Shown piece by piece: positions 1 to 64,000 of a stretch of 64,000 nucleotides of DNA (positions are counted from its first letter, which is position 1; each line of letters starts with the position of its first letter). This stretch comes from Candidatus Obscuribacterales bacterium (GTDB lineage: Bacteria > Cyanobacteriota > Vampirovibrionia > Obscuribacterales > Obscuribacteraceae): the NCBI GenBank assembly GCA_965228855.1, contig CBDDIJ010000003.1:3648001-3712000 (forward strand), written 5' to 3'. The translations under genes were made by a program, and so were the position numbers. The notes below the pieces were generated by a model. The model searched no databases. It was not told where the DNA came from and worked only from the letters and a program-made list of their open reading frames with translations.

Positions 1-204
1 GCACCCGGCACACCACCAACAGGCTCGTCCGCACGTTCAACATCATCCGGAAAGAAAACACGTCACGTCGTTCGAACCACATCCGTCGTTTCAATCATTC
101 GAACTAACGACCAGCCAGATTGGGCTCTGATAGCGAATTTCATGATTCCGGAACTCGCTGGTTCCGAGAACGTTCTTAGACCTATCAATCATTGGCACAG
201 ATAA
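1..204 (+). CDS. Possible 3' end of an upstream ORF truncated by the window edge (67 aa visible)
   Basis: Frame 1 is open from base 1 to TAA at 202-204 (APGTPPTG...RPINHWHR*), ending 16 nt before cimA. No recognisable motif, so it could instead be a non-coding leader. Confidence 0.3.
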   Translation, partial: APGTPPTGSSARSTSSGKKTRHVVRTTSVVSIIRTNDQPDWALIANFMIPELAGSENVLRPINHWHR

Positions 205-220
205 GCGAGACAGAAAGAAA

Positions 221-1834
221 ATGAAACTGAGCAATACCCAACACAATCAAGTCGTGCTGTATGACACAACCTTGCGTGATGGCGCCCAGAGAAAAGGAAT
301 CAGTTTTTCTCTCGAAGACAAACTTAAAATTACCAAGTTGCTGGACGATTTCGGTGTGAGTTACATCGAAGGCGGCTGGCCAGGTTCCAACCCGAAGGAT
401 TTCGAGTATTTCCAGCGCGTCAAATCAATGCGATTGAAACATGCTCGCGTCGTGGCTTTTGGAAGCACAAGAAAGGCGGGAGTGACTGCCGCAGAAGATC
501 AGAACACCGCGAGGCTTCTTGAAGCTGCAACTGATTGCGTAGCCCTTGTCGGTAAATCATCTTCAAAACACGTGCTCAAAGTTCTCCGCACCACTCTCGA
601 AGAGAATCTCGAGATGATCAAAGATAGCATCAGCTATTTGAAGAGCCATGGCAAGGAAGTTATCTTCGACGCCGAGCACTATTTCGACGGCTTCGAAGAA
701 GATCAGGAGTATTCTTTAAAAGCCCTTCTGGCAGCTCAAGAAGCTGGTGCGGATTGGCTCGTGCTTTGCGACACCAATGGTCGACACATCCCAAGCAGAA
801 TCAGAGAAATAGTTGCGCAAACCAATGCGGTTGTGAGTGTTCCGCTCGGCATCCACGCTCACAACGACGGTGAACTTGCCGTGGCCAACTCGATTGCTGC
901 AGTAGAAGCAGGCGCGAAACAAATTCAAGGGACTATAAACGGTTACGGCGAGCGCTGCGGAAACGCAAATCTCATCTCGTTGGCGCCAACACTTCAGCTC
1001 AAAATGGGCTACCAATGCGTTCCTCAAAAGAGCCTGGTCAGATTGACTGAACTATCCAGAACAGTCAGCGAAATCGCAAATTTGAGCCCGGATCCTTATG
1101 CACCATATGTGGGGTCAGCCGCTTTCGCTCACAAAGCCGGATTACACGCTGCTGCTGTCGAAAAGTTCGCAGCCAGTTACGAGCATATGCAGCCGGAGCT
1201 CGTCGGCAATACACGAGAGATTCTGATATCCGAACTGTCCGGAAGAGGAAACGTGAGACTGCTGGCGTCGCAAATTTCAGGAAAAATGCCGTTCGCGGAA
1301 CAGGAAGTTCTTGACCGCATTAAAGAACTCGAGCAAAAGGGCTACAAATTCGAGGATGCGCAAGGCAGCGTCGAATTGATGATCAGACGCGACGATCCGC
1401 AGTATGTGACACCATTCGAGTTGATCGAAATCATGGTGGTGGTCAACGATCGCGTCGGTCAGGGAAGCTCCGCCGAAGCCGTGGTCAAAGTCAAAGTAGG
1501 AGACACCGTCCACCACACCGTCTCCGTAGGACGCGGTCCGGTGCATGCACTCGACAATGCATTCCGTAAAGCACTCGCACCGGTTTATCCAGAAATCGAG
1601 AACGTTAGACTGGTCGACTATAAAGTCAGAATTCTCGATCCTGATCAAGCAACAGAAGCGACAACTCGCGTTGTGATCGAAGCAGCAAACGATGAAGAGC
1701 GCTGGTCGACAGTCGGAGTTTCCGACAACATCATCGAAGCAAGCTGCCAGGCGTTGGTTGATAGTCTCGAACTTTATCTAGCCAGATGTTCATCTTCAGT
1801 ACAAGTCCAAGAAACCCAGGAGGTTGTTGCGTAA
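221..1834 (+). CDS. cimA: Citramalate synthase (LeuA/CimA family, DRE-TIM fold plus C-terminal regulatory domain)
   Basis: Motifs YDTTLRDGAQ, IEGGWPGSNPKD, FDAEHYFDG, HAHND, GYGERCGNANL, GPVHALDNA and VRLVDYKVRIL are typical of the CimA subgroup; first gene of the leu cluster. Confidence 0.85.
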   Translation: MKLSNTQHNQVVLYDTTLRDGAQRKGISFSLEDKLKITKLLDDFGVSYIEGGWPGSNPKDFEYFQRVKSMRLKHARVVAFGSTRKAGVTAAEDQNTARLLEAATDCVALVGKSSSKHVLKVLRTTLEENLEMIKDSISYLKSHGKEVIFDAEHYFDGFEEDQEYSLKALLAAQEAGADWLVLCDTNGRHIPSRIREIVAQTNAVVSVPLGIHAHNDGELAVANSIAAVEAGAKQIQGTINGYGERCGNANLISLAPTLQLKMGYQCVPQKSLVRLTELSRTVSEIANLSPDPYAPYVGSAAFAHKAGLHAAAVEKFAASYEHMQPELVGNTREILISELSGRGNVRLLASQISGKMPFAEQEVLDRIKELEQKGYKFEDAQGSVELMIRRDDPQYVTPFELIEIMVVVNDRVGQGSSAEAVVKVKVGDTVHHTVSVGRGPVHALDNAFRKALAPVYPEIENVRLVDYKVRILDPDQATEATTRVVIEAANDEERWSTVGVSDNIIEASCQALVDSLELYLARCSSSVQVQETQEVVA

Positions 1835-3315
1835 TGTCGCAGGTCAAGTCTACGTCGAAGCCTAAGAAACATAAAACCGGTGAGTCTGAAGTTCAGACGC
1901 CGAGCGCAACGGCAAAACAGCCGAGAAATATTGTCCAGAAGATTTGGGACAGTCACGTCGTCAGCCAGCAAGAAGGGCATCCCGCCATCTTTGCTATCGA
2001 CTTGATGCTTTTGCACGAAGTTACTTCGGCACAGGCATTTCAAACAATCGAATCGCGCGGATTGAAGATCGCCAATCCGGAAAGATTGCTCGCCACAATC
2101 GATCACAGCATTCCGACCAGACAGAATAGATACGAGATCTATGACGAAGCTGCACGTTCGCAAGTCGAAACTCTGCGTGCCAACTGCAAACGTCACGGCG
2201 TCCCATTCATGGATTTCGACAGTGGCAACCAGGGCATCGTCCACGTTATCGGACCGGAGCTTGGAGTCACTCAACCCGGCATGACCATCGTATGTGGTGA
2301 CTCGCATACCTCCACCCATGGTGCCTTCGGAGCACTCGCATTTGGCGTCGGCACGTCCGAGGTCGCGCACGTCATGGCGACCGGCTGCCTACTGCAGGAA
2401 GCACCAAAGTCAATGAAAGTCGAGTTCAAAGGTAAGTTGAAGAAAGGCGTCTATTCGAAAGATGCGATTTTGAAACTGATTTCGATCATCGGAGTCGGCG
2501 GTGCAAACGGTCACGTCATCGAATACACCGGAGAAGCAATCTCTAAAATGTCGATGGAAGAGCGCATGACCATCTGCAACATGAGCATCGAATGTGGTGC
2601 TCGCGCAGGTCTTATCGCACCGGATAGGGTGACTTATGATTATCTTCGCGGTCGCCGCTTAGCGCCACCGGACAGCCAATTCTTGAAAGCTGTCGAGTAT
2701 TGGAACTCTTTGAAGACTGATAAAGATGCCGCCTACGACAAGGAAGTCGTAATTGACCTCGATCAGCTTGACCCGATGGTGACCTGGGGGACAAACCCAA
2801 GCCAGGGCTGCGAACTAGGACAGCCGGTCCCAAGTCCGAAATCACTTCCGGAACTCGAACGCAAAGACCTCGAAGCAGCTCTCGCCTATACAAAGGTGGA
2901 CGCCGGCAAATCGATCGAAGGCTTGCCATTCCAATGGGCATTTGTCGGTTCTTGCACGAACGGACGAATCGAAGATTTGCGAATTGCGGCAAGCATACTC
3001 AAAGGCAACAAAGTTGCCAGCGGCGTAACCATGTATGTCGTCCCGGGTTCTGAATCAGTTCGCGAACAAGCGATGAAAGAGGGACTGGATAAAGTATTCG
3101 AAGAAGCAGGTGCTCAATTCAGAATGCCCGGCTGCTCGATGTGCTTGAGCATGAATGACGACCGCGTTCCGCCCGGTGAGCGTTGCGTTTCCAGCTCCAA
3201 CAGAAACTTCATGGGCCGGCAGGGTCCCGACAGCATCACCCACCTGGCGTCACCAGCAACGGTGGCAGCCAGTGCCATCGCAGGTCGTATCTCATCAGCA
3301 TCGAAATATTTATAA
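1834..3315 (+). CDS. leuC: 3-isopropylmalate dehydratase large subunit
   Basis: Motifs HEVTSAQAF, GIVHVIGPE, CGDSHTSTHGAFG, GSCTNGRIEDL, GCSMC, SSSNRNFMGRQG. Start placed at ATG 1834 (TAATG overlap with the cimA stop, GGAGG upstream) instead of 1786. Confidence 0.96.
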   Translation: MSQVKSTSKPKKHKTGESEVQTPSATAKQPRNIVQKIWDSHVVSQQEGHPAIFAIDLMLLHEVTSAQAFQTIESRGLKIANPERLLATIDHSIPTRQNRYEIYDEAARSQVETLRANCKRHGVPFMDFDSGNQGIVHVIGPELGVTQPGMTIVCGDSHTSTHGAFGALAFGVGTSEVAHVMATGCLLQEAPKSMKVEFKGKLKKGVYSKDAILKLISIIGVGGANGHVIEYTGEAISKMSMEERMTICNMSIECGARAGLIAPDRVTYDYLRGRRLAPPDSQFLKAVEYWNSLKTDKDAAYDKEVVIDLDQLDPMVTWGTNPSQGCELGQPVPSPKSLPELERKDLEAALAYTKVDAGKSIEGLPFQWAFVGSCTNGRIEDLRIAASILKGNKVASGVTMYVVPGSESVREQAMKEGLDKVFEEAGAQFRMPGCSMCLSMNDDRVPPGERCVSSSNRNFMGRQGPDSITHLASPATVAASAIAGRISSASKYL

Positions 3316-3330
3316 GGCAGGCAATCAGAA

Positions 3331-3975
3331 ATGAAAAAATACGAGACACTGACATCGAAAGTAGTTCCGTTGCCGAAGAATGATGTAGACACGGATCAGA
3401 TAATCCCGGCACAGTATTTGACCAGCACCTCACGGGACGGTTATGGTCAAAACCTTTTCCGCAGACTGCGAGACACGGAAGCGGACTTTCCGCTCAATCA
3501 GGACCGCTACAAAGATGCGGAAATATTGCTGACCGGCTACAACTTCGGATGCGGCTCGTCACGCGAGCACGCAGTCTGGGCAATCGCTGGTGCGAATTTC
3601 AAAGTTGTGATCGCCGAAAGTTTCGCCGACATCTTTTCGAATAACAGCGCCAAGAATGGGTTGTTATTGGTTTCACTTCCGAAAGCGGTGATTGAAAGAT
3701 TGCTCAAGCGAGCGGAGAAAGATGATTTATTCGTCACCGTGGACCTGGAAAATCAGGTGGTGCTGGTAAAAGAGGGTTTAACGACCGAAAAACATTCTTT
3801 CGAGTACGACCCCTTCAGAAAACATTGTTTGCTCAACGGGCTCGACGACATTAACTACATCCTGTCCCACCAGTCGGAAATAGACGAGTTTCGGACTCGA
3901 AACGCTAAGAGTTGGACGGTTTCACCTTCTAATTCTAATGAAGAGAATTTGGCATTAGCGGGTACAAAAAACTAG
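3331..3975 (+). CDS. leuD: 3-isopropylmalate dehydratase small subunit
   Basis: Motifs DVDTDQIIPA, NFGCGSSREHA, SFADIF.NN..KNGLL, LLNGLDDI. Confidence 0.96.
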   Translation: MKKYETLTSKVVPLPKNDVDTDQIIPAQYLTSTSRDGYGQNLFRRLRDTEADFPLNQDRYKDAEILLTGYNFGCGSSREHAVWAIAGANFKVVIAESFADIFSNNSAKNGLLLVSLPKAVIERLLKRAEKDDLFVTVDLENQVVLVKEGLTTEKHSFEYDPFRKHCLLNGLDDINYILSHQSEIDEFRTRNAKSWTVSPSNSNEENLALAGTKN

Positions 3976-3983
3976 AGGTTAAA

Positions 3984-5132
3984 ATGCAACGGACTATAGC
4001 AGTTCTTCCGGGCGACGGAATCGGACCAGAGGTGATGAAGGAAGCACTTAGAGTGCTTAAAGTCGTCGCGGACAAATTCGGTCATGAATTCCGCATCAAT
4101 GAAGGTGTCGCCGGCGGTGCCGCCTACGAAAAATACGGTGCGCATTTGCCGCAAGAAACCCTCGATGTCTGCAAGGCGAGCGACGCAATTCTGTTTGGCT
4201 CCGTCGGTGGACCGATCAACGAGATGCATCTGCCGAAATGGGTCGATTGCGAAAGGAATTCGATTCTGACGCTCCGAAAAACTTTCAACTTCGCGGTCAA
4301 TCTGCGCCCCGCGAAAGTTTATAAGGGCATGGAAGGCATCTGTCCTTTGAAAGCAGAAGTCCTCGAAAAGGGCGTCGACATGCTCATCGTTCGTGAACTT
4401 CTCGGCGATGCATATTTCGGTCGTCATGAACGCGGCGAGCGCGACGGAATTCGATTCGCTCAGGATGAATCAGAGTACACGGAAGATCAAGTGAGAACCG
4501 CGGCTCATGCAGGTTTCAAAGCCGCCAGACTACGCGGAAAGAGATTGACTTCCGTCGACAAGGCGAATGTGCTTACGGCGTCGAGACTCTGGAGAGAAGT
4601 TGTAAAAGAAGTTTCCTCCGAATACCCGGACGTGCAGCTTGAAGACATGCTGGTCGACAACTGCGCAATGCAACTCATCAGAGATCCGGGTCAATTTGAT
4701 GTGATCGTCACATCAAATATGTTTGGCGACATTCTTTCGGATGCAGCCGCAGCACTCCCGGGTTCGCTCGGACTGTGCGCATCTGCGAGCATGAATGATA
4801 GCGGTTTCGGGCTCTACGAGCCGCCTGGTGGCAGTGCGCAAGACATTGCAGGAAAGGGAATTGCCAATCCAATTGCGCAAATTCTTTCAGCCGCGCTGTT
4901 GCTTCGCTATTCTTTCGGTCTGGAGCAAGAAGCCAGAGCAATCGAAGATGCAGTCGAAGCTGCATTGAAAGCAGGTTACAGAACTTCCGACATCAAGCGC
5001 ACTACTAGCGATACCAAATCAAAAGACGAGGAGAAACTTGTTGGTACGGTTGAGATGACGAATGCAATTCTGGTGGAACTGGAAAAGCTGACGGCAAGCA
5101 TAAAGAAGAAAGAAGCCGTTGCGGCCAACTAG
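3984..5132 (+). CDS. leuB: 3-isopropylmalate dehydrogenase
   Basis: Motifs LPGDGIGPEV, NLRP, VDKANVL, NMFGDILSD, GSAQDIAGKGIANPIAQILS. Confidence 0.96.
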   Translation: MQRTIAVLPGDGIGPEVMKEALRVLKVVADKFGHEFRINEGVAGGAAYEKYGAHLPQETLDVCKASDAILFGSVGGPINEMHLPKWVDCERNSILTLRKTFNFAVNLRPAKVYKGMEGICPLKAEVLEKGVDMLIVRELLGDAYFGRHERGERDGIRFAQDESEYTEDQVRTAAHAGFKAARLRGKRLTSVDKANVLTASRLWREVVKEVSSEYPDVQLEDMLVDNCAMQLIRDPGQFDVIVTSNMFGDILSDAAAALPGSLGLCASASMNDSGFGLYEPPGGSAQDIAGKGIANPIAQILSAALLLRYSFGLEQEARAIEDAVEAALKAGYRTSDIKRTTSDTKSKDEEKLVGTVEMTNAILVELEKLTASIKKKEAVAAN

Positions 5133-5242
5133 AGGTATCGAATTCGAACGGAAACGTTCAAATAACATCAAAAATTTCACAATGTCCTAGCAACACAATC
5201 GAATCGTTCAAATCCTGAATAGAAGCCAGAGGAGGCACCCAT

Positions 5243-5671
5243 ATGTTTGATCAAACCAGCAACTGGATGGAACAAGAAAGTTATCCGGATTACGACACAA
5301 CGTCTAACGAACGACGACGACGAAGATCTACCAACACTCGTCGCCGCCACGACAATGGAACGAACAACTCCTACGGCGACACGGTTTTCAAAGATTTGAA
5401 CGGAAGAATAACGGCATTTCGCTACAACGAGCATGGAACGGTTTATTCCTTTGAATATGATAGAGAAGGACAAGTGAACTCGATAAACCGCTCGGACGGC
5501 TGGGTTTGGAGAAGAGTCGAAACCAGTGCATTCCGTGGATGGGTAGTTCGCAACTACTGGGAAAGCTGGAAAGTAGACAGCGACGATTGTGGAAATGTTG
5601 AAATTGACGATGCCGGCGTCAGAGCTACCGGAGCTAATGCGGACCTGATGGGACTGCCAGAACGAGTTTAA
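5243..5671 (+). CDS. Hypothetical protein with an Arg-rich N-terminus and a short YD-like beta segment
   Basis: 142-aa ORF with strong RBS (GGAGG); FRYNEHG / FEYDREGQV segments; followed by a long hairpin. Confidence 0.65.
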   Translation: MFDQTSNWMEQESYPDYDTTSNERRRRRSTNTRRRHDNGTNNSYGDTVFKDLNGRITAFRYNEHGTVYSFEYDREGQVNSINRSDGWVWRRVETSAFRGWVVRNYWESWKVDSDDCGNVEIDDAGVRATGANADLMGLPERV

Positions 5672-5698
5672 ACGACGTACTTAGATAACGCACAGTTG

Positions 5699-5763
5699 AA
5701 ACGGCGCCGCTCGACGGTTCCCCAGAGCCTCCTCCTGGGAATCAGAAAGTCGGCGCCGTTTTG
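5699..5763 (+). terminator. Long interrupted hairpin, probable intrinsic terminator
   Basis: AAACGGCGCCG (5699-5709) pairs with CGGCGCCGTTT (5751-5761), with an inner CCCAG/CTGGG stem and a short T run. Confidence 0.55.
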
Positions 5764-5859
5764 TCAATGATGTTTTGCGTCACAGCAAAGTCACGGTCGA
5801 CGAATAACTTCCTCAGAATCAAATCCACGAGCCCCGACCGATGTCGAGAGGATGTTTTT

Positions 5860-6279
5860 ATGCCAGCAGAACAATTCGAACAAATTAAACCAGACGCGAC
5901 GTTCAACAACTCATCTAACCTGAACTTCCGAGACCTCCTTGAAGGCTTCGACATGAATAATTTGCGCATGTCATCGAACAACACAAGCGAGAAAAACCTG
6001 CCTCAAATGTCAATCGAAGGAACAACCTCGAAAAGTGAGGCGAGCAGACCCGATGCAACGGGTAGCTGCGAAGCACTTCAAGCAGAAGGTTTCAAGATCC
6101 TTTGCCGCGATGATTCAGGTAAAAAACCACAAGTACACGAACCTCCAACAAAGGTGCCAAACATAAAAGACCCCCAGATCAAGAATCCGCAAGTAAAAGA
6201 TCCGGATGCCTGCACTAAAGGTCCCGACAAAACGCCGCGCGACACAAAACCGTGGCTCCGTGGACACAAAAACGGCTGA
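5860..6279 (+). CDS. Hypothetical protein with a low-complexity K-[DN]-P-rich C-terminus
   Basis: ATG 5860 preceded by GAGGA; contains KVPNIKDPQIKNPQVKDP. Confidence 0.5.
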   Translation: MPAEQFEQIKPDATFNNSSNLNFRDLLEGFDMNNLRMSSNNTSEKNLPQMSIEGTTSKSEASRPDATGSCEALQAEGFKILCRDDSGKKPQVHEPPTKVPNIKDPQIKNPQVKDPDACTKGPDKTPRDTKPWLRGHKNG

Positions 6280-6305
6280 GGATCAGCTTTTCCAATCAGG
6301 TGCTT

Positions 6306-7304
6306 TTACTTCAAGACGATCTTGGATGAAATACCGATCAACTCGGAGTGACGAACTACCTTTAGCTCAACTCGGTCTGCGCGCTTATCCAATAACGCTC
6401 TATGGAGATCGTCAACGTCGTTGATAATCCGATCGTCTAAAGCGACAATGGCATCGCCCTCCCGCAAGCCCGAGCGTTTTGCCGGACTATCGGAATCGAA
6501 ACCGATAACGAGAACTGCTCCGGTGTTTGTCAGGTTATGAAAACGAGATTGTCTTCTGTTTAGAGGCAGATTCTGTGCAGCGATGCCAAGCCAGCCGCGA
6601 CTGACGTGACCGTCTTTCAGTAAGGAAACGGCAACTGAGGTCGCGGTGTTGACCGGCACCGCAAGACAGATTCCTTGTGCAGGTAAAATAATCGCCGTAT
6701 TAACACCGACAACTCTTCCCTTCGAATCGATCAATGGTCCGCCGGAGTTTCCTGGATTAAGAGCGGCATCAGTTTGAATTACGTTGTCGATCAGACGTCC
6801 CGACTGAGCGCGCATCGAGCGCCCAAGCGCACTGACGACGCCGGCGGTGACAGTCGATTGGAATCCAAATGGATTACCAATCGCGATCACAACTTGTCCC
6901 ACTTTCAGTTTTTGAGAATCACCGAGTTTAGCCGCCACTAAATGCGGTGCCCATATTTGGATAACGGCAAGGTCTGTATGCGGATCTTCGCCAATAAGCC
7001 TGGCTTCGGAACGCTGACCGTCTGCCATAGTTACATATATAGAAGTAGCGCCATTTACTACGTGGCTATTCGTAAAGATGTATCCGTCGGGCGTGAAGAT
7101 GAAGCCACTACCGCCTCCACGCTCTACGTCTTCGCCACGACGCTTGCGCGGTCGCTCAATTTCAACATTCACAACGGACTCGGCGACACGCTCAGACGCG
7201 CCCACGACAGCGTTGGAGTATGCATCAAGCAAATCGTCGTCCGACACATCATCATTTGGGACATCCATTGTATCGCTGTCCCAGTGCGTATCTTCTAACA
7301 ACAT
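6306..7304 (-). CDS. HtrA/DegP-family serine protease with one PDZ domain, no signal peptide
   Basis: Motifs GSGFI, TNSHVV, TDLAV, IQTDAALNPGNSGGPL, C-terminal PDZ (SPAKRSGLREGD). ATG 7304 follows GAGAGG. Confidence 0.92.
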   Translation of the reverse strand: MLLEDTHWDSDTMDVPNDDVSDDDLLDAYSNAVVGASERVAESVVNVEIERPRKRRGEDVERGGGSGFIFTPDGYIFTNSHVVNGATSIYVTMADGQRSEARLIGEDPHTDLAVIQIWAPHLVAAKLGDSQKLKVGQVVIAIGNPFGFQSTVTAGVVSALGRSMRAQSGRLIDNVIQTDAALNPGNSGGPLIDSKGRVVGVNTAIILPAQGICLAVPVNTATSVAVSLLKDGHVSRGWLGIAAQNLPLNRRQSRFHNLTNTGAVLVIGFDSDSPAKRSGLREGDAIVALDDRIINDVDDLHRALLDKRADRVELKVVRHSELIGISSKIVLK

Positions 7305-7449
7305 GGTTGGGTAACCTCTCAAATTTATGTTTTGAGAGTAACAAACTTTTGTGCTTTAAAACGAACGCAACAAAAATTTCTGTTTTGGGAGAGTTCTTCG
7401 GCTCGAGTGAATTCCGAGTGATTGAACCAAAACGTGAGAATGCGTGATA

Positions 7450-8166
7450 TCACAAACCAAAGTCCTCAAAGATACTGGAATCTAAATGATTGAACTTGAT
7501 TCGTTTCAGTGTCCAGTCACTAACCATTGGACTTTCCAACGATGCTATATGTTTTTCCTCTAAAACCATGGCGCGCGGATTGAAAAATTGGCTCACATTC
7601 ATCAAAGCAGAATAATATGTATGTAGAGCCTCGTTCAAAACCGCACATCCATCGCTTCGCATTCGACGAACGGTAAAATCCCTCTGCGAGATCCAGACGT
7701 GGAAACCCTGGTATATCTCACGGACGTGGTAACAAAGCTCCTCCTCAACAACTTCATCTTTAAGGGTGGCTAACTTTTCTCTGGTGAAATTGGGTCGGCG
7801 AGCGCCATCGATTAGCAACGGTAGTATGGTATCAGTTAGACCGAAGGAACATCCACCGGTTCCGGATAGGGCCATATGCACAGTGGTAATGTCTTCGATT
7901 CGGCCATGTATACTTTTCGAAAGATCCTTGCTCCTCCGTGGAAGCTTTACTCTCGCCTTATCGCCTTTGACCAGAAGAGAATATTTGTCTTCATCAAACC
8001 GACTGGTGCACCACTGGAATTTCAAAAGATTGGGTCGCATGAACTCAGTTTTGAACCAGCCGTCACCGCGACCGAAGTTATTGCACTTGATGATGCCTGA
8101 GTCTTCGTAAGATTGCATGGAACTGTATGCGAGTTTAACTCGCTCCTTAAGCTCGCCAATGTCCAT
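7450..8166 (-). CDS. Hypothetical protein, possibly LolA-like/DUF2092 fold
   Basis: 238-aa ORF with AGGAG RBS; pattern Y.SMQSYED.G / F.RPN.LKFQW / VWISQRDF.VRR resembles LolA-like proteins. Confidence 0.55.
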   Translation of the reverse strand: MDIGELKERVKLAYSSMQSYEDSGIIKCNNFGRGDGWFKTEFMRPNLLKFQWCTSRFDEDKYSLLVKGDKARVKLPRRSKDLSKSIHGRIEDITTVHMALSGTGGCSFGLTDTILPLLIDGARRPNFTREKLATLKDEVVEEELCYHVREIYQGFHVWISQRDFTVRRMRSDGCAVLNEALHTYYSALMNVSQFFNPRAMVLEEKHIASLESPMVSDWTLKRIKFNHLDSSIFEDFGL

Positions 8167-8209
8167 TCGTGCTCCTAATGTTAGTTCGCACTACCGATCG
8201 ATAGTCGAA

Positions 8210-9013
8210 CTACTCGTCATCGTCGTCATCATTGCCTGGTTTCCGATCTTCCGCGGTGGGTGGCGTACCTTCATAAGTAGGCACGGAAGGCATTCTAATT
8301 ACGCGCGCACGATCCTCTGCGATGCGCATGATCTTTTGAGCCTCTTGCTGATAGGGTGCCCGAATCTCAGCTTCTTGATCATCAGAAAGACCGACACGGC
8401 GCTCTCCGGTTACCACATTTCGGAGACGCTGATTAGTGCTACCTTCGGCCTCTTTGACATGACGCTCCTCGTCTTCTTTAATTTTTCGAACACGCTCGCG
8501 TGCTTCATTCAAAATCGAGTTCCGCTGTTTCTCAACTTCTGCGACTGCAGCCTGATATCGTTCAAAGCGAGCGCGATCTCTCGACGCCCTAGCATCAAGC
8601 TGAGCGGCCGCCTTACCGACAACGCTTGCAGCCTGTGCGCGTTTCGGTCCCTCCGTCAAAATATGCTGGACAGCGGTCTGGCAATTTTTGATCAGAGCGG
8701 GATCTTTCGTATGCTGCATGCATAACTCGTAAGATGCTTTTGCTTCAGCCAGGCGATTAAGCTTCAAAAGCGTGTTGCCCAGCTGATAGTGGGCAGGTGC
8801 GTACGTAGGAGCGTATTTGTTTATGTGCATAAACAGGTGACGCGCGCCCTCATAGTCTCCCTTTTCATACTTTTCACAAGCCTGCTTGTAGTAGTCCTCA
8901 CCAGCATCAGCACGCTGCACAGCAACGAACAGTGTCAAACTCACTATCGCCAACAGGCAACAAAATTTTGTTGGCGAAAATCGCCGAAAGGCTTGCGACA
9001 GCATCAAAGACAA
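8210..9013 (-). CDS. Secreted TPR protein with a coiled-coil C-terminus
   Basis: Signal peptide ending ADA; TPR-like segments YEKGDYEGARHLF and AHYQLGNTLLKLNRLAEAKASYE. Confidence 0.8.
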   Translation of the reverse strand: MSLMLSQAFRRFSPTKFCCLLAIVSLTLFVAVQRADAGEDYYKQACEKYEKGDYEGARHLFMHINKYAPTYAPAHYQLGNTLLKLNRLAEAKASYELCMQHTKDPALIKNCQTAVQHILTEGPKRAQAASVVGKAAAQLDARASRDRARFERYQAAVAEVEKQRNSILNEARERVRKIKEDEERHVKEAEGSTNQRLRNVVTGERRVGLSDDQEAEIRAPYQQEAQKIMRIAEDRARVIRMPSVPTYEGTPPTAEDRKPGNDDDDDE

Positions 9014-9207
9014 CCTCCTGCGCTCACTCCGATACGGCGATTATATGATGGACTTCGAAACATTGCATATCACCCATAGGTGATAAATATTCGAGCAGAC
9101 CTTGACACTTGTCGCGCTCACGTACGGCTATCCCGCAATGCTGAAAACCTCAAAAGCCTGCACTCCTCAAACTTAATAGCGTCAACGACTAAATATTTAC
9201 GGACCAG

Positions 9208-9236
9208 TTGACGCACTAGACCGACCGGTCTATTCT
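9208..9236 (+). promoter_or_regulatory. Sigma70 promoter with a NemR-type TetR operator in the spacer (copy 1, before the RND permease)
   Basis: TTGACG (9208-9213), 17-nt spacer, TATTCT (9231-9236); palindrome TAGACC-GACC-GGTCTA at 9217-9232. Confidence 0.85.
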
Positions 9237-9387
9237 GTTAACAGTGGACCGGAAATAATCAACATCACTTCGGGTTCGGAACGCCTTTCCGAACAGCGAC
9301 TGGTTTTGCGTGCAAAACTCCTGCACTCGTTGACGTTTCATAACGGATAACTCCGAGCACCACATCTGGTTGCAGAGGTATGTGGAA

Positions 9388-12300
9388 ATGTGGATCGTTC
9401 AGTTAGCACTCAGGCGCCCTTACACTTTCGTTGTTATGGCGATTATGATCTTGATCATGGGCGTATATTCAATCAGGAATATGCCGGTGGACGTATTCCC
9501 GGACATAGATATCCCAGTCATTAGCGTCATCTGGACTTACACAGGACTTCCGGCCGAGGAATTCGAGCGACGCCTTACGATGTACAGCGAATACGCTCTT
9601 TCCGCGAACGTTAAAGACGTAAAGTCGATGGAGTCTCAAACCCTGGATGGAGTCGGAGTAATTCGCCTGTATTTCCACCCTGGCGCGAACGTGGAGTCAG
9701 CCATGTCGCAGGCGACAGCTGTTTCCCAAGCAATTCTTCGCCGCATGCCGCCCGGTGTTCAACCGCCGATTATTCTGCGCTACACAGCGGCATCCGTTCC
9801 CATTATCCAGCTATCTTTGCGCAGTAACACCCTTAGCGAATCGGAACTATACGACTACGGGATATTTCGCATAAGGCAGGCACTAGCTGTGGTGCAGGGC
9901 ACCACTCTACCAGCTCCATACGGCGGTAAGGTCCGTCAGATCATGGTCGATATAGATCCAATGGCACTCCAGTCAAAAGGGCTCTCGCCACGCGATATCA
10001 ACGACGCAATCAATGCGCAAAACCTTGCATCGCCCTCGGGTAAGGCAAAAATCGGAGATACCGACTATCGCGTACTGTTAAACAACACTCCGGAAGTCGC
10101 GACAGCCATAGCCGACATTCCTATTAAGCAGGTGAACGGAAAGCTAGTATTCGTGCGCGATGTCGCGCACGTTCGAGACGGCTACGCAGTTCAACAAAAC
10201 ATTGTTCGCTCCGGAGGTGTGCGCTCAGTCCTCGTTACTCTATTGAAAAACGGCAAGACGTCCACATTGGACATTGTCAATCAAATCAAAAGCATGGTGC
10301 CGACTTTGCAAGCGGCAGCACCACCCGGAATGCACATAGAACAACTTTTCGACCAATCACTATTCGTCAAGGCCGCAGTAGACAACGTCGTGCATGAGGG
10401 GATTATCGCAGCATGCTTGACTGGCGCGATGATCTTGCTATTCCTAGGAAGCTGGCGCAGCACGCTGATCGTGCTCATCTCAATTCCATTGGCTATCCTC
10501 TCGTCGATCATGGCACTGAGCGCGCTCGGTATGTCATTGAACATCATGACACTCGGCGGATTGGCTCTCGCAATCGGTATTCTAGTCGACGACGCCACAG
10601 TCGAAATTGAAAACATTCACCGAAATATCGGACTTGGAAAAGATCTGCAAACGGCAATCCTCGACGGAGCTCAGCAGATCGCGGTGCCAACTTTTGTGGC
10701 AACCTCGGCCATTTGTATCGTGTTTATTCCCGTAGTCCTTCTCGATGGACCGGCGCGTTTTCTCTTCGTTCCATTCGCACTGGCCGTAGTATTTGCCGTG
10801 TTTTCCTCATACATATTGTCGAGAACGCTGGTACCAGTTATGGTGAAATACATTCTTGCCGGAGAATTGAATTCGCACGGCAATCATACGAAAAACCTAT
10901 TCGCTCGACTCCACGACGCCTTCAACGAGGGCTTCGAGCGATTCCGAGCCCTTTACTTAAACGGATTGCGTTTTTCCCTCGACGCGCCATGGGCAATTGT
11001 GGGACTTGCTTCGTTTGTACTACTTTCCAGTTTATGCCTGCTTCCGTTCGTTGGACGCGACTTCTTTCCTCTAGTTGATGCAGGTCAGTTCAGGCTGCAC
11101 GTCAAGGCTCCAAGCGGAACACGAGTCGAGAAAACAGAACAGGCATTCAGCGCAGTTGAAGCCGAAATTAGAAAGGTAATACCGCCGGAGGAAATAGAGC
11201 TTTTGATCGATAACATCGGTGTGCCCGCAGAAGCATTCAACATGGCGTTCGGCGACAGCGCGACGATTGGCACCGCCGATGGTGAGATCCTGGTATCACT
11301 CAAACACCATCGCAAGCATTCAACACCAGAGTATATGAAGTTAGTGCGGAATGCGCTGAATGAAAAATTTCCAAATCTTACCTTCTACTACCAACCGGCC
11401 GACATTGTCAATCAGATACTTAGCTTCGGCTTGCCCGCTCCCATCGACATTCGCGTAGCAGGCTACAACAAGCAGGAGAATCTCGCGATTGCGCACGAGA
11501 TCATCGAACGAGTAAAAAAAGTGCGGGGAGCCGCTGACGTTCATCTGCATCAAGAAGTCGACGCTCCGCAACTTAAGCTCAACGTGGACCGCTCACGAGC
11601 AGCTCGATTCGGCTTGTCGCAGAGAGACGTCAGCAATGACGTGCTCGTTTCGCTCTCTTCAAACACACAAGTTACACCGAACTACTGGATCGATCCGGCT
11701 ACAGGGGTTCAATACCTTGTGGGCATTCAGACGCCGCAATACAAGGTCGATTCCATAGATTCAATTTTGAGAACGCCGCTATCGACTAAAGGTCTCACCG
11801 ACAAAGCCGAACTGCTCGGCAACATTGCCACCATTGAGCGCGCGAAAGGCTTCGGAGTCGTAAATCACTTCAACATCCAGCCTGTATTCGACATCTACGC
11901 AAACGTGCAATCGAGAGATCTCGGCGGTGTTTCTCAGGACATTCAGAAAATAGTAGATGAATATAGACCGAGGATGAAGCCCGGAAATCAAATCATTGTG
12001 CGCGGTCTGGTAGAAAGCATGGACAGCGCGTTCTTCAAACTTGGTATCGGCTTTATCGGCGCAATTGTTTTCGTCTATCTGCTTATGGTTGTGAATTTCC
12101 AGAGTTGGCGAGATCCAATGATTATCATCATGGCGTTGCCCGGAGCGTTTGCAGGGATTGTCTGGATATTATTTCTCACCACCACCACATTCAACGTTCC
12201 CTCACTGATGGGCGCAATCATGAGTATCGGTGTCGCCACAGCAAACAGTATTCTCATGATCACCTTCGCAAACGAGCAGTTAGACGAAGGGCTGGATGTA

Positions 12301-12573
12301 CGGTCCGCCGCTCTGGAAGCAGGCAAAACAAGATTGCGGCCAGTCTTGATGACGGCGCTCGCGATGATAGTCGGTATGATTCCGATGTCTCTCGGTCTCG
12401 GTGAAGGCGGCGAACAGAACGCTCCGCTCGGGCGCGCCGTCATCGGTGGACTCTCACTGGCGACACTGTTCACTCTATTCTTCGTCCCGGTGGTGTTCTA
12501 TATGGTCCGCAACCGAAGACAGACGGTCGCGGCTGCACCTCTGCAAAATCAGCCAGAGCAGGCTCCGGTTTAA
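9388..12573 (+). CDS. RND efflux permease (AcrB/AcrD/AcrF family)
   Basis: Motifs MWIVQLALRRPYTF, PVDVFPDIDIPV, GILVDDATVEIENI, RLRPVLMTALA, NAPLGRAVIGGL; about 1060 aa. Confidence 0.95.
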   Translation: MWIVQLALRRPYTFVVMAIMILIMGVYSIRNMPVDVFPDIDIPVISVIWTYTGLPAEEFERRLTMYSEYALSANVKDVKSMESQTLDGVGVIRLYFHPGANVESAMSQATAVSQAILRRMPPGVQPPIILRYTAASVPIIQLSLRSNTLSESELYDYGIFRIRQALAVVQGTTLPAPYGGKVRQIMVDIDPMALQSKGLSPRDINDAINAQNLASPSGKAKIGDTDYRVLLNNTPEVATAIADIPIKQVNGKLVFVRDVAHVRDGYAVQQNIVRSGGVRSVLVTLLKNGKTSTLDIVNQIKSMVPTLQAAAPPGMHIEQLFDQSLFVKAAVDNVVHEGIIAACLTGAMILLFLGSWRSTLIVLISIPLAILSSIMALSALGMSLNIMTLGGLALAIGILVDDATVEIENIHRNIGLGKDLQTAILDGAQQIAVPTFVATSAICIVFIPVVLLDGPARFLFVPFALAVVFAVFSSYILSRTLVPVMVKYILAGELNSHGNHTKNLFARLHDAFNEGFERFRALYLNGLRFSLDAPWAIVGLASFVLLSSLCLLPFVGRDFFPLVDAGQFRLHVKAPSGTRVEKTEQAFSAVEAEIRKVIPPEEIELLIDNIGVPAEAFNMAFGDSATIGTADGEILVSLKHHRKHSTPEYMKLVRNALNEKFPNLTFYYQPADIVNQILSFGLPAPIDIRVAGYNKQENLAIAHEIIERVKKVRGAADVHLHQEVDAPQLKLNVDRSRAARFGLSQRDVSNDVLVSLSSNTQVTPNYWIDPATGVQYLVGIQTPQYKVDSIDSILRTPLSTKGLTDKAELLGNIATIERAKGFGVVNHFNIQPVFDIYANVQSRDLGGVSQDIQKIVDEYRPRMKPGNQIIVRGLVESMDSAFFKLGIGFIGAIVFVYLLMVVNFQSWRDPMIIIMALPGAFAGIVWILFLTTTTFNVPSLMGAIMSIGVATANSILMITFANEQLDEGLDVRSAALEAGKTRLRPVLMTALAMIVGMIPMSLGLGEGGEQNAPLGRAVIGGLSLATLFTLFFVPVVFYMVRNRRQTVAAAPLQNQPEQAPV

Positions 12574-12644
12574 TCCTTTACGCAGTCAGGCGCTTTGGCC
12601 AAACCTTGCATTCAGAAATTGAGTTTAAATTAGGCAAAAGGGCC

Positions 12645-12673
12645 TTGACGCATTAGACCGACCGGTCTATTCT
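12645..12673 (+). promoter_or_regulatory. Sigma70 promoter with a NemR-type TetR operator (copy 2, before the MFP gene)
   Basis: TTGACG (12645-12650), 17-nt spacer, TATTCT (12668-12673); TAGACCGACCGGTCTA at 12654-12669; 28/29 identical to copy 1. Confidence 0.85.
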
Positions 12674-12790
12674 ATTAGTATCGACGGAAAAACAGACAAC
12701 GCTTGAGGCACTTGTTGTGTTTCAGCCCATATTTTGCGTGCACCACCCACGGTGTCAGGCCGTTGTCTGCTGAATTTAGAGGTATCCTTC

Positions 12791-14326
12791 ATGATGACGG
12801 AACAAACAACAAAAGAGTCACCGCTAGCTAACAGAGACGAAGCTTGCGAAGGCGTTTGTTCGTCGCCGACTTCATTCAAGCCGTTGAGAATCGATTCTAG
12901 CGCGCCCCAGGACAGTTTTCACGCAACACGTCTGGATACAAGGTCGACCGCGAAATTGGCGACAGCGAACCTGGTAAAAAAGAAATCGAATGCATTTGCG
13001 CGGCTGATTGGCGCGTCCAGCCTTGTCATGGCAATGGCATTACCAATCGGCATAGTGCCTCGCATTTTTCAAAACCAGGAAATTGACAAAGCTCATGCCA
13101 GAGCGGAAGCGGAGGTACAAACGCCGGTTGTTTCTGTTTCAAAAACAGAATTGGCGTCGACGCAATTAAATTTGAGCTTGCCGGGCGCAATTGAAGCTAT
13201 CGTCGAGACGCCCATTTACGCTCGCACGAACGGCTACGTCAAACAACGCTATGCAGACATAGGCGATAGAGTAAAAACAGGACAGCTGTTGGCGGCCATC
13301 GAAACGCCAGAGGTCGATGAAAGTCAAAAGGAATCAGAAGCGCAAGTATTGACGAACATCGCTGGAAAGGCACAGAGCGAAGCCAATCGAGATCGAGCCA
13401 GGGCAGACCTTGCTAAAGCAATCGCGGACTTGTCCCAATCAAAAGCAAACTTGGTTCAGCTGGAAGCTGATGAGAAATTCGCACGAACGACATTCGCTCG
13501 TTGGCAGAAACTCGGCGCTGACGGCGCAGTTTCGCTACAAGACGTTGACGAAAAGGAAACGCGATTAAAAACTGCTCGCGCATCCAAGCAGGCTGGAATT
13601 GATCGAGTAAGCGGAGCAGAACAGGAAGTAGTAGCCGCGAGAGCCAGACTGAAAGCCGAACAAGCCAATGTGGATGTAAGTGCAGCCAACATAATTGCAG
13701 CGCAAGCGCGAGCAAATCGCTCTGCCTCTGAAAAAGGATTTCAAAACGTCACCAGTCCATTCGCCGGTGTAATCACCGAGCGCAACATCGATCAGGGCGC
13801 GCTTGTCTCATCGGGAAGCGACAGTTCTCGTCAACCGCTCTACAAATTGGCGCGCATCGACACCGCGAAGGTGTACGTAGATGTGCCACAGTACTCGGCT
13901 AAGGGCATCCGAGTTGGGCAACCGGTGAAGGTTTTTCTCAAGGAGTTTCCTGGAAAAACTTTCACCGGAACCGTTGCCCGCACGTCGGTTGCCCTCGACG
14001 CCACCGCTCGCACGCTGAGAACCGAGATACACATAGCGAACCGCGACTTGCTGCTTGTGCCCGGTATGTACGCAGACGTGACCTTTTCAGTACCTCGCTC
14101 TAGCGAAGTAGCGCTTGTCCCGTCCAATGCGCTGATCATGCGCGGAGAGGGACCACAGGTCATCACATTAACAAAAAACAACCGCGTGCACTATCGCCCC
14201 GTACAGCTCGGAGAGGACCTCGGCAAGCAAATTGAAGTGATCGCTGGTCTTCCAAAAGACTCGCTGGTAGTCGTGAATCCAATGGACACGCTCACAGAGG
14301 GAGCAACCGTAAAGGTGAACAAATAA
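12791..14326 (+). CDS. RND periplasmic adaptor (membrane fusion protein) with a long alpha-hairpin
   Basis: Motifs PIYARTNGYV..ADIGDRVKTGQLLA, VTSPFAGVITERNID.G, LVPGMYA. ATG 12791 follows GAGGT. Confidence 0.92.
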   Translation: MMTEQTTKESPLANRDEACEGVCSSPTSFKPLRIDSSAPQDSFHATRLDTRSTAKLATANLVKKKSNAFARLIGASSLVMAMALPIGIVPRIFQNQEIDKAHARAEAEVQTPVVSVSKTELASTQLNLSLPGAIEAIVETPIYARTNGYVKQRYADIGDRVKTGQLLAAIETPEVDESQKESEAQVLTNIAGKAQSEANRDRARADLAKAIADLSQSKANLVQLEADEKFARTTFARWQKLGADGAVSLQDVDEKETRLKTARASKQAGIDRVSGAEQEVVAARARLKAEQANVDVSAANIIAAQARANRSASEKGFQNVTSPFAGVITERNIDQGALVSSGSDSSRQPLYKLARIDTAKVYVDVPQYSAKGIRVGQPVKVFLKEFPGKTFTGTVARTSVALDATARTLRTEIHIANRDLLLVPGMYADVTFSVPRSSEVALVPSNALIMRGEGPQVITLTKNNRVHYRPVQLGEDLGKQIEVIAGLPKDSLVVVNPMDTLTEGATVKVNK

Positions 14327-14353
14327 GCACGGCGAAGCCACTCTCTTAATTCG

Positions 14354-14382
14354 TTGACAAGATCGATGAGCCGTTTTAGGCT
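14354..14382 (+). promoter_or_regulatory. Putative sigma70 promoter for the TetR gene
   Basis: TTGACA (14354-14359), 17-nt spacer, TAGGCT (14377-14382); no TAGACC-N4-GGTCTA box. Confidence 0.5.
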
Positions 14383-14409
14383 TTAGATGTAGTCAGCAAG
14401 GATATTTTT

Positions 14410-15009
14410 ATGAGCCCCAAAGTCGCAGCCAAACAAGAAACGCGCCAGGCGCTGTTAGAAGTCGGCATGGACATAATGCTCGAAAAGGGTTACACAAACA
14501 CGGGTATTCAGGAAATCCTGACTGCGCTCCAGGTGCCGAAAGGCTCTTTCTATCACTATTTCGACAGCAAAGAGAATTATGCCGTTGAAATCATTCGCCA
14601 CTTTGATGAAACATATTCGAGCACACTGCAGACAATTCTCAGAAATCAGAACAATACACCACTTCAGAGGCTGAAAGAGTATTGCCTGACGGGGAAATCG
14701 ATGATGGTTGCCCAGGAATGCCGCAAAGGATGCCTGATCGGAAATCTCAGCCAGGAGATGTCGGACCAGAGCGAAGTTCTCAGGACCGAGCTTTCCATCG
14801 TCATGCGCAAGTGGAGAGACCTGTTTGCGGCGTGTATCGACGAAGGTCAGCAGACAGGTGAGATACTCCCTGGTATTTCGGCTGACTCACTAGCTGAACT
14901 ATTCCTCTCCGGCTGGAGCGGTGCGGTCATGCGTGCAAAGACGGTTAAACAAATCGAGCCGATGGAAGTATTCATCGATTTGATGGTCGACAATCTGCTC
15001 AAAGCATAG
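14410..15009 (+). CDS. TetR-family regulator, NemR/YdhM-like
   Basis: HTH segment GYTNTGIQEIL...VPKGSFYHYFDSKE; C-terminal CRKGCLIGNLSQEMS and W.GAVMRAK. Confidence 0.9.
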   Translation: MSPKVAAKQETRQALLEVGMDIMLEKGYTNTGIQEILTALQVPKGSFYHYFDSKENYAVEIIRHFDETYSSTLQTILRNQNNTPLQRLKEYCLTGKSMMVAQECRKGCLIGNLSQEMSDQSEVLRTELSIVMRKWRDLFAACIDEGQQTGEILPGISADSLAELFLSGWSGAVMRAKTVKQIEPMEVFIDLMVDNLLKA

Positions 15010-15138
15010 AGGACGCTGAAGCACCATCGGTGGTGAACAGTACGGTGTAGCGCCGCCTCGAGTTCAAAATGCGACGGCGGCGGCTGTTTAAAAACTGCGC
15101 TAACTGCCACCATATATGGGGCAGCATGTACGCAGTAA

Positions 15139-15546
15139 TTAGTGCATCATCGAGCGAGTTACTTGCAGTTTAAAATCGAGATCTGTGCAGATTGGTTTCA
15201 GAATGGATGAAACGAAATGACGGACGAGATAGTCGTTATCCTGCAAGGTAATCGGTGATTCGGAGCCGATAAGACCAGAATCTCTCAAATAGAACACATA
15301 GGGTCTATCAGCGCTGCAAAAGAAGCGCAAGAAACCGGTCGTCGAATTGGCAGTAAAACGATACTCCTGCACTTCGTCTCCGGTGCGGCGGCGACCGTCG
15401 TCGGCAACTTGCCAACCATCGCGAAGTGACTTTGAAATCGCTGTGAGCAAATGCGGAAGTTTTTTCTTGTCGCCGTGAACGTAAATGTTCAGATACCGTG
15501 ATTGTGACATAGTGCCTGTGCCTGCTGAGAATAAAGCCTCTAACAA
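15139..15546 (-). CDS. Hypothetical protein
   Basis: 135-aa ORF; no recognised motif. Confidence 0.5.
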   Translation of the reverse strand: MLEALFSAGTGTMSQSRYLNIYVHGDKKKLPHLLTAISKSLRDGWQVADDGRRRTGDEVQEYRFTANSTTGFLRFFCSADRPYVFYLRDSGLIGSESPITLQDNDYLVRHFVSSILKPICTDLDFKLQVTRSMMH

Positions 15547-15628
15547 TATGAGAACACAAAACGCCTATGGAATGTATAAATCCGTGCCCTTTGTAACAAG
15601 GATTTGACTGTTGAAAATATTGTGAACA

Positions 15629-15763
15629 GGGGACTGCCAGCAGTTACAGGGCTACTGGAGCCCACTGGATGCGGCGAAAGCGGTTTACAGTCAGATATAA
15701 GCGCGGACTCAATGAAACCGGTATAAGGAAACGCCGCGCCCGTGACCACCTCCGGCTATCTCC
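15629..15763 (+). ncRNA. Candidate structured ncRNA with a 6S-RNA-like rod fold
   Basis: Intergenic. The two ends pair (GGGGA/TCTCC, GCC/GGC, GTTACAGGGC/GCCCGTGAC); internal GAGCCC/GGACTC and ACTG/CAGT stems; GC-GAAA-GC loop. Family and strand are not verified. Confidence 0.3.
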
Positions 15764-15896
15764 AACGAAAATGTGCGGCTTGCCGCCTAAAAGCCAGATT
15801 TGCTCTTGAAAAGCCTGCCTGGTTTTAGACGGCACATAGCCAGAAAGCACGCATAACGCGATACGATAGGTAAATCAGCCCAGGAGTCAGGGACCT

Positions 15897-16463
15897 ATGC
15901 AGCAGCCCTTTCAACAATCAATCGAGCAGAGCAGCGAGCTGCTGAACCAGCTCGACGCCGGTATAGTGGAACAGGAGGCAGCATCAAGACAGATCGCCGA
16001 CCTTCTTGCGGAACTTGCAACCGCTCGAGGGTTCTTTGTAGCCCTTCTGACAGGCGACTGGAGCTTCGATTGCCGGATTCCTGATATCGTCATCGATACC
16101 ATAAGAGCAAATCCTGAGCATGCCTTCAACCTTGTTGCCAAAAACCTGGTGATGTCGAGTGCCACTGCGGTCAGTCACAGGAAGTCCGGAGACCCGGTGC
16201 TTGAGAAGGGTTCTCAGCGAGTGGTAGACAGAAGTAGTGCTCTTATTATCGCGTTGAACGAGCCAGAGATGACGCAGGAAGTGGCAGATTTACTGACCGC
16301 AGTTGAGGACAGGTTGAAACATTCAACTACAACGGGCGGCAACGCAGGCACCTATGGCGCTTTCCTGGAACGCTGGTCATACAATGATGAGCAATTGCTT
16401 GTCGCATCGAATAACTTGAAAACAGTTATTGCACGCCTCGAGCCTTCGAAGCCAAAGCTGTAG
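15897..16463 (+). CDS. Conserved hypothetical protein resembling a cyanobacterial ARGFFV family
   Basis: Motifs ARGFFVALLT, LVAKNLVMS and Y.AFLERW.Y...Q, recognised from memory and not searched. Confidence 0.65.
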   Translation: MQQPFQQSIEQSSELLNQLDAGIVEQEAASRQIADLLAELATARGFFVALLTGDWSFDCRIPDIVIDTIRANPEHAFNLVAKNLVMSSATAVSHRKSGDPVLEKGSQRVVDRSSALIIALNEPEMTQEVADLLTAVEDRLKHSTTTGGNAGTYGAFLERWSYNDEQLLVASNNLKTVIARLEPSKPKL

Positions 16464-17376
16464 ATGCTTTAGACGCGCCGCCCGGAGACAGTGGATTGGC
16501 GATTACAAGGTCACTCTGCAACTGTACTTCCAATTGAACACCTGATGGAATCGAGATACAGCCGCCCTTGTTGGCTATGCCAGTGATTATAAAGCCACCT
16601 GGAAGCCCCTTCACGGCGCCGACAACACCCCCTTTAGCCCTCGTCAAAGCGTCTTCTTTGAGAACCGGTTTATCGAACGCATACTGCGGCTGAATCACGC
16701 CGGCGGTCCCGGAAAGAATCGGTCCGGTTATAAACTTGAATGGTCCTGTCGCCCAACTCACCGCAGAAATGGCGACGCCTTCGGCACCGTATTTAACACC
16801 ACTCCACTTTACACTTATTGCCCCATCTTTGTGAACACACAATTCGTGTTCGTCCTGTGGACCACGAACAGGTGTTCCAGGCGCGGGCCGGGCATCGATT
16901 GGCAATCTCGGAGAGCCATTTGACGGCTCCAGCGCGTTGAAGTGTATTTCGATTGCACCATTGGCGTTTAACCAATTCTTGGAGGTAACTTTTGACTTCA
17001 GCACATTACGCGGATTCTGAACATTAGACACCCAGCCTACGATTCGACTCCCTTTCGGCGCAATGTTTTTCCCTGACAAACTGATGTCTTCGATCAGCAT
17101 TCCCGTTATCGGCTGCCCAACTTTAATCGTCCGACTTGAAAGCGGCGTAACGAGCGTGACAGGGAACACTGACCCTGCCTTCAAAACAGAAACACCGCGC
17201 CCAAACTCGGGGATTAATTTCATCGAGCCCGGACTCATTGAAATCGGACCGCGGAGAGAATGCTCAGAATGATTCGCCTTCGCGCTCAAGAACGGACAAA
17301 GCGCAAAAACAAGTCCTAATGCGCCATGCAGGCAATAGGAAACTGGAAGCGAATGAGTTAATCGTTTCTCTGGCAC
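16426..17376 (-). CDS. Secreted protein with a TrbI/VirB10-like beta domain
   Basis: Signal peptide ending AKA; LKAGSVFPVTLVTPLSSRT.KVGQ, APKGSRIVG.V, IPSGVQLEVQL. Confidence 0.6.
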   Translation of the reverse strand: MPEKRLTHSLPVSYCLHGALGLVFALCPFLSAKANHSEHSLRGPISMSPGSMKLIPEFGRGVSVLKAGSVFPVTLVTPLSSRTIKVGQPITGMLIEDISLSGKNIAPKGSRIVGWVSNVQNPRNVLKSKVTSKNWLNANGAIEIHFNALEPSNGSPRLPIDARPAPGTPVRGPQDEHELCVHKDGAISVKWSGVKYGAEGVAISAVSWATGPFKFITGPILSGTAGVIQPQYAFDKPVLKEDALTRAKGGVVGAVKGLPGGFIITGIANKGGCISIPSGVQLEVQLQSDLVIANPLSPGGASKASTALASKARGVQ

Positions 17377-17678
17377 CTTTATCAGACACCACCCCTGATA
17401 TCACCTCATGGTATCACGGACGGGGCTTTTGTCCAGAAGGACTGTAGTCGCAGGAGTTATTCGCTGACAGTCAAAAACAGGCCCGGAAAATAGTTGGCTT
17501 TAGCTATGAGAGTTTCAACAAATGACGAAACGCGTCACAGAATTCGAATCGTTGCGAATTGTTCAGGGGGCGCTATCGTCGCAAATCAGAGCGATTTCTG
17601 CTTCCTTAGAGAAACGGCAGGAGACCCAGATTCGAGCTTGCTATTATATTATTGGCAGCATCGGAGTTGTAAACAACA

Positions 17679-18434
17679 TTGGGTCGGCTCAACACAATCA
17701 TCTTCGGCATCTACTTCTTCAGCACCAGCCTGTTCATGGTCAGCATTGCAGCGCTAGTCTGTTTCTTCACTGCTCCATTCGACCCTAATCGACGAATTCT
17801 TCACTACTTCGCGTCGTTCTGGGCGATGATTTATATTTACTCGAACCCATGGTGGCGCATAAGGTACGAAGGGCGGGAAAACATCGATCCGAGTAAAACC
17901 TATGTGCTGGTGGCAAATCACACATCATTCTGGGACATCTGGGTCTTGTACGGCTTGTACAAACCGTTCAAATGGGTATCGAAGGAAACCATCTTTAACG
18001 TCCCGTTCGTCGGGTTGAACATGCGACTCAACCAATATGTCGAAATCAAGCGCGGTGACTTGAAGAGCATTAAAGAGATGATGACGACCTGCAAGATGTG
18101 GCTCAACCGCGGCGCATCGATCATGCTTTTTCCAGAAGGCACACGTAGCGAAGACGGTGAGATACACCACTTTCGAGATGGTGCGTTCAGGCTTGCGGTC
18201 GACTGCAATGTGCCTGTTGTGCCGATTATCGTAAAAGGAACCTACGAGATTTTCCCGAAGGATTCAAAAGCTTTGAACTTCAAATCAGACATTGTTGTGC
18301 GTGTTTTGCAGCCTGTTCACCCTGACGAATTCGACCGTAGTTCCGGCTTGATGCGCAAGCACGTTCAGGAGCTGATTATGGAAAATTATGATGAGCTGCG
18401 CGGCAAAAAGAAGATTACCAGCGACAAACACTAA
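17679..18434 (+). CDS. plsC: 1-acyl-sn-glycerol-3-phosphate acyltransferase
   Basis: Motifs NHTSFWD (HX4D), FPEGTRS, PVVPI. Confidence 0.85.
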   Translation: MGRLNTIIFGIYFFSTSLFMVSIAALVCFFTAPFDPNRRILHYFASFWAMIYIYSNPWWRIRYEGRENIDPSKTYVLVANHTSFWDIWVLYGLYKPFKWVSKETIFNVPFVGLNMRLNQYVEIKRGDLKSIKEMMTTCKMWLNRGASIMLFPEGTRSEDGEIHHFRDGAFRLAVDCNVPVVPIIVKGTYEIFPKDSKALNFKSDIVVRVLQPVHPDEFDRSSGLMRKHVQELIMENYDELRGKKKITSDKH

Positions 18435-18464
18435 TCATCGGCGATTTGAATCACAGCCTATCAG

Positions 18465-20450
18465 CTAGTGTGGAGAGACCCACATAAGAAGATCGTCTTC
18501 GTAGGAAGGAAATGACAGCGTTGTTCTATACCTGTTAACGATAGCGACGTCAGGTAATTCCGATTGAAGCTTATAAACCTCATTGGCACCTATGTTTTTG
18601 CAGTCTCTCACATCCAACAATCGAAGCTTTTTGCACCGTCTCAACTTCGTCAATCCGGAAAGAGTGACATCCGTTTCCCTGACGCTCAGAGCTTCCAGAG
18701 ATGGTAGAGCGATATCGTCTATATTCGCATCAGTCAGGCTGGTTCTACCAACATCGAGCGCGGTCAACTTTTTCAGCTTGCGCAAGAAGTGAAACCCGCT
18801 GGTATCAACTGCGGTGCCGCTTATACACAGAATTTCCAGATTGCGCAATGCCGCAAGTTGTTCAAGCGCAGTTGAATCGTACTGTTTCATGTCCTTTAGA
18901 GATAATTTTCGCAGACCTCTAAATCGCGCGACCGTCCTCACTGAATCACTGGTCAGCTGAGAACACTCACTCAAGTAAAAGGTATGCAAGTTAAGCGCCG
19001 CTGGAAGCGGCAATAGAGAGGCATCAGTTAAAAAAGGCGCTCTAATCAATCGAAGAATGACAATCGTTTTGAACTTGGCAATTTCTTCAATGCCGGCGGC
19101 ATCAACGGCACAATCGACAAACGCAAGCGAACCGATTCTGTTTTTCGCAAGATACTTGAGACCGGTTCCATTCACATCACTTTCGTGAATCCAGAGCCTG
19201 TCTATATCTTTGCGTTCGGCAAGCTCCTTGAAGTCGGACTCTTCGATGGGCGGTTGGTTATAAACCCACTTACCTCCGTTGAAGAGGCGCTCAGCAAATT
19301 TATGCTCGAAGAGGTCGTTGACCAGCGAATCATGAATGGCCCTCTCCTTTTTCGCACTCACCTCTTTAGACAATTCAGGCGTGGAATCAATCTTGGCGGC
19401 ATCGTTGATGCTACGCACCGCCGCGTAACCCCCACCGTAGAGGATTAAAAGTATCAAGGCCGTCCATATAAGACCTCGACGTCCCCTGGGCGCGGGCGAT
19501 TCAGGAGTCGAAACCACGAGTTTTTCAAACAACTCGGTCTCTGCTTCTGCAGGAGATTCGATCTTAATAGCCGAAAGAGCAGTGTAGAGCTCATGCATGG
19601 ACTGATATCGGTCATCCGGATTCTTGTTCAGACATTTTGCAATTATCCGCTCCAAGTCTGCGTTCACTGCACCCGCTGGCAGACGCTCACTGAGCGTGGG
19701 AGGCGGCGTTTCACGATGGTCAATGATTATTTCCAGAATTGACTTACGATTGAAAGGAGGCGCCGCGGTCAAGCAATACATCATCAAACAACCGAGCGAA
19801 TAAATATCCGACCGCTCTCCCACCAGCCGTGAGTCGCTCGCCTCTGGTGCCATATATAGTGGCGAACCGCTGAACGTGTTGCTCGTCGTATCGTCAATAC
19901 TATCGGTCGCGATCGCAAGCCCGAAATCTACTATTTTCGCTAACGGAGGAGCTGGAGGCATCTCAATCAATATGATGTTGCTCGGCTTCAGGTCGCGATG
20001 CAATAAACCGATGCCGTGGGCATGCTCCATACCCGCCACGATCTGCATAAAAATTGGCAACGCCTGTTTTGGCGAAAGTTTTCCGCGCGCCAACACCAGC
20101 TTTTCAAGACTGATGCCGTCGAGAAATTCCATGACGATATAGAGTCCATTGTCCGGCAGCACACCGCAATCAAGTTCGCGAATCGCGTTGTCGTGCTTCA
20201 GTTTTGCTGCGGCTCGCGCCTCTTGCTGAAATCTGCGAACCAGTTCGGTCGAGCCTGCCGGGCGCAAAACCTTGATCGCCACCAGACGGTCGAGGTTACG
20301 GTCATATGCGCGATAAACCACGCCCATGCCCCCCTCACCAACTTTGAACAGTTCGTGATAGCGATCACCTAAATACTTGGAAAGTCGCAGCTGATCGTCA
20401 TTTTGGGATTGCATTGGCGCGCCGCTTCTCGAGGAATTCAGTGTCGGCAA
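18465..20450 (-). CDS. Hanks-type Ser/Thr kinase - TM helix - leucine-rich repeats
   Basis: GEGGMGVVY, VAIK, HRDLKPSN, DFG, YMAPE; TM LIWTALILLILYGGGY; LxxLxL repeats. Start may be ATG 20414. Confidence 0.92.
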   Translation of the reverse strand: MPTLNSSRSGAPMQSQNDDQLRLSKYLGDRYHELFKVGEGGMGVVYRAYDRNLDRLVAIKVLRPAGSTELVRRFQQEARAAAKLKHDNAIRELDCGVLPDNGLYIVMEFLDGISLEKLVLARGKLSPKQALPIFMQIVAGMEHAHGIGLLHRDLKPSNIILIEMPPAPPLAKIVDFGLAIATDSIDDTTSNTFSGSPLYMAPEASDSRLVGERSDIYSLGCLMMYCLTAAPPFNRKSILEIIIDHRETPPPTLSERLPAGAVNADLERIIAKCLNKNPDDRYQSMHELYTALSAIKIESPAEAETELFEKLVVSTPESPAPRGRRGLIWTALILLILYGGGYAAVRSINDAAKIDSTPELSKEVSAKKERAIHDSLVNDLFEHKFAERLFNGGKWVYNQPPIEESDFKELAERKDIDRLWIHESDVNGTGLKYLAKNRIGSLAFVDCAVDAAGIEEIAKFKTIVILRLIRAPFLTDASLLPLPAALNLHTFYLSECSQLTSDSVRTVARFRGLRKLSLKDMKQYDSTALEQLAALRNLEILCISGTAVDTSGFHFLRKLKKLTALDVGRTSLTDANIDDIALPSLEALSVRETDVTLSGLTKLRRCKKLRLLDVRDCKNIGANEVYKLQSELPDVAIVNRYRTTLSFPSYEDDLLMWVSPH

Positions 20451-20534
20451 GAAGCCGTCACAGTAATCTTTCCCAGACTGGCATCAGTCCACACAATCCT
20501 TTAGAATTTCTCTGCGGTCAATTGAGGAAGGCAC

Positions 20535-21740
20535 ATGCCAGGTAGAATCACCGACATAGAATCATATCTGACGGAAGCCGGGCTCAAGCCTCACCGCAAC
20601 ACAAATCAGTTCTGGTCATATCTGGACACGCGCTACTCGAAATCGCAAGTGAGTGAGTTGGAAAGCTCTTATGTGAAACTCGAGCAGGGCGATGAAAACG
20701 GCTTTTACCAGGACATTTTTCAAAGCCCCGCCATCAGCACCGATTTCTCATCGCTGCGCTGGGACCTGTATCGCAGCTATTTGAGCTGGTTTACTTCCAT
20801 CACGAACACATTTGACGAACCCAAACAGATTGTGGACGTCGGTTGTGGAAATGGGGTCCTCACCTGCTTCTATGCAAAGCGGTTTCCAAACGCAAAGGTA
20901 CTCGGGTTTGATATAGCGGAAAATGGAGTTGCTTGCGCAAAGGAACTGGCGAAACTACTGGGAGTAACCAACGCCGAATTCGTCGTTGGTGATTCGTTCG
21001 ACCTCACTCTTCCGATTGAAAAGGGAAGCGCTGATCTGATTTTAAGCGTTGCCTCCCTCGGTCCCTCCGGCTCGGAAGCGGACTCTGACGTTTCTGCATA
21101 TGACCTGTTAACGACCAAACCGAAACTGAAGGAGATGATTCAGCTTACCAACCTGGTACCGTATTTGGAACCAACAAGGGGACTGTTTATTTCGTTCGAC
21201 AAGGTCTCGAATCTGGCAATGCAAGTCACCTGGGCGAACATTATCCAGCGCTGCGGGCTCGGCGTGGATCTGAATCGTTCTTCATGGATCACCTATCAGA
21301 ACATCGAATCCGATTCGATTACACTGCCGGTAATCGTTGCTGGACCTCACCTTAAAGCGAGTTCGACTGACGACATCATGTCGTTCCTGGTGACGCACGA
21401 AACCGACTTTAGTAACTGGATGCTGGATTTTGGCAAAGAGTCGTTGGCGGAAGCGGTTTTCACATTCATAAATCCAAGGGAGTTTTTGCGAGGCGCGCGA
21501 GCATCATACAAGGACGGCTCGGGAACATACTGGTACGAACTCTGGCAAGCTGGACCGTTCGCGGTGGTCTTCGAACATACCGATAAAGGCTTCAGGACGT
21601 TGCGAGTGGCCCCGTCGACGAAACGCGACGAATTGCAGCAAGGCGTGGACGAATGGATGGAACAAACCTCTTCGTATGCCGATGTGGTTGAGCTGAAAGC
21701 GCCAGAGATTCAATTTGGAAAGGGCAACTCCAGGGGATAG
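20535..21740 (+). CDS. Class I SAM-dependent methyltransferase with an uncharacterised C-terminal domain
   Basis: Motif I IVDVGCGNG, VLGFD, ADLILS; GAGGA RBS. Confidence 0.8.
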   Translation: MPGRITDIESYLTEAGLKPHRNTNQFWSYLDTRYSKSQVSELESSYVKLEQGDENGFYQDIFQSPAISTDFSSLRWDLYRSYLSWFTSITNTFDEPKQIVDVGCGNGVLTCFYAKRFPNAKVLGFDIAENGVACAKELAKLLGVTNAEFVVGDSFDLTLPIEKGSADLILSVASLGPSGSEADSDVSAYDLLTTKPKLKEMIQLTNLVPYLEPTRGLFISFDKVSNLAMQVTWANIIQRCGLGVDLNRSSWITYQNIESDSITLPVIVAGPHLKASSTDDIMSFLVTHETDFSNWMLDFGKESLAEAVFTFINPREFLRGARASYKDGSGTYWYELWQAGPFAVVFEHTDKGFRTLRVAPSTKRDELQQGVDEWMEQTSSYADVVELKAPEIQFGKGNSRG

Positions 21741-21943
21741 CAGAGCACGGCAAGCGCAAATAAACCACAGTTAATTTCCCTCCGCCTGGCGTAAAAACTT
21801 TTCCGCAACATCTTCCTTTCACAGGACTCCACTTTTGGCTCACAGACCCCAACTTACAGTCTTGACTACGTTGAAAAAAACTTAGCCAATCGGCGACCAG
21901 AAATTTGGTAAGGTAGCCGCAAGAATCACCTATTAAAAAGTAA

Positions 21944-23107
21944 GTGGAGAGACCCTTGTTGACGACGCCAGACTTAGCACCAGCTCACGCCGTTTCAGAA
22001 AATACTGAAGCGCAGAGTCAGTCGGATTCTCCTGCCAACCTACCTCAGGGAACAGGAGTTGGAAGTATTTTTTGCGACCACATGTGGTATTTCGCGGCAG
22101 CCGGAGACAAGCTCAAGCGGGGCTCCATGGTCGGTAAAACTATGCTCGGCAAAATGGTTTTGGTCGGTCGTCGCAATGACGGTCAAGTCTTTGCGATGGA
22201 AGATATTTGCCCCCACCAGGCAGTTCCACTTTCGGCAGGTCGGTTCGATGGAAATGAGGTGGAATGTCCTTTCCACGGTTGGCGTTTCAACTCGGAAGGT
22301 TCGTGTACGGCTATTCCATCGCTGGTGAGCGGTCAGTGCATGAAGGTCTGCGGGATAAAAACCAAGACATATCCCTGTCGCGAAGTCCAGGGGAACGTCT
22401 GGGTTTACTTCGGAAATCAACCCGAGAGTCCACCGGATGTACCGCGCGCGTATGATATCGAAGATCTCAGTCGCTTTGAGAAAACCACCACCACGCTAGT
22501 CCTGCCTAACCACATCGACTATAACGCGGTCGCGCTGATCGACACAGCTCATGTGCCATTTGTGCATAAATCCTGGTGGTGGCGCAGTAGCAAGAATATG
22601 CGAGAGAAACTCAAACACTATGTGCCGGACCAGACGGGCTGGACAATCGTGAAGCATAAACCGTCGAAACACTCAATGGTATACAAAGCGATCGGAGACA
22701 TGCTAGAGGACGAAATCGGATTTCGACTTCCTGCTTGTCGCATTGAGCGAATTGTGTACGGCGGTCGAACGATGATTTCAGGGATGACCTGCCTGACACC
22801 GATTGATGACAAAACCACGGAGCTGAATCACACCACATACTGGATCAAAACCGTTCCCGGTATCGCACCGCTGGTGATACCAATTGTTCAGTATTTCGTT
22901 AGAACATTCTTGAGCCAGGATAAAGACATGGCTGATATGCAACAGAAGTGCCTGGCCCATAATCCCAAGCTGGTGATGACGATTCGAGATGCTGGAACTC
23001 CCGGGCGCTGGTATTTTGAATTGAAAAAGGCGTGGAACGAAGCAGCACGAACCGGGCGACCGTTTGTTAATCCGGTGAAGGACTCATTCCTGAAATGGAT
23101 GAGCTAG
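21944..23107 (+). CDS. Rieske [2Fe-2S] non-heme iron oxygenase (VanA/KshA-like alpha subunit)
   Basis: CPH...CPFHGW Rieske motif; DTAHVPFVH mononuclear iron motif; QD near the C-terminus. Confidence 0.9.
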   Translation: MERPLLTTPDLAPAHAVSENTEAQSQSDSPANLPQGTGVGSIFCDHMWYFAAAGDKLKRGSMVGKTMLGKMVLVGRRNDGQVFAMEDICPHQAVPLSAGRFDGNEVECPFHGWRFNSEGSCTAIPSLVSGQCMKVCGIKTKTYPCREVQGNVWVYFGNQPESPPDVPRAYDIEDLSRFEKTTTTLVLPNHIDYNAVALIDTAHVPFVHKSWWWRSSKNMREKLKHYVPDQTGWTIVKHKPSKHSMVYKAIGDMLEDEIGFRLPACRIERIVYGGRTMISGMTCLTPIDDKTTELNHTTYWIKTVPGIAPLVIPIVQYFVRTFLSQDKDMADMQQKCLAHNPKLVMTIRDAGTPGRWYFELKKAWNEAARTGRPFVNPVKDSFLKWMS

Positions 23108-23177
23108 CTTAATTTATATAGGTTTCGATAGCCTCGCCCTGAGGGTAGATTGAGTTACACGAACTCGCACGGGCAGG

Positions 23178-25355
23178 ATGGAGAGCAAAGCCAACAAACT
23201 AACGATACCGGAGGAACTGCAGAGGCGGTACTCGGATTTTCGTGTGCTTGGCTCGGGTGCGATGGGTGCGGTTTTTCAGGCGCACGACGCCAATCTTGAT
23301 AAAGATGTTGCTATCAAGTTGTTGAAACAGCGACAGATTGAACCGGAAGTTGCCATACGCTTTCAGCAGGAAGCGAAGGTGGCGAGCAAGCTCAAGCATC
23401 CTAATCTGGTCACTCTTATGGACTTCGGAATTTCCGAAAAGGGTGAGCCGTATATCATCATGGAAAACTGCGAGGGCAAAAGCCTCTCGTGGTATATCGA
23501 CAAACGCGGCGCCATGAGTTTGCCCGCGGCAGTCAACATCATGGCGCAGATTTGCGATGGAATGGAGCACGCTCACAACAATGGCGTCATACACCGCGAT
23601 TTGAAGCCGAGCAATGTCATCGTTTGCGATGAAGACCTCGTCAATGCAAAAATCAAAGTTCTAGACTTTGGCATCGCTAAACTTGACGATACCAATGGCA
23701 GTGTCACGAGAACAGGGACGATACTCGGCACGCCGTATTACATGAGCCCAGAACAATTCTCCGGAGACAGCGTCGACCGCAGAACCGATATTTATGCAGC
23801 TGGGTGCATGTTGTTTCGGATGTTGACTAATTGCCTGCCATTCGAAGGCGATACGATGCTTCAGATACTGCAGGAAAAGCGCGAGACTATAGCACCGCGC
23901 ATGGCAGATGTGAGCGGTGACGTCGAGATCCCCGAGCATGTCGAGGACGTGGTAGCGAAATGCCTTGAAATCGACCCGGACGATCGCTATTCGAGTATGA
24001 GCGAATTCAGAGATGCACTCTTTTTAGCTCTCGAAAAGAGCAACGTTCAAATTCCTGTTAGTCAAACCGGACCGCGCGAAGTTGTCACAAAGCGGAAACG
24101 CCCCTCGAAGAGCTCTCTCGTCTTAACCGCTTGTTTAGCGGTCGGGGTTGGTATAGTCGGTTTCCTCTCCTACCAGGAGTGGAGCAAAGTCAATGTGAAG
24201 GGAAGCAAAAAAACAAAAATCACTCGCACTCATTTGATGGACGGTGTGATAAACGCGAGAAACAAAAGAGGCCGAGACGCCTCCGGTGCTTTCATGATAG
24301 ATCGCAACTCGATGAAGGCAATTGCCGTTAGCGCAGTATATGACCAGGACCTCGAGGATTTGTTAGATAGGGAGCGGGGAAATCTCAGAGCACTGCAGAT
24401 AGGCAGCTACGAAGACCTTCAGACAACACGAGAAGATTCCATTACTGCTGCCGGCTGGGAATCGATCGGCAAAATGCAACTGCAAGACATCTCGGTACCA
24501 TATGCGATACTAAATGACGATGACGTCAAGAATTTTGAGAAGTGCAACAACCTTAAAGCGCTGGACCTCAGCAAAGCATCCATTACCGATAAAACCATGC
24601 GCGTGATAAGCAGGATACCGACTCTCGATTCCGTATGGCTGCGAAGTACTCCCATCACGACTGAAGGAGTGGCGATGCTCGCGCCGCTCAAGAATCTGAA
24701 AGTACTGTCCCTTACTAAAACGAAAATTGACGATAACGCTTTGAAAGTTATAGGAGAAAATTTCCGTAAACTAGAGAAATTAGATCTGTCGAGTTGCACG
24801 GGCATTACCGACGATGGTTTGAAACACCTGGCAAAACTGCCGCATTTGAACTATCTCGTCTTGATGCACACATCTGTAGGCATCAATGGTTTGAAGGCGC
24901 TGAAGGGAACCGAGCTCGAGGATCTATTTCTGGAAGGTGATGACTCCATCGATGATGACTGTTTAAAGGTCATCGCCGAGCAATGGCCGGATTTGGAGCT
25001 GTTGAACGTCGGTGAGACCAGCGTCACAGCAGCAGGACTGAGTAAGCACCTGGGAACGTTTACAAACCTGATAAGCCTGACTCTCAATGCAATTGATTTT
25101 AAAGATAGCGACATTGAGGCGGTTTCTAAAATGAAGAATTTAGAATCCATTCACTTAATGACGACAAACATCACGGATAAAACGCTTGAACGGCTGAACG
25201 AGCTTCCCCGCTTACGATTAATAGAGGCGCATCAATGCCCTGGTTTAACCAAAGCCGGTATTCAGAAGTTGACGGCGAGGAAAGTAAAGGTTGATTCGGT
25301 CAACGAAGGCAAGGATACGGCGAACGCGCTCTCCGAGTTTTTGTTGAAAGACTAA
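23178..25355 (+). CDS. Hanks-type Ser/Thr kinase - TM helix - leucine-rich repeats
   Basis: GSGAMGAVF, VAIK, HRDLKPSN, DFG, YMSPE; TM LVLTACLAVGVGIVGFL; repeats such as LKALDLSKASITD and LEKLDLSSCTGITDDGL. Confidence 0.93.
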   Translation: MESKANKLTIPEELQRRYSDFRVLGSGAMGAVFQAHDANLDKDVAIKLLKQRQIEPEVAIRFQQEAKVASKLKHPNLVTLMDFGISEKGEPYIIMENCEGKSLSWYIDKRGAMSLPAAVNIMAQICDGMEHAHNNGVIHRDLKPSNVIVCDEDLVNAKIKVLDFGIAKLDDTNGSVTRTGTILGTPYYMSPEQFSGDSVDRRTDIYAAGCMLFRMLTNCLPFEGDTMLQILQEKRETIAPRMADVSGDVEIPEHVEDVVAKCLEIDPDDRYSSMSEFRDALFLALEKSNVQIPVSQTGPREVVTKRKRPSKSSLVLTACLAVGVGIVGFLSYQEWSKVNVKGSKKTKITRTHLMDGVINARNKRGRDASGAFMIDRNSMKAIAVSAVYDQDLEDLLDRERGNLRALQIGSYEDLQTTREDSITAAGWESIGKMQLQDISVPYAILNDDDVKNFEKCNNLKALDLSKASITDKTMRVISRIPTLDSVWLRSTPITTEGVAMLAPLKNLKVLSLTKTKIDDNALKVIGENFRKLEKLDLSSCTGITDDGLKHLAKLPHLNYLVLMHTSVGINGLKALKGTELEDLFLEGDDSIDDDCLKVIAEQWPDLELLNVGETSVTAAGLSKHLGTFTNLISLTLNAIDFKDSDIEAVSKMKNLESIHLMTTNITDKTLERLNELPRLRLIEAHQCPGLTKAGIQKLTARKVKVDSVNEGKDTANALSEFLLKD

Positions 25356-25367
25356 CAAGTCTTATAC

Positions 25368-26741
25368 CTACACGATCAAAGATTTGATAAATAGCGGATC
25401 TCCAGCTTTGTCGGTCAACCGACCGTCGCGCATCAATCCGACGTCGACCATCCACGTCTCGAATTCGGGGGCTGGTTTCAACCGCAGCAACTGCCGCAGA
25501 GCAGCTATGTCGTGAAAGCTTGTCGTCTGGTACGACAACATCACATCATCTCCCATCGGCACGCCCATAAAATAGTTGACACCACCTGCGGTGAGCAAGA
25601 TCGCCAGGTTCTCCAGGTCATTCTGATCAGCGTCCATGTGGTTCGTGTAGCACGCGTCTATTCCCATCGGCACTCCAAGCAGCTTACCCATGAAGTGATC
25701 TTCCAGACCGGCTCGAATCATTTGTCGGCCGTCCGCAAGATATTCCGGTCCGATGAAGCCAACGACGTCGTTGACGAGGAAGGGATTGAAATGTCTTGCG
25801 AACGCATAGCAGCGTGCTTCCAATGTCAGCTGATCCGCTCCGTTATGAGAGCGCGAAGAAAGTTCCGACCCCTGACCGGTTTCGAAGTACATCACGGTCT
25901 TGCCTTTGTTCAAGCATTTCTTCTCACCCAGAGCCTTCGCTCTCGCGAGAGTTTCCAAATCGATACCGAATGCGGTATTGCCTTTTTGGCAGCCCGCGAT
26001 ACTCTGAAAAATCAATCCGGCTGGAGCGCCCATCTCGACAGCTTTTACTTGAGTCGTAACGTGGCTTAAAATGCAGTTCTGCGCAGGCAGGCCCAGTGAG
26101 TCGATTACTTTGTTAGTCGCCTCCAGCAGACGAGCGACAATGTCCGGCGTGTCGTAAGCAGGGTTGATACCAATGACCGCGTCACCGACGCCAAACGACA
26201 ACCCCTCGTACAAAGAAGCTAATATTCCGTCGACCGCGTCAGCCGGATGATTAGGCTGCAAACGAGCACCAAGCACGCTCTCGAGCCCCAGAGTGGTGTT
26301 AGCCGTCGCAACCACTCGCATTTTTTTCGAAGCAGAAACAAGGTCCAGATTCGACATAAGTTTGCAAACCGCCGATGCCATTTCACCGGTCAAACCTAAA
26401 CGAATGCCTGCAACACCGGCTCCATCAGGCGAGTCGGCAAGAATAAAATCTCGCAACTCGGCAACAGTCCAGCTCCGAATTTTTTCGAACTGCACCTCGT
26501 CTAGATTATCGTCGATGAACTTCGTGACTTCATCTTCGTCATGAGGCACGACCGGCTCACTTCGAAGCGCTTCCATTGTTATCTCGGCAAGCACTTCCTT
26601 CGCCGCTACTCGCTCACGATCAGAAGCCGCAGCAATACCTGCAAGCGCATCACCGGACTTCTCCTCATTGGCACGCGCCAAAACATCTTTGATGTCTCTG
26701 AAATCATACTTGTGGCCAGCGACAGTCTTGGCGTACGACAT
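25368..26741 (-). CDS. eutB: Ethanolamine ammonia-lyase large subunit
   Basis: Motifs KSGDALAGIAA, KLMSNLDL, RLQPNHP, GDAVIGINPA, MYFETGQGS, GFIGPEYL, EDHFMGKL, CYTNH. Confidence 0.97.
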   Translation of the reverse strand: MSYAKTVAGHKYDFRDIKDVLARANEEKSGDALAGIAAASDRERVAAKEVLAEITMEALRSEPVVPHDEDEVTKFIDDNLDEVQFEKIRSWTVAELRDFILADSPDGAGVAGIRLGLTGEMASAVCKLMSNLDLVSASKKMRVVATANTTLGLESVLGARLQPNHPADAVDGILASLYEGLSFGVGDAVIGINPAYDTPDIVARLLEATNKVIDSLGLPAQNCILSHVTTQVKAVEMGAPAGLIFQSIAGCQKGNTAFGIDLETLARAKALGEKKCLNKGKTVMYFETGQGSELSSRSHNGADQLTLEARCYAFARHFNPFLVNDVVGFIGPEYLADGRQMIRAGLEDHFMGKLLGVPMGIDACYTNHMDADQNDLENLAILLTAGGVNYFMGVPMGDDVMLSYQTTSFHDIAALRQLLRLKPAPEFETWMVDVGLMRDGRLTDKAGDPLFIKSLIV

Positions 26742-26845
26742 TCCACGGTCCTTCGCGCGGGGCGATCAAAAACGCGTTCTATAGTGTACCCTATGGTCTG
26801 TTGATTTCGAAGTACAAGTCTTTCCATCTCGGAAAACATACGAAG

Positions 26846-27583
26846 ATGACGCGAAGCAACGAAAAAGCGGAATTAGAATTGGCTGCGATGAAACAGTCTA
26901 CGCCTGCTCGAATTGCCGTTGGACGAGCAGGCGAGCGTCCGAAAACAACAACTTGGATAAGTTTCCGGCACGACCACGCGACGGCAAGGGATGCTGTACA
27001 TAGCGAGTTGAGCGACTCCTTCATTGAAAACTTCGCCCATGCAAACTCTTTTCCTGTAATTCAATCGCTGGTCGGAAGTAGACACGAATTTGTTCTCAAT
27101 CCCCCGATGGGAAAGAAAACTGACGAGCAAACGCTGGCGACTCTTTGCTCATCATGCCCATCTGACAACGACGTTCAAATCGTAATTTGCGATGGACTGT
27201 CGGCAATGGCAGTCGAGACCAACATAAAAGACCTGTTACCGATGATCGAAGATGGTTTGAAGATAGAAGGTATAACAGTCGGAACACCAATTATCGTTAG
27301 ATACGGTCGCGTCGCGATCGCGGATCAAATAAGCCACGCTCTGGGCGCGAAGCTCGCGATTAATCTGATTGGAGAAAGACCCGGTCTGTCTTCAGGCGCT
27401 GGGATGAGCGCATACCTCACTCTCAACCCAGGTCCGGAGACGATAAGCTCCGATCGGACCGTCGTTTCGAACATTCACAGTCGCGGCACGCCACCGGTTG
27501 AAGCCGGTGCCTATATCGTACATCTGGCAAAGACCATTCTTGAAAAGAAGGTATCCGGTGTCCAACTCCAGAAGCTGCTCTGA
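26846..27583 (+). CDS. eutC: Ethanolamine ammonia-lyase small subunit
   Basis: Motifs TPARIAVGRAG, HATARDAV, DVQIVICDGLSA, GRVAIAD, LIGERPGL, VVSNIH. ATG 26846 chosen as start. Confidence 0.95.
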   Translation: MTRSNEKAELELAAMKQSTPARIAVGRAGERPKTTTWISFRHDHATARDAVHSELSDSFIENFAHANSFPVIQSLVGSRHEFVLNPPMGKKTDEQTLATLCSSCPSDNDVQIVICDGLSAMAVETNIKDLLPMIEDGLKIEGITVGTPIIVRYGRVAIADQISHALGAKLAINLIGERPGLSSGAGMSAYLTLNPGPETISSDRTVVSNIHSRGTPPVEAGAYIVHLAKTILEKKVSGVQLQKLL

Positions 27584-29024
27584 TTCACAGCATTCTCTCA
27601 ACAGCCTTACGAGCGTCGGCATCGACATTGGCACAACATCGACGCATCTCGTTTTCAGCAAACTCCTATTAGCGAATGAGGCGGGCACCACACAAATTCC
27701 GCGCCTTACCATTCGAGAACGAAAAGTACTCTACGAAAGCCCGATCTTCTTAACGCCTTTACGGGAAGATGGCACCATCGACGGTGCCGGAGTTGCCGAG
27801 CTGCTTCGAGAAGAGTACAGAAAGTCAGGCTTCAGCCCGGAAGATATCAATTGCGGTGCGGTCATCGTTACGGGCGAAACAGCACTGCTGCGAAACGCGG
27901 AACAGGTGCTACACGAAATCTCTTCCCTGGCAGGCGATTTCGTCGCTGCCAGCGCCGGTCCGAACTTGGAAAGCGCGCTTGCCGGACGAGGCTCGGGGGC
28001 GATGCAACACTCGCTGAAAAATCGAAACACAATTTGCAACATCGACGTCGGAGGTGGCACGACAAACATAGCTATTTTTCACAACGGAGTATTACTGGAA
28101 ACAGCCTGTTTGCGCATAGGCGGGCGCTGTTTCCGATTCAACAGACAGGGCTTGAGTACAGGCGTTTCCCAGAGCGGACGAGAGCTGATTGAAAGTTTGT
28201 CGGTAAACGATGATTTTGAAAAACTTGGTCTGTTTGCGGCAAAGCTCATAATTGACTTTGTAACGAGCAAAACCTCTCTAAGTGAAGATGGTAATGGAAG
28301 CCACATCGGAAAATTTCTGATGACCCCACCGTTAAGATTCTTGAGAGAAGCTGATGAATACTGGCTCAGCGGCGGCGTAGCGGAGCTCGTCTCCTCGGAG
28401 AAGCTGGATCCGTATGTTTTCGAGGACTTTGGTTGGTTCCTCGCTCAGGGTTTAAAACAAATTCTCGACGCGAGAAAAGTAAACTATCGAGTCGCGGCAA
28501 ATCCGGTTCGTGCCACCGTACTTGGTGCAGGGAGTTACTCGGTTCAACTGTCAGGTAACACCGTCTGTATTAACACAGACAGACTGCCACTCAAAGGAAT
28601 TCCGATAACGCGGCCTTTTCAATCCATGCCGGCAAGCGATCTCAAGAACAGTGAAGCGGTTTCCGCTGCCATAAAAGCGGCAAGCTCAATCATGGAGTCG
28701 AGCGCGAGTGGCAAACCGGCTGCAATTGTTTTAGAACTTAAAGGCACTCCAGACTATGCCGCACTGAAAGCTTTAGCAGACGCACTGGCCGCTGCACTGG
28801 TTTCTACTCAGCTAGCAACTCCATATGTGTTAATCGTCGAAAGCGACACGGCGATGGCGCTTGGTCAACTTCTCAAAGGTCGGCTACCTCACCGGGACTT
28901 CGTAGTGCTTGATGGAATCGACTTCACGAGTGGAGACTATCTGGACATCGGAAAACCGCTTGCGGCTAGCACATCCATTCCTGTCACGGTCAAGAGCTTG
29001 ATTTTCGCCAACGAGCAGTTCTAG
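27558..29024 (+). CDS. eutA: Ethanolamine ammonia-lyase reactivating factor
   Basis: Motifs SVGIDIGTTSTHLVFS, GAVIVTGETA, AGDFVAASAGPNLES.LAGRGSGA, NIDVGGGTTN, GDYLDIGKP. GTG 27558 follows GAAGGT. Confidence 0.92.
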   Translation: MSNSRSCSDSQHSLNSLTSVGIDIGTTSTHLVFSKLLLANEAGTTQIPRLTIRERKVLYESPIFLTPLREDGTIDGAGVAELLREEYRKSGFSPEDINCGAVIVTGETALLRNAEQVLHEISSLAGDFVAASAGPNLESALAGRGSGAMQHSLKNRNTICNIDVGGGTTNIAIFHNGVLLETACLRIGGRCFRFNRQGLSTGVSQSGRELIESLSVNDDFEKLGLFAAKLIIDFVTSKTSLSEDGNGSHIGKFLMTPPLRFLREADEYWLSGGVAELVSSEKLDPYVFEDFGWFLAQGLKQILDARKVNYRVAANPVRATVLGAGSYSVQLSGNTVCINTDRLPLKGIPITRPFQSMPASDLKNSEAVSAAIKAASSIMESSASGKPAAIVLELKGTPDYAALKALADALAAALVSTQLATPYVLIVESDTAMALGQLLKGRLPHRDFVVLDGIDFTSGDYLDIGKPLAASTSIPVTVKSLIFANEQF

Positions 29025-29034
29025 CAATCTATAA

Positions 29035-30015
29035 CTAAGCGCCACGTTCTCCGGACTCGAGTTCCTTTATAAACTCGCAGAGCTTCTCGGCATCAGCATT
29101 GTCGGGAAGAATCCCAGCCGCCTTCTCCAGACAGTCGTAAGCTCCGGAGAAATCCTCACTCAGGGCACGCACTCGAGCCAGGTGCAGCCATCCGTTCAAA
29201 TAATTCGGGTTGAGCGACAGCGCCTTTTCCAAAATCTTCTGGGACTTCAGAATATTTCCTTCGCCCAGGTAGAGAAAACCAAGATTACCATGCGGCCATT
29301 CAAAGTCCGGATATTCTTCGATCAGCGCCTCAAATACTTCCTTGGCACCGTCGATATCACCAGCCATCATCAGGTTGTACCCGGAGATGTTTCGTTGCTC
29401 CGCCATGAGCGGCACCGGAAATCTGGGCAATCTGGCTTGCAAGAAATTCTTGGCTTTCACGCCCCAGTCGCCGGCACCATCTCCTTCGATTGCGTATGTG
29501 AGCGCATCGCGAGCCTGTTCTGTCCAGCCAAGTTCCTTGTAGTGAACTCCAAGCTCGTAGAACTCGCGAGGAGTTAAATCAGTCGGCACCACGCGCGGTG
29601 GCGGCTCCTCGGCTCCGGCCACAGACACGACCTCGACCAACTCCTCGATAAATTTGCTTACTTTATCCTCGGGAACCCCGAGCGCAGTGAGCTGCTCCCG
29701 GATGTCATCCAGATGTTGCTTCGAGTCGGAGTCGCCTGTTCCATCGGCATCGTCGTGGTCGTTGCTTGCCTGTTGTTGAAGCAGTTTCATCACCGCATTC
29801 GTTAGGTTCGCCCCAATCCTCGCACCTTGCTGATAGCCCCGCCGAGCCTCCTCGTCAAGCTTGTCGCCGTTCGGTGTGTCCTCCGGCTCCTCATAGCCAA
29901 GCGTGAAAGCCTCCGTCGCCTGGTCATTCTTTCCCATGAGCAGGTACTTGATTCCCAAACGTCGATATTCACGAGCCGATAGTCCGGTGGGCAATTCGTC
30001 CGGCGGTAACGCCAT
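29035..30015 (-). CDS. TPR-repeat protein
   Basis: Duplicated module PTGLSAREYRRLG / PTDLTPREFYELG; C-terminal TPRs (PHGNLGFLY, ALSLNPNY). Confidence 0.8.
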   Translation of the reverse strand: MALPPDELPTGLSAREYRRLGIKYLLMGKNDQATEAFTLGYEEPEDTPNGDKLDEEARRGYQQGARIGANLTNAVMKLLQQQASNDHDDADGTGDSDSKQHLDDIREQLTALGVPEDKVSKFIEELVEVVSVAGAEEPPPRVVPTDLTPREFYELGVHYKELGWTEQARDALTYAIEGDGAGDWGVKAKNFLQARLPRFPVPLMAEQRNISGYNLMMAGDIDGAKEVFEALIEEYPDFEWPHGNLGFLYLGEGNILKSQKILEKALSLNPNYLNGWLHLARVRALSEDFSGAYDCLEKAAGILPDNADAEKLCEFIKELESGERGA

Positions 30016-30105
30016 TAGCTCTTCCTTGGATCTCCAGAGTTCGATCTAGATTTACCCGCCAGAAAGATATATAGACTTATATCGGCGAAAAACTTTTGAG
30101 ATTCA

Positions 30106-30149
30106 GAAAGAAAAGCCTGAATTCAGCACGCAGGCGCGAATCCAGGCTT
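30106..30149 (-). terminator. Intrinsic terminator after the metallothionein-like gene
   Basis: On the minus strand AAGCCTGGATTC pairs with GAATTCAGGCTT (12 bp, one G-U) and is followed by TTCTTTC. Confidence 0.75.
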
Positions 30150-30179
30150 CTTAAAAATTAGATTTTTGTTGTCGAACGA

Positions 30180-30335
30180 TTAGGCGGCACACTCTTTGCA
30201 GCCGTTTTCACACGAGCAGCATTCGCAGCAGCAATCGCAATTCGCGCACTTGCCGCAACTTTTGTCGCTACATTTTGCGCAATTAGAGTCCTTACAACAA
30301 TCTTCTTTCTTACAGCACTCGTTCTTTTCGCTCAT
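30180..30335 (-). CDS. Metallothionein-like Cys-rich peptide, 51 aa (not in the ORF track)
   Basis: Hand translation MSEKNECCKKEDCCKDSNCAKCSDKSCGKCANCDCCCECCSCENGCKECAA*; 17 Cys, no His or aromatic residues; GAGGT RBS 5 nt before ATG; 31 nt downstream of the ArsR/SmtB gene; terminator follows. Confidence 0.85.
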   Translation of the reverse strand: MSEKNECCKKEDCCKDSNCAKCSDKSCGKCANCDCCCECCSCENGCKECAA

Positions 30336-30366
30336 TTTAAACCTCACTTGCAGTAAACAAAGCCGG

Positions 30367-30792
30367 TCACTCGCCTGGAGTAACCATGCTAACTATTCCG
30401 TCTCGACTACCCTCACTGTCACGAAGCAGGCACACTGCTTTATGCAACAGGTCGATTATGCAGGTGTCTATCACCTTGTAGTAGACATTCGTACCAACGC
30501 GACGGGTTGAAACAATTCCGCGGTCCGAAAGGCGCTGCAATTGATTTGATACAGCCTGCGGTTTCATGCCGAGAGATACGGCAAGGTCGCAAACGCACAT
30601 TTCTTTCGCTAAGGCCAGTGTGTGCAGAAGTTTCAGCCGAGTGTCATTGGCGAGGATTTTGAACAAGTCTTCCAATTCCGAAGCGTCTCTGTCAGAGAGG
30701 GGAGCTTCGTCTGGAAAGACAAATTCAGTTGGACAACATTGTTGCCGAACCTCACTCTTGTCTACGCTTGAACTGGTCACCTGATACTCCAT
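30367..30792 (-). CDS. ArsR/SmtB-family metalloregulator
   Basis: LFKILANDTRLKLL, EMCVCDLA, AVSNQLQRL, RRVGTNVYY; N-terminal CC. The start may be GTG 30780 behind GGAG. Confidence 0.92.
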   Translation of the reverse strand: MEYQVTSSSVDKSEVRQQCCPTEFVFPDEAPLSDRDASELEDLFKILANDTRLKLLHTLALAKEMCVCDLAVSLGMKPQAVSNQLQRLSDRGIVSTRRVGTNVYYKVIDTCIIDLLHKAVCLLRDSEGSRDGIVSMVTPGE

Positions 30793-30824
30793 TTATTTCG
30801 GGCAATTGAGTCACCAATTTCATT

Positions 30825-30844
30825 ATTACACCAGATCGTGTAAT
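30825..30844. promoter_or_regulatory. Candidate ArsR/SmtB operator
   Basis: Perfect inverted repeat ATTACAC-N6-GTGTAAT in the AT-rich region just upstream of the regulator gene. Confidence 0.6.
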
Positions 30845-30995
30845 TGTGTACATTAATTGTGGTTCCAGACACAGAACGTCCTATTTTATAGAACTGGAAA
30901 CCGTTTTCAGTTTCATTCCTGCTTATATTATGGGGTAGGCAAGCAGTTCTAAAACTTCCCTACACACAGGCTAATGACACCCATATCCATAGAAA

Positions 30996-33419
30996 CTAGC
31001 GTGACCCCATCGGCTCGCTTCCACCCACACGGAATACCACTGGGTCGCTGAACGCTCCAACAATCAACCGCTCTCCATTCAAAGACGCGGCGCGCACGCA
31101 ATAAGTCCCCGGCTCCAGGTCGGCAGTGGGAATTCGGAAAGTCGAACTCGTCTCGCCCGCAGTCCACCTCTTCGAAGCACGAGATGAAATTTCCGTTTCC
31201 CGATACGTTCTCTTATAAGTCTCAAAACATTCATTCGGTTTTGACAACTCTATAACCAAACCTTGCGCGCCATCAACCTCGGTATCACAAATGAAAACCG
31301 CCTCGTCTCCGCGCGCACTAAGACCCGTTGGAGATTGACTCAAATAGCGATTATCAGGGCGTAAGCGCGGAACATAGTCGGCGTCACTGGCGAGCCGCAC
31401 AGTCAAATCTTTGATGGCTTTGACGTTTCGTATCTGAAGATGCAATTTATCCACTGAAGGCTGCAAATACCAGCCAACCTGCTCTGCCAGGGCGAAACGG
31501 TACGTGTGGAGTTTCGCATCGCCAATCACATCGGAGTATGCTGCCGTTCCGTAAACATCACTCGCGACCCGTTTCCAATTCTCGCCCCACGAGAGGGTAG
31601 CATAGCCGCCGTCCCTGGTTCCCTCGCAAGAGAAGCGGATCTCTATCGCTTCACAAGACAGAGGTATCAACGAAGGATCAATCAAGATATCGTAGGAGGA
31701 AGATGTGGAACTATCGTCATGTTGCGTCACAATCAAATTGTGCGAAGCCAATGGCATCGCATCCGGTATCAGCTGAACGCGCGACAATTTGAGAGTCTCG
31801 GGCTCCCATTTCGTAACGACGCAAAAGGAGAGCAGATACTGCCGAAGTGCCGTCGCATTAATTAGATTGGCATCGCGCTCCGTGAAGTGCTCGCGATCGA
31901 GAATTTGCACTCGATGGTAGTTGGATTTGGGCATAAACGGCTCGTTCTGCGTCACCGGTAGCAACGCCTGGTTTAAGCCATAAGGTCCATCAATATTTAG
32001 AGGCGGGTTCAAAACTGCCACCTTCAGCTCTTCCGGCGTCTCCGCGATCATCCTGGCGAGTTGTAGCTGGAGAGACCGCGTTGCTTGAGAAGCCGCATTC
32101 CAGGCTTGATTGTTCACAAGATCGCAGACGAAGAAACAGATGATGAAACCCGCGCCGCAGATAATCGACACTGTCTTTCTCCAACTACGACCCGGAGCGA
32201 ACGTCGTTGCTGGCTGCATAATGAACAACGAAATTAGCAGGCAGAGTGGAACACTTGGGATGTAAAAACTTCGACTGCTGGCGAAGCTGTAGGTCAACGC
32301 CGCCGTTTTCAATTCGGGCAGCAAACTAGCGGCAAACCAGAATACGCAAAAAACGATAAGTCCGGTCATTGCACGCAGTTTTTTCAAACGGCTGAGCAGT
32401 GACACTGCTAACACGCCATAGAGTACTGCGAGAATTACAGGTATTGGAAAGGCGAAATTCAGATCCGGATTAAGCGGGACAAAAAGCATTCTCAGGCGTT
32501 CGATACTCGCCCATTGCCTGAGTGAATCGTCCAGACTAAAGATCTGCCAGAACGCGCCCTTGTAGCCGCCCCATATGGTGCCTAAAGCCAACCAGCGAAC
32601 CATCAAGTAAACGCAAAACACGGCGAACAGTTTCCAACATGATGGAACAATTGAGGCAAGTCTTTCCTTCCACGATGCTGATTTCAACATGCATAAAGCA
32701 GGCAGTAAAAGAATTAGCGAAACGGCGACTTCTTTGAACAGCAGCGCCACCGCATACGCTACCATTGACGCAAGCCCAGGTTGCCAACCTCCGACTCGAT
32801 GTTCGCGCATCCAGAGTAGAAGAGTAAGGACGAAAAACAAACCGGCGGCGCAATCCGGCCGGCCGCCCAACCAGACTATGGCCTCGGCTCCGACCGGAAA
32901 GACCGAGAACAATGCAGCGCAGAGAAACGCTGTGTAAACGTCACTGGCCCGGCAAAACTGCAATTGCGTTTTCGCACCGGTGACTTCGTCGCGACGAAAT
33001 CCGCTTCTCATCCATTGAAAAACTTCTCTCGCAAAAAAATATACGCACCAGATCGTCCCCACGTGCAGGGCAAGACTGGTGAGGTGATAGCCGAATGGAG
33101 AAACCCCAAACGTTAAGAAGTTAAAGGCAAGCAGAAACAGGGGAAGGGGCCGATAGAACAATTCGTAATCCGATGCGCCAAGCCAAGATGACGCAAATTC
33201 ATGTAGAAACAGTTCCGGCTTTTGAAGAGCAGAACTAGCGTATTGAATGTGAGAAAAATCGGAATTGAGAAAGTAGTTGTTCAGCGTCGAGTAATAGGCG
33301 AGCACCGGCAACAGCGCAAGAAGTAGCAACTGAATCCCAGTCACCAAAAATGTTTGATGAAACTCTTCCGGATTCTGTCGCGTAGCTTCTTGCGCCGTTG
33401 ATAGCATGTTCGAGATCAT
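30996..33419 (-). CDS. Polytopic membrane glycosyltransferase (GT-C, PMT/TMTC-like) with a large C-terminal soluble domain
   Basis: Motifs F.NSDF, FYRPL, PFGYHLTSLALH, EAIVWLGGR.D, ALLFKE, RSFYIPS; many TM segments. Confidence 0.75.
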   Translation of the reverse strand: MISNMLSTAQEATRQNPEEFHQTFLVTGIQLLLLALLPVLAYYSTLNNYFLNSDFSHIQYASSALQKPELFLHEFASSWLGASDYELFYRPLPLFLLAFNFLTFGVSPFGYHLTSLALHVGTIWCVYFFAREVFQWMRSGFRRDEVTGAKTQLQFCRASDVYTAFLCAALFSVFPVGAEAIVWLGGRPDCAAGLFFVLTLLLWMREHRVGGWQPGLASMVAYAVALLFKEVAVSLILLLPALCMLKSASWKERLASIVPSCWKLFAVFCVYLMVRWLALGTIWGGYKGAFWQIFSLDDSLRQWASIERLRMLFVPLNPDLNFAFPIPVILAVLYGVLAVSLLSRLKKLRAMTGLIVFCVFWFAASLLPELKTAALTYSFASSRSFYIPSVPLCLLISLFIMQPATTFAPGRSWRKTVSIICGAGFIICFFVCDLVNNQAWNAASQATRSLQLQLARMIAETPEELKVAVLNPPLNIDGPYGLNQALLPVTQNEPFMPKSNYHRVQILDREHFTERDANLINATALRQYLLSFCVVTKWEPETLKLSRVQLIPDAMPLASHNLIVTQHDDSSTSSSYDILIDPSLIPLSCEAIEIRFSCEGTRDGGYATLSWGENWKRVASDVYGTAAYSDVIGDAKLHTYRFALAEQVGWYLQPSVDKLHLQIRNVKAIKDLTVRLASDADYVPRLRPDNRYLSQSPTGLSARGDEAVFICDTEVDGAQGLVIELSKPNECFETYKRTYRETEISSRASKRWTAGETSSTFRIPTADLEPGTYCVRAASLNGERLIVGAFSDPVVFRVGGSEPMGSR

Positions 33420-33589
33420 AGCAAAGTTAAACTCATAAAATCTCGCCTGAATATGACTGTTTCGGCGTTCTGCGATATTAAGAACAAGTGTAATTTGCGA
33501 TCATCGCGGGTCCAGTTGCGATAAAATCTTGACTTGCGTTCTATATCTGGAACACCTGCGCAACTTACCGTCCTCTCGGACGAAAACTA

Positions 33590-34381
33590 GTGAATTCGAG
33601 TAACACAACGTTGAACATTGACGCGAAGCCTAAATATCAAGTAAAGCGCGGCGAGTTGTCCGTTGTTATCGCTCTTTGCCTGACGTCACTGCTCGCGGCT
33701 CCTGCAGAAAGCGCACTGTTTCCGGTCTTGGAAGAACATGCCCGTGCAACCAAAGATCTGGTTGCCGATATGAAGTGGACGAACGGCCAGGCTTTTATCG
33801 AAAATGCCCATAGCACGGCCAACTCGTTGAACGATTACACCGTAGAAACCCGCTTGACTGGTCAAATGCGCGACAAGTTGAAAGATGGTAACGGCAAATT
33901 TTTCTACAAGAAAAACAAGCGCGTTCGCGTCGAGGTTACCAAAGGATCGGTAAATAACGGCGCTGTGGTCGTGAGAAAGGAAGATGGCAGCGTCGAGGCC
34001 CGCGGTGGCGGCATGCTGAAGTTCATGAAAATGTCGCTACAGCCGGACTCCCGCATGTTGCAACTGCCTAATGGAAACAGCGTAGTCGCAAGTGACATTC
34101 CCAGTTTATTCGCAAGTGTCAAAGCCCGCTTGCGTAAAGGCAGTGCGAAAGCGCGGCTGGGTAGCGAGAGCTTAACGAGCAACCGATGGAAAGGGGCGGT
34201 CAAAGTCGTCGAAATTGTCGAAGGCGATTTCGATCAAGTTACCGACCGAATTTTCCTGAACCCCAAAAATAACTTGCCTGTCGAATGGGATGTTTTCAAA
34301 GACGGCTCACTGATTTCAGTCACGTTCTTCGACAATATGAAGGAGAACGTCGGTCTCGACGACAGCCTGTTCGACCTTTAG
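33590..34381 (+). CDS. Secreted LolA-like (DUF1571-like) protein
   Basis: Signal peptide; FFYKKNKRVRVEV, RIFLNPKNNLPV, NVGLDDSLFDL C-terminus. Confidence 0.65.
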   Translation: MNSSNTTLNIDAKPKYQVKRGELSVVIALCLTSLLAAPAESALFPVLEEHARATKDLVADMKWTNGQAFIENAHSTANSLNDYTVETRLTGQMRDKLKDGNGKFFYKKNKRVRVEVTKGSVNNGAVVVRKEDGSVEARGGGMLKFMKMSLQPDSRMLQLPNGNSVVASDIPSLFASVKARLRKGSAKARLGSESLTSNRWKGAVKVVEIVEGDFDQVTDRIFLNPKNNLPVEWDVFKDGSLISVTFFDNMKENVGLDDSLFDL

Positions 34382-34396
34382 CTAAAAACGTTCGCT

Positions 34397-35221
34397 ATGG
34401 AAACCGCCTGCAACAAGAGAAACAATTGGAGTTCAATCCACGTGCACATTCAAAACAAGAATCTCAAGCAATTTAGTCTGACACCACTAGCGGTGCTCAT
34501 GCTGATTACTCTGGCGGCACCGCAGAGCGCCGATTGTTTCCCTTCACTCGCATCCAAATCGGCAGACGGCTCGACTTCACCGGCTCCCCACAAGTCTGCC
34601 GACAGCGGCGGCGCCGAAGCGTCAGGGGACAAGTCCCCGAAGAACGGCGACTTGAAGATTTTCGCCTCAGGTCCAGGAGCCATGGGGCTCACCGACCTGC
34701 GCGACGTCGGTCTGTGCGTAATGCAAATTAAGCAGCAGGCGATCAACATCTATCTTGAAGCAACACGAAAGCCGGTGGACATCACCTGTGTCGCCACATT
34801 GGACGATCCCAGTCACATATCAGTGCACGGTCTTGCAAGTGATGCAAAATACCTGGAAGCACGTCCGGAATGGTTGACTTTCTACATCGGCACGATGGAG
34901 CCAATTATCCACCTCTTCAAGGAAGACGTTAAAGATGTGGAGACAGGCATAGAAAAAGTAATCGTTCCCAAAGGCACCAAAGACAAATTCGAAAAACTGT
35001 TCGACGATTACGAAACCGCTGTTAACTCGATGAACGAGCATCTCTCAAACATTTACGAAGAGATTCACGAATCCGACAACAATGTCAAAGTCGCAAAAGA
35101 AGCTATCAAAATCTTCGAACTTGCAGACAACATCGAAAAGGGCAGGCAAGAAGCCTTTCATCTACTGAAAGATTCTGCTGACACTAAAGAGACAGAAGAA
35201 CTGGACCGTAAGAAAAACTAA
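34397..35221 (+). CDS. Secreted helical hypothetical protein
   Basis: Hydrophobic signal-like segment; co-oriented 15 nt after the previous gene. Confidence 0.65.
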   Translation: METACNKRNNWSSIHVHIQNKNLKQFSLTPLAVLMLITLAAPQSADCFPSLASKSADGSTSPAPHKSADSGGAEASGDKSPKNGDLKIFASGPGAMGLTDLRDVGLCVMQIKQQAINIYLEATRKPVDITCVATLDDPSHISVHGLASDAKYLEARPEWLTFYIGTMEPIIHLFKEDVKDVETGIEKVIVPKGTKDKFEKLFDDYETAVNSMNEHLSNIYEEIHESDNNVKVAKEAIKIFELADNIEKGRQEAFHLLKDSADTKETEELDRKKN

Positions 35222-36621
35222 TTTGGATCAAGAAATTTCTTTCTTGCGCTTGCCGGCCACTTTTCAGAGATCGGGCGGATATGCTCGTCCGATGAGTTCC
35301 AGAGAGAGACTTCATTAAGTTCTGATTCGTCAGAAGCCTTTTCCGGCTTCATGCCCAGACACAACTCAGACTCTCCTCTCCAGCTTGGAATGAACGTAAG
35401 ACGTTTAGACCAGTGAAATCCTCCGCCGTCAACGCGTCGTGAGGAACCGGTTTGCACATCATAGACCGTCGTCCCCTCCTTCGTGCTCGGAATAGATACA
35501 AGATTTCCAGATGGATTGAACTCGAAGAATTCCATCAGGTCACCGCCAACTTCCGGCTCGTCTATTGGTATCATCCGCGATACCATCGCGCTCTTGCCGG
35601 GGCGAAACTGAAAAAGTGTGGGTCTGCGCACAATCTGTGGGCCCGTACCAGGCAATTCAACTGGAGCAGACGAGAAAACCAGACTTTGATCGGCAAGGCG
35701 ACGCACGCGGCTGTTTTTATTGAAATAAACAGACGCAAATTTACGTTTCTCACCTATTTGAACAACGCCCTCATTTACCTCATACTTAGCTGCCGTTAAC
35801 GATCCAATCAAGGAGGTCTGCTTCAAGTCGGCATCAGGAATGAGGGTGGGCAAATCGGCGTCGATGTAATAAAACTCGTTGCCATCAGAACTCCAATCGG
35901 GAAACGTCGAACATGCGTTTGAAACTACGGACGATGTTCCATCCATCGTCACAAGCGAAAGCGTGTAAGCGGTATCGAAAGAACTTTCGGGGCGGGTCAC
36001 AAGGAGAAACGCAGAGCCGGCTGGACTGATACGAACCTCCTTGACGTCGCGAAGCGTGCGAAAGATCTCTTTGCGATTTGATAAAGACTTTTCTGTCACA
36101 TCATACGTACAAAACCGATGAACACCCACATCAACTGTGGTTTTAACTGTATTCCAATTCTCGCCGGCAGCTGCCATTTCTTTGTCTTTATTTTCGCGCA
36201 AATAAATTACAGCTTCGCGATTAAAAGATAGATCTCCGACGACCTTTTCAAAATTCTTCCAATCGCCCTTGTTCTGCCTCGCGGCGGAAAGCATGGTATT
36301 GGCAGTATTCATTACCTTTTTCAGGTCACTAGCGGACTCAAGCGCGCGCACCTGCTCCCAGGTCGTAACCTTCTCATACTCAACCGCGAGCAAACGATTG
36401 CTCCCGCCGGCGAACCAGTCAACCAGTTCCACTCCAGGTTTAGCTTCGCCGATGTTTCCCTCGCTGTCTGCAATTCGCAAACCATCACCGGCAATCACCG
36501 CAGCAGCCGAACCGTCGGATGACCAGGAAATCCTCCTGGGGTCTTCACAAGCGGTCAGGAGAAGGACGGAAAACGCAGCGAGGACAGCAGCCTTGACACC
36601 ACTTTTAGTAGCAACTTTCAT
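35218..36621 (-). CDS. Lipoprotein with TolB-like beta-propeller repeats
   Basis: Lipobox LTAC; WSSDG, ISPAG, PDWSSDG and FNPSG repeats. Confidence 0.7.
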   Translation of the reverse strand: MKVATKSGVKAAVLAAFSVLLLTACEDPRRISWSSDGSAAAVIAGDGLRIADSEGNIGEAKPGVELVDWFAGGSNRLLAVEYEKVTTWEQVRALESASDLKKVMNTANTMLSAARQNKGDWKNFEKVVGDLSFNREAVIYLRENKDKEMAAAGENWNTVKTTVDVGVHRFCTYDVTEKSLSNRKEIFRTLRDVKEVRISPAGSAFLLVTRPESSFDTAYTLSLVTMDGTSSVVSNACSTFPDWSSDGNEFYYIDADLPTLIPDADLKQTSLIGSLTAAKYEVNEGVVQIGEKRKFASVYFNKNSRVRRLADQSLVFSSAPVELPGTGPQIVRRPTLFQFRPGKSAMVSRMIPIDEPEVGGDLMEFFEFNPSGNLVSIPSTKEGTTVYDVQTGSSRRVDGGGFHWSKRLTFIPSWRGESELCLGMKPEKASDESELNEVSLWNSSDEHIRPISEKWPASARKKFLDPN

Positions 36622-36794
36622 CTCGATTCCCTTTTTTAGTTTGCGACTCTATTTTGGATCTCCGGACCAATATAACAGGTCGCTCGGTCTAGAGGTCCGC
36701 AGCGAACTCCGTAACCAAGACGCCGAACAGCGTGAATTTAGGAGCATGACTAATTAAGCGAAGATAAAGGTCAGCGGAGAGGAACTAAAGAGAC

Positions 36795-38081
36795 CTAAAG
36801 CTGCTTCAAGGGACGCTCCCCCATCTCAACACGAAGACGAGTGAAGCTCAGTATCGCCTGATCTACCGAAACAACTCCGTAAGATATCAGAGCAAGCAGA
36901 TCGCGCGCGTATGAAACGACTCGACGATCTTCCTGCTGGATTCCAGCAAGCGATTTTTCCAAATTATTGCTGTCTAGAATCGACTTGATAATCGCGCGTT
37001 TTACTGATGCTTTGTCGCTAAACGACCGGCGCGGCACACCAAGAACTTCCTCAAAAAGATGAGGCTCGACCATAAGAGTGCGAATGATAGAACGCAATCC
37101 ATCGGGTGTCAGGAAGCCGCTCGTAACTAGAAATTGGTAGAGCGTAAGGTCCTTTGACTGCTTGTTCAATAACGATGACACATAATCCATCTTTTCTTGC
37201 TTCGCTCTCAAAGCCTTGAGTATGTCGACCGCTTCGCCGCCGGTCATATAACCATCTCGCACAAAACCAGTCAATCCATTCGCGGCGGATAGTACCGGCT
37301 GCTGAATAAAATCGAATCCGCGCAAGACATCCTCTAGCAAGAAATTGTTCGATTCGGCAAAACGTTCTGCCGGTTTTAAATCTTGTTCTGACACCATCTT
37401 TGATGTCAGCAGCAAGTCGCGTAATTGAAATTCGCTTTCGACTTCTGCTTCCGCAGTGTGCCTGTTTAAAAGCAATCGATTTCGAGGAAGGAAATCTTCT
37501 TTGGAAACACGCAGTCGCTTTAAACGAGTGACCGCATCACCAAACGTACTGCGACGTTCTCGAATTTCAGTTTGCAAATTCAACGCTTCAGAGACAACTA
37601 TTTCCGGGATTCGCGCGTCAATTGTGAGAATTCGCCCGATCGGCAGTCCGCATAATCCTTGAAGCGTAAGCGATGTGTCGAGATCGTTTTCACTGATTCG
37701 GTCTGACTCAAGCAGAAGTTCACCGATACGGACGATTGTGCCATCATCAATAGCGCAACCTAGCGCGACCAGAGCCTCTCGAATATTCCAATTTTCACGG
37801 CGAGCAATAAAGAAAGCCTCTTTAGCGTCCTCCAATTGAATTATTTTGCTTCGGACCAGGCAATGAAGCTGAACAAGGTTGGAAAGTTCGCCGTTTGTTA
37901 TCAGCCCTCTCAGGACAGTAGCCCGCCCGACGGGAACTTCAAGTTCCTGAGCGACTTGCAAGGTTTCGTCTAAAACATCGGGCGAAAGCACCTCGAGGAG
38001 CCCGAGAAACTCGCCTATCCTGATATTTGCGGGATCGAGTTCAGTCTCGATTCGCCTCTTGAACAGCTCGCCCATGCGCAA
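36795..38081 (-). CDS. Stand-alone protein with multiple MshEN-like (RxGxxL) repeats
   Basis: RMGELF, RIGEFL, RIGELLLESDRISENDLDTSLTLQ, PIGRIL, QLRDLLLTSKMVS; no ATPase motif. Confidence 0.65.
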   Translation of the reverse strand: MRMGELFKRRIETELDPANIRIGEFLGLLEVLSPDVLDETLQVAQELEVPVGRATVLRGLITNGELSNLVQLHCLVRSKIIQLEDAKEAFFIARRENWNIREALVALGCAIDDGTIVRIGELLLESDRISENDLDTSLTLQGLCGLPIGRILTIDARIPEIVVSEALNLQTEIRERRSTFGDAVTRLKRLRVSKEDFLPRNRLLLNRHTAEAEVESEFQLRDLLLTSKMVSEQDLKPAERFAESNNFLLEDVLRGFDFIQQPVLSAANGLTGFVRDGYMTGGEAVDILKALRAKQEKMDYVSSLLNKQSKDLTLYQFLVTSGFLTPDGLRSIIRTLMVEPHLFEEVLGVPRRSFSDKASVKRAIIKSILDSNNLEKSLAGIQQEDRRVVSYARDLLALISYGVVSVDQAILSFTRLRVEMGERPLKQL

Positions 38082-38464
38082 ACAGAATCCGTTTTTTTGC
38101 CGTATTGAATGTGATCTACCTCTATTTTATATAACTTAATCCTCGGTTCCATCGTCTGCAAGGCAGATCAGGCCTAAATATTCACGCCCGAACCTATGAC
38201 AACTTCGACTGCAAGAAAAGCGTTTCGGAAACAGAAATAGAATTTTTCCAGAATAAAAAAAAATGCCTGCAAAACCTTTGACACCAAACTCAGTATCACT
38301 TTCAATACTCCCTATTAAAAAAATAGCATCGATCATGACACCAGAAGTGATACCAGATTAAAACCACTACAAGCTAACATACTATTTCGCGCTTCTCTCT
38401 TTGATCTAATATGTAATTTGAAACACCGCATAGGGTGCCGTTTTCACAATTAGAAACGGGGGGC

Positions 38465-38493
38465 TTGTCACATCTCCGAGCGTGGTATATAGT
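38465..38493 (+). promoter_or_regulatory. Near-consensus sigma70 promoter
   Basis: TTGTCA (38465-38470), 17-nt spacer, TATAGT (38488-38493). Confidence 0.65.
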
Positions 38494-38499
38494 TGCTAA

Positions 38500-38812
38500 C
38501 GAGTCGGCGTTTTTTTGCAACGCATCCGATGAGATGTTTGAGAAACGACGAAAAGACAAATCGTGGGTCGCCGGTAATTAATACCGGTCAAGATACCACC
38601 CAGAATTGGAGTACACACAGATGAGATTGAACGATAAGCCACGCTCAGACCAACATTGATTCTGCCTCCACAGGTTAGAACTAACAGGTGAGATAAGCGA
38701 GTTCTCACTTCTTGCAGTTTTCGTTGTATTAGCGAAGAGTAAGAGCACCTGGAGGCAGTTCCGAGGCGGATGTCCGTCGGTCCCTCCTTAAATTCAGGCT
38801 CTTACTCTTTTT
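38500..38812 (+). ncRNA. Candidate structured sRNA or attenuator leader of about 310 nt
   Basis: Bounded by the promoter above and a 12-bp stem plus T run; several internal hairpins; no long ORF. Confidence 0.45.
38735..38812 (+). terminator. Long terminator-like hairpin upstream of the ABC exporter
   Basis: AAGAGTAAGAGC (38735-38746) pairs perfectly with GCTCTTACTCTT (38798-38809) and ends in a 5-T run; the interior is structured. Confidence 0.55.
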
Positions 38813-38861
38813 GCCGTCCAGGCATGCCATTACACACGAACAGAAGCTAGAGGTGTTTCTC

Positions 38862-39614
38862 ATGTTCAACAGAATCGTTGAAGTCACAGGATTAAGAAAA
38901 CAATTCGGCCCGTCCGAGGCCGTTAAAAACGTCACGTTCCATGCCGACAGAGGCGAAATCGTCGGATTGCTCGGTGCCAACGGCGCCGGAAAAACCACAA
39001 CGATTCACATGTTGCTTGGTCTGACGAAACCAACAGCGGGAACCGTCCGCGTGTTCGGGCAAAACATCGAGACGCACAGAACAGAGATTCTGCAACGAGT
39101 CAACTTCGCGTCGTCGTATGTGCACTTGCCGTACAACCTCAAGGTCTCCGAAAACCTGACTGTGTTCGCCAAAATATACGGCGTCCGCAATCCGAAACCG
39201 AAGATCGACGGGTTGTTGGAGGACTTCGAGATAGCTCACTTGAGAAATTCGACATCGGGAAGATTGTCGTCCGGTGAGCAAACTCGACTCAACCTCTGCA
39301 AAGCTCTGTTGAATGACCCGGAAGTCCTGGTTCTCGACGAGCCCACGGCAAGCCTCGATCCGGACCTTGCCGACAAGGTGAGAAAGGTACTCCAGCGCTA
39401 CAACAACGAGACTGGATGCACGTTGATAACGACGTCGCACAACATGCTCGATGTCGGCGAATTGTGCAACCGAATTGTATTTATGCGAAGCGGTGAAGTC
39501 GTTGAGGAAGGCTCTTCCCAGGACATTCTCCGGAAGTACGAAAGCGACTCACTGGAAGATGTGTTTATCGCGATCGCACGTAACAAAACTCTCGAAAAGG
39601 TGGGTGTATCATGA
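38862..39614 (+). CDS. ABC-2 exporter ATP-binding subunit
   Basis: Walker A GANGAGKTT, signature LSSGE, Walker B VLVLDEPT, H-loop TSH. ATG 38862 follows GAGGTG. Confidence 0.93.
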   Translation: MFNRIVEVTGLRKQFGPSEAVKNVTFHADRGEIVGLLGANGAGKTTTIHMLLGLTKPTAGTVRVFGQNIETHRTEILQRVNFASSYVHLPYNLKVSENLTVFAKIYGVRNPKPKIDGLLEDFEIAHLRNSTSGRLSSGEQTRLNLCKALLNDPEVLVLDEPTASLDPDLADKVRKVLQRYNNETGCTLITTSHNMLDVGELCNRIVFMRSGEVVEEGSSQDILRKYESDSLEDVFIAIARNKTLEKVGVS

Positions 39615-40405
39615 AGTGGAATAGAATCAACGCGCTCGTCTTGAAGTACGCGTATATCTGTTCGCGTAACGCTTTCCGAGCAATGGACGTCTGTTTCTGG
39701 CCGGTGGTTGATCTATTGGTCTGGGGATTCGTGACCCTCTATTTGCTCAAAGTCAGTGGTGCAGTGCCGGCTATGATTACATTCTTGGTCGGCGCGGTCA
39801 TCCTGTGGAACGTGTTCTACCGCGCACAGCAAGTCGTATGTTTGTCCTTCATGGAGGACCTGTGGTCGCGCAACTTGTTGAATATTTTCACCTCTCCGGT
39901 GAAAGTCAGTGAGTTCATCACGGCGTCTTACATATTGGGTCTAGCACAGGCTTTGATAGTTGTTTTGATACTGTCAGTAATGGCAATGTTCATGTACAAC
40001 TTCAACATCATGACGATGGGTCTCGATTTGGGTATGCTCTTTGCCAACCTGATGCTAATGGGCTGGGCAATGGGATTGGTCGCAACATCGCTGATCATTC
40101 GTTACGGTCCGCAAGCGGAAGTGCTGGCATGGGCGATACCATTCCTGGTGCAGCCACTATGTGCGGTGTTCTACCCAATAAGCGTTCTACCGGCATGGCT
40201 TCAGCCTCTTGCCCGATGCGTACCGGCGTCATATGTGTTTGAAGGCATGCGTGCGTCCCTGGCAGGCTCGCACGACCTGGTTGCAAATTATGCGATCACC
40301 GCCTTCGCACTAAACGTCCTCTACCTGGCCGGAGCAGGCTTGCTGTTCAAATTTATGTTTGAACAAGCACGCGAAAAAGGTTTGCTGGCCAAGTACTGCG
40401 CATAG
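39611..40405 (+). CDS. ABC-2 type permease
   Basis: About six TM segments; VFYPISVLPAWLQ and PASYVFEGMR; ATGA overlap with the ATPase gene. Confidence 0.92.
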   Translation: MKWNRINALVLKYAYICSRNAFRAMDVCFWPVVDLLVWGFVTLYLLKVSGAVPAMITFLVGAVILWNVFYRAQQVVCLSFMEDLWSRNLLNIFTSPVKVSEFITASYILGLAQALIVVLILSVMAMFMYNFNIMTMGLDLGMLFANLMLMGWAMGLVATSLIIRYGPQAEVLAWAIPFLVQPLCAVFYPISVLPAWLQPLARCVPASYVFEGMRASLAGSHDLVANYAITAFALNVLYLAGAGLLFKFMFEQAREKGLLAKYCA

Positions 40406-40450
40406 TGCGGCGAAAGGGTGAAGGTCGGAAGGTCTAACGCCTCGCATCGT

Positions 40451-40495
40451 TTTCCAGCCGGGCATCGAATGCAATTTTTTGATGCCCGGCGGAAA
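40451..40495. terminator. Stem-loop after the ABC operon
   Basis: GCCGGGCATC (40457-40466) pairs with GATGCCCGGC (40481-40490), flanked by TTTCC/GGAAA; no clear U tail. Confidence 0.45.
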
Positions 40496-40585
40496 CATTC
40501 GATACGCACCAGGAGCAATGACAGGCGGTGGGGAAGATTTGCCCGGACTCTGGCATAATTGGATTGTCGGGTTCAGGCGAAGGCT

Positions 40586-41482
40586 ATGAAAAAAGCAACT
40601 CTTGCCCTTTCACTTATATTTCTCATCGCGACTCAAGCGGCACCAGTGGCAGCAGCGGGCGACGATTGGGTAGAAGACGACCACGTCTCCGGCTTCTACA
40701 AGAAAGGAATAATTAGAACTCCTGACGATTATGAAACCCAGCCACAGGACATGCAGCCTGGCGACATGTCACCAGGGGACGGGGATTCTCAATATCAAAT
40801 GCCTGGTCAGTCAGGCAGTTTTGGCAATCCCCAATTTTCCCGCATGCCTCAGCAAAATCGCGCTCCCCAGAGTCCACCCCCGCAGCCGCAGGAAAAGGGT
40901 TTCTTCGGGAAAGCGAAATCGCTTGGCAAATCAATTATTAACACTCCCAAGAATCTTATTAATGGAACAGAGGACGCGCTGGACAACCCAGGTCTCTGGC
41001 AAAGCGCCGGAGCGGTCGCAGGCATGGGCGCCAGCGCGTACATGAATATGCGGCGCGGTCCTTACTATGGAGGATACAATCCGTACGGTCTCGGATACGG
41101 AAGCCCATACGGTTCAGTAAATCCCTTTGGTGGATTCGGATACAACCCATACGGCTCACCTTACGGCGGCGTCTTAGGAAACCCATACGGCGGAATTTAT
41201 GGAAATCCCTACGGTGGAATCTACGGAAATCCATATGGAGGACTGGTCGGCGGCGCCGCCCCTTACGGCAGCCCCAGCAATCCTTACAGTCCGTTCAACG
41301 TGAATCCATACACCGGCTACAGCGGTCTGGGCGGCATCAACAATGTTAATCCATACGGTATGATGACACCCTTCGGTTATGGCGGTCTCGGCGGCGTTGG
41401 CGGTCTTGGCGGCTTTGGCGGACTCGGTGGCTTCAGAGGACTGGGAGGCGCGAGCGTGGGTGGCGCGAAGGTCGGAAACTAA
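40586..41482 (+). CDS. Secreted Gly/Tyr/Pro/Asn-rich low-complexity protein
   Basis: Signal peptide MKKATLALSLIFLIA; many [NS]P[YF]G units and a GG[LVF] tail. Confidence 0.75.
   Translation: MKKATLALSLIFLIATQAAPVAAAGDDWVEDDHVSGFYKKGIIRTPDDYETQPQDMQPGDMSPGDGDSQYQMPGQSGSFGNPQFSRMPQQNRAPQSPPPQPQEKGFFGKAKSLGKSIINTPKNLINGTEDALDNPGLWQSAGAVAGMGASAYMNMRRGPYYGGYNPYGLGYGSPYGSVNPFGGFGYNPYGSPYGGVLGNPYGGIYGNPYGGIYGNPYGGLVGGAAPYGSPSNPYSPFNVNPYTGYSGLGGINNVNPYGMMTPFGYGGLGGVGGLGGFGGLGGFRGLGGASVGGAKVGN
41177..41242 (+). repeat. Coding tandem repeat, three 24-nt units (GNPYGGIY)
   Basis: Units start at 41177, 41201 and 41225 and differ at synonymous third positions. Confidence 0.8.
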
Positions 41483-41575
41483 TTGCACCGAATGCGACAC
41501 CATGTTAGTCAGAACTTTTCGCTGGCGATTTGACCATTAACGCTGTATTATTGTCGCGACATTTCCGGAGGTTGT

Positions 41576-42382
41576 ATGTTGTCGACAAAATCATGGACGG
41601 TCAGTCTTGTAAAGTGTGCGATTACATTGAGCCTTCTTGCATGCGCCTCCGGTTGCACTCCTGCAGATGAAAACGCGACGAAAAAAACGCCGGCAACAAA
41701 AACGTCGGACAGCTCACAAACTCAAAGCGCACAAGACGCAGACAAACAGACAACTCTGTTGAGCAGAATTGTGATCAATCCACCAGCGTTCAACCACCCG
41801 GCAGTCAGTGAAGCGACAATAATTGCAGCGAAAAACGCTATCAACAATCTTCCTGAAACTCTCAGAAAGAAGCTCGACGAGAGTAACGCGAGGCTGATCA
41901 TTGCGCCAAACATGATCGATCGCTGGCCCGATTCGGTAAAAGACTTGCCTGAAAGCGATCCGGCACCCACGCTGGCCGAGCAGCCCGGTCGAATCTATGG
42001 TCAAGATATGTGCCTTTATGAGAGACCGAAAAAACGTGGCACCACGGATCTGGGCGATGCGCGCGCGCCGGTGTTTCTCCAGCTTCACGTCGGCGATATG
42101 TGTTTTCAGGTACTGGATGATATGGACGGTGCAATGAAGATTTCAAAGGATCCAGCGCTGAGAAAAGCGTGGGAAGAGGATAAGAAAAACATTCCCAAAG
42201 ATGCGCAACCGAAAGTCGCTAACTTTATGAAACTCGACGATTGGGGACCGCGTGAAACCTGCGCAGAACTGTTCGGCTCAATGATGGGTGGGCGAAATGA
42301 AAATACTGAACATTTGTACAAGTACTTTCCCCGAGTCAAACAGTGGTTGATTAATCAGTTGGGTATTACAAAACAGCTTTAG
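41576..42382 (+). CDS. Lipoprotein with a degenerate zincin-like (anthrax LF/PPEP-like) domain
   Basis: Lipobox ASGC; ISKDPALRKAWEED and RETCAELF resemble the family, but HExxH is absent (LHVGDMCFQVLD). Confidence 0.55.
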   Translation: MLSTKSWTVSLVKCAITLSLLACASGCTPADENATKKTPATKTSDSSQTQSAQDADKQTTLLSRIVINPPAFNHPAVSEATIIAAKNAINNLPETLRKKLDESNARLIIAPNMIDRWPDSVKDLPESDPAPTLAEQPGRIYGQDMCLYERPKKRGTTDLGDARAPVFLQLHVGDMCFQVLDDMDGAMKISKDPALRKAWEEDKKNIPKDAQPKVANFMKLDDWGPRETCAELFGSMMGGRNENTEHLYKYFPRVKQWLINQLGITKQL

Positions 42383-44304
42383 TTGCCCATCATTTCGATT
42401 ATCGGCGAAACATCATTCATCTTGGTGTTCAACGTACTGAGGCATTGAAGCTCGCATCCTCGCGAGCTTAAGCTTTTCCGTAACTCCTCGTAGTCTGACT
42501 GTTTGAGTGTAGAAATCTCGGATACAACCAGATGTTTCAGCTTCCTCATTTTCGGCAGCTCGCTCACATACTTGCGATCGAAGACGCAATGATTCAAGTT
42601 CAAAAGCCTGAGCTTAGAGCCTATCAAAGCATCCATCGCCCTATCATTCAAATCGAGTTCCGCCACTTCCAGATCGAGTAAATTCTCAGCCCTGGTCAAC
42701 TGAATAATTGATCGATCAGAGATCGATGTGCGCCCTAAATTAAGATGGCGGATGTTCGGCCATTGTCGCAAAATAGTTTCAACGCCCTCATCCGTAATTT
42801 GAGTCATCTGATCGAGATCCAGGTACACAAGGTCTTTCAGTGGCGCGAGGGCGCGTAAGCCCTTGTCTGTAATATGAGTACTCTCCAATTTAAGCGCTGT
42901 CAATTTTTTCATTTTCGCCAGAATTGGCGCAGCCGAATCGTCCAGCTTTGTTCTCGAAACATCCAGCTCGGTGAGCGGAAGTTGCGCCAGCTTTTCCAGA
43001 CCCGCATTGGTCACCGCCGTTGAACGCATGGAAACATCAGGCACATCTTCCGAAAGAATCAGATCGATATCATCATCGGTTGCATCCGGAGTGGCTCGCC
43101 ATTGCAAATGCTTGTCCGCGCTTGGCTCGATGGTCCACTTGCCGTCATAGCTTTTGGTGGCGGCACTAGGCATGGCAATAGCACTTGTTTTCATATCAGC
43201 TGGCTTCTTCAAATTCATCCAGAACGTCAAGCCCGCGAGCACGACTCCGACAATCGCTATCGCTGCAATCACCGCAACGGTGCGTCTGCCGATGAAACTC
43301 TTGCGAGCAGACTCCCCGGATTTTCGTTCATTTCCTCCAGATTTTGGCGACGGTTCTGCTTTTCGTTTTAAAACTTGCCGCAGTACGTCGGCAACCTCCG
43401 TCATTGAAGAAGGCCGTTCCATAGGGTCTTTAGCCAGACACTTATCTATCAGTGCGTGCAGCTCCGATGGTAAAACAGGATCGACAATCAAGGGAGGCAA
43501 GTCGTTCAAATGCTGACTGTACGTCTCTAGATGAGTCTCACCTTCAAAGGGCGCCATGCCGCTAAGCATCCGAAACAGGATACACCCAAGCGAATAAATA
43601 TCAGTGCGTTGGTCGACGTTGTCGCCTCGAATTTGCTCGGGACTCATGTAAAACGGGCTACCCATGAGCTCTCCCGTACGCCCTTTACTGTCGCCCTGCC
43701 TTTTGCGTTCCAAAGCTACTCGTGGTGGCATTGCCGCAAGATTCGTGCGAGATGCTGTCGGACGCTCACCGACATCATCATTACTGCTTAGCTTCGCGAT
43801 ACCAAAATCTACAACTTTAACCCGCGCATCAGCCTCCGGGTGCTCGAGCAGAAGAATGTTGCTTGGCTTCAAATCCCGATGGATCACGCCGTTCTGATGT
43901 GCGAACGCCATGCCTCGGCAAACCTCGAGAATAATCTTAATCGTTTGTTCAATCGACAAACAGTCACGCTCCTGAAGCAACTCTTCCAGAGACTGCCCCT
44001 CGACAAAGTCCATCACAAGATAAGGTCTGCTGTTTCCGGCCAAACCGAAATCAAGCACCGTAATCAAGTTAGGATGTTGAAGCTTACTAGCTGCTCGCGC
44101 CTCGTGCTGGAATCGCAGCACCATATCCGGTGTCATTCGAGAAACCGACATGGTTTTAATCGCAACAGTTCTGAGCAGATTCGAATCTTCTGCTTTGTAG
44201 ACCACGGCGGTGCCGCCCTCGCCGATTCGAACGAAATTTTTGTATCGCTCGCTCAGATGCATGAAAACATCCGAATCGAATTTATTGTCGGCAGTGGGTA
44301 TCAA
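42379..44304 (-). CDS. Hanks-type Ser/Thr kinase - TM helix - leucine-rich repeats
   Basis: GEGGTAVVY, VAIK, HRDLKPSN, DFG, YMSPE; TM VAVIAAIAIVGVVLAGLTFW; LRRs such as LTALKLESTHITDKGL. Confidence 0.93.
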   Translation of the reverse strand: MIPTADNKFDSDVFMHLSERYKNFVRIGEGGTAVVYKAEDSNLLRTVAIKTMSVSRMTPDMVLRFQHEARAASKLQHPNLITVLDFGLAGNSRPYLVMDFVEGQSLEELLQERDCLSIEQTIKIILEVCRGMAFAHQNGVIHRDLKPSNILLLEHPEADARVKVVDFGIAKLSSNDDVGERPTASRTNLAAMPPRVALERKRQGDSKGRTGELMGSPFYMSPEQIRGDNVDQRTDIYSLGCILFRMLSGMAPFEGETHLETYSQHLNDLPPLIVDPVLPSELHALIDKCLAKDPMERPSSMTEVADVLRQVLKRKAEPSPKSGGNERKSGESARKSFIGRRTVAVIAAIAIVGVVLAGLTFWMNLKKPADMKTSAIAMPSAATKSYDGKWTIEPSADKHLQWRATPDATDDDIDLILSEDVPDVSMRSTAVTNAGLEKLAQLPLTELDVSRTKLDDSAAPILAKMKKLTALKLESTHITDKGLRALAPLKDLVYLDLDQMTQITDEGVETILRQWPNIRHLNLGRTSISDRSIIQLTRAENLLDLEVAELDLNDRAMDALIGSKLRLLNLNHCVFDRKYVSELPKMRKLKHLVVSEISTLKQSDYEELRKSLSSRGCELQCLSTLNTKMNDVSPIIEMMGN

Positions 44305-44433
44305 GTCCGTTAAGATTCCGGTTGAAAGTGAAACAGCAGTGAACGTAGAGCGCTGCTCGGTGAACGCAAGCGAACATCAAGGCGCGAAATGAGTAACTAC
44401 TATATACCGCTTCGGCGAAAAACTCGCACATCT

Positions 44434-45330
44434 TTATTTTTGAGATTTGGCTGCTGTTTCGGCGGTGGTCTTAACAGTCGGCCGCTGTTTTAGATTGACG
44501 CGACATTCACGGTTTTTAAGCGTGCGAGCGCGAAGTGCGACGGCATTAGACAAATTCTTGTCGCCCGTTTTATGGAGGAAATTAGAGTAGAGCCCCAGAA
44601 CATCGTAATCTTCGAACACAGGTTGGGACTGAGCGTTTTTATCGCGGGCGGCGGTCATCAGCTTTTTGGCCTCGTCATAAAACACACGAGCTCTCGAAGC
44701 TTCCGCGGCACGCCGGTCTACATCGGCGACTACATGCATCACTCCCCAGACTCCGCCGAATAATACAAGACCGAACAGTCCAAGAAACAAGAGGCTGAAC
44801 AGCGCGGCGCCAGCCTGCCTGACGCCGTCATCCTGGTTTTCATACTTCTTCTTTCCGACCCATTGAATAGTCTGCTCCACAACTTTGGGTCGCTGCGGAC
44901 CGTATCTCATCAAAAACAACACTAACCCGGCCGCCAGCAGCATAATAACAATCAGGAAAACAATGTCGTTGCCGGTGATACTGCCAGCTTGGTTACGTTG
45001 CTCTTCCTGCCAGGCTTTCGCGGCGAGGACGGTTGCAAGAGCAGTCTGGGCGCGTCTCTTTCGAAAAGCCAGGTCCGGCTTCAGCTCTGGCTCAGCCATA
45101 CGAGGGTCGCTGGAATCTGCAAACTGCGCCATTTCGCGTCTAGCGCTAGTCTCGGCGGCAGCCAGGTCGCCTTTCGCCATGGCCTCCATGACAGGGTCAT
45201 GAATCTCGCCGCGAGCCAGTTCCTGAGCGGAGAGGGGCTCATATTGCCAGACGCAAATCAGGAGTGCGATAAGCAATCCGATCACAAGTCGGAGAATATG
45301 ATTGGCAGGCGTTTTATGTTTTTCGCACAT
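44434..45330 (-). CDS. Hypothetical membrane protein
   Basis: Signal-like segment plus two TM helices; 298 aa. Confidence 0.65.
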   Translation of the reverse strand: MCEKHKTPANHILRLVIGLLIALLICVWQYEPLSAQELARGEIHDPVMEAMAKGDLAAAETSARREMAQFADSSDPRMAEPELKPDLAFRKRRAQTALATVLAAKAWQEEQRNQAGSITGNDIVFLIVIMLLAAGLVLFLMRYGPQRPKVVEQTIQWVGKKKYENQDDGVRQAGAALFSLLFLGLFGLVLFGGVWGVMHVVADVDRRAAEASRARVFYDEAKKLMTAARDKNAQSQPVFEDYDVLGLYSNFLHKTGDKNLSNAVALRARTLKNRECRVNLKQRPTVKTTAETAAKSQK

Positions 45331-45413
45331 ATTGCCAATCGTACAACAAAAGAAAAATGTTTCGACCTCAAAAGTTCGCGCATGATCAGATAAATACTGG
45401 GCATAAACATTTT

Positions 45414-45995
45414 ATGGAACTGCTGTTGATTGCGATCATTATCTCGGCAATGCTGGTCTTCTATCCGATCCGGGTTAGGCCACGGGCAGACCTGATCTCG
45501 CCGACTCCTGTGTCAGCGCGGTTCAACAAGCGGTTCGACACTCCCTTTTTTCAAGACCCGGCGTCAATTCCTCGATTCTATGACCACACCATACGCAAAA
45601 GTGACGGCGGATGCTCGATTTGCGACGCCGCCCCCTGCTCGCTATGCGGTTCTACGGATTGCGGAAATGAGTTATACATTTGCTCTCTCTGCAGCGGACA
45701 GGAGGAAGACCAGTGCCCGTACTGCAGCCCATTGACTCCAAACAGCAGCGACTTTTCGCGATTTAGGCTCGGTGAAGGCACCGACTCTATGTTTGGAAAC
45801 AATGATGCTTTCCTGTCAGACGACTTTGACACCGGTCTCTACAACCACGAAGACCAACTCATGGCGAGCAGCACTTTCTCAGACCTCAAGGTCGGGAAGG
45901 GAGAGCCCGTCACAGAAGTATTCTTCTATGAGGGTAAGCGCTTTGTCGCGGCGACCTATAGCGACACAATTGTGATCCGACCGGCGGATCTGTAA
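45414..45995 (+). CDS. Membrane-anchored hypothetical protein with a 9-Cys cluster
   Basis: N-terminal TM helix; CSICDAAPCSLCGSTDCGNELYICSLCSGQEEDQCPYC. Confidence 0.6.
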   Translation: MELLLIAIIISAMLVFYPIRVRPRADLISPTPVSARFNKRFDTPFFQDPASIPRFYDHTIRKSDGGCSICDAAPCSLCGSTDCGNELYICSLCSGQEEDQCPYCSPLTPNSSDFSRFRLGEGTDSMFGNNDAFLSDDFDTGLYNHEDQLMASSTFSDLKVGKGEPVTEVFFYEGKRFVAATYSDTIVIRPADL

Positions 45996-46058
45996 CAGTA
46001 GTTTCAAACATGGCAAAATATATGGGATCGAGATAGGTTTCGATTTCAAAGGTATTCT

Positions 46059-47132
46059 ATGAAGAACGCGATTGATTTGAGAAGCGACACAGTTACGCTG
46101 CCGCCAGCCGAGATGCGCAAAGCAATGCATGAAGCTGAGCTGGGTGATGACGTATATGGAGAAGATCCGACGGTAAACCGTTTGCAGGAGCTCGCAGCGG
46201 AGCGCCTCGGGAAAGAAGCTGCTCTATTCGTACCTACCGGCACCATGGGCAATTTGATCTCGGTGATCACTCACGTCGGGCGTGGCGAAGAAGCTCTGCT
46301 TGGCTGGGAGTCGCATATCTTCGTGCACGAGCGCGGTGGCGCAGCCACTCTCGGCAGTGTTTTCCTCAAGCCGATTCCGAATCAGCCGGATGGGACGTTG
46401 AAGCTGGAAGACATAGAGCTTGCGCTCTCGCCGGTCGACGACCACATGGCAAAGACCAGACTTGTTTGCCTTGAGAATGCTTTCAACGGTAGCGTGTTAA
46501 GCCCTGAATACACAGAACAATTTGTAGCGCTTGCGAAGAAACACAATCTCTCGACCCACCTGGATGGCGCGAGAATTTTCAACTCCGCCATCGCCAACAA
46601 TTGCGCCGTTCAAAAATTGACTGAAGGTATGGATTCAGTGCAGTTCTGCTTCTCCAAAGGATTGTCTGCGCCGGCCGGCTCAATGATCGTTGCCGGCAAG
46701 GAGTTTATCAATCAAGCTCGTCTCTGGAGAAAGGCTCTGGGTGGCGGCATGCGACAAGTCGGTGTCCTTGCGGCAGCTTGCAATTACGCGCTCGACAACA
46801 TGGTCGACCGTCTTGCCGAGGATCATGAAACCGCTAAAGTACTGGCAGAGAAACTGTCGCAATGCGAAGGTCTATCGATTAACTGGGATCTGCAAAAGTC
46901 GAATATGGTTTGGTTCAACGTTGAGCTAGAAGGAGTGTCGGCTCTAGAGTTCACTCAAGCCCTGGACAAAGAAGGATTGAAAGTGCTCGATTGCGGTCCA
47001 AAAGTAATTCGAGCGGTAACGCATTACGGTATAACAAAGGATGATGTGGACCAGGCGGCTCAAATAGTAAGCACCGTTCTGAAGACGCTAAAACCAGCCA
47101 CGAGCGCCAAAAGCCTTCAGACCACAAAATAG
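46059..47132 (+). CDS. ltaE: Low-specificity L-threonine aldolase
   Basis: Motifs IDLRSDTVT, GDDVYGEDPTV, PTGTMGN, HLDGARIFN, CFSKGLSAP.GS, GGGMRQVG. Confidence 0.95.
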   Translation: MKNAIDLRSDTVTLPPAEMRKAMHEAELGDDVYGEDPTVNRLQELAAERLGKEAALFVPTGTMGNLISVITHVGRGEEALLGWESHIFVHERGGAATLGSVFLKPIPNQPDGTLKLEDIELALSPVDDHMAKTRLVCLENAFNGSVLSPEYTEQFVALAKKHNLSTHLDGARIFNSAIANNCAVQKLTEGMDSVQFCFSKGLSAPAGSMIVAGKEFINQARLWRKALGGGMRQVGVLAAACNYALDNMVDRLAEDHETAKVLAEKLSQCEGLSINWDLQKSNMVWFNVELEGVSALEFTQALDKEGLKVLDCGPKVIRAVTHYGITKDDVDQAAQIVSTVLKTLKPATSAKSLQTTK

Positions 47133-47171
47133 TGATTTAACAACACGGAGAAAGTGTTGAAAACTGGAAAC

Positions 47172-47891
47172 ATGAGTAAGAAAAATGAAAAGCCGGAGCG
47201 TCCTCTGGTCAAAACAATCAATCCTAAAGCGCTGGCAAAACACCGAAAGCGCTTTCTGAAATTCTTTCCAAAGGGCTTCAAAGACCAGAGATACATGGAG
47301 TGGGAGCGCGATTACAAATGGGGCGCTCACGAGCTTTGGAACGAAAATTTAAACGAAAAGGATTTTAAAATCCTTCTTCGCAAACGCGAATACACTGACA
47401 TCGCAAAGAAAGCTTTGCAAGTAGAATCGCGAACGACTTTCCTCTTCTCATTTGAAAAGATGGCTCTCCGCGATGCTGTCAGTACCGCCGATGGTGCCAG
47501 CATTTTCGCAGAGGGAATCTATGAATTACTCTGGGGCAAAGGACCGGCGAAGGAGCGTTTTATCCAATGGATCATGGCGGTGGCAGAGCTCCCGCGCAAG
47601 AAGTCCCGGGTTCTATCATGGCCGGTTCTTACGCTCTTTCCCTACCTCGCACAACCTTCGAAATATATGATAATGAAACCGAATGCAATGCGATTTGCCG
47701 CGAAAGAACTTGGATACGAGTTAGAATATTCGTCGAAGCCAAATTGGAATTGTTATGCCGATTTAGTGCGTCTGGCCGATTTAGTCGGCGAGGGAATCGC
47801 TGATCTTAAGCCACGCGATTACCACGATCTGCAAACCTTCCTCTGGGTAATCGGCTCGCCGGAATACGATCGAATCGAAGAAGAGCTCTAG
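47172..47891 (+). CDS. Conserved hypothetical protein
   Basis: FLKFFPKGFKD..Y..WERDYK, FSFEKMALRDA, WPVLT, LKPRD..DLQTFLWV; function unknown. Confidence 0.75.
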   Translation: MSKKNEKPERPLVKTINPKALAKHRKRFLKFFPKGFKDQRYMEWERDYKWGAHELWNENLNEKDFKILLRKREYTDIAKKALQVESRTTFLFSFEKMALRDAVSTADGASIFAEGIYELLWGKGPAKERFIQWIMAVAELPRKKSRVLSWPVLTLFPYLAQPSKYMIMKPNAMRFAAKELGYELEYSSKPNWNCYADLVRLADLVGEGIADLKPRDYHDLQTFLWVIGSPEYDRIEEEL

Positions 47892-47929
47892 TTTAAAGAT
47901 TGACGGAATTGAAACTGTGGCCAAAACAG

Positions 47930-48571
47930 CTACATATTATCCTTGACCCAAACGGCAAGCTGAGTTCGGTCGCGAAGATTCAATTGACCGAGGATTTTAG
48001 TAACGTAGTTCTTTACCGTTCCCTGGGTAATGTACAGCGTTTCGGCAATTTCCTTATTGCTCAGTCCCTTCGCTATCAACTCGATAACTTCAACTTCGCG
48101 CTCGCTAAAAGATTTTAGCAGGTCCGCTTTCTTGCTCTTTTCAGTGCCGTGCATTAGTGATACCACTTTCGGTGTCACGGCAGGACTGAGTTGAGTATAG
48201 CCTTCTTTGACCGCTCGGATGGCGGTCGCCAATTTCTCCGAAGGGCTATCCTTGAGAAGGTAACCGCAGGCACCGGCTTTCAGAGCTCCAACGATCAGGT
48301 CATCCTCGTCGTAGGTTGTAAGTACGAGAACTTTTACGGAGGGATAGCGCTTGCAAATTTCCTGAGTGGCTTCGACTCCTGTCTTCTTCGGCATGCGCAT
48401 GTCCATGAGCACCACATCCGGTTGAAGAAATCCGACCTGCGATATGGCTTCCTCTCCATCGCCGGCCTGCCCGACGATCTCGAGATCCTCTTCGAGGGCA
48501 AGCAAAGTCGCGAGTCCCTGGCGGACAAGCGTCTGGTCATCAACGATTAAAACTTTGATTTTCACGCGCAC
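47930..48571 (-). CDS. NarL/LuxR-family response regulator
   Basis: REC domain (VDD, DVVLMD, LTTY, GYLLK) and LuxR HTH (SEREVEV..LIAKGLSNKEIA). Confidence 0.95.
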   Translation of the reverse strand: MRVKIKVLIVDDQTLVRQGLATLLALEEDLEIVGQAGDGEEAISQVGFLQPDVVLMDMRMPKKTGVEATQEICKRYPSVKVLVLTTYDEDDLIVGALKAGACGYLLKDSPSEKLATAIRAVKEGYTQLSPAVTPKVVSLMHGTEKSKKADLLKSFSEREVEVIELIAKGLSNKEIAETLYITQGTVKNYVTKILGQLNLRDRTQLAVWVKDNM

Positions 48572-48573
48572 AA

Positions 48574-49827
48574 TTATACCGTGCCGGACTGAACGGGGTT
48601 GTTTATCGGGATTAGAACGCTGACAGTCGTGCCCGCCCCCTCGCCTGACGTTATATCGACATCGCCATGCAAGTCAGCTACACGTTCCTTGATTCCTGTC
48701 AAACCGAAACTGGCAAACTTTCCCTCGGCGTTAAACCCCTTACCATTATCCTTGACGACAATCTTCAAAGTGTTTCCATCGTTCGGTGCAATCAGTACTT
48801 CCAATCTATCCGCGCCGCTGTGCCTTATGCAGTTAGTGCATGACTCCTGAATGATGCGAAAAACCTGGTAGGAAGTAACAGGTGACAAGCTCGGCATATC
48901 TATATTTTTCGCTACTGCAATCGAGCCACCGCTTGCGATACCATCGAGCAGCGTCGCCATTGCTTCCTGAAAGTCGAATTCGTCGACACGCATCAGAGCA
49001 ATCGAATTGCGAACATCACGCAGACAGCGCTTCGCCATGCGCTCGGCCTCGCCGAGGGCCTCCTCCGATTTCTCTCGGTCGCGAGTTAAGAGTTTCCTCG
49101 CTACTTCGAGTTGAACGGAAAGCGAAGTAAGAGAATGTCCAACTCCGTCATGTATATCACGCGCGATACGAGAGCGCTCCAAATCGGCTGCCATGCTGGA
49201 GACTTCGCGGTTGAGCCGCTCCATAGCAAGCATCTGTTTCTTGCTAGACACGAGCGACTGCACCAATAGCGCCACCATCGCCATGACCACACCCTGCCAG
49301 AGGGTACCATAGAAAAATGTAGGCAATAGAAAAACAACAGCGGATCCAAGTTCAAGCGGCTCGCCATTCCAAGCCCAGAGCCAGTAACGAATGAATGAAG
49401 ACACGAATAACGCAAGATATACCCCGGCAAACAGCCACCAGGCTCGACGCTCGTCAATAAATAGAGCAACACGCGCAACGAGAACGGCAAAGAGCGGATT
49501 CAGCGTCACTGATTGTCCGAGCACGTAGGCGATACACGCAAATAATGTTGCAAGTGACAGTACGAAGATGCGCACTTTCAAAGGTTTCTCGCTTAGATCA
49601 ATGCGACAGATGAGATAGTAAATCACTAGACAAACTGCTGTCTCCGTCCATCGATTTATCCACATATTTTCTGGTGGTATCAATCGAAGCATCAGCAGGT
49701 GAGAGACAGCACTTACTATAAGAATGGCTTCCTCTACAAATTTGATTTGACGATACAGTCCATGATGAAAGAAGTGGTCTGAACTGCTTCCGTCTTCAGG
49801 TTTCGCCGCTATCAAATCATTGCTCAT
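48574..49827 (-). CDS. Membrane sensor histidine kinase (HisKA_3)
   Basis: Several TM segments; ERSRIARDIHDGVGH, QESCTN.IRHS, DNGKGF, FGLTGIKER. Start set at ATG 49827. Confidence 0.93.
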   Translation of the reverse strand: MSNDLIAAKPEDGSSSDHFFHHGLYRQIKFVEEAILIVSAVSHLLMLRLIPPENMWINRWTETAVCLVIYYLICRIDLSEKPLKVRIFVLSLATLFACIAYVLGQSVTLNPLFAVLVARVALFIDERRAWWLFAGVYLALFVSSFIRYWLWAWNGEPLELGSAVVFLLPTFFYGTLWQGVVMAMVALLVQSLVSSKKQMLAMERLNREVSSMAADLERSRIARDIHDGVGHSLTSLSVQLEVARKLLTRDREKSEEALGEAERMAKRCLRDVRNSIALMRVDEFDFQEAMATLLDGIASGGSIAVAKNIDMPSLSPVTSYQVFRIIQESCTNCIRHSGADRLEVLIAPNDGNTLKIVVKDNGKGFNAEGKFASFGLTGIKERVADLHGDVDITSGEGAGTTVSVLIPINNPVQSGTV

Positions 49828-49849
49828 AGTGCGATTCGAAATTCCCTTT

Positions 49850-51061
49850 TTACGTGTGGAAGATGCCAATCTTTTGCGGTTTAAAATTAGGAAACACACC
49901 GGCAATGTCATTATTTCCGAGCAAGTCGCGCACCACTTCAGAAAGAACGGAGCGGTAATCAAGCTCTACGGCTAAGCCGCTTGGTCCCAGGAAAATATTG
50001 GTCTGTTCCTTGAGTTCAGGCAGAGAACCAAAAACTCGCCCACCACTCACTCGACCGCCCAGTGCGAATAAGGCAAATCCGCGACCGTGGTCGGTTCCCA
50101 TAGAACTGTTTTCATAAATTCTCCGACCGAACTCGGTGAGAACAATGATTGAGACCCGTTCCTTATACTTTTGAATATCTTTGTACAAAGCGCTCAAACC
50201 GTTCGACAAATCCTCGATATTCGACGCTTGCTGACCGTCTGCCGCGCCTTGAAAAAAATGCGTGTCCCAGCCGTCATGGTCGACACAAGCGACCTCAAGT
50301 CCTACTTCGGCTTTAATCAGTTTTGAAACCTCACGCAAAGCGTTACCAAAAGTAGTTTCCGGATAGGTCACATTTCCGGCGTTTCTCGGGCTGACCCTCT
50401 TCACCTTTTCGATTTTAGAAAGCAGATCGATCGTGACCTTTCCGGCATGACCGAGAACGTCAATATCGGTCGAATAAAGCTTCGACAGAGCCTCAGCCAC
50501 CGAATCGGATTTACCGCGAGGCAAAGTAAGCTTGACCTCTTCGACCGATGTGAGTGCGCTCGCGGAAGGAGCACCTCTTAGCACCTCAGGCAAAGACTTA
50601 CCAATCGCCACCGCTGACAGTGGCGTCATTCCGCCTTGTCTCGTGCGAAGATGGCGACCGAGCCAGCCACCACCAAGTTTTTTACCGAATGCTTCACCGT
50701 GCTCGACCTGGTCCTGTGCTTCGAAATGAGAACCGGAAGTGTTGTCCGACCCAACACCTTGTACAATTGCCAGTTCACCATCGTGAAAGAACGGAACCAA
50801 TGCCTTCATTACCGGATGAAATGCGTAAAAATCGTTCAACTTCAGAGATGCCTTTCGCCCCTCGCTTCCTGGTTTGGCTATAGCAAGCGTGGGACGAACT
50901 TCATAGTATGCATCGTTGGCATACGGTATCACCATATTTAACGTATCAGCGCCGCCGCGCAGAAATATGCAGACGAGAGTGTGCGGCGTGCTGCCGCCAC
51001 GGGCGGTGTCAGTGGCAAATGCCAGACGTTTCAAAAATGCTCGTCTTGAAAGTGAGGTCAA
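49850..51061 (-). CDS. DUF1501-family protein
   Basis: SRRAFLK, FLRGGADTLN, SHFEAQD, GWDTH, TEFGR, GTDHG, DYRSV. Confidence 0.88.
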   Translation of the reverse strand: MTSLSRRAFLKRLAFATDTARGGSTPHTLVCIFLRGGADTLNMVIPYANDAYYEVRPTLAIAKPGSEGRKASLKLNDFYAFHPVMKALVPFFHDGELAIVQGVGSDNTSGSHFEAQDQVEHGEAFGKKLGGGWLGRHLRTRQGGMTPLSAVAIGKSLPEVLRGAPSASALTSVEEVKLTLPRGKSDSVAEALSKLYSTDIDVLGHAGKVTIDLLSKIEKVKRVSPRNAGNVTYPETTFGNALREVSKLIKAEVGLEVACVDHDGWDTHFFQGAADGQQASNIEDLSNGLSALYKDIQKYKERVSIIVLTEFGRRIYENSSMGTDHGRGFALFALGGRVSGGRVFGSLPELKEQTNIFLGPSGLAVELDYRSVLSEVVRDLLGNNDIAGVFPNFKPQKIGIFHT

Positions 51062-51064
51062 CAG

Positions 51065-52612
51065 TTAAAACCTCTGAAACGCGGGAGAAGCGATTACCAG
51101 TCCAAGCAGCTCGTTCAAGTGTGTCTCTGTCCCGGCAGTATTCGGGTCGCTCTTATCGGGCTGTTGAAAAGCTTTCAGAACAGCAACCTCAGAAGCCCTA
51201 GACATGCGACCGCAGAGATATCGAATCAACAAATCGGCGGTGACTTTCGGCTCTCTATCCGATGTCAACGCCTTGCGCAGAGCATCAAGATGAAGCGTGA
51301 CTGAATCAAGCTCATTGAATGAGAGTGCCAGAGCAAAGTTCCAGCGCCATAGTAGCGTTCCCAGCCAGGGGCTCATCTCCTCGGGGTAGCCATCCGGTGT
51401 AGGGTATTGAAAGGGACCGTGTCCCATCCGGGATAGATACTCGGTCAAACCGCTCTTTGCAAATGTATCGGCACCAAGAAGTCGAAGCGAAGACACGACA
51501 AATCGGAATGGTCTTTTAAACTTGTTTCCGCGATTTTCGGAGAATTCTTTCGATGTCAGAATCATACGAACCATCGGTCTAATCTCACCTTTTTCAGCGG
51601 AAAACACTTTCGCGACTCGCTCAACAAGCGACGGCGGTGGTTCATCGGAAACAAAAAGGCGCACGAGTTTTCCAGCCACATAGCGCGCCGTTGACGGGTG
51701 CGCAGTGACTATTTCAATAAGCGCGTCGATATCTTTGTCGCCACCACCAGCGGTGATGGTTTTACCTAATACGAGCTTCTCACCATCATCATGAAAAGCT
51801 TTGTCGAAATAGACGCTTCCCTTCGCGAATTCGCCGCGCTGGTGCAATCGCCAACCGGTGAGGCAGCGCGCGGCTTCAAACACGTCCTTTTGCGTGTATC
51901 CGCCGTTTACCCCAAGCGTGTGCAACTCCAGCAGTTCACGAGCATAGTTTTCGTTTGGAATATCGGTATTCTTTTCGCGCCTATTCTCTTTTCCGTCCAG
52001 GTAAACAAGCATGGCCGGTGACAAAGCGGAAGCGCGAATCAAATCTTTGAAATTCCCCAACGCGTGCTTTCGCACAACATCGCGATCATCAGAAGCTTTG
52101 AGATAAATGCAATCACCCTTTTCCAGATTAATATTCAAATGATCGGTCCAGAATGCCACCATAACCTCGAACAACTGACGCTTCGAATAAATAGCTTTGA
52201 GCAGCGTGTGACGCGTTATGTCATTTCGCAGCGCCTCGTCTTTAAACTCATAACAATCGCCCGGACGCATACTTATGGTTTCAAATCGTCGGGAACGCAT
52301 GTCGCAAAGAGAATCGTCGATCGACTCAGGTTCGAGTTGCTCATCAATCCAATTCTCGATGCCCTGCGCGCGAACACGTGCGACATCGCCAGGCCAGGGT
52401 GCATAGGCAGCGCGTGACAGGAGGTGAAAAACAGGGTCGATGTCAGCGCTGCTGCAAACAGCAATGTGTGCCGGAATCGCCAGTCCAAAACGCTCGGTGG
52501 TTTCACTTATAACGCGCTCACAGCCACTCAAAAGAGAGCCGCCACCAAGTAGCGCACCAGCCTTGAGTATGGCTCGTCGACTTACCCGCCGAGGTTTGCC
52601 ACCACGCTCCAT
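51065..52612 (-). CDS. DUF1800-family protein with a Tat/lipoprotein-like N-terminus
   Basis: SRRAILK..LSGC; QLFEVMVAFWTDH, PAMLVYLD, PNENYARELLELHTLG, ARCLTGW, PTPDGYP. Confidence 0.9.
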   Translation of the reverse strand: MERGGKPRRVSRRAILKAGALLGGGSLLSGCERVISETTERFGLAIPAHIAVCSSADIDPVFHLLSRAAYAPWPGDVARVRAQGIENWIDEQLEPESIDDSLCDMRSRRFETISMRPGDCYEFKDEALRNDITRHTLLKAIYSKRQLFEVMVAFWTDHLNINLEKGDCIYLKASDDRDVVRKHALGNFKDLIRASALSPAMLVYLDGKENRREKNTDIPNENYARELLELHTLGVNGGYTQKDVFEAARCLTGWRLHQRGEFAKGSVYFDKAFHDDGEKLVLGKTITAGGGDKDIDALIEIVTAHPSTARYVAGKLVRLFVSDEPPPSLVERVAKVFSAEKGEIRPMVRMILTSKEFSENRGNKFKRPFRFVVSSLRLLGADTFAKSGLTEYLSRMGHGPFQYPTPDGYPEEMSPWLGTLLWRWNFALALSFNELDSVTLHLDALRKALTSDREPKVTADLLIRYLCGRMSRASEVAVLKAFQQPDKSDPNTAGTETHLNELLGLVIASPAFQRF

Positions 52613-52614
52613 GA

Positions 52615-53193
52615 CTACCGCTCTTTGTTGAAATCCGAAGAGTCAACTACTGTTTCACTACGCGCATTTTCGACTGCGGGCTCGCGCGCCACAGCTGCGG
52701 TCGCGCGAGAGTTCTTCCATTCGCGGAAAACAGCTCGAATTGACGCACCACAACCGACGACGAAGGCTATCGGCATCAACACGAACCAACCGACGACGGG
52801 GAAAAGGAAGCTCAAAACTAAAACGGCACCACCGCGAACGGTTTCCTTCCAGGGTGGTTGGCTGTGCGAACGATCTCCGAGTTTGTCGCCAATCAATCCA
52901 GCGAGGCCGGACACTCCAATACTTGCGAATAGAATGTAAACACCAAGCAGAATGAAGGCAACCAAACCCCAGGGTCCCTGTTTGTCGTTAGCAAGGGCGA
53001 AAAAGGCCACAACCACCATCGCGGTTAATGGCACCCCCACAAAAAAGGACTTGAGCATCCCGTCATCATGGGCGTCTCGTGCATGCCTGACGAGAGGTTC
53101 CCAGATTGCTCGGCAAAAGAGCCAGACGGCGTTAAAGCAAATCAAGAGCCCCACTATGACCAGGAAAATCGCCATGGTATCGGCAAGAACCAT
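52615..53193 (-). CDS. Small polytopic membrane protein
   Basis: About five hydrophobic segments, FPVVGW; first gene of the DUF1800 operon. Confidence 0.75.
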   Translation of the reverse strand: MVLADTMAIFLVIVGLLICFNAVWLFCRAIWEPLVRHARDAHDDGMLKSFFVGVPLTAMVVVAFFALANDKQGPWGLVAFILLGVYILFASIGVSGLAGLIGDKLGDRSHSQPPWKETVRGGAVLVLSFLFPVVGWFVLMPIAFVVGCGASIRAVFREWKNSRATAAVAREPAVENARSETVVDSSDFNKER

Positions 53194-53340
53194 ACTTCAT
53201 CGACCTCAAGCTCGCTAACGGCAGGTGCCCGGAACGCCTTTGTAGCCTTTCATACTTATACCCAACTCCACTACAACAGGGTGCTAAAATCCTCTGAGTC
53301 GCGGTGCGACCAGTTACAATCGTAAGCCAGGTGAAACAGG

Positions 53341-54282
53341 ATGAAACTTTTGCTTGCTATCGACGATTCGGTACATTCCGAAAAAGCAGTCGAGGCACTT
53401 TGCCATATAGAGTGGCTCAGAGGATCTGAGCTCAAACTCCTGAATGTTGTTAAGCCGATGGAATATCTGCTGCCATTCGGCACCGACGACACCGAGGGCA
53501 AGGAAGCTGAACTGACCAAAGCCCGCAGCGCCTGGTTGGATCAATTGTCGGAAAAGATCTCATCGAAACTGCCGGCGCTCAAAATGTCGCACGAGGTCAA
53601 ATTCGGCGATACGCGGTTCGTAATAATAAACACAGCGGTCGCTGACAACGCGGAATTGATCGTGATGGGCTCGCAAGGACGTACGGGCGTAGAGCGGTTT
53701 ATCCTCGGTAGCGTTTCCTGCAGTGTTGTCGAATACGCACCATGCCCGGTGCTGATTATAAAAGGCGAGCCGGAGGCGTGGGGCGATTTCGAGCGAATTT
53801 TCGTAGCCTTCGACGGTTCGGCTTACTCGCATGATGCGATTGATTGGACCATCGATCACCACTGGGCACCAAACACGAAAGTTCATATCGTCATGACCCT
53901 GCCGGAGTTCGATACCGCGGACGCACAGAACGTCAGTCAGGTTGAGAGCGGCGTGCTAAAAGCCCAATGGACAATCATCAACGCCAAAGCGATGGATATG
54001 CTCAAAGAAGCGGCAGAGGAGATTGGCAGAACGGTCGGGCGCGAGAACGTCACAATCGAAGCGCTACCTGGAGATCCTCGTACAGAATTGTTGAAGGCAG
54101 CCACCAGATTCGGTGCAAACTTGATAATCATGGGCTCGCGTGGTCGGACGGGACTGACGAAGTTTTTACTCGGTTCGGTCTCCCTCCACATGGCTAATCA
54201 CTCGACCGTCCCAATCGTTATCGTGCGCCGATTGGCACCGGAAACGCTTGCCAGCCTCTATGCACCGGAAGCTAAGAAATAG
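53341..54282 (+). CDS. Universal stress protein with tandem USP domains
   Basis: LLAIDDS / FVAFDGS and two copies of the IxMGSxGRTG...LGSVS motif. Confidence 0.93.
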   Translation: MKLLLAIDDSVHSEKAVEALCHIEWLRGSELKLLNVVKPMEYLLPFGTDDTEGKEAELTKARSAWLDQLSEKISSKLPALKMSHEVKFGDTRFVIINTAVADNAELIVMGSQGRTGVERFILGSVSCSVVEYAPCPVLIIKGEPEAWGDFERIFVAFDGSAYSHDAIDWTIDHHWAPNTKVHIVMTLPEFDTADAQNVSQVESGVLKAQWTIINAKAMDMLKEAAEEIGRTVGRENVTIEALPGDPRTELLKAATRFGANLIIMGSRGRTGLTKFLLGSVSLHMANHSTVPIVIVRRLAPETLASLYAPEAKK

Positions 54283-54300
54283 AGCTATTCGCCACCGCGC

Positions 54301-55014
54301 TCAATCCCACTCGAACATCCATTGATAAATCTCCTCGTATAATTCGAGAGGACAATCCATGGTCCCCTCGACCACATAAGTCGGAGTTCCGAAATTGGTT
54401 CCTTGCGGAGCTTCCTTAAGCTCCGAGATGGGAACGATTATCTGCTTGAGGGCATTGCCGGCGCGGTCCTGGAAGGTTATCTTCACCGAATTTTGAGTGC
54501 GGCTAAACTCGCGCAAATTTCCAATCGGACCGAGCAGAGCAAGCCGAATATGTATTTGACCAGCGGTCCATGCTGTTTTTAGAAATGCATCGATTCCCAC
54601 AGGCTGGATGGATACCGACGCCCAGCTCCTGATCACGGCGGCTTTGTCCAGGCGCCACTTCGGGTACTGCGAGGCAGTGTTATCCACAGCGGCTGATCCA
54701 GCACTGCCACCACCGGCACTACCACCATCACCGCGCTTGAGCAGACGCCCTCGCTCGAAAGTCGGTCCTTGAGCGGAAGCGCCTTTATCCGCTCCCCAAT
54801 TGGCTGCATTAGACTCATGAGGTTGCTCGATATTCATTTGTCCGGCCCCCGCGTCGCCGCGATTGGCAGTTTGAACCTGATTTGCGGTTTCAGCTGGTGA
54901 GGTTGAACTGGAAGAATTGGAGCCGTTTGGAGCGCCACCGCCGGCGCAACCACAAATGCAGAACACGAGAACGCCTGCCAACAATCGCGAACAAACGAGC
55001 GAAAAATGTTTCAT
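54301..55014 (-). CDS. Hypothetical lipoprotein
   Basis: Lipobox ICGC followed by a Ser/Gly-rich linker. Confidence 0.65.
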   Translation of the reverse strand: MKHFSLVCSRLLAGVLVFCICGCAGGGAPNGSNSSSSTSPAETANQVQTANRGDAGAGQMNIEQPHESNAANWGADKGASAQGPTFERGRLLKRGDGGSAGGGSAGSAAVDNTASQYPKWRLDKAAVIRSWASVSIQPVGIDAFLKTAWTAGQIHIRLALLGPIGNLREFSRTQNSVKITFQDRAGNALKQIIVPISELKEAPQGTNFGTPTYVVEGTMDCPLELYEEIYQWMFEWD

Positions 55015-55127
55015 GCAGACCTACTAGGTTTGTTTGGTAAAACGAAAGGATACCTTGCAATAACAAGTGTATCCCCTTTCGTTCAAATTTTTGCGACGTC
55101 CGTTTATCAGTTCAACTAGCCGCTAAA

Positions 55128-55637
55128 TCATGCGGCGTCCGATCTGTCCTGTGGCAGAGAAAAATCAGACGCGTTTATCTGGCCCAGGAAATTGACGAAG
55201 TCCTCCTTTTCTTTGGCATCGGCCTCTTCATCGAGCGAAATTGTTCCCTCTGCAAAAACCTCGGGCGAGACGTAAATAGGCGCGTGCGCCCTGAGAGCAA
55301 GAGCCACTGCATCCGATGGACGGGCATCGATCACCTGCCGAAACTCGCGGCTCTGTTTAAATGTCAAAGTAATCGATGCAAGAAATGCTCCGTCAATACT
55401 GTCATTAATATCGACTTTCTCGACGTCGAAACCCAAACTCTCAATCACGTTCATCAACAAGTCGTGAGTCATCGGGCGCTCGACCTGTTCCTCGGCTAAC
55501 GCCATGCCGATTGAGGTGGCCTCAGCGTAACCGATCCAGATAGGCAATGCTCTTCGCCGATCCGCATCGTTCAAAACAAGTATCGGCTGTTTGTTTCTAG
55601 GATCGAGCGTAATGCCCGAAACATACATCTCACTCAT
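55128..55637 (-). CDS. Bifunctional DNase/RNase family protein (DUF151)
   Basis: LPIWIG..EA.SI, RPMTHDL, IDARPSDAVALALR. Confidence 0.92.
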   Translation of the reverse strand: MSEMYVSGITLDPRNKQPILVLNDADRRRALPIWIGYAEATSIGMALAEEQVERPMTHDLLMNVIESLGFDVEKVDINDSIDGAFLASITLTFKQSREFRQVIDARPSDAVALALRAHAPIYVSPEVFAEGTISLDEEADAKEKEDFVNFLGQINASDFSLPQDRSDAA

Positions 55638-55852
55638 ACCATGCTCCTACTACGCGAGCCGCATCTCTTCTATTGTTTGTCACACTCAAAGTAGCACCGA
55701 TTAAAAGATCCAATGCTCCATAATTCTCGTGATAACACCAATAGAGCCCGGCTTCGCCAGTCTAAACAATTAAATTACAACTTCGGGAAAACGCGCATCT
55801 AGACTGAATCCAACAAATAGGTATACTAGGACCATGGCTTGATTTTGCCGCC

Positions 55853-56428
55853 ATGCAGCAAACCCTTTCACAGGTAGCAGTTATGTTTTCTTCAAACCCT
55901 TTATATGCATCAAAACTGCTCGCAGCGGCTGTTTTAGCTACAGGGATGATTGCGCTATCGGGCAATATCGCTTTCGCTGCCAATGAAAAAGAAGCGACAG
56001 ATCCGGCTTACAAAAACGCTGTCGCGCTGTATCAGAAAGCCGATTATGCCGGTGCGCAAACCGAGTTTGAAAAGTTGACGAACTCAAAGACGGTTGGAGA
56101 AACATCCAAGTACTACCGGGCCCTTTGTTTACAGAATCAGAAACAATACGGTCCGGCAAAGACGCAATATATGGCGCTCTACAAATCCTCAACCGATAAA
56201 GAGGTGAGATACAAGGCCTGGGAAGCTTTACGAGCATTACCCGGCTTAATGGGCAGCAAGCCGGTATCAACGAAAGTGGCTTCAGCAGCGAAAAGCGCCT
56301 CCAAAGAAGGTCCGGGATCAGATGTCTGGATTACGCCCAAAGAGGGCTATGGACGGTCTGGACCGGCTGCCTCATCGGAAGTCAACGTCACGATAATCCC
56401 TACTTCGTGCGGTCGGCGCCATCGATAA
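55853..56428 (+). CDS. Secreted TPR-like protein
   Basis: Signal peptide ending AFA; YKNAVALYQKADY..A and YYRALCLQ. Confidence 0.7.
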   Translation: MQQTLSQVAVMFSSNPLYASKLLAAAVLATGMIALSGNIAFAANEKEATDPAYKNAVALYQKADYAGAQTEFEKLTNSKTVGETSKYYRALCLQNQKQYGPAKTQYMALYKSSTDKEVRYKAWEALRALPGLMGSKPVSTKVASAAKSASKEGPGSDVWITPKEGYGRSGPAASSEVNVTIIPTSCGRRHR

Positions 56429-56481
56429 AATACTGAACCAGTGGGATTTGCCGCAAGATTTTGTCATAGTGATTATTTACC

Positions 56482-56510
56482 TTGACAACGATTCGCGGTA
56501 TACATATATT
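56482..56510 (+). promoter_or_regulatory. Sigma70 promoter for the tadE-like genes
   Basis: TTGACA (56482-56487), 17-nt spacer, TATATT (56505-56510). Confidence 0.65.
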
Positions 56511-56563
56511 GATCGAGGTGATCGACAGTCCATTTTGAACGTCGGTTCGGGCACAGTGCAATA

Positions 56564-57025
56564 ATGAAATTTCGTTCTCGTCTTACTAAAACAAGGAATA
56601 CCAACGGCAGTGCAATTGCGGAGACAGCTCCGGCGTTGTTCCTGCTTTTCCTGGTAATTCTCTTTCCACTCATAGACCTGCTGTACATGGGTCTGGCATT
56701 CGGTCTGGTTTGGTATTTGAACCACCTGGAGGTGCGTGAGCTGGCTGTCCGTGTTCCATCGGAGAGCAGTCAGGTTCTCACCGATATAGATGCCCTCTAC
56801 ACAAGCACAGGTTTCGGCAAATTTATCGGCTTGACCGTCCCTCGCATCCAGCATCCGGGTGGGGCCGCATATGGTGGCAACCCGCTGACAGTGACGTGCA
56901 CGACGGTCGCGACCATTAATCCATTCTTGAATATTCCCTTTGTAATTCCGATTTCCGGACTCAATCAACCGGCGACATTTACAGTCACCAGCTCCAGACT
57001 CCAGGAAGAAGAAGGCAGAAACTAA
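56564..57025 (+). CDS. TadE-like minor pilin
   Basis: Basic leader, G|SAIAE (Glu at +5), hydrophobic helix. Confidence 0.75.
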   Translation: MKFRSRLTKTRNTNGSAIAETAPALFLLFLVILFPLIDLLYMGLAFGLVWYLNHLEVRELAVRVPSESSQVLTDIDALYTSTGFGKFIGLTVPRIQHPGGAAYGGNPLTVTCTTVATINPFLNIPFVIPISGLNQPATFTVTSSRLQEEEGRN

Positions 57026-57029
57026 CCAC

Positions 57030-57455
57030 ATGCGCAAACCCAGACACTTAAAACGCACTCGTGGAGCCAGTCTTGTAGAAGTAACGGCTGGATTGTTTTT
57101 GCTTCTTCCATTATTCCTGTGCATCATCGATCTTTCTGCCATAGTACTAGGACAGATTACAAACGACTCCCTGGCTAAACGTGTCGCCAGAGCAGCAGCC
57201 CACCAGAATAATGCCAGTGCGGCGAGTGCGGCAGCTACCGCCGTTATCACTGCTACTGCGGTCAACGGGATCGTCTCGAGTCCAGCGCTCGTTAATATGA
57301 ACTTCAACGACGTCAGCCCCGGAAATGTGATTTGTGAAACCAAAGTCCTCATCACCATTCCCGCGCCCGTACCCTTCGTCCCGTTGCTACAGCGCAGTCG
57401 CGAGATGCGAGCCCGAGCGACTGAGCCGATAGTGATGCTTCCCGCACTTCCGTAA
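57030..57455 (+). CDS. TadE-like minor pilin
   Basis: RG|ASLVE, hydrophobic helix, AKRVARAAA. Confidence 0.8.
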   Translation: MRKPRHLKRTRGASLVEVTAGLFLLLPLFLCIIDLSAIVLGQITNDSLAKRVARAAAHQNNASAASAAATAVITATAVNGIVSSPALVNMNFNDVSPGNVICETKVLITIPAPVPFVPLLQRSREMRARATEPIVMLPALP

Positions 57456-58123
57456 TGAAGAATCTACTTTCAAAGTCCCAGAACGCAAGTAATCATTCTC
57501 GAAATCTATTGTCGTTTTTCGCGGCGAGCCTTTTACTGGTTGCCGGAAATTTTTTCTCAGCGCACTTCGTGCACGCCGCTAATCAAAAGCAAATTGAGTG
57601 TTGCGAGAATTGTGAGAAAGGGGAAACGGCGAGCGCAAAAGCCAAAGAAAAATTGCTAGCGCAGAAGAAGTCGATTCCGCTGACAGCGGCGAAACCAGCC
57701 CCCATTGCAGTCACGAAGCCGACAGCAAAACCCTCTCACGAGAAAACGCTTGCGGAGCGTCGCGACGAAAAGGTCACCATCAAATCTAATACCAAACAAA
57801 TAGAACTGGTCGGCGAAGTCGTCGACACCTGGTGCTACAGCTCAGGTGTCATGGGAGAGGGTCGCGGAGAGAAACATCGAAAATGTGGAAGGCTCTGCGT
57901 CGGCGGAGGTGTCACAGCCGGAATTCTAACCGACGACGGCACACTATACATAGCCGCCAAACATCAGGGTTATAACGGCTGTGCCGGTCTGCTTCTACCG
58001 TATGTGGCCGACCGTGTGAAGGTGAGCGGTTGGCTCGCGGAGCGCGGAGGCGTCAAACTGTTGAAGATTCTCAAGGTTGAACGGGTGAAAACACCTGCCA
58101 AAACGAATACCAAGCATCCTTGA
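57455..58123 (+). CDS. Secreted protein with Cys/His motifs
   Basis: Signal peptide; CCENC and GEVVDTWCY...HRKCGRLCVGGG; TAATG coupling to the upstream pilin gene. Confidence 0.7.
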   Translation: MKNLLSKSQNASNHSRNLLSFFAASLLLVAGNFFSAHFVHAANQKQIECCENCEKGETASAKAKEKLLAQKKSIPLTAAKPAPIAVTKPTAKPSHEKTLAERRDEKVTIKSNTKQIELVGEVVDTWCYSSGVMGEGRGEKHRKCGRLCVGGGVTAGILTDDGTLYIAAKHQGYNGCAGLLLPYVADRVKVSGWLAERGGVKLLKILKVERVKTPAKTNTKHP

Positions 58124-59351
58124 GCTTCCATCCGATGTCATTTTTTCGATTCTTCATTTTGCGGTCTAAACGCACATAGTTTTTTGTGATTTCTTTATCC
58201 TGAGGAGCGAGGGCGCTGGCGCGGCGGTACAAATCAAGCGCTTCTCGGTAGTTTCGAAAGTGGGTTTCGTAATCAAGGCCAAGGCGGTACATTCCGCGCG
58301 CGCGAGTCAGCGTATCCGAAATTTGTGCAGGACAGTTGTGCAATCCGAGCTGATACTGTGCCATTGCACGAGTGGGTCGACCTAGACGATCGTAAATATC
58401 ACCTAAAGCTAAACGAAAAAATCTGCAACGCCAGGATTTATCAACTTGCGTGGATGTGGACAGAACAATCTTCTCGCTATCCGCATCGGGTACTCGCTGC
58501 ATCAACTCAAACACGACTGCCTTGGACGCATCCATGTCTTTAGCCTGCTGTTTCATGCAGAGAAGGTCTAGTAAGGCAGTCTCAAGCGCTTCTTTGTCCT
58601 TGTTCATTATCCGCAGTTGCCGGGTTGCTACTTGAGCTGCGAGTTGATCGCACGGAGAGGTGCGTGCTGCAGTCAGGTAGCACTGCACCGCCTCCTCTCC
58701 GCGCCCCATTTTGGAAAGCACTTCTGCCTTCACCAGGTTGGCGCGAGAATCGTCGGGATTGGCGTGCAAATCCCACTCCACAGCCTCGAGCGCCTCATCA
58801 AACTTTCGGTGAGCCATTCGGATTTGAGCTAAATTAGCTCCATAACCTTCACCCTTCCGCCCGGCTTTGGCGGCCAGCAGGAAAAACTGTTTAGCCCGTT
58901 CTCTCTGACCGCCGCGGTCCAGAGCAAGACCAAGCTGAAACAGCTTCTCCCCGTCTTTAGCAAGCAGTCTTGCACATGCGTCAGCGTCTTTCAGAGCTTC
59001 TTGTGGGTCATTCATGCGCAGATAGATAAGGCACCGCCTGTAGTGACCGAGACCGAACGTCGGGTCGCTTTTAATGGCGCGATCCAGTGCATCAATCGCC
59101 AGCTGCTCAAAACCCTTTAGCTCGAAGTATTGGGCAAGAAGGTAATTCGCTTGAACATTTCCGGGCTGAGATTCAACGATACCAGACAGTTCCGACAGGT
59201 CGCGCTCCGTTGCCGTCGATTCTTTTATCCGCTTTTCGATAGCGGGAAATGAGTAATCAGCCGCCCCGCCCTGCGCAAAAGCCAGAGGCGGCGCGACCAG
59301 CAGTGCGACTAGCAAAAGACTAGCCGCGGCGAGGACAGTCTTCCGCATCAT
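58071..59351 (-). CDS. Secreted multi-TPR protein
   Basis: Signal peptide ending AFA; repeated TPR helices. Confidence 0.85.
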   Translation of the reverse strand: MMRKTVLAAASLLLVALLVAPPLAFAQGGAADYSFPAIEKRIKESTATERDLSELSGIVESQPGNVQANYLLAQYFELKGFEQLAIDALDRAIKSDPTFGLGHYRRCLIYLRMNDPQEALKDADACARLLAKDGEKLFQLGLALDRGGQRERAKQFFLLAAKAGRKGEGYGANLAQIRMAHRKFDEALEAVEWDLHANPDDSRANLVKAEVLSKMGRGEEAVQCYLTAARTSPCDQLAAQVATRQLRIMNKDKEALETALLDLLCMKQQAKDMDASKAVVFELMQRVPDADSEKIVLSTSTQVDKSWRCRFFRLALGDIYDRLGRPTRAMAQYQLGLHNCPAQISDTLTRARGMYRLGLDYETHFRNYREALDLYRRASALAPQDKEITKNYVRLDRKMKNRKNDIGWKLKDAWYSFWQVFSPVQP

Positions 59352-59911
59352 TTGTGGGAAAGTTTGAAACTGATCCGCAAGTCCGTTCTGTAAGTTTTGT
59401 CTTTACACGGCGAGACGTTAACGGTGACATTGTTACTGCCATGCTGACCTGTGATTGTAGAGAGCGCGCCACTGCCAGTGGTTTTTACTTTCCACTGATA
59501 GCTTTTCAGCGCATCTTCGTACCAGCCCAGCACCACATCCGGTGCCTCCTTGGCCCGATATGTCATCGTCACTGCCGCACCGCCAGGCTTGTTGGGATAG
59601 AGCAAGCCCTCGGTAAATAGAGTTCCCGCTCCTGTGTAGCGAGGCAGATCCGGCAAATCCATCGGCTGTTTCAACAACCGCCAGGCAGCCTCACCGGTGC
59701 CACCAGACTCAGCGCGTTGTGCCAACATCCAGCGCTGGCGCTCACGGTAAGCCTTCGCATCTTCGCGAGCCTTAGCCTCGGCTTGTGCGGGCGACAACGA
59801 TGTTGTCTTCGCTTGTTGAGAGGCTTTCGTCTCAGCTGCCTGTGCCGGTGACACCTCGGGCGCGGCAAGACAAACCGCCATCAAAAGTGCGACTTCAATT
59901 TTGCGCATCAT
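59348..59911 (-). CDS. Secreted hypothetical protein
   Basis: Signal peptide ending AQA; LPDLPRY.G and VLGWYEDALK; overlaps the next gene's start. Confidence 0.7.
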   Translation of the reverse strand: MMRKIEVALLMAVCLAAPEVSPAQAAETKASQQAKTTSLSPAQAEAKAREDAKAYRERQRWMLAQRAESGGTGEAAWRLLKQPMDLPDLPRYTGAGTLFTEGLLYPNKPGGAAVTMTYRAKEAPDVVLGWYEDALKSYQWKVKTTGSGALSTITGQHGSNNVTVNVSPCKDKTYRTDLRISFKLSHK

Positions 59912-59955
59912 CAGTCTAAGCGAGCTCCTTTTGTTTAGACAAAGCCGCTTCTACT

Positions 59956-61992
59956 TTAGCACGGGCAGCAGAACTGTCCGCCGCCGTTTGCACGGTTGCG
60001 CAGCTTGAGAACGCCCATGATATTTCTGAAGCCGGACGATGGAGTCCAAACCGCCGAGTCGTTGCCCACTGCCTGGGAATCGAGAGGGCAATCCCACGGG
60101 TGAGGGTAGCCGCACTCGCCACTGCAGTTGGTGATGTTGTCGAGCGTGAAGTTGCCAGAAGAATAGTTCTGTGGATTGCCATCGGGCAGATTCAAACCGG
60201 GCATCGAGAGGTCCGGAAGTGGCCACGGAGGCAGGCTGGTGCTCAGAACAATCTGGTTGCTGCTCGGATTGAGATATATGTAGCTGACGCGATTGAAAGC
60301 CACGGTGGAGTTCAAGACACCGTTAATTTCAGCGTCGCCTGCACCAGGTTTCATCTGGCGCATGTACGTTCTCAACTGCGGAACAATACCTGATGACTGA
60401 GTTTGTTGCAGAAGCTCACTGAGCTTGCCTTCTCGAATCTGAGTCAAACCGCAATCATTTCGGTTGTAATACTTCAAACCGGTGTTGTTAGCATTCGCGT
60501 TGATTGTCGCGCATTCGGAGCCGGAAGCACGCTCAGCGCAGATGTCGAGGTGGTACTTCTCGACAGCCATCAGGTTGTTCACTGGATTACCGTTGGCTCC
60601 AGGATCTCCGGGCTGACCGTAAGTAGATATGAACTTATCCAGGTTACAGGGCTGTCCGCCATCCGACGTCATCGTGGTGGACGGAGGTCCGCCCTGCGCA
60701 TGCGTCGTCGAGCCGTTGGTGCACTTCGAGACACCGTTGCCATGGACGAAATTGATAAATCCCTGGTCTTGAGCAAGTGCAGATGGATTGGAATTGAAGT
60801 TACCGTAGCTATCGATACCAGCTGAATTCAACTTGCTAGCCAGTTGGGATTGAGCAGTCGGATCGCCGCTTTGAAGAGCGTTCAAGTTGGAATCCACAAA
60901 GTTCTTCACATCGGAGAGCGTGTTGCCACCACCTGATTGATCGGCAATAAGTCCGGTATTGGAGTTGCCACCAAGAACCTCCACATAGTTGGGACTCATT
61001 AGCTTATCTTGCCAGATGTCGAACCCGCCGCCGTATTGCGTACCGCTCAAGCTGCCGGTGTTGTCAACCACGATGACACCGCGACGAATATCGCCGGGAA
61101 ATTGCTTGTCGAGCGAGCCTACGAGCGACATAGCCAGTGCTCTTGAGTTTTGTGCGCTGGCGGTTTTATCCTGCGCGCGACCGGCCGAACGATATGCGTT
61201 GGGTGGGACATAAGCCGGGATCTGTCCTCTGCTTTGCTCGGAATTGAAGTTCCGTTGCGACACAAGGTGAGGAGGCAGACCTGGTCTTAAAGGAACGCCC
61301 CAAACCCCAGTCGGTCCATTGGCAGCCAGGAGAGTATATCCACGAAGGAAGCGACGTCCTGCCGGCTGACCGCTCACTGTCGTCGAATTAGAGTCATTAA
61401 GCGGAGGTCCGCCCGATAGAATTTGGTTGGTTTCAAGAAATACGTTTGTAGCAGCGCCTCTGGCCATCAATGAAATGGCGTGTTCGGTGCCAACGTGGAA
61501 AACCGGGTTGCTCGCCGCTTCGAACATTCTCATCGCGTGATTCTGCGCGACGTTTCCAAAGTGTCCATCGAAGTTGCTCGAATTGCTCAGTTCGTTGTTT
61601 AACCTATCGCTGATGCCCTGCAACAAAGTCATCATCTGCGCAGCATGTGCATTAGCTTGTGCCGTATTGAGTGCCTGAGCATTTGCGGAGACCAGATAGG
61701 TCTGCGCAACCAGTTTGTTAAAAGTCAAAAGATTGACTTCACCTGTATCCGTATCATCCGAATCACCGAAGTGATTGATCTCATCTCCGCTCTGAAGCAC
61801 CGTACCCGGATGCCTCAAAACTTGCTTGGCGACGTTGAGGTTGCCCGCGTCAGTGGCGTGCTGGAGCTCTTGTCCGCCGCCGAGCTGCATGATCATGAAC
61901 AGCAAGCCGATTCCCAGAATCACAAGAACAAGCGCGCATACGACTACTAGAGCCAGTAAGGCACCTTTTTTAGAGCGACGACGTCCAGACAT
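59956..61992 (-). CDS. TadG-like large pilin-anchored protein, putative pilus-tip adhesin
   Basis: MSGRRRSKKG|ALLALVVV class-III-like signal, ELQHATDAG motif, Asn/Gly/Ser-rich body, Cys-rich C-terminus. Confidence 0.7.
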   Translation of the reverse strand: MSGRRRSKKGALLALVVVCALVLVILGIGLLFMIMQLGGGQELQHATDAGNLNVAKQVLRHPGTVLQSGDEINHFGDSDDTDTGEVNLLTFNKLVAQTYLVSANAQALNTAQANAHAAQMMTLLQGISDRLNNELSNSSNFDGHFGNVAQNHAMRMFEAASNPVFHVGTEHAISLMARGAATNVFLETNQILSGGPPLNDSNSTTVSGQPAGRRFLRGYTLLAANGPTGVWGVPLRPGLPPHLVSQRNFNSEQSRGQIPAYVPPNAYRSAGRAQDKTASAQNSRALAMSLVGSLDKQFPGDIRRGVIVVDNTGSLSGTQYGGGFDIWQDKLMSPNYVEVLGGNSNTGLIADQSGGGNTLSDVKNFVDSNLNALQSGDPTAQSQLASKLNSAGIDSYGNFNSNPSALAQDQGFINFVHGNGVSKCTNGSTTHAQGGPPSTTMTSDGGQPCNLDKFISTYGQPGDPGANGNPVNNLMAVEKYHLDICAERASGSECATINANANNTGLKYYNRNDCGLTQIREGKLSELLQQTQSSGIVPQLRTYMRQMKPGAGDAEINGVLNSTVAFNRVSYIYLNPSSNQIVLSTSLPPWPLPDLSMPGLNLPDGNPQNYSSGNFTLDNITNCSGECGYPHPWDCPLDSQAVGNDSAVWTPSSGFRNIMGVLKLRNRANGGGQFCCPC

Positions 61993-62246
61993 TGAGAGAA
62001 CCTCTTAGAGAGTGAATGAGTTTCCGGTCCGTACTCCCGAAGGTTGGTGGGACACAGGGTTTACACTGGTAATGCCTATCTTAACAAAGTTTAATTTTAA
62101 GCCCGACACGCCAAGTGGTCAAGTAAAAAGTGCACAGTTTCCCAAAAATACTAGGGGAATTGTATGAAAACGCCCAATCATTGGCAATTTCGTGAATGAC
62201 ATTGTAAATGAGAATCGAGTCAGGGCGCACAATATCAGTGGTGTAA

Positions 62247-63023
62247 TCACCCGGATTTTTTCTCCAGATGCGCGCGCACTCGAGTCAGATTCTTCTCAGT
62301 CTGCGTCACAAGGGCTGGTTCGGTCTTTCTTCGGATCGCCAGCGCCTCTTCATATCGACTCTCCGCTTCCTTCCACAAACCTTTCTTTTCCGCCAGTTCT
62401 CCGAGTAAACACAAACTGACAGCTACATGCGGATGATTGGGTCCAAAATGTTCGCGACGAATCTCGAGCTGTTCCAACAACAGCGGTCCCGTGTCTGCGC
62501 ACCGATCCTGCGCACACGCCGCCGATATACATAGGTTGAGACCTTCCAACAGTTTCTCACTCTTCGGATCACAACACTCGCGCTCCAAACGCAAAGCCTC
62601 TTGAGCAGCGATTTGAGAGTTCGAAAAATCTTTCTTGCGGTAAAACAGCTTGGCGCTCTGTTTGTATAAAGGGATCAGCTGTTCGTTATTATCTCCACCA
62701 GCCTTCGCCGAAGCGATAGCAGCATCAATAGCAGCTCTTGCGCCTTCTGAATCGCTCAGTTCCTGATTGACTTCAGATAGATCCAGATAAATGGGCGCAA
62801 GCAAAACGCCATCGACGCGCTTATCGACAGCTTCCTTCAGACCTTGAGATATAAACCGCTTGGCGTCACGGTAAGCACCTTTATGCATCTCGATCCGACC
62901 GGCGCGAACCGAGTCCTTCCAGCCGGGAGCCGCCTGCGATTGCGTGCATGATACTGAGCCCGAAACGGTAAATAGAACCAAACAAAATATATGGAATTTG
63001 CGCTTCACTTTGCTCGTCTTCAA
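62247..63023 (-). CDS. Secreted TPR protein with kinesin-light-chain-type repeats
   Basis: LEIRREHFGPNHPHVAVSLCLLG and EAESRYEEALAIRRK. Confidence 0.85.
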   Translation of the reverse strand: MKTSKVKRKFHIFCLVLFTVSGSVSCTQSQAAPGWKDSVRAGRIEMHKGAYRDAKRFISQGLKEAVDKRVDGVLLAPIYLDLSEVNQELSDSEGARAAIDAAIASAKAGGDNNEQLIPLYKQSAKLFYRKKDFSNSQIAAQEALRLERECCDPKSEKLLEGLNLCISAACAQDRCADTGPLLLEQLEIRREHFGPNHPHVAVSLCLLGELAEKKGLWKEAESRYEEALAIRRKTEPALVTQTEKNLTRVRAHLEKKSG

Positions 63024-63220
63024 TTCCCGCCGACATGCAGTTTCTCACTTTGCATACAAACAACTATACGCGCTATGAGCGAGAAAGAAAAAAATCGATA
63101 TCAAGTTTTATTCGGCGTGATACAAACCCTTCGAAACGGTGTTTATTCGACACCTGATGGTCGTTAAGATATACTCGGAACGTAAGACAGTATTTCATCT
63201 CTAGAGAAGGCACGGAAAAG

Positions 63221-63784
63221 TTGAACGCCGAGAATGAAAACAAAGATAATTCGCCTGAGACCAAAATCGCGGATGCTGATGCGACGTTGAAACTCGAGGC
63301 AACTAGTGAACCCACTACCGCCGAAATCGCGACTGCAAGTGCGTCTTCGACGACGGCGAACACCGGCAGACGGGAAGACCGGAAAAATTGGGCAACGAAT
63401 GTCAATCAAACACTCGACTACATTGGCAAGATCAGCAATGACAAGAGTTTGCATTTCCGCTCGTCAGACAAGCTGACCTCCAAGCTTTTGATAGGCGCTT
63501 TTCTACTCGCAGTCGGTTTTGCTGCGCTGCCGTTCTTCGAGATGAACGCAATCGCCGCAATCGCGTATTTGCTGGCCGATGTGCTTCTGTTCGGAGCAAT
63601 TCTCGTTTTTGTAATCAGCAGATTCGGAATTATCCGGGCGATGGATCCGCGGCACGCACTGGTGTGCTGGCATCTCATGGTCGGCACAGGATTACTTGCA
63701 CTGGTTATCGGCTTCAACATTGTGGCCGCGTGTGTTGTTGTTATGATGAGAGAAAGGCTGCAGTTGCTATTCCCCGGTGGTTAG
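63221..63784 (+). CDS. Hypothetical membrane protein
   Basis: Three C-terminal TM helices. Confidence 0.6.
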   Translation: MNAENENKDNSPETKIADADATLKLEATSEPTTAEIATASASSTTANTGRREDRKNWATNVNQTLDYIGKISNDKSLHFRSSDKLTSKLLIGAFLLAVGFAALPFFEMNAIAAIAYLLADVLLFGAILVFVISRFGIIRAMDPRHALVCWHLMVGTGLLALVIGFNIVAACVVVMMRERLQLLFPGG

Positions 63785-63785
63785 G

Positions 63786-64000
63786 ATGCTCTCCAAAATT
63801 TTTCGTCTGTCTGGCTTTGCTTTGAGTTTGCTCGCGGCGACCATCGTTACGTCTACCATCGATTCCTCGACCCCGATGGAAAGCGCTTACGCAGCGAGCG
63901 GGAATGGCGAAGTGGAGCGCGGAAGCGCAAGCAGTTTTCCATATGCGCGACTGGACTTTCAAGTCAAAGCCTCCTGCGTTACCTGTCTTCGTCGCGTAGC
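63786..64000 (+). CDS. Partial secreted heavy-metal-associated (HMA-like) protein, runs off the window; not in the ORF track
   Basis: Hand translation MLSKIFRLSGFALSLLAATIV...RLDFQVKASCVTCLRRV; signal-like segment plus a CxxC in an HMA-like context. Confidence 0.6.
   Translation, partial: MLSKIFRLSGFALSLLAATIVTSTIDSSTPMESAYAASGNGEVERGSASSFPYARLDFQVKASCVTCLRRV

Follow-up and report, generated by a model that had tools for sequence, protein, structure and literature searches.

A conserved, unannotated gene for a cysteine-rich peptide of 51 aa is located on the minus strand at 30180..30335 of the window (the whole analysed stretch of DNA, 64,000 nucleotides). Judging by its sequence and context, the product is most probably a metallothionein that relies on cysteine ligands only and is controlled by an AntR-derived repressor, its synthesis being switched on when a soft ion releases this repressor from the operator.

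The metallothionein-like gene and its family

Translation of the 30335-30180 frame bears out the initial annotation: the peptide has 17 Cys along with 8 Lys, 6 Glu, 5 Ser and 4 Asp, and is devoid of His, Phe, Trp and Tyr. The family core reads C-x4/5-C-x2-C-x2-C-x-CCC-x-CC. Of the 81,533 frames in the whole genome that start with ATG and encode 25-120 aa, this one has the highest Cys fraction. With 33% Cys and Lys at 11.8% vs Arg at 0.5%, its composition agrees with the description of metallothioneins given in PMC1808422. The longest hydrophobic run is 3 residues, therefore no signal peptide is present. Small size, abundance of Cys, CC, CxC and CxxC motifs, scarcity of His and aromatic residues and cytoplasmic location, i.e., the sequence criteria of the metallothionein superfamily, are all found here. 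The AlphaFold model of the peptide has low confidence (pLDDT 58, pTM 0.28) with no fold visible.

A GAGGT ribosome-binding site (30341..30345, minus strand) is located 5 nt ahead of the ATG, and GGAG or GAGG occurs in all 31 of 31 homologous loci. The gene is separated from the stop codon of the co-oriented upstream regulator (30367) by 31 nt; both this gap and the ribosome-binding site had been pointed out before and are confirmed by the coordinates, while membership of the regulator in the ArsR/SmtB family follows from its match to NCBIfam NF033788 (84 bits). The intrinsic terminator claimed after the ORF also stands: at 30107..30151 of the minus strand, a hairpin (30151-30111, -24.6 kcal/mol) with a U-rich tail has a z of -3.5 and was equalled by 1 out of 200 shuffles. 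A hairpin with a U tract at or below -12 kcal/mol is found in 21 of 31 homologous loci vs 5% of 93 shuffles. The 30151-30111 hairpin is absent from the output of a simple terminator scan. Another hairpin, spanning the regulator stop codon (30364..30386, minus strand; one found by the terminator scan, 2.0 expected by chance), has a z of -1.3 and is not distinguishable from chance. Elsewhere in the window, at 25368-29024, transcription of eutB diverges from that of eutC-eutA, although these two lyase subunit genes, eutB and eutC, are usually co-transcribed.

A DNA pattern search with the core Cys arrangement, independent of the regulator, found it in 50 out of 103 other Obscuribacteraceae genomes. 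Among 297 other genomes of the class there was a single match, which turned out to be junk with no gene, and none was found in a phylum sample (0 out of 400). The reversed core, used as a control, gave no matches in all 401 genomes. The 49 family members are 39-53 aa long and contain 14-17 Cys (32.8% Cys), 11 of which are invariant across 36 aligned members. Uninterrupted Cys runs range from CCC to CCCCCC, with six consecutive Cys found in one subtype. His is absent from 39 and aromatic residues from 26 of the 49 members, which makes both absences trends within the family, not rules. Both Cys codons are in use (480 TGC, 285 TGT). Substitutions are distributed over the three codon positions as 52/32/197, i.e., 197 out of 281 affect third positions, and a pooled dN/dS of about 0.08, obtained over 15 close pairs that were hand-picked and are mutually non-independent, indicates purifying selection. 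Conservation of the ORF, on which the initial reading hinged, is evident from both this ratio and the spread of the core.

A Cys-rich ORF immediately follows the orthologous regulator in all 7 same-genus genomes and in 3 other genera, and three more distant regulators have no Cys-rich ORF directly 3'. These loci overlap with the 80 best-matching GTDB regulator loci, in which the peptide is encoded directly 3' of the regulator in 31 of 34 loci of the Obscuribacterales clade vs none of 46 others. The search for Cys-rich ORFs behind orthologous regulators that had been suggested as a check has thus found them, and the architecture of the proposed operator-sensor-chelator-terminator unit is conserved. 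This proposal requires two amendments, since the sensor is AntR-type and 23 of the 56 pattern-found copies (one of the 23 sits at a contig end) have no regulator upstream, the rest being located after a full regulator (32 copies) or after its remnant (one copy). No AntR-type operator was found in 22 scored of these 23 copies, so AntR-type control is not universal in the peptide family.

In the locus with the remnant (L131:2581-2760), a shortened regulator lacking the operator precedes an intact peptide gene, which suggests that AntR-type control has been lost there. A set of standalone copies from one genus (L139-L141, L143, L145, L147, L151-L153) has a common promoter-like pair TCGACA ... TAAGAT and is located behind an OmpH-like gene; having neither an AntR-type operator nor a Fur/Zur-like box, these copies are possibly constitutive. 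A regulator and peptide pair on a contig titled Cryomorphaceae (Bacteroidota; L043) is nested inside the Obscuribacterales clade, its placement being a matter of mis-binning or transfer.

At least 12 further members, all of already known subtypes, were found in metagenomes. The pattern scan yielded at least 119 metagenomic stretches and, with viral contigs included, 204 loci with 222 matches, 13 of which were kept by a script filter. One of the 13 (L194) was dropped as a frame of 32 aa opposite to a 328-codon frame. Among the matches listed, no retained member comes from the 85 viral stretches. The metagenomic members carry no taxonomic placement, and the family may extend beyond Obscuribacteraceae. 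None of 10 members searched for is present in a collection of 15 billion proteins.

The AntR-type regulator, its operator and a second box

The regulator gene occupies 30367..30792 on the minus strand (residues are numbered from the ATG at 30792). Its probable start is GTG 30780, preceded by a GGAG ribosome-binding site, while ATG 30792 has none. AntR is the best sequence match in PDB (6UVU, “AntR antimony-specific transcriptional repressor”; 46% identity, E 5e-31), ahead of Lmo1102 (E 1e-15), SmtB (E 2.5e-13) and CadC (E 1e-8). The same structure ranks first in fold comparison (Z 15.2, rmsd 2.6 over 111 residues) with CzrA tied within 1 Z, and the top three of 32 plasmid matches are annotated as antR. 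By-eye comparison shows agreement of the AntR chain with the antR1 insert from the supplement of PMC12641948.

The regulator has an N-terminal C19-C20 pair, C66-V-C68 in α3 and C111/C121 in α5. The latter two residues align with Cys103 and Cys113 of AntR (offset 8). In AntR, this α5 pair is reportedly the Sb(III) site. The regulators were collected with patterns including the α4 motif, which inflates the figure for their conservation. The α5 pair is kept in 80 out of the best 80 loci, and the α3 C-V-C, absent from AntR, is found in 33 of 34 clade regulators vs none of 46 others. The α5 DxHx10Hx2(H/E) site of SmtB and CzrA is not found in the regulator, where the aligned positions are D109-x-C111 and C121 and the His ligands are missing. 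Together, C19, C20, C66 and C68 reproduce the α3N layout of CadC and AztR and form a predicted site. A CxC combined with two N-terminal Cys is described as the Cd/Pb site of CadC, and an N-terminal CC with an α3 Cys, a set contained in the window regulator, as the As(III) site of CgArsR (PMC11672702). The regulator can be classified by these residues as AntR-type with an added CadC-like site, and not as SmtB-type. In a quick tree, from which L007 and L051 were left out and in which long branches meet, the peptide-linked regulators form one 34-row clade (SH-aLRT 99), the only grouping of the tree used here.

A palindrome upstream of the regulator had been noticed before and proved to be a perfect 7-6-7 repeat, ATTACAC-N6-GTGTAAT, at 30844-30825. 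This AntR-type operator (30825..30844) occupies the space between the -35 and -10 elements of a sigma-70-like promoter and also overlaps them, TACACA and TG-AATAAT separated by 17 nt (30822..30850, minus strand; 9 out of 12 consensus positions). The promoter scan gave 3 sites vs 1.5 expected, which is weak alone, and the position is conserved with the operator. The annotated antR promoter in L158 contains the same motif (ATTACAC-N6-ATGTAAT). The motif is present in the 84 upstream regions scored, a figure inflated by training of the matrix on the very sites it scores. In the genome under study the operator is a single site (43.5 bits vs 15.5 for the runner-up), therefore the predicted regulon consists of the window operon alone.

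A second palindrome, a Fur/Zur-like box with a putative binding protein, is located at 30891..30913, about 40 nt upstream of the -35 element. Six standalone copies of the peptide gene from one other genus have this palindrome in common, 100-145 nt upstream. By a matrix derived from those six promoters alone, just two sites in the 8.2 Mb genome rank above the window box, the first in the promoter of a ZIP transporter gene and the second before a TonB-receptor-like gene; as the second matrix was trained on sites chosen by the first, there is some circularity in how the six standalone copies score, but none in the genome ranking. Among 32 other regulator-linked loci scored, one has the box (L021, the nearest relative). 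The box pattern was found before genes for His-rich MerC-like or TonB-receptor-like proteins in four out of five genomes probed, with the reversed control matching in two of the five and 3 of 9 loci read having no recognisable target. The genome encodes seven Fur family proteins, and none of the four tested is named Zur by NCBIfam.

These sites outline a Fur/Zur-like regulon in Obscuribacteraceae (G000 C2:674608, C3:294297 and C2:687196; L171-L182), which comprises genes for a ZIP transporter, TonB-receptor-like and His-rich MerC-like proteins, as well as a His-rich protein of 107 aa that matches nothing in Pfam (L170:3635-3958).

Zur is described as an activator of the metallothionein gene bmtA in Synechococcus WH8102 (PMC9337993; see also PMC6103462), and by analogy the 30891-30913 palindrome looks like a Zur box positioned for activation. 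We give about even chances to a Fur family protein, probably Zur, adding zinc-dependent activation both here and in the one other genus.

There is a weak hint of transcription of the regulator-peptide unit: contigs of three metatranscriptome runs from three studies map to it on the regulator gene, and one RNA contig (30243-30539) bridges the regulator and the peptide gene. These contigs are unstranded, have a depth of 2.5-4 and come from runs found using the window itself, one of them (X1) being probably DNA. The flanking genes have no coverage in the three runs, which is not a sign of specific expression.

Mechanism and the likely ion

According to the proposed mechanism, a repressor dimer bound to the operator would block the two-gene operon's promoter. 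Thiophilic ions would bind to the α3N site (C19, C20, C66, C68), the α5 site (C111, C121) or both and release the repressor, allowing synthesis of the two-gene message and folding of the peptide around metal-thiolate clusters. At the thiolate to metal ratios typical of metallothioneins, 17 thiolates would hold about 5-6 ions. As for the main load, Cd, Zn, Pb or Hg(II) appears somewhat favoured, Sb(III), MAs(III) or As(III) may be considered with caution, Cu(I) or Ag(I) is unlikely, and a main load other than these ions is quite unlikely. A load of the Cd/Zn type is preferred in view of the gain of C-V-C, the CCC clusters, the Zur precedent and cadD found in L160; CCC clusters are described as a mark of Cd/Zn-type ciliate thioneins, and patterns consisting of CxC only as going with Cu (PMC1808422).

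Neighbours of the related regulators provide hints about the ion. Within the fetched DNA of the 46 sister loci, an MtrA-DUF4346 gene was found in 16, hgcA in 10, ars-type genes in 8, a gene for an AntA-like ATPase in 2 and merT in 1; cadD and a DUF326 protein gene also adjoin sister regulators. Plasmid relatives are located before cadD and near arsM, and in L160 an AntR-type regulator precedes cadD. Such a mixture suggests that the AntR group tracks thiophilic ions broadly and picks out no single ion. The peptide is missing behind three clade regulators. One of the three (L052 / L387) heads an ars operon coding for a second ArsR, ArsI/CadI, ArsC, a product of unnamed function and YnfA, an arrangement that speaks for arsenic and not for Cd/Zn. 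The genome under study has its own acr3, arsC and a separate ArsR gene, the latter resembling that of the L052 ars operon. The AntR group is shown by these neighbours to be a broad regulator family using one operator and located before hgcA, ars, cadD, antCA and the peptide gene.

The gene most commonly found behind AntR-type regulators, coding for an MtrA-like and PterinBD-DUF4346 protein with a Cys-rich N-terminus (L055, L063, L066, L067, L069, L071-L076, L080, L087, L088, L090 and L097, with further loci L020, L389 and L393), is probably responsible for an uncharacterised metal(loid)-response enzyme. hgcA-like genes are located downstream of an AntR-type regulator and an ant-type operator in L057 (which passes the NCBIfam HgcA cut-off), L058, L060, L064, L065, L079, L083, L092, L093 and L098, and this pairing may constitute a second route to the control of mercury methylation. 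ArsR2, the hgcAB regulator of ND132, is described as having a Cys layout unlike that of the AntR-type group (bioRxiv 10.1101/2022.10.17.512643), and a response to arsenic like that of ArsR2 is accordingly not assumed for AntR-type regulators. Some AntR-type paralogues are divergent from, or close to, genes for DUF326-like Cys-rich proteins (L391:3590-3868, L394:111-386, L091:2090-2215), a second pairing with a possible metal store.

A special case of our preferred explanation is an ant-type module in which AntC and AntA have been replaced by the peptide and which would be induced mainly by Sb(III), methylarsenite or As(III). We regard it as a tentative reading. The closest solved and annotated relative of the regulator is AntR, known to respond to Sb(III) and MAs(III) (PMC12665635), the α5 Cys pair and the operator are common to both, the N-terminal CC with an α3 Cys also corresponds to the CgArsR site, and ars-type, AntA-like and hgcA genes occur at sister loci in addition to the ars operon headed by L052. 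On the other hand, the clade has gained a fourth, CadC-like Cys missing in AntR, sister regulators are also found near cadD, merT, DUF326 and MtrA-DUF4346 genes, so the group is not metalloid-specific, arsenic resistance genes are already present elsewhere in the genome, and the Fur/Zur-like box ties the peptide family to divalent metal supply. It is a doubtful possibility that bacteria have here their first gene-encoded thionein for antimony and organoarsenic, from an undescribed metallothionein family with up to six Cys in succession, with an AntR-type sensor leading to a sequestering peptide instead of AntC-AntA and with an additional zinc input via Zur at the same promoter. As the unit is self-contained and about 800 bp long, the use of a thionein against Sb(III) or methylarsenite is directly testable in E. 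coli.

A Cu(I) or Ag(I) store similar to MymT and to BmtA controlled by BxmR is unlikely. The sequence is suitably His-poor and Cys-dense, BxmR, an α3N sensor, is described as answering Cu(I) and Ag(I) (PMC11672702), and the DUF326-like neighbours of AntR-type paralogues (two of the three matches are under the Pfam cut-off) could be taken in its favour, but the CC/CCC clustering is of the Cd/Zn kind by the ciliate standard, and inspection by eye rather than by a family scan noticed no CsoR- or CueR-like gene beside the 23 standalone copies. A small Fe-S or thiol/persulfide redox peptide, for which the repressor would act as a sensor of thiol stress, is more improbable still: CxxCxxCxxxC formally occurs three times in the peptide and persulfide or peroxide sensing via Cys pairs does occur in some ArsR proteins, but the ferredoxin form followed by Pro (CxxCxxCxxxCP) is missing in the window peptide and occurs in just one of the 49 members, none of 36 members matches Pfam, BigR/SqrR-type regulators score far below AntR, and it is metal(loid) genes that adjoin the sister regulators. 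The chance that the ORF is a spurious frame, for instance a Gln/Ala-rich gene read on its reverse strand or a repeat of TGC, is negligible. Artefacts of this kind prevail among the raw matches to the pattern in metagenomes and viral contigs, and a 104-codon frame does overlap the peptide ORF on the opposite strand; this explanation is refuted by selection acting in the peptide frame, with changes concentrated at third positions, both Cys codons in use, ribosome-binding sites at all homologous loci and conserved starts and terminators. 

Relation to known metallothioneins and sensors

Even with E values as high as 10 allowed, none of 36 members matches a Pfam family, and PF02069 (BmtA) was found in none of 104 genomes of Obscuribacteraceae with a positive S. 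elongatus control. As HMMER is weak for short biased peptides, motif comparison was given equal weight, and a rough BmtA-type motif was found in none of 49 members. A search with a profile of the peptide alignment gave 69 candidates, none at E 0.001, with no matches in 1.84 billion representatives or in PDB sequences; these blanks are uninformative, since gene calling has missed the peptide genes and the profile suffers from shortness and bias. In ESM Atlas, matches were to unnamed clusters under 0.9 and to PF02067 at just 0.77 and 0.76, 0.9 being the lead level. The family-profile comparison is thus in line with the initial suggestion of a possibly undescribed bacterial family, and the comparisons support the view that the peptide fits no described bacterial metallothionein family. 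The label “eukaryote-style” holds for composition and CCC clusters only: this is a resemblance, and no homology to eukaryotic metallothioneins was detected in Pfam or PDB.

The logic of an ArsR family repressor combined with a metallothionein is already known. At the level of abstracts, the literature searched contained no account of the peptide family, of an AntR-controlled metallothionein or of the probable Zur input, which appear new in this sense; a candidate list in PMC7170490 may contain members, and four core motifs are absent from four supplementary files of PMC11705764.

Comamonas testosteroni JL40's ant operon (antR-antC-antA) is the closest counterpart of the window operon as regards the regulator, with the same α4 recognition helix, α5 Cys pair and operator at 46% identity, and in both cases a small Cys-containing gene follows. 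In contrast to AntC (62 aa with 3 Cys; L158), which is described as feeding an efflux ATPase (PMC12641948), the window operon ends with the 17-Cys peptide, and its regulator has the extra α3 Cys. When the L158 proteins were used as tblastn queries, neither the chaperone gene antC nor the P1B-ATPase gene antA was found in any of the 34 clade loci, and there is no AntA-like gene within 3 kb. The α3 C-x-C with two N-terminal Cys is reminiscent of CadC, AztR and BxmR, the latter controlling the metallothionein BmtA in Oscillatoria brevis, but the similarity is below that to AntR, and the α5 site and the peptide family are different.

The Fur/Zur-like box upstream of the -35 element, apparently shared with zinc uptake genes, parallels Zur-activated bmtA of Synechococcus WH8102 as described in PMC9337993. 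Here, unlike there, the box is only presumed to be that of Zur, coexists with an AntR-type operator and precedes a gene for a peptide other than BmtA.

The SmtB-SmtA/BmtA pair (PF02069) likewise combines an ArsR/SmtB repressor with an adjacent small Cys-rich gene, and derepression followed by sequestration is predicted for the window unit. The window sensor, however, has no DxHx10Hx2(H/E) site and is co-oriented with the peptide gene. BmtA is described as containing about 16% Cys, His ligands, aromatic residues and a zinc-finger fold (PMC13578184; PMC3323870; PMC12193353), whereas the window family has 33% Cys and CCC to CCCCCC runs with no PF02069 match, and the window peptide has neither the His ligands nor the Tyr of the BmtA zinc-finger core.

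MymT of mycobacteria is another small metallothionein from bacteria that does not belong to the BmtA family. It is described as copper-binding, and its similarity to the window peptide was assessed via Pfam and NCBIfam scans. MymT has about 7 Cys.

CC and CCC clusters, a strong excess of Lys over Arg and few His or aromatic residues are described for the Cd/Zn-type thioneins of Tetrahymena subfamily 7a (PMC1808422). Those are large, modular and eukaryotic proteins with no detected sequence homology to the window peptide, so convergence is the simpler reading. The natural CCC and CCCCCC proteins of the family become available for cluster chemistry. Characterised bacterial metallothioneins are few, namely the BmtA/SmtA type and MymT (PMC13578184; PMC12193353), and the family described here would constitute a third bacterial metallothionein sequence type, missed by gene callers and found in the non-photosynthetic sister group of cyanobacteria, within Obscuribacteraceae, a family lacking BmtA.
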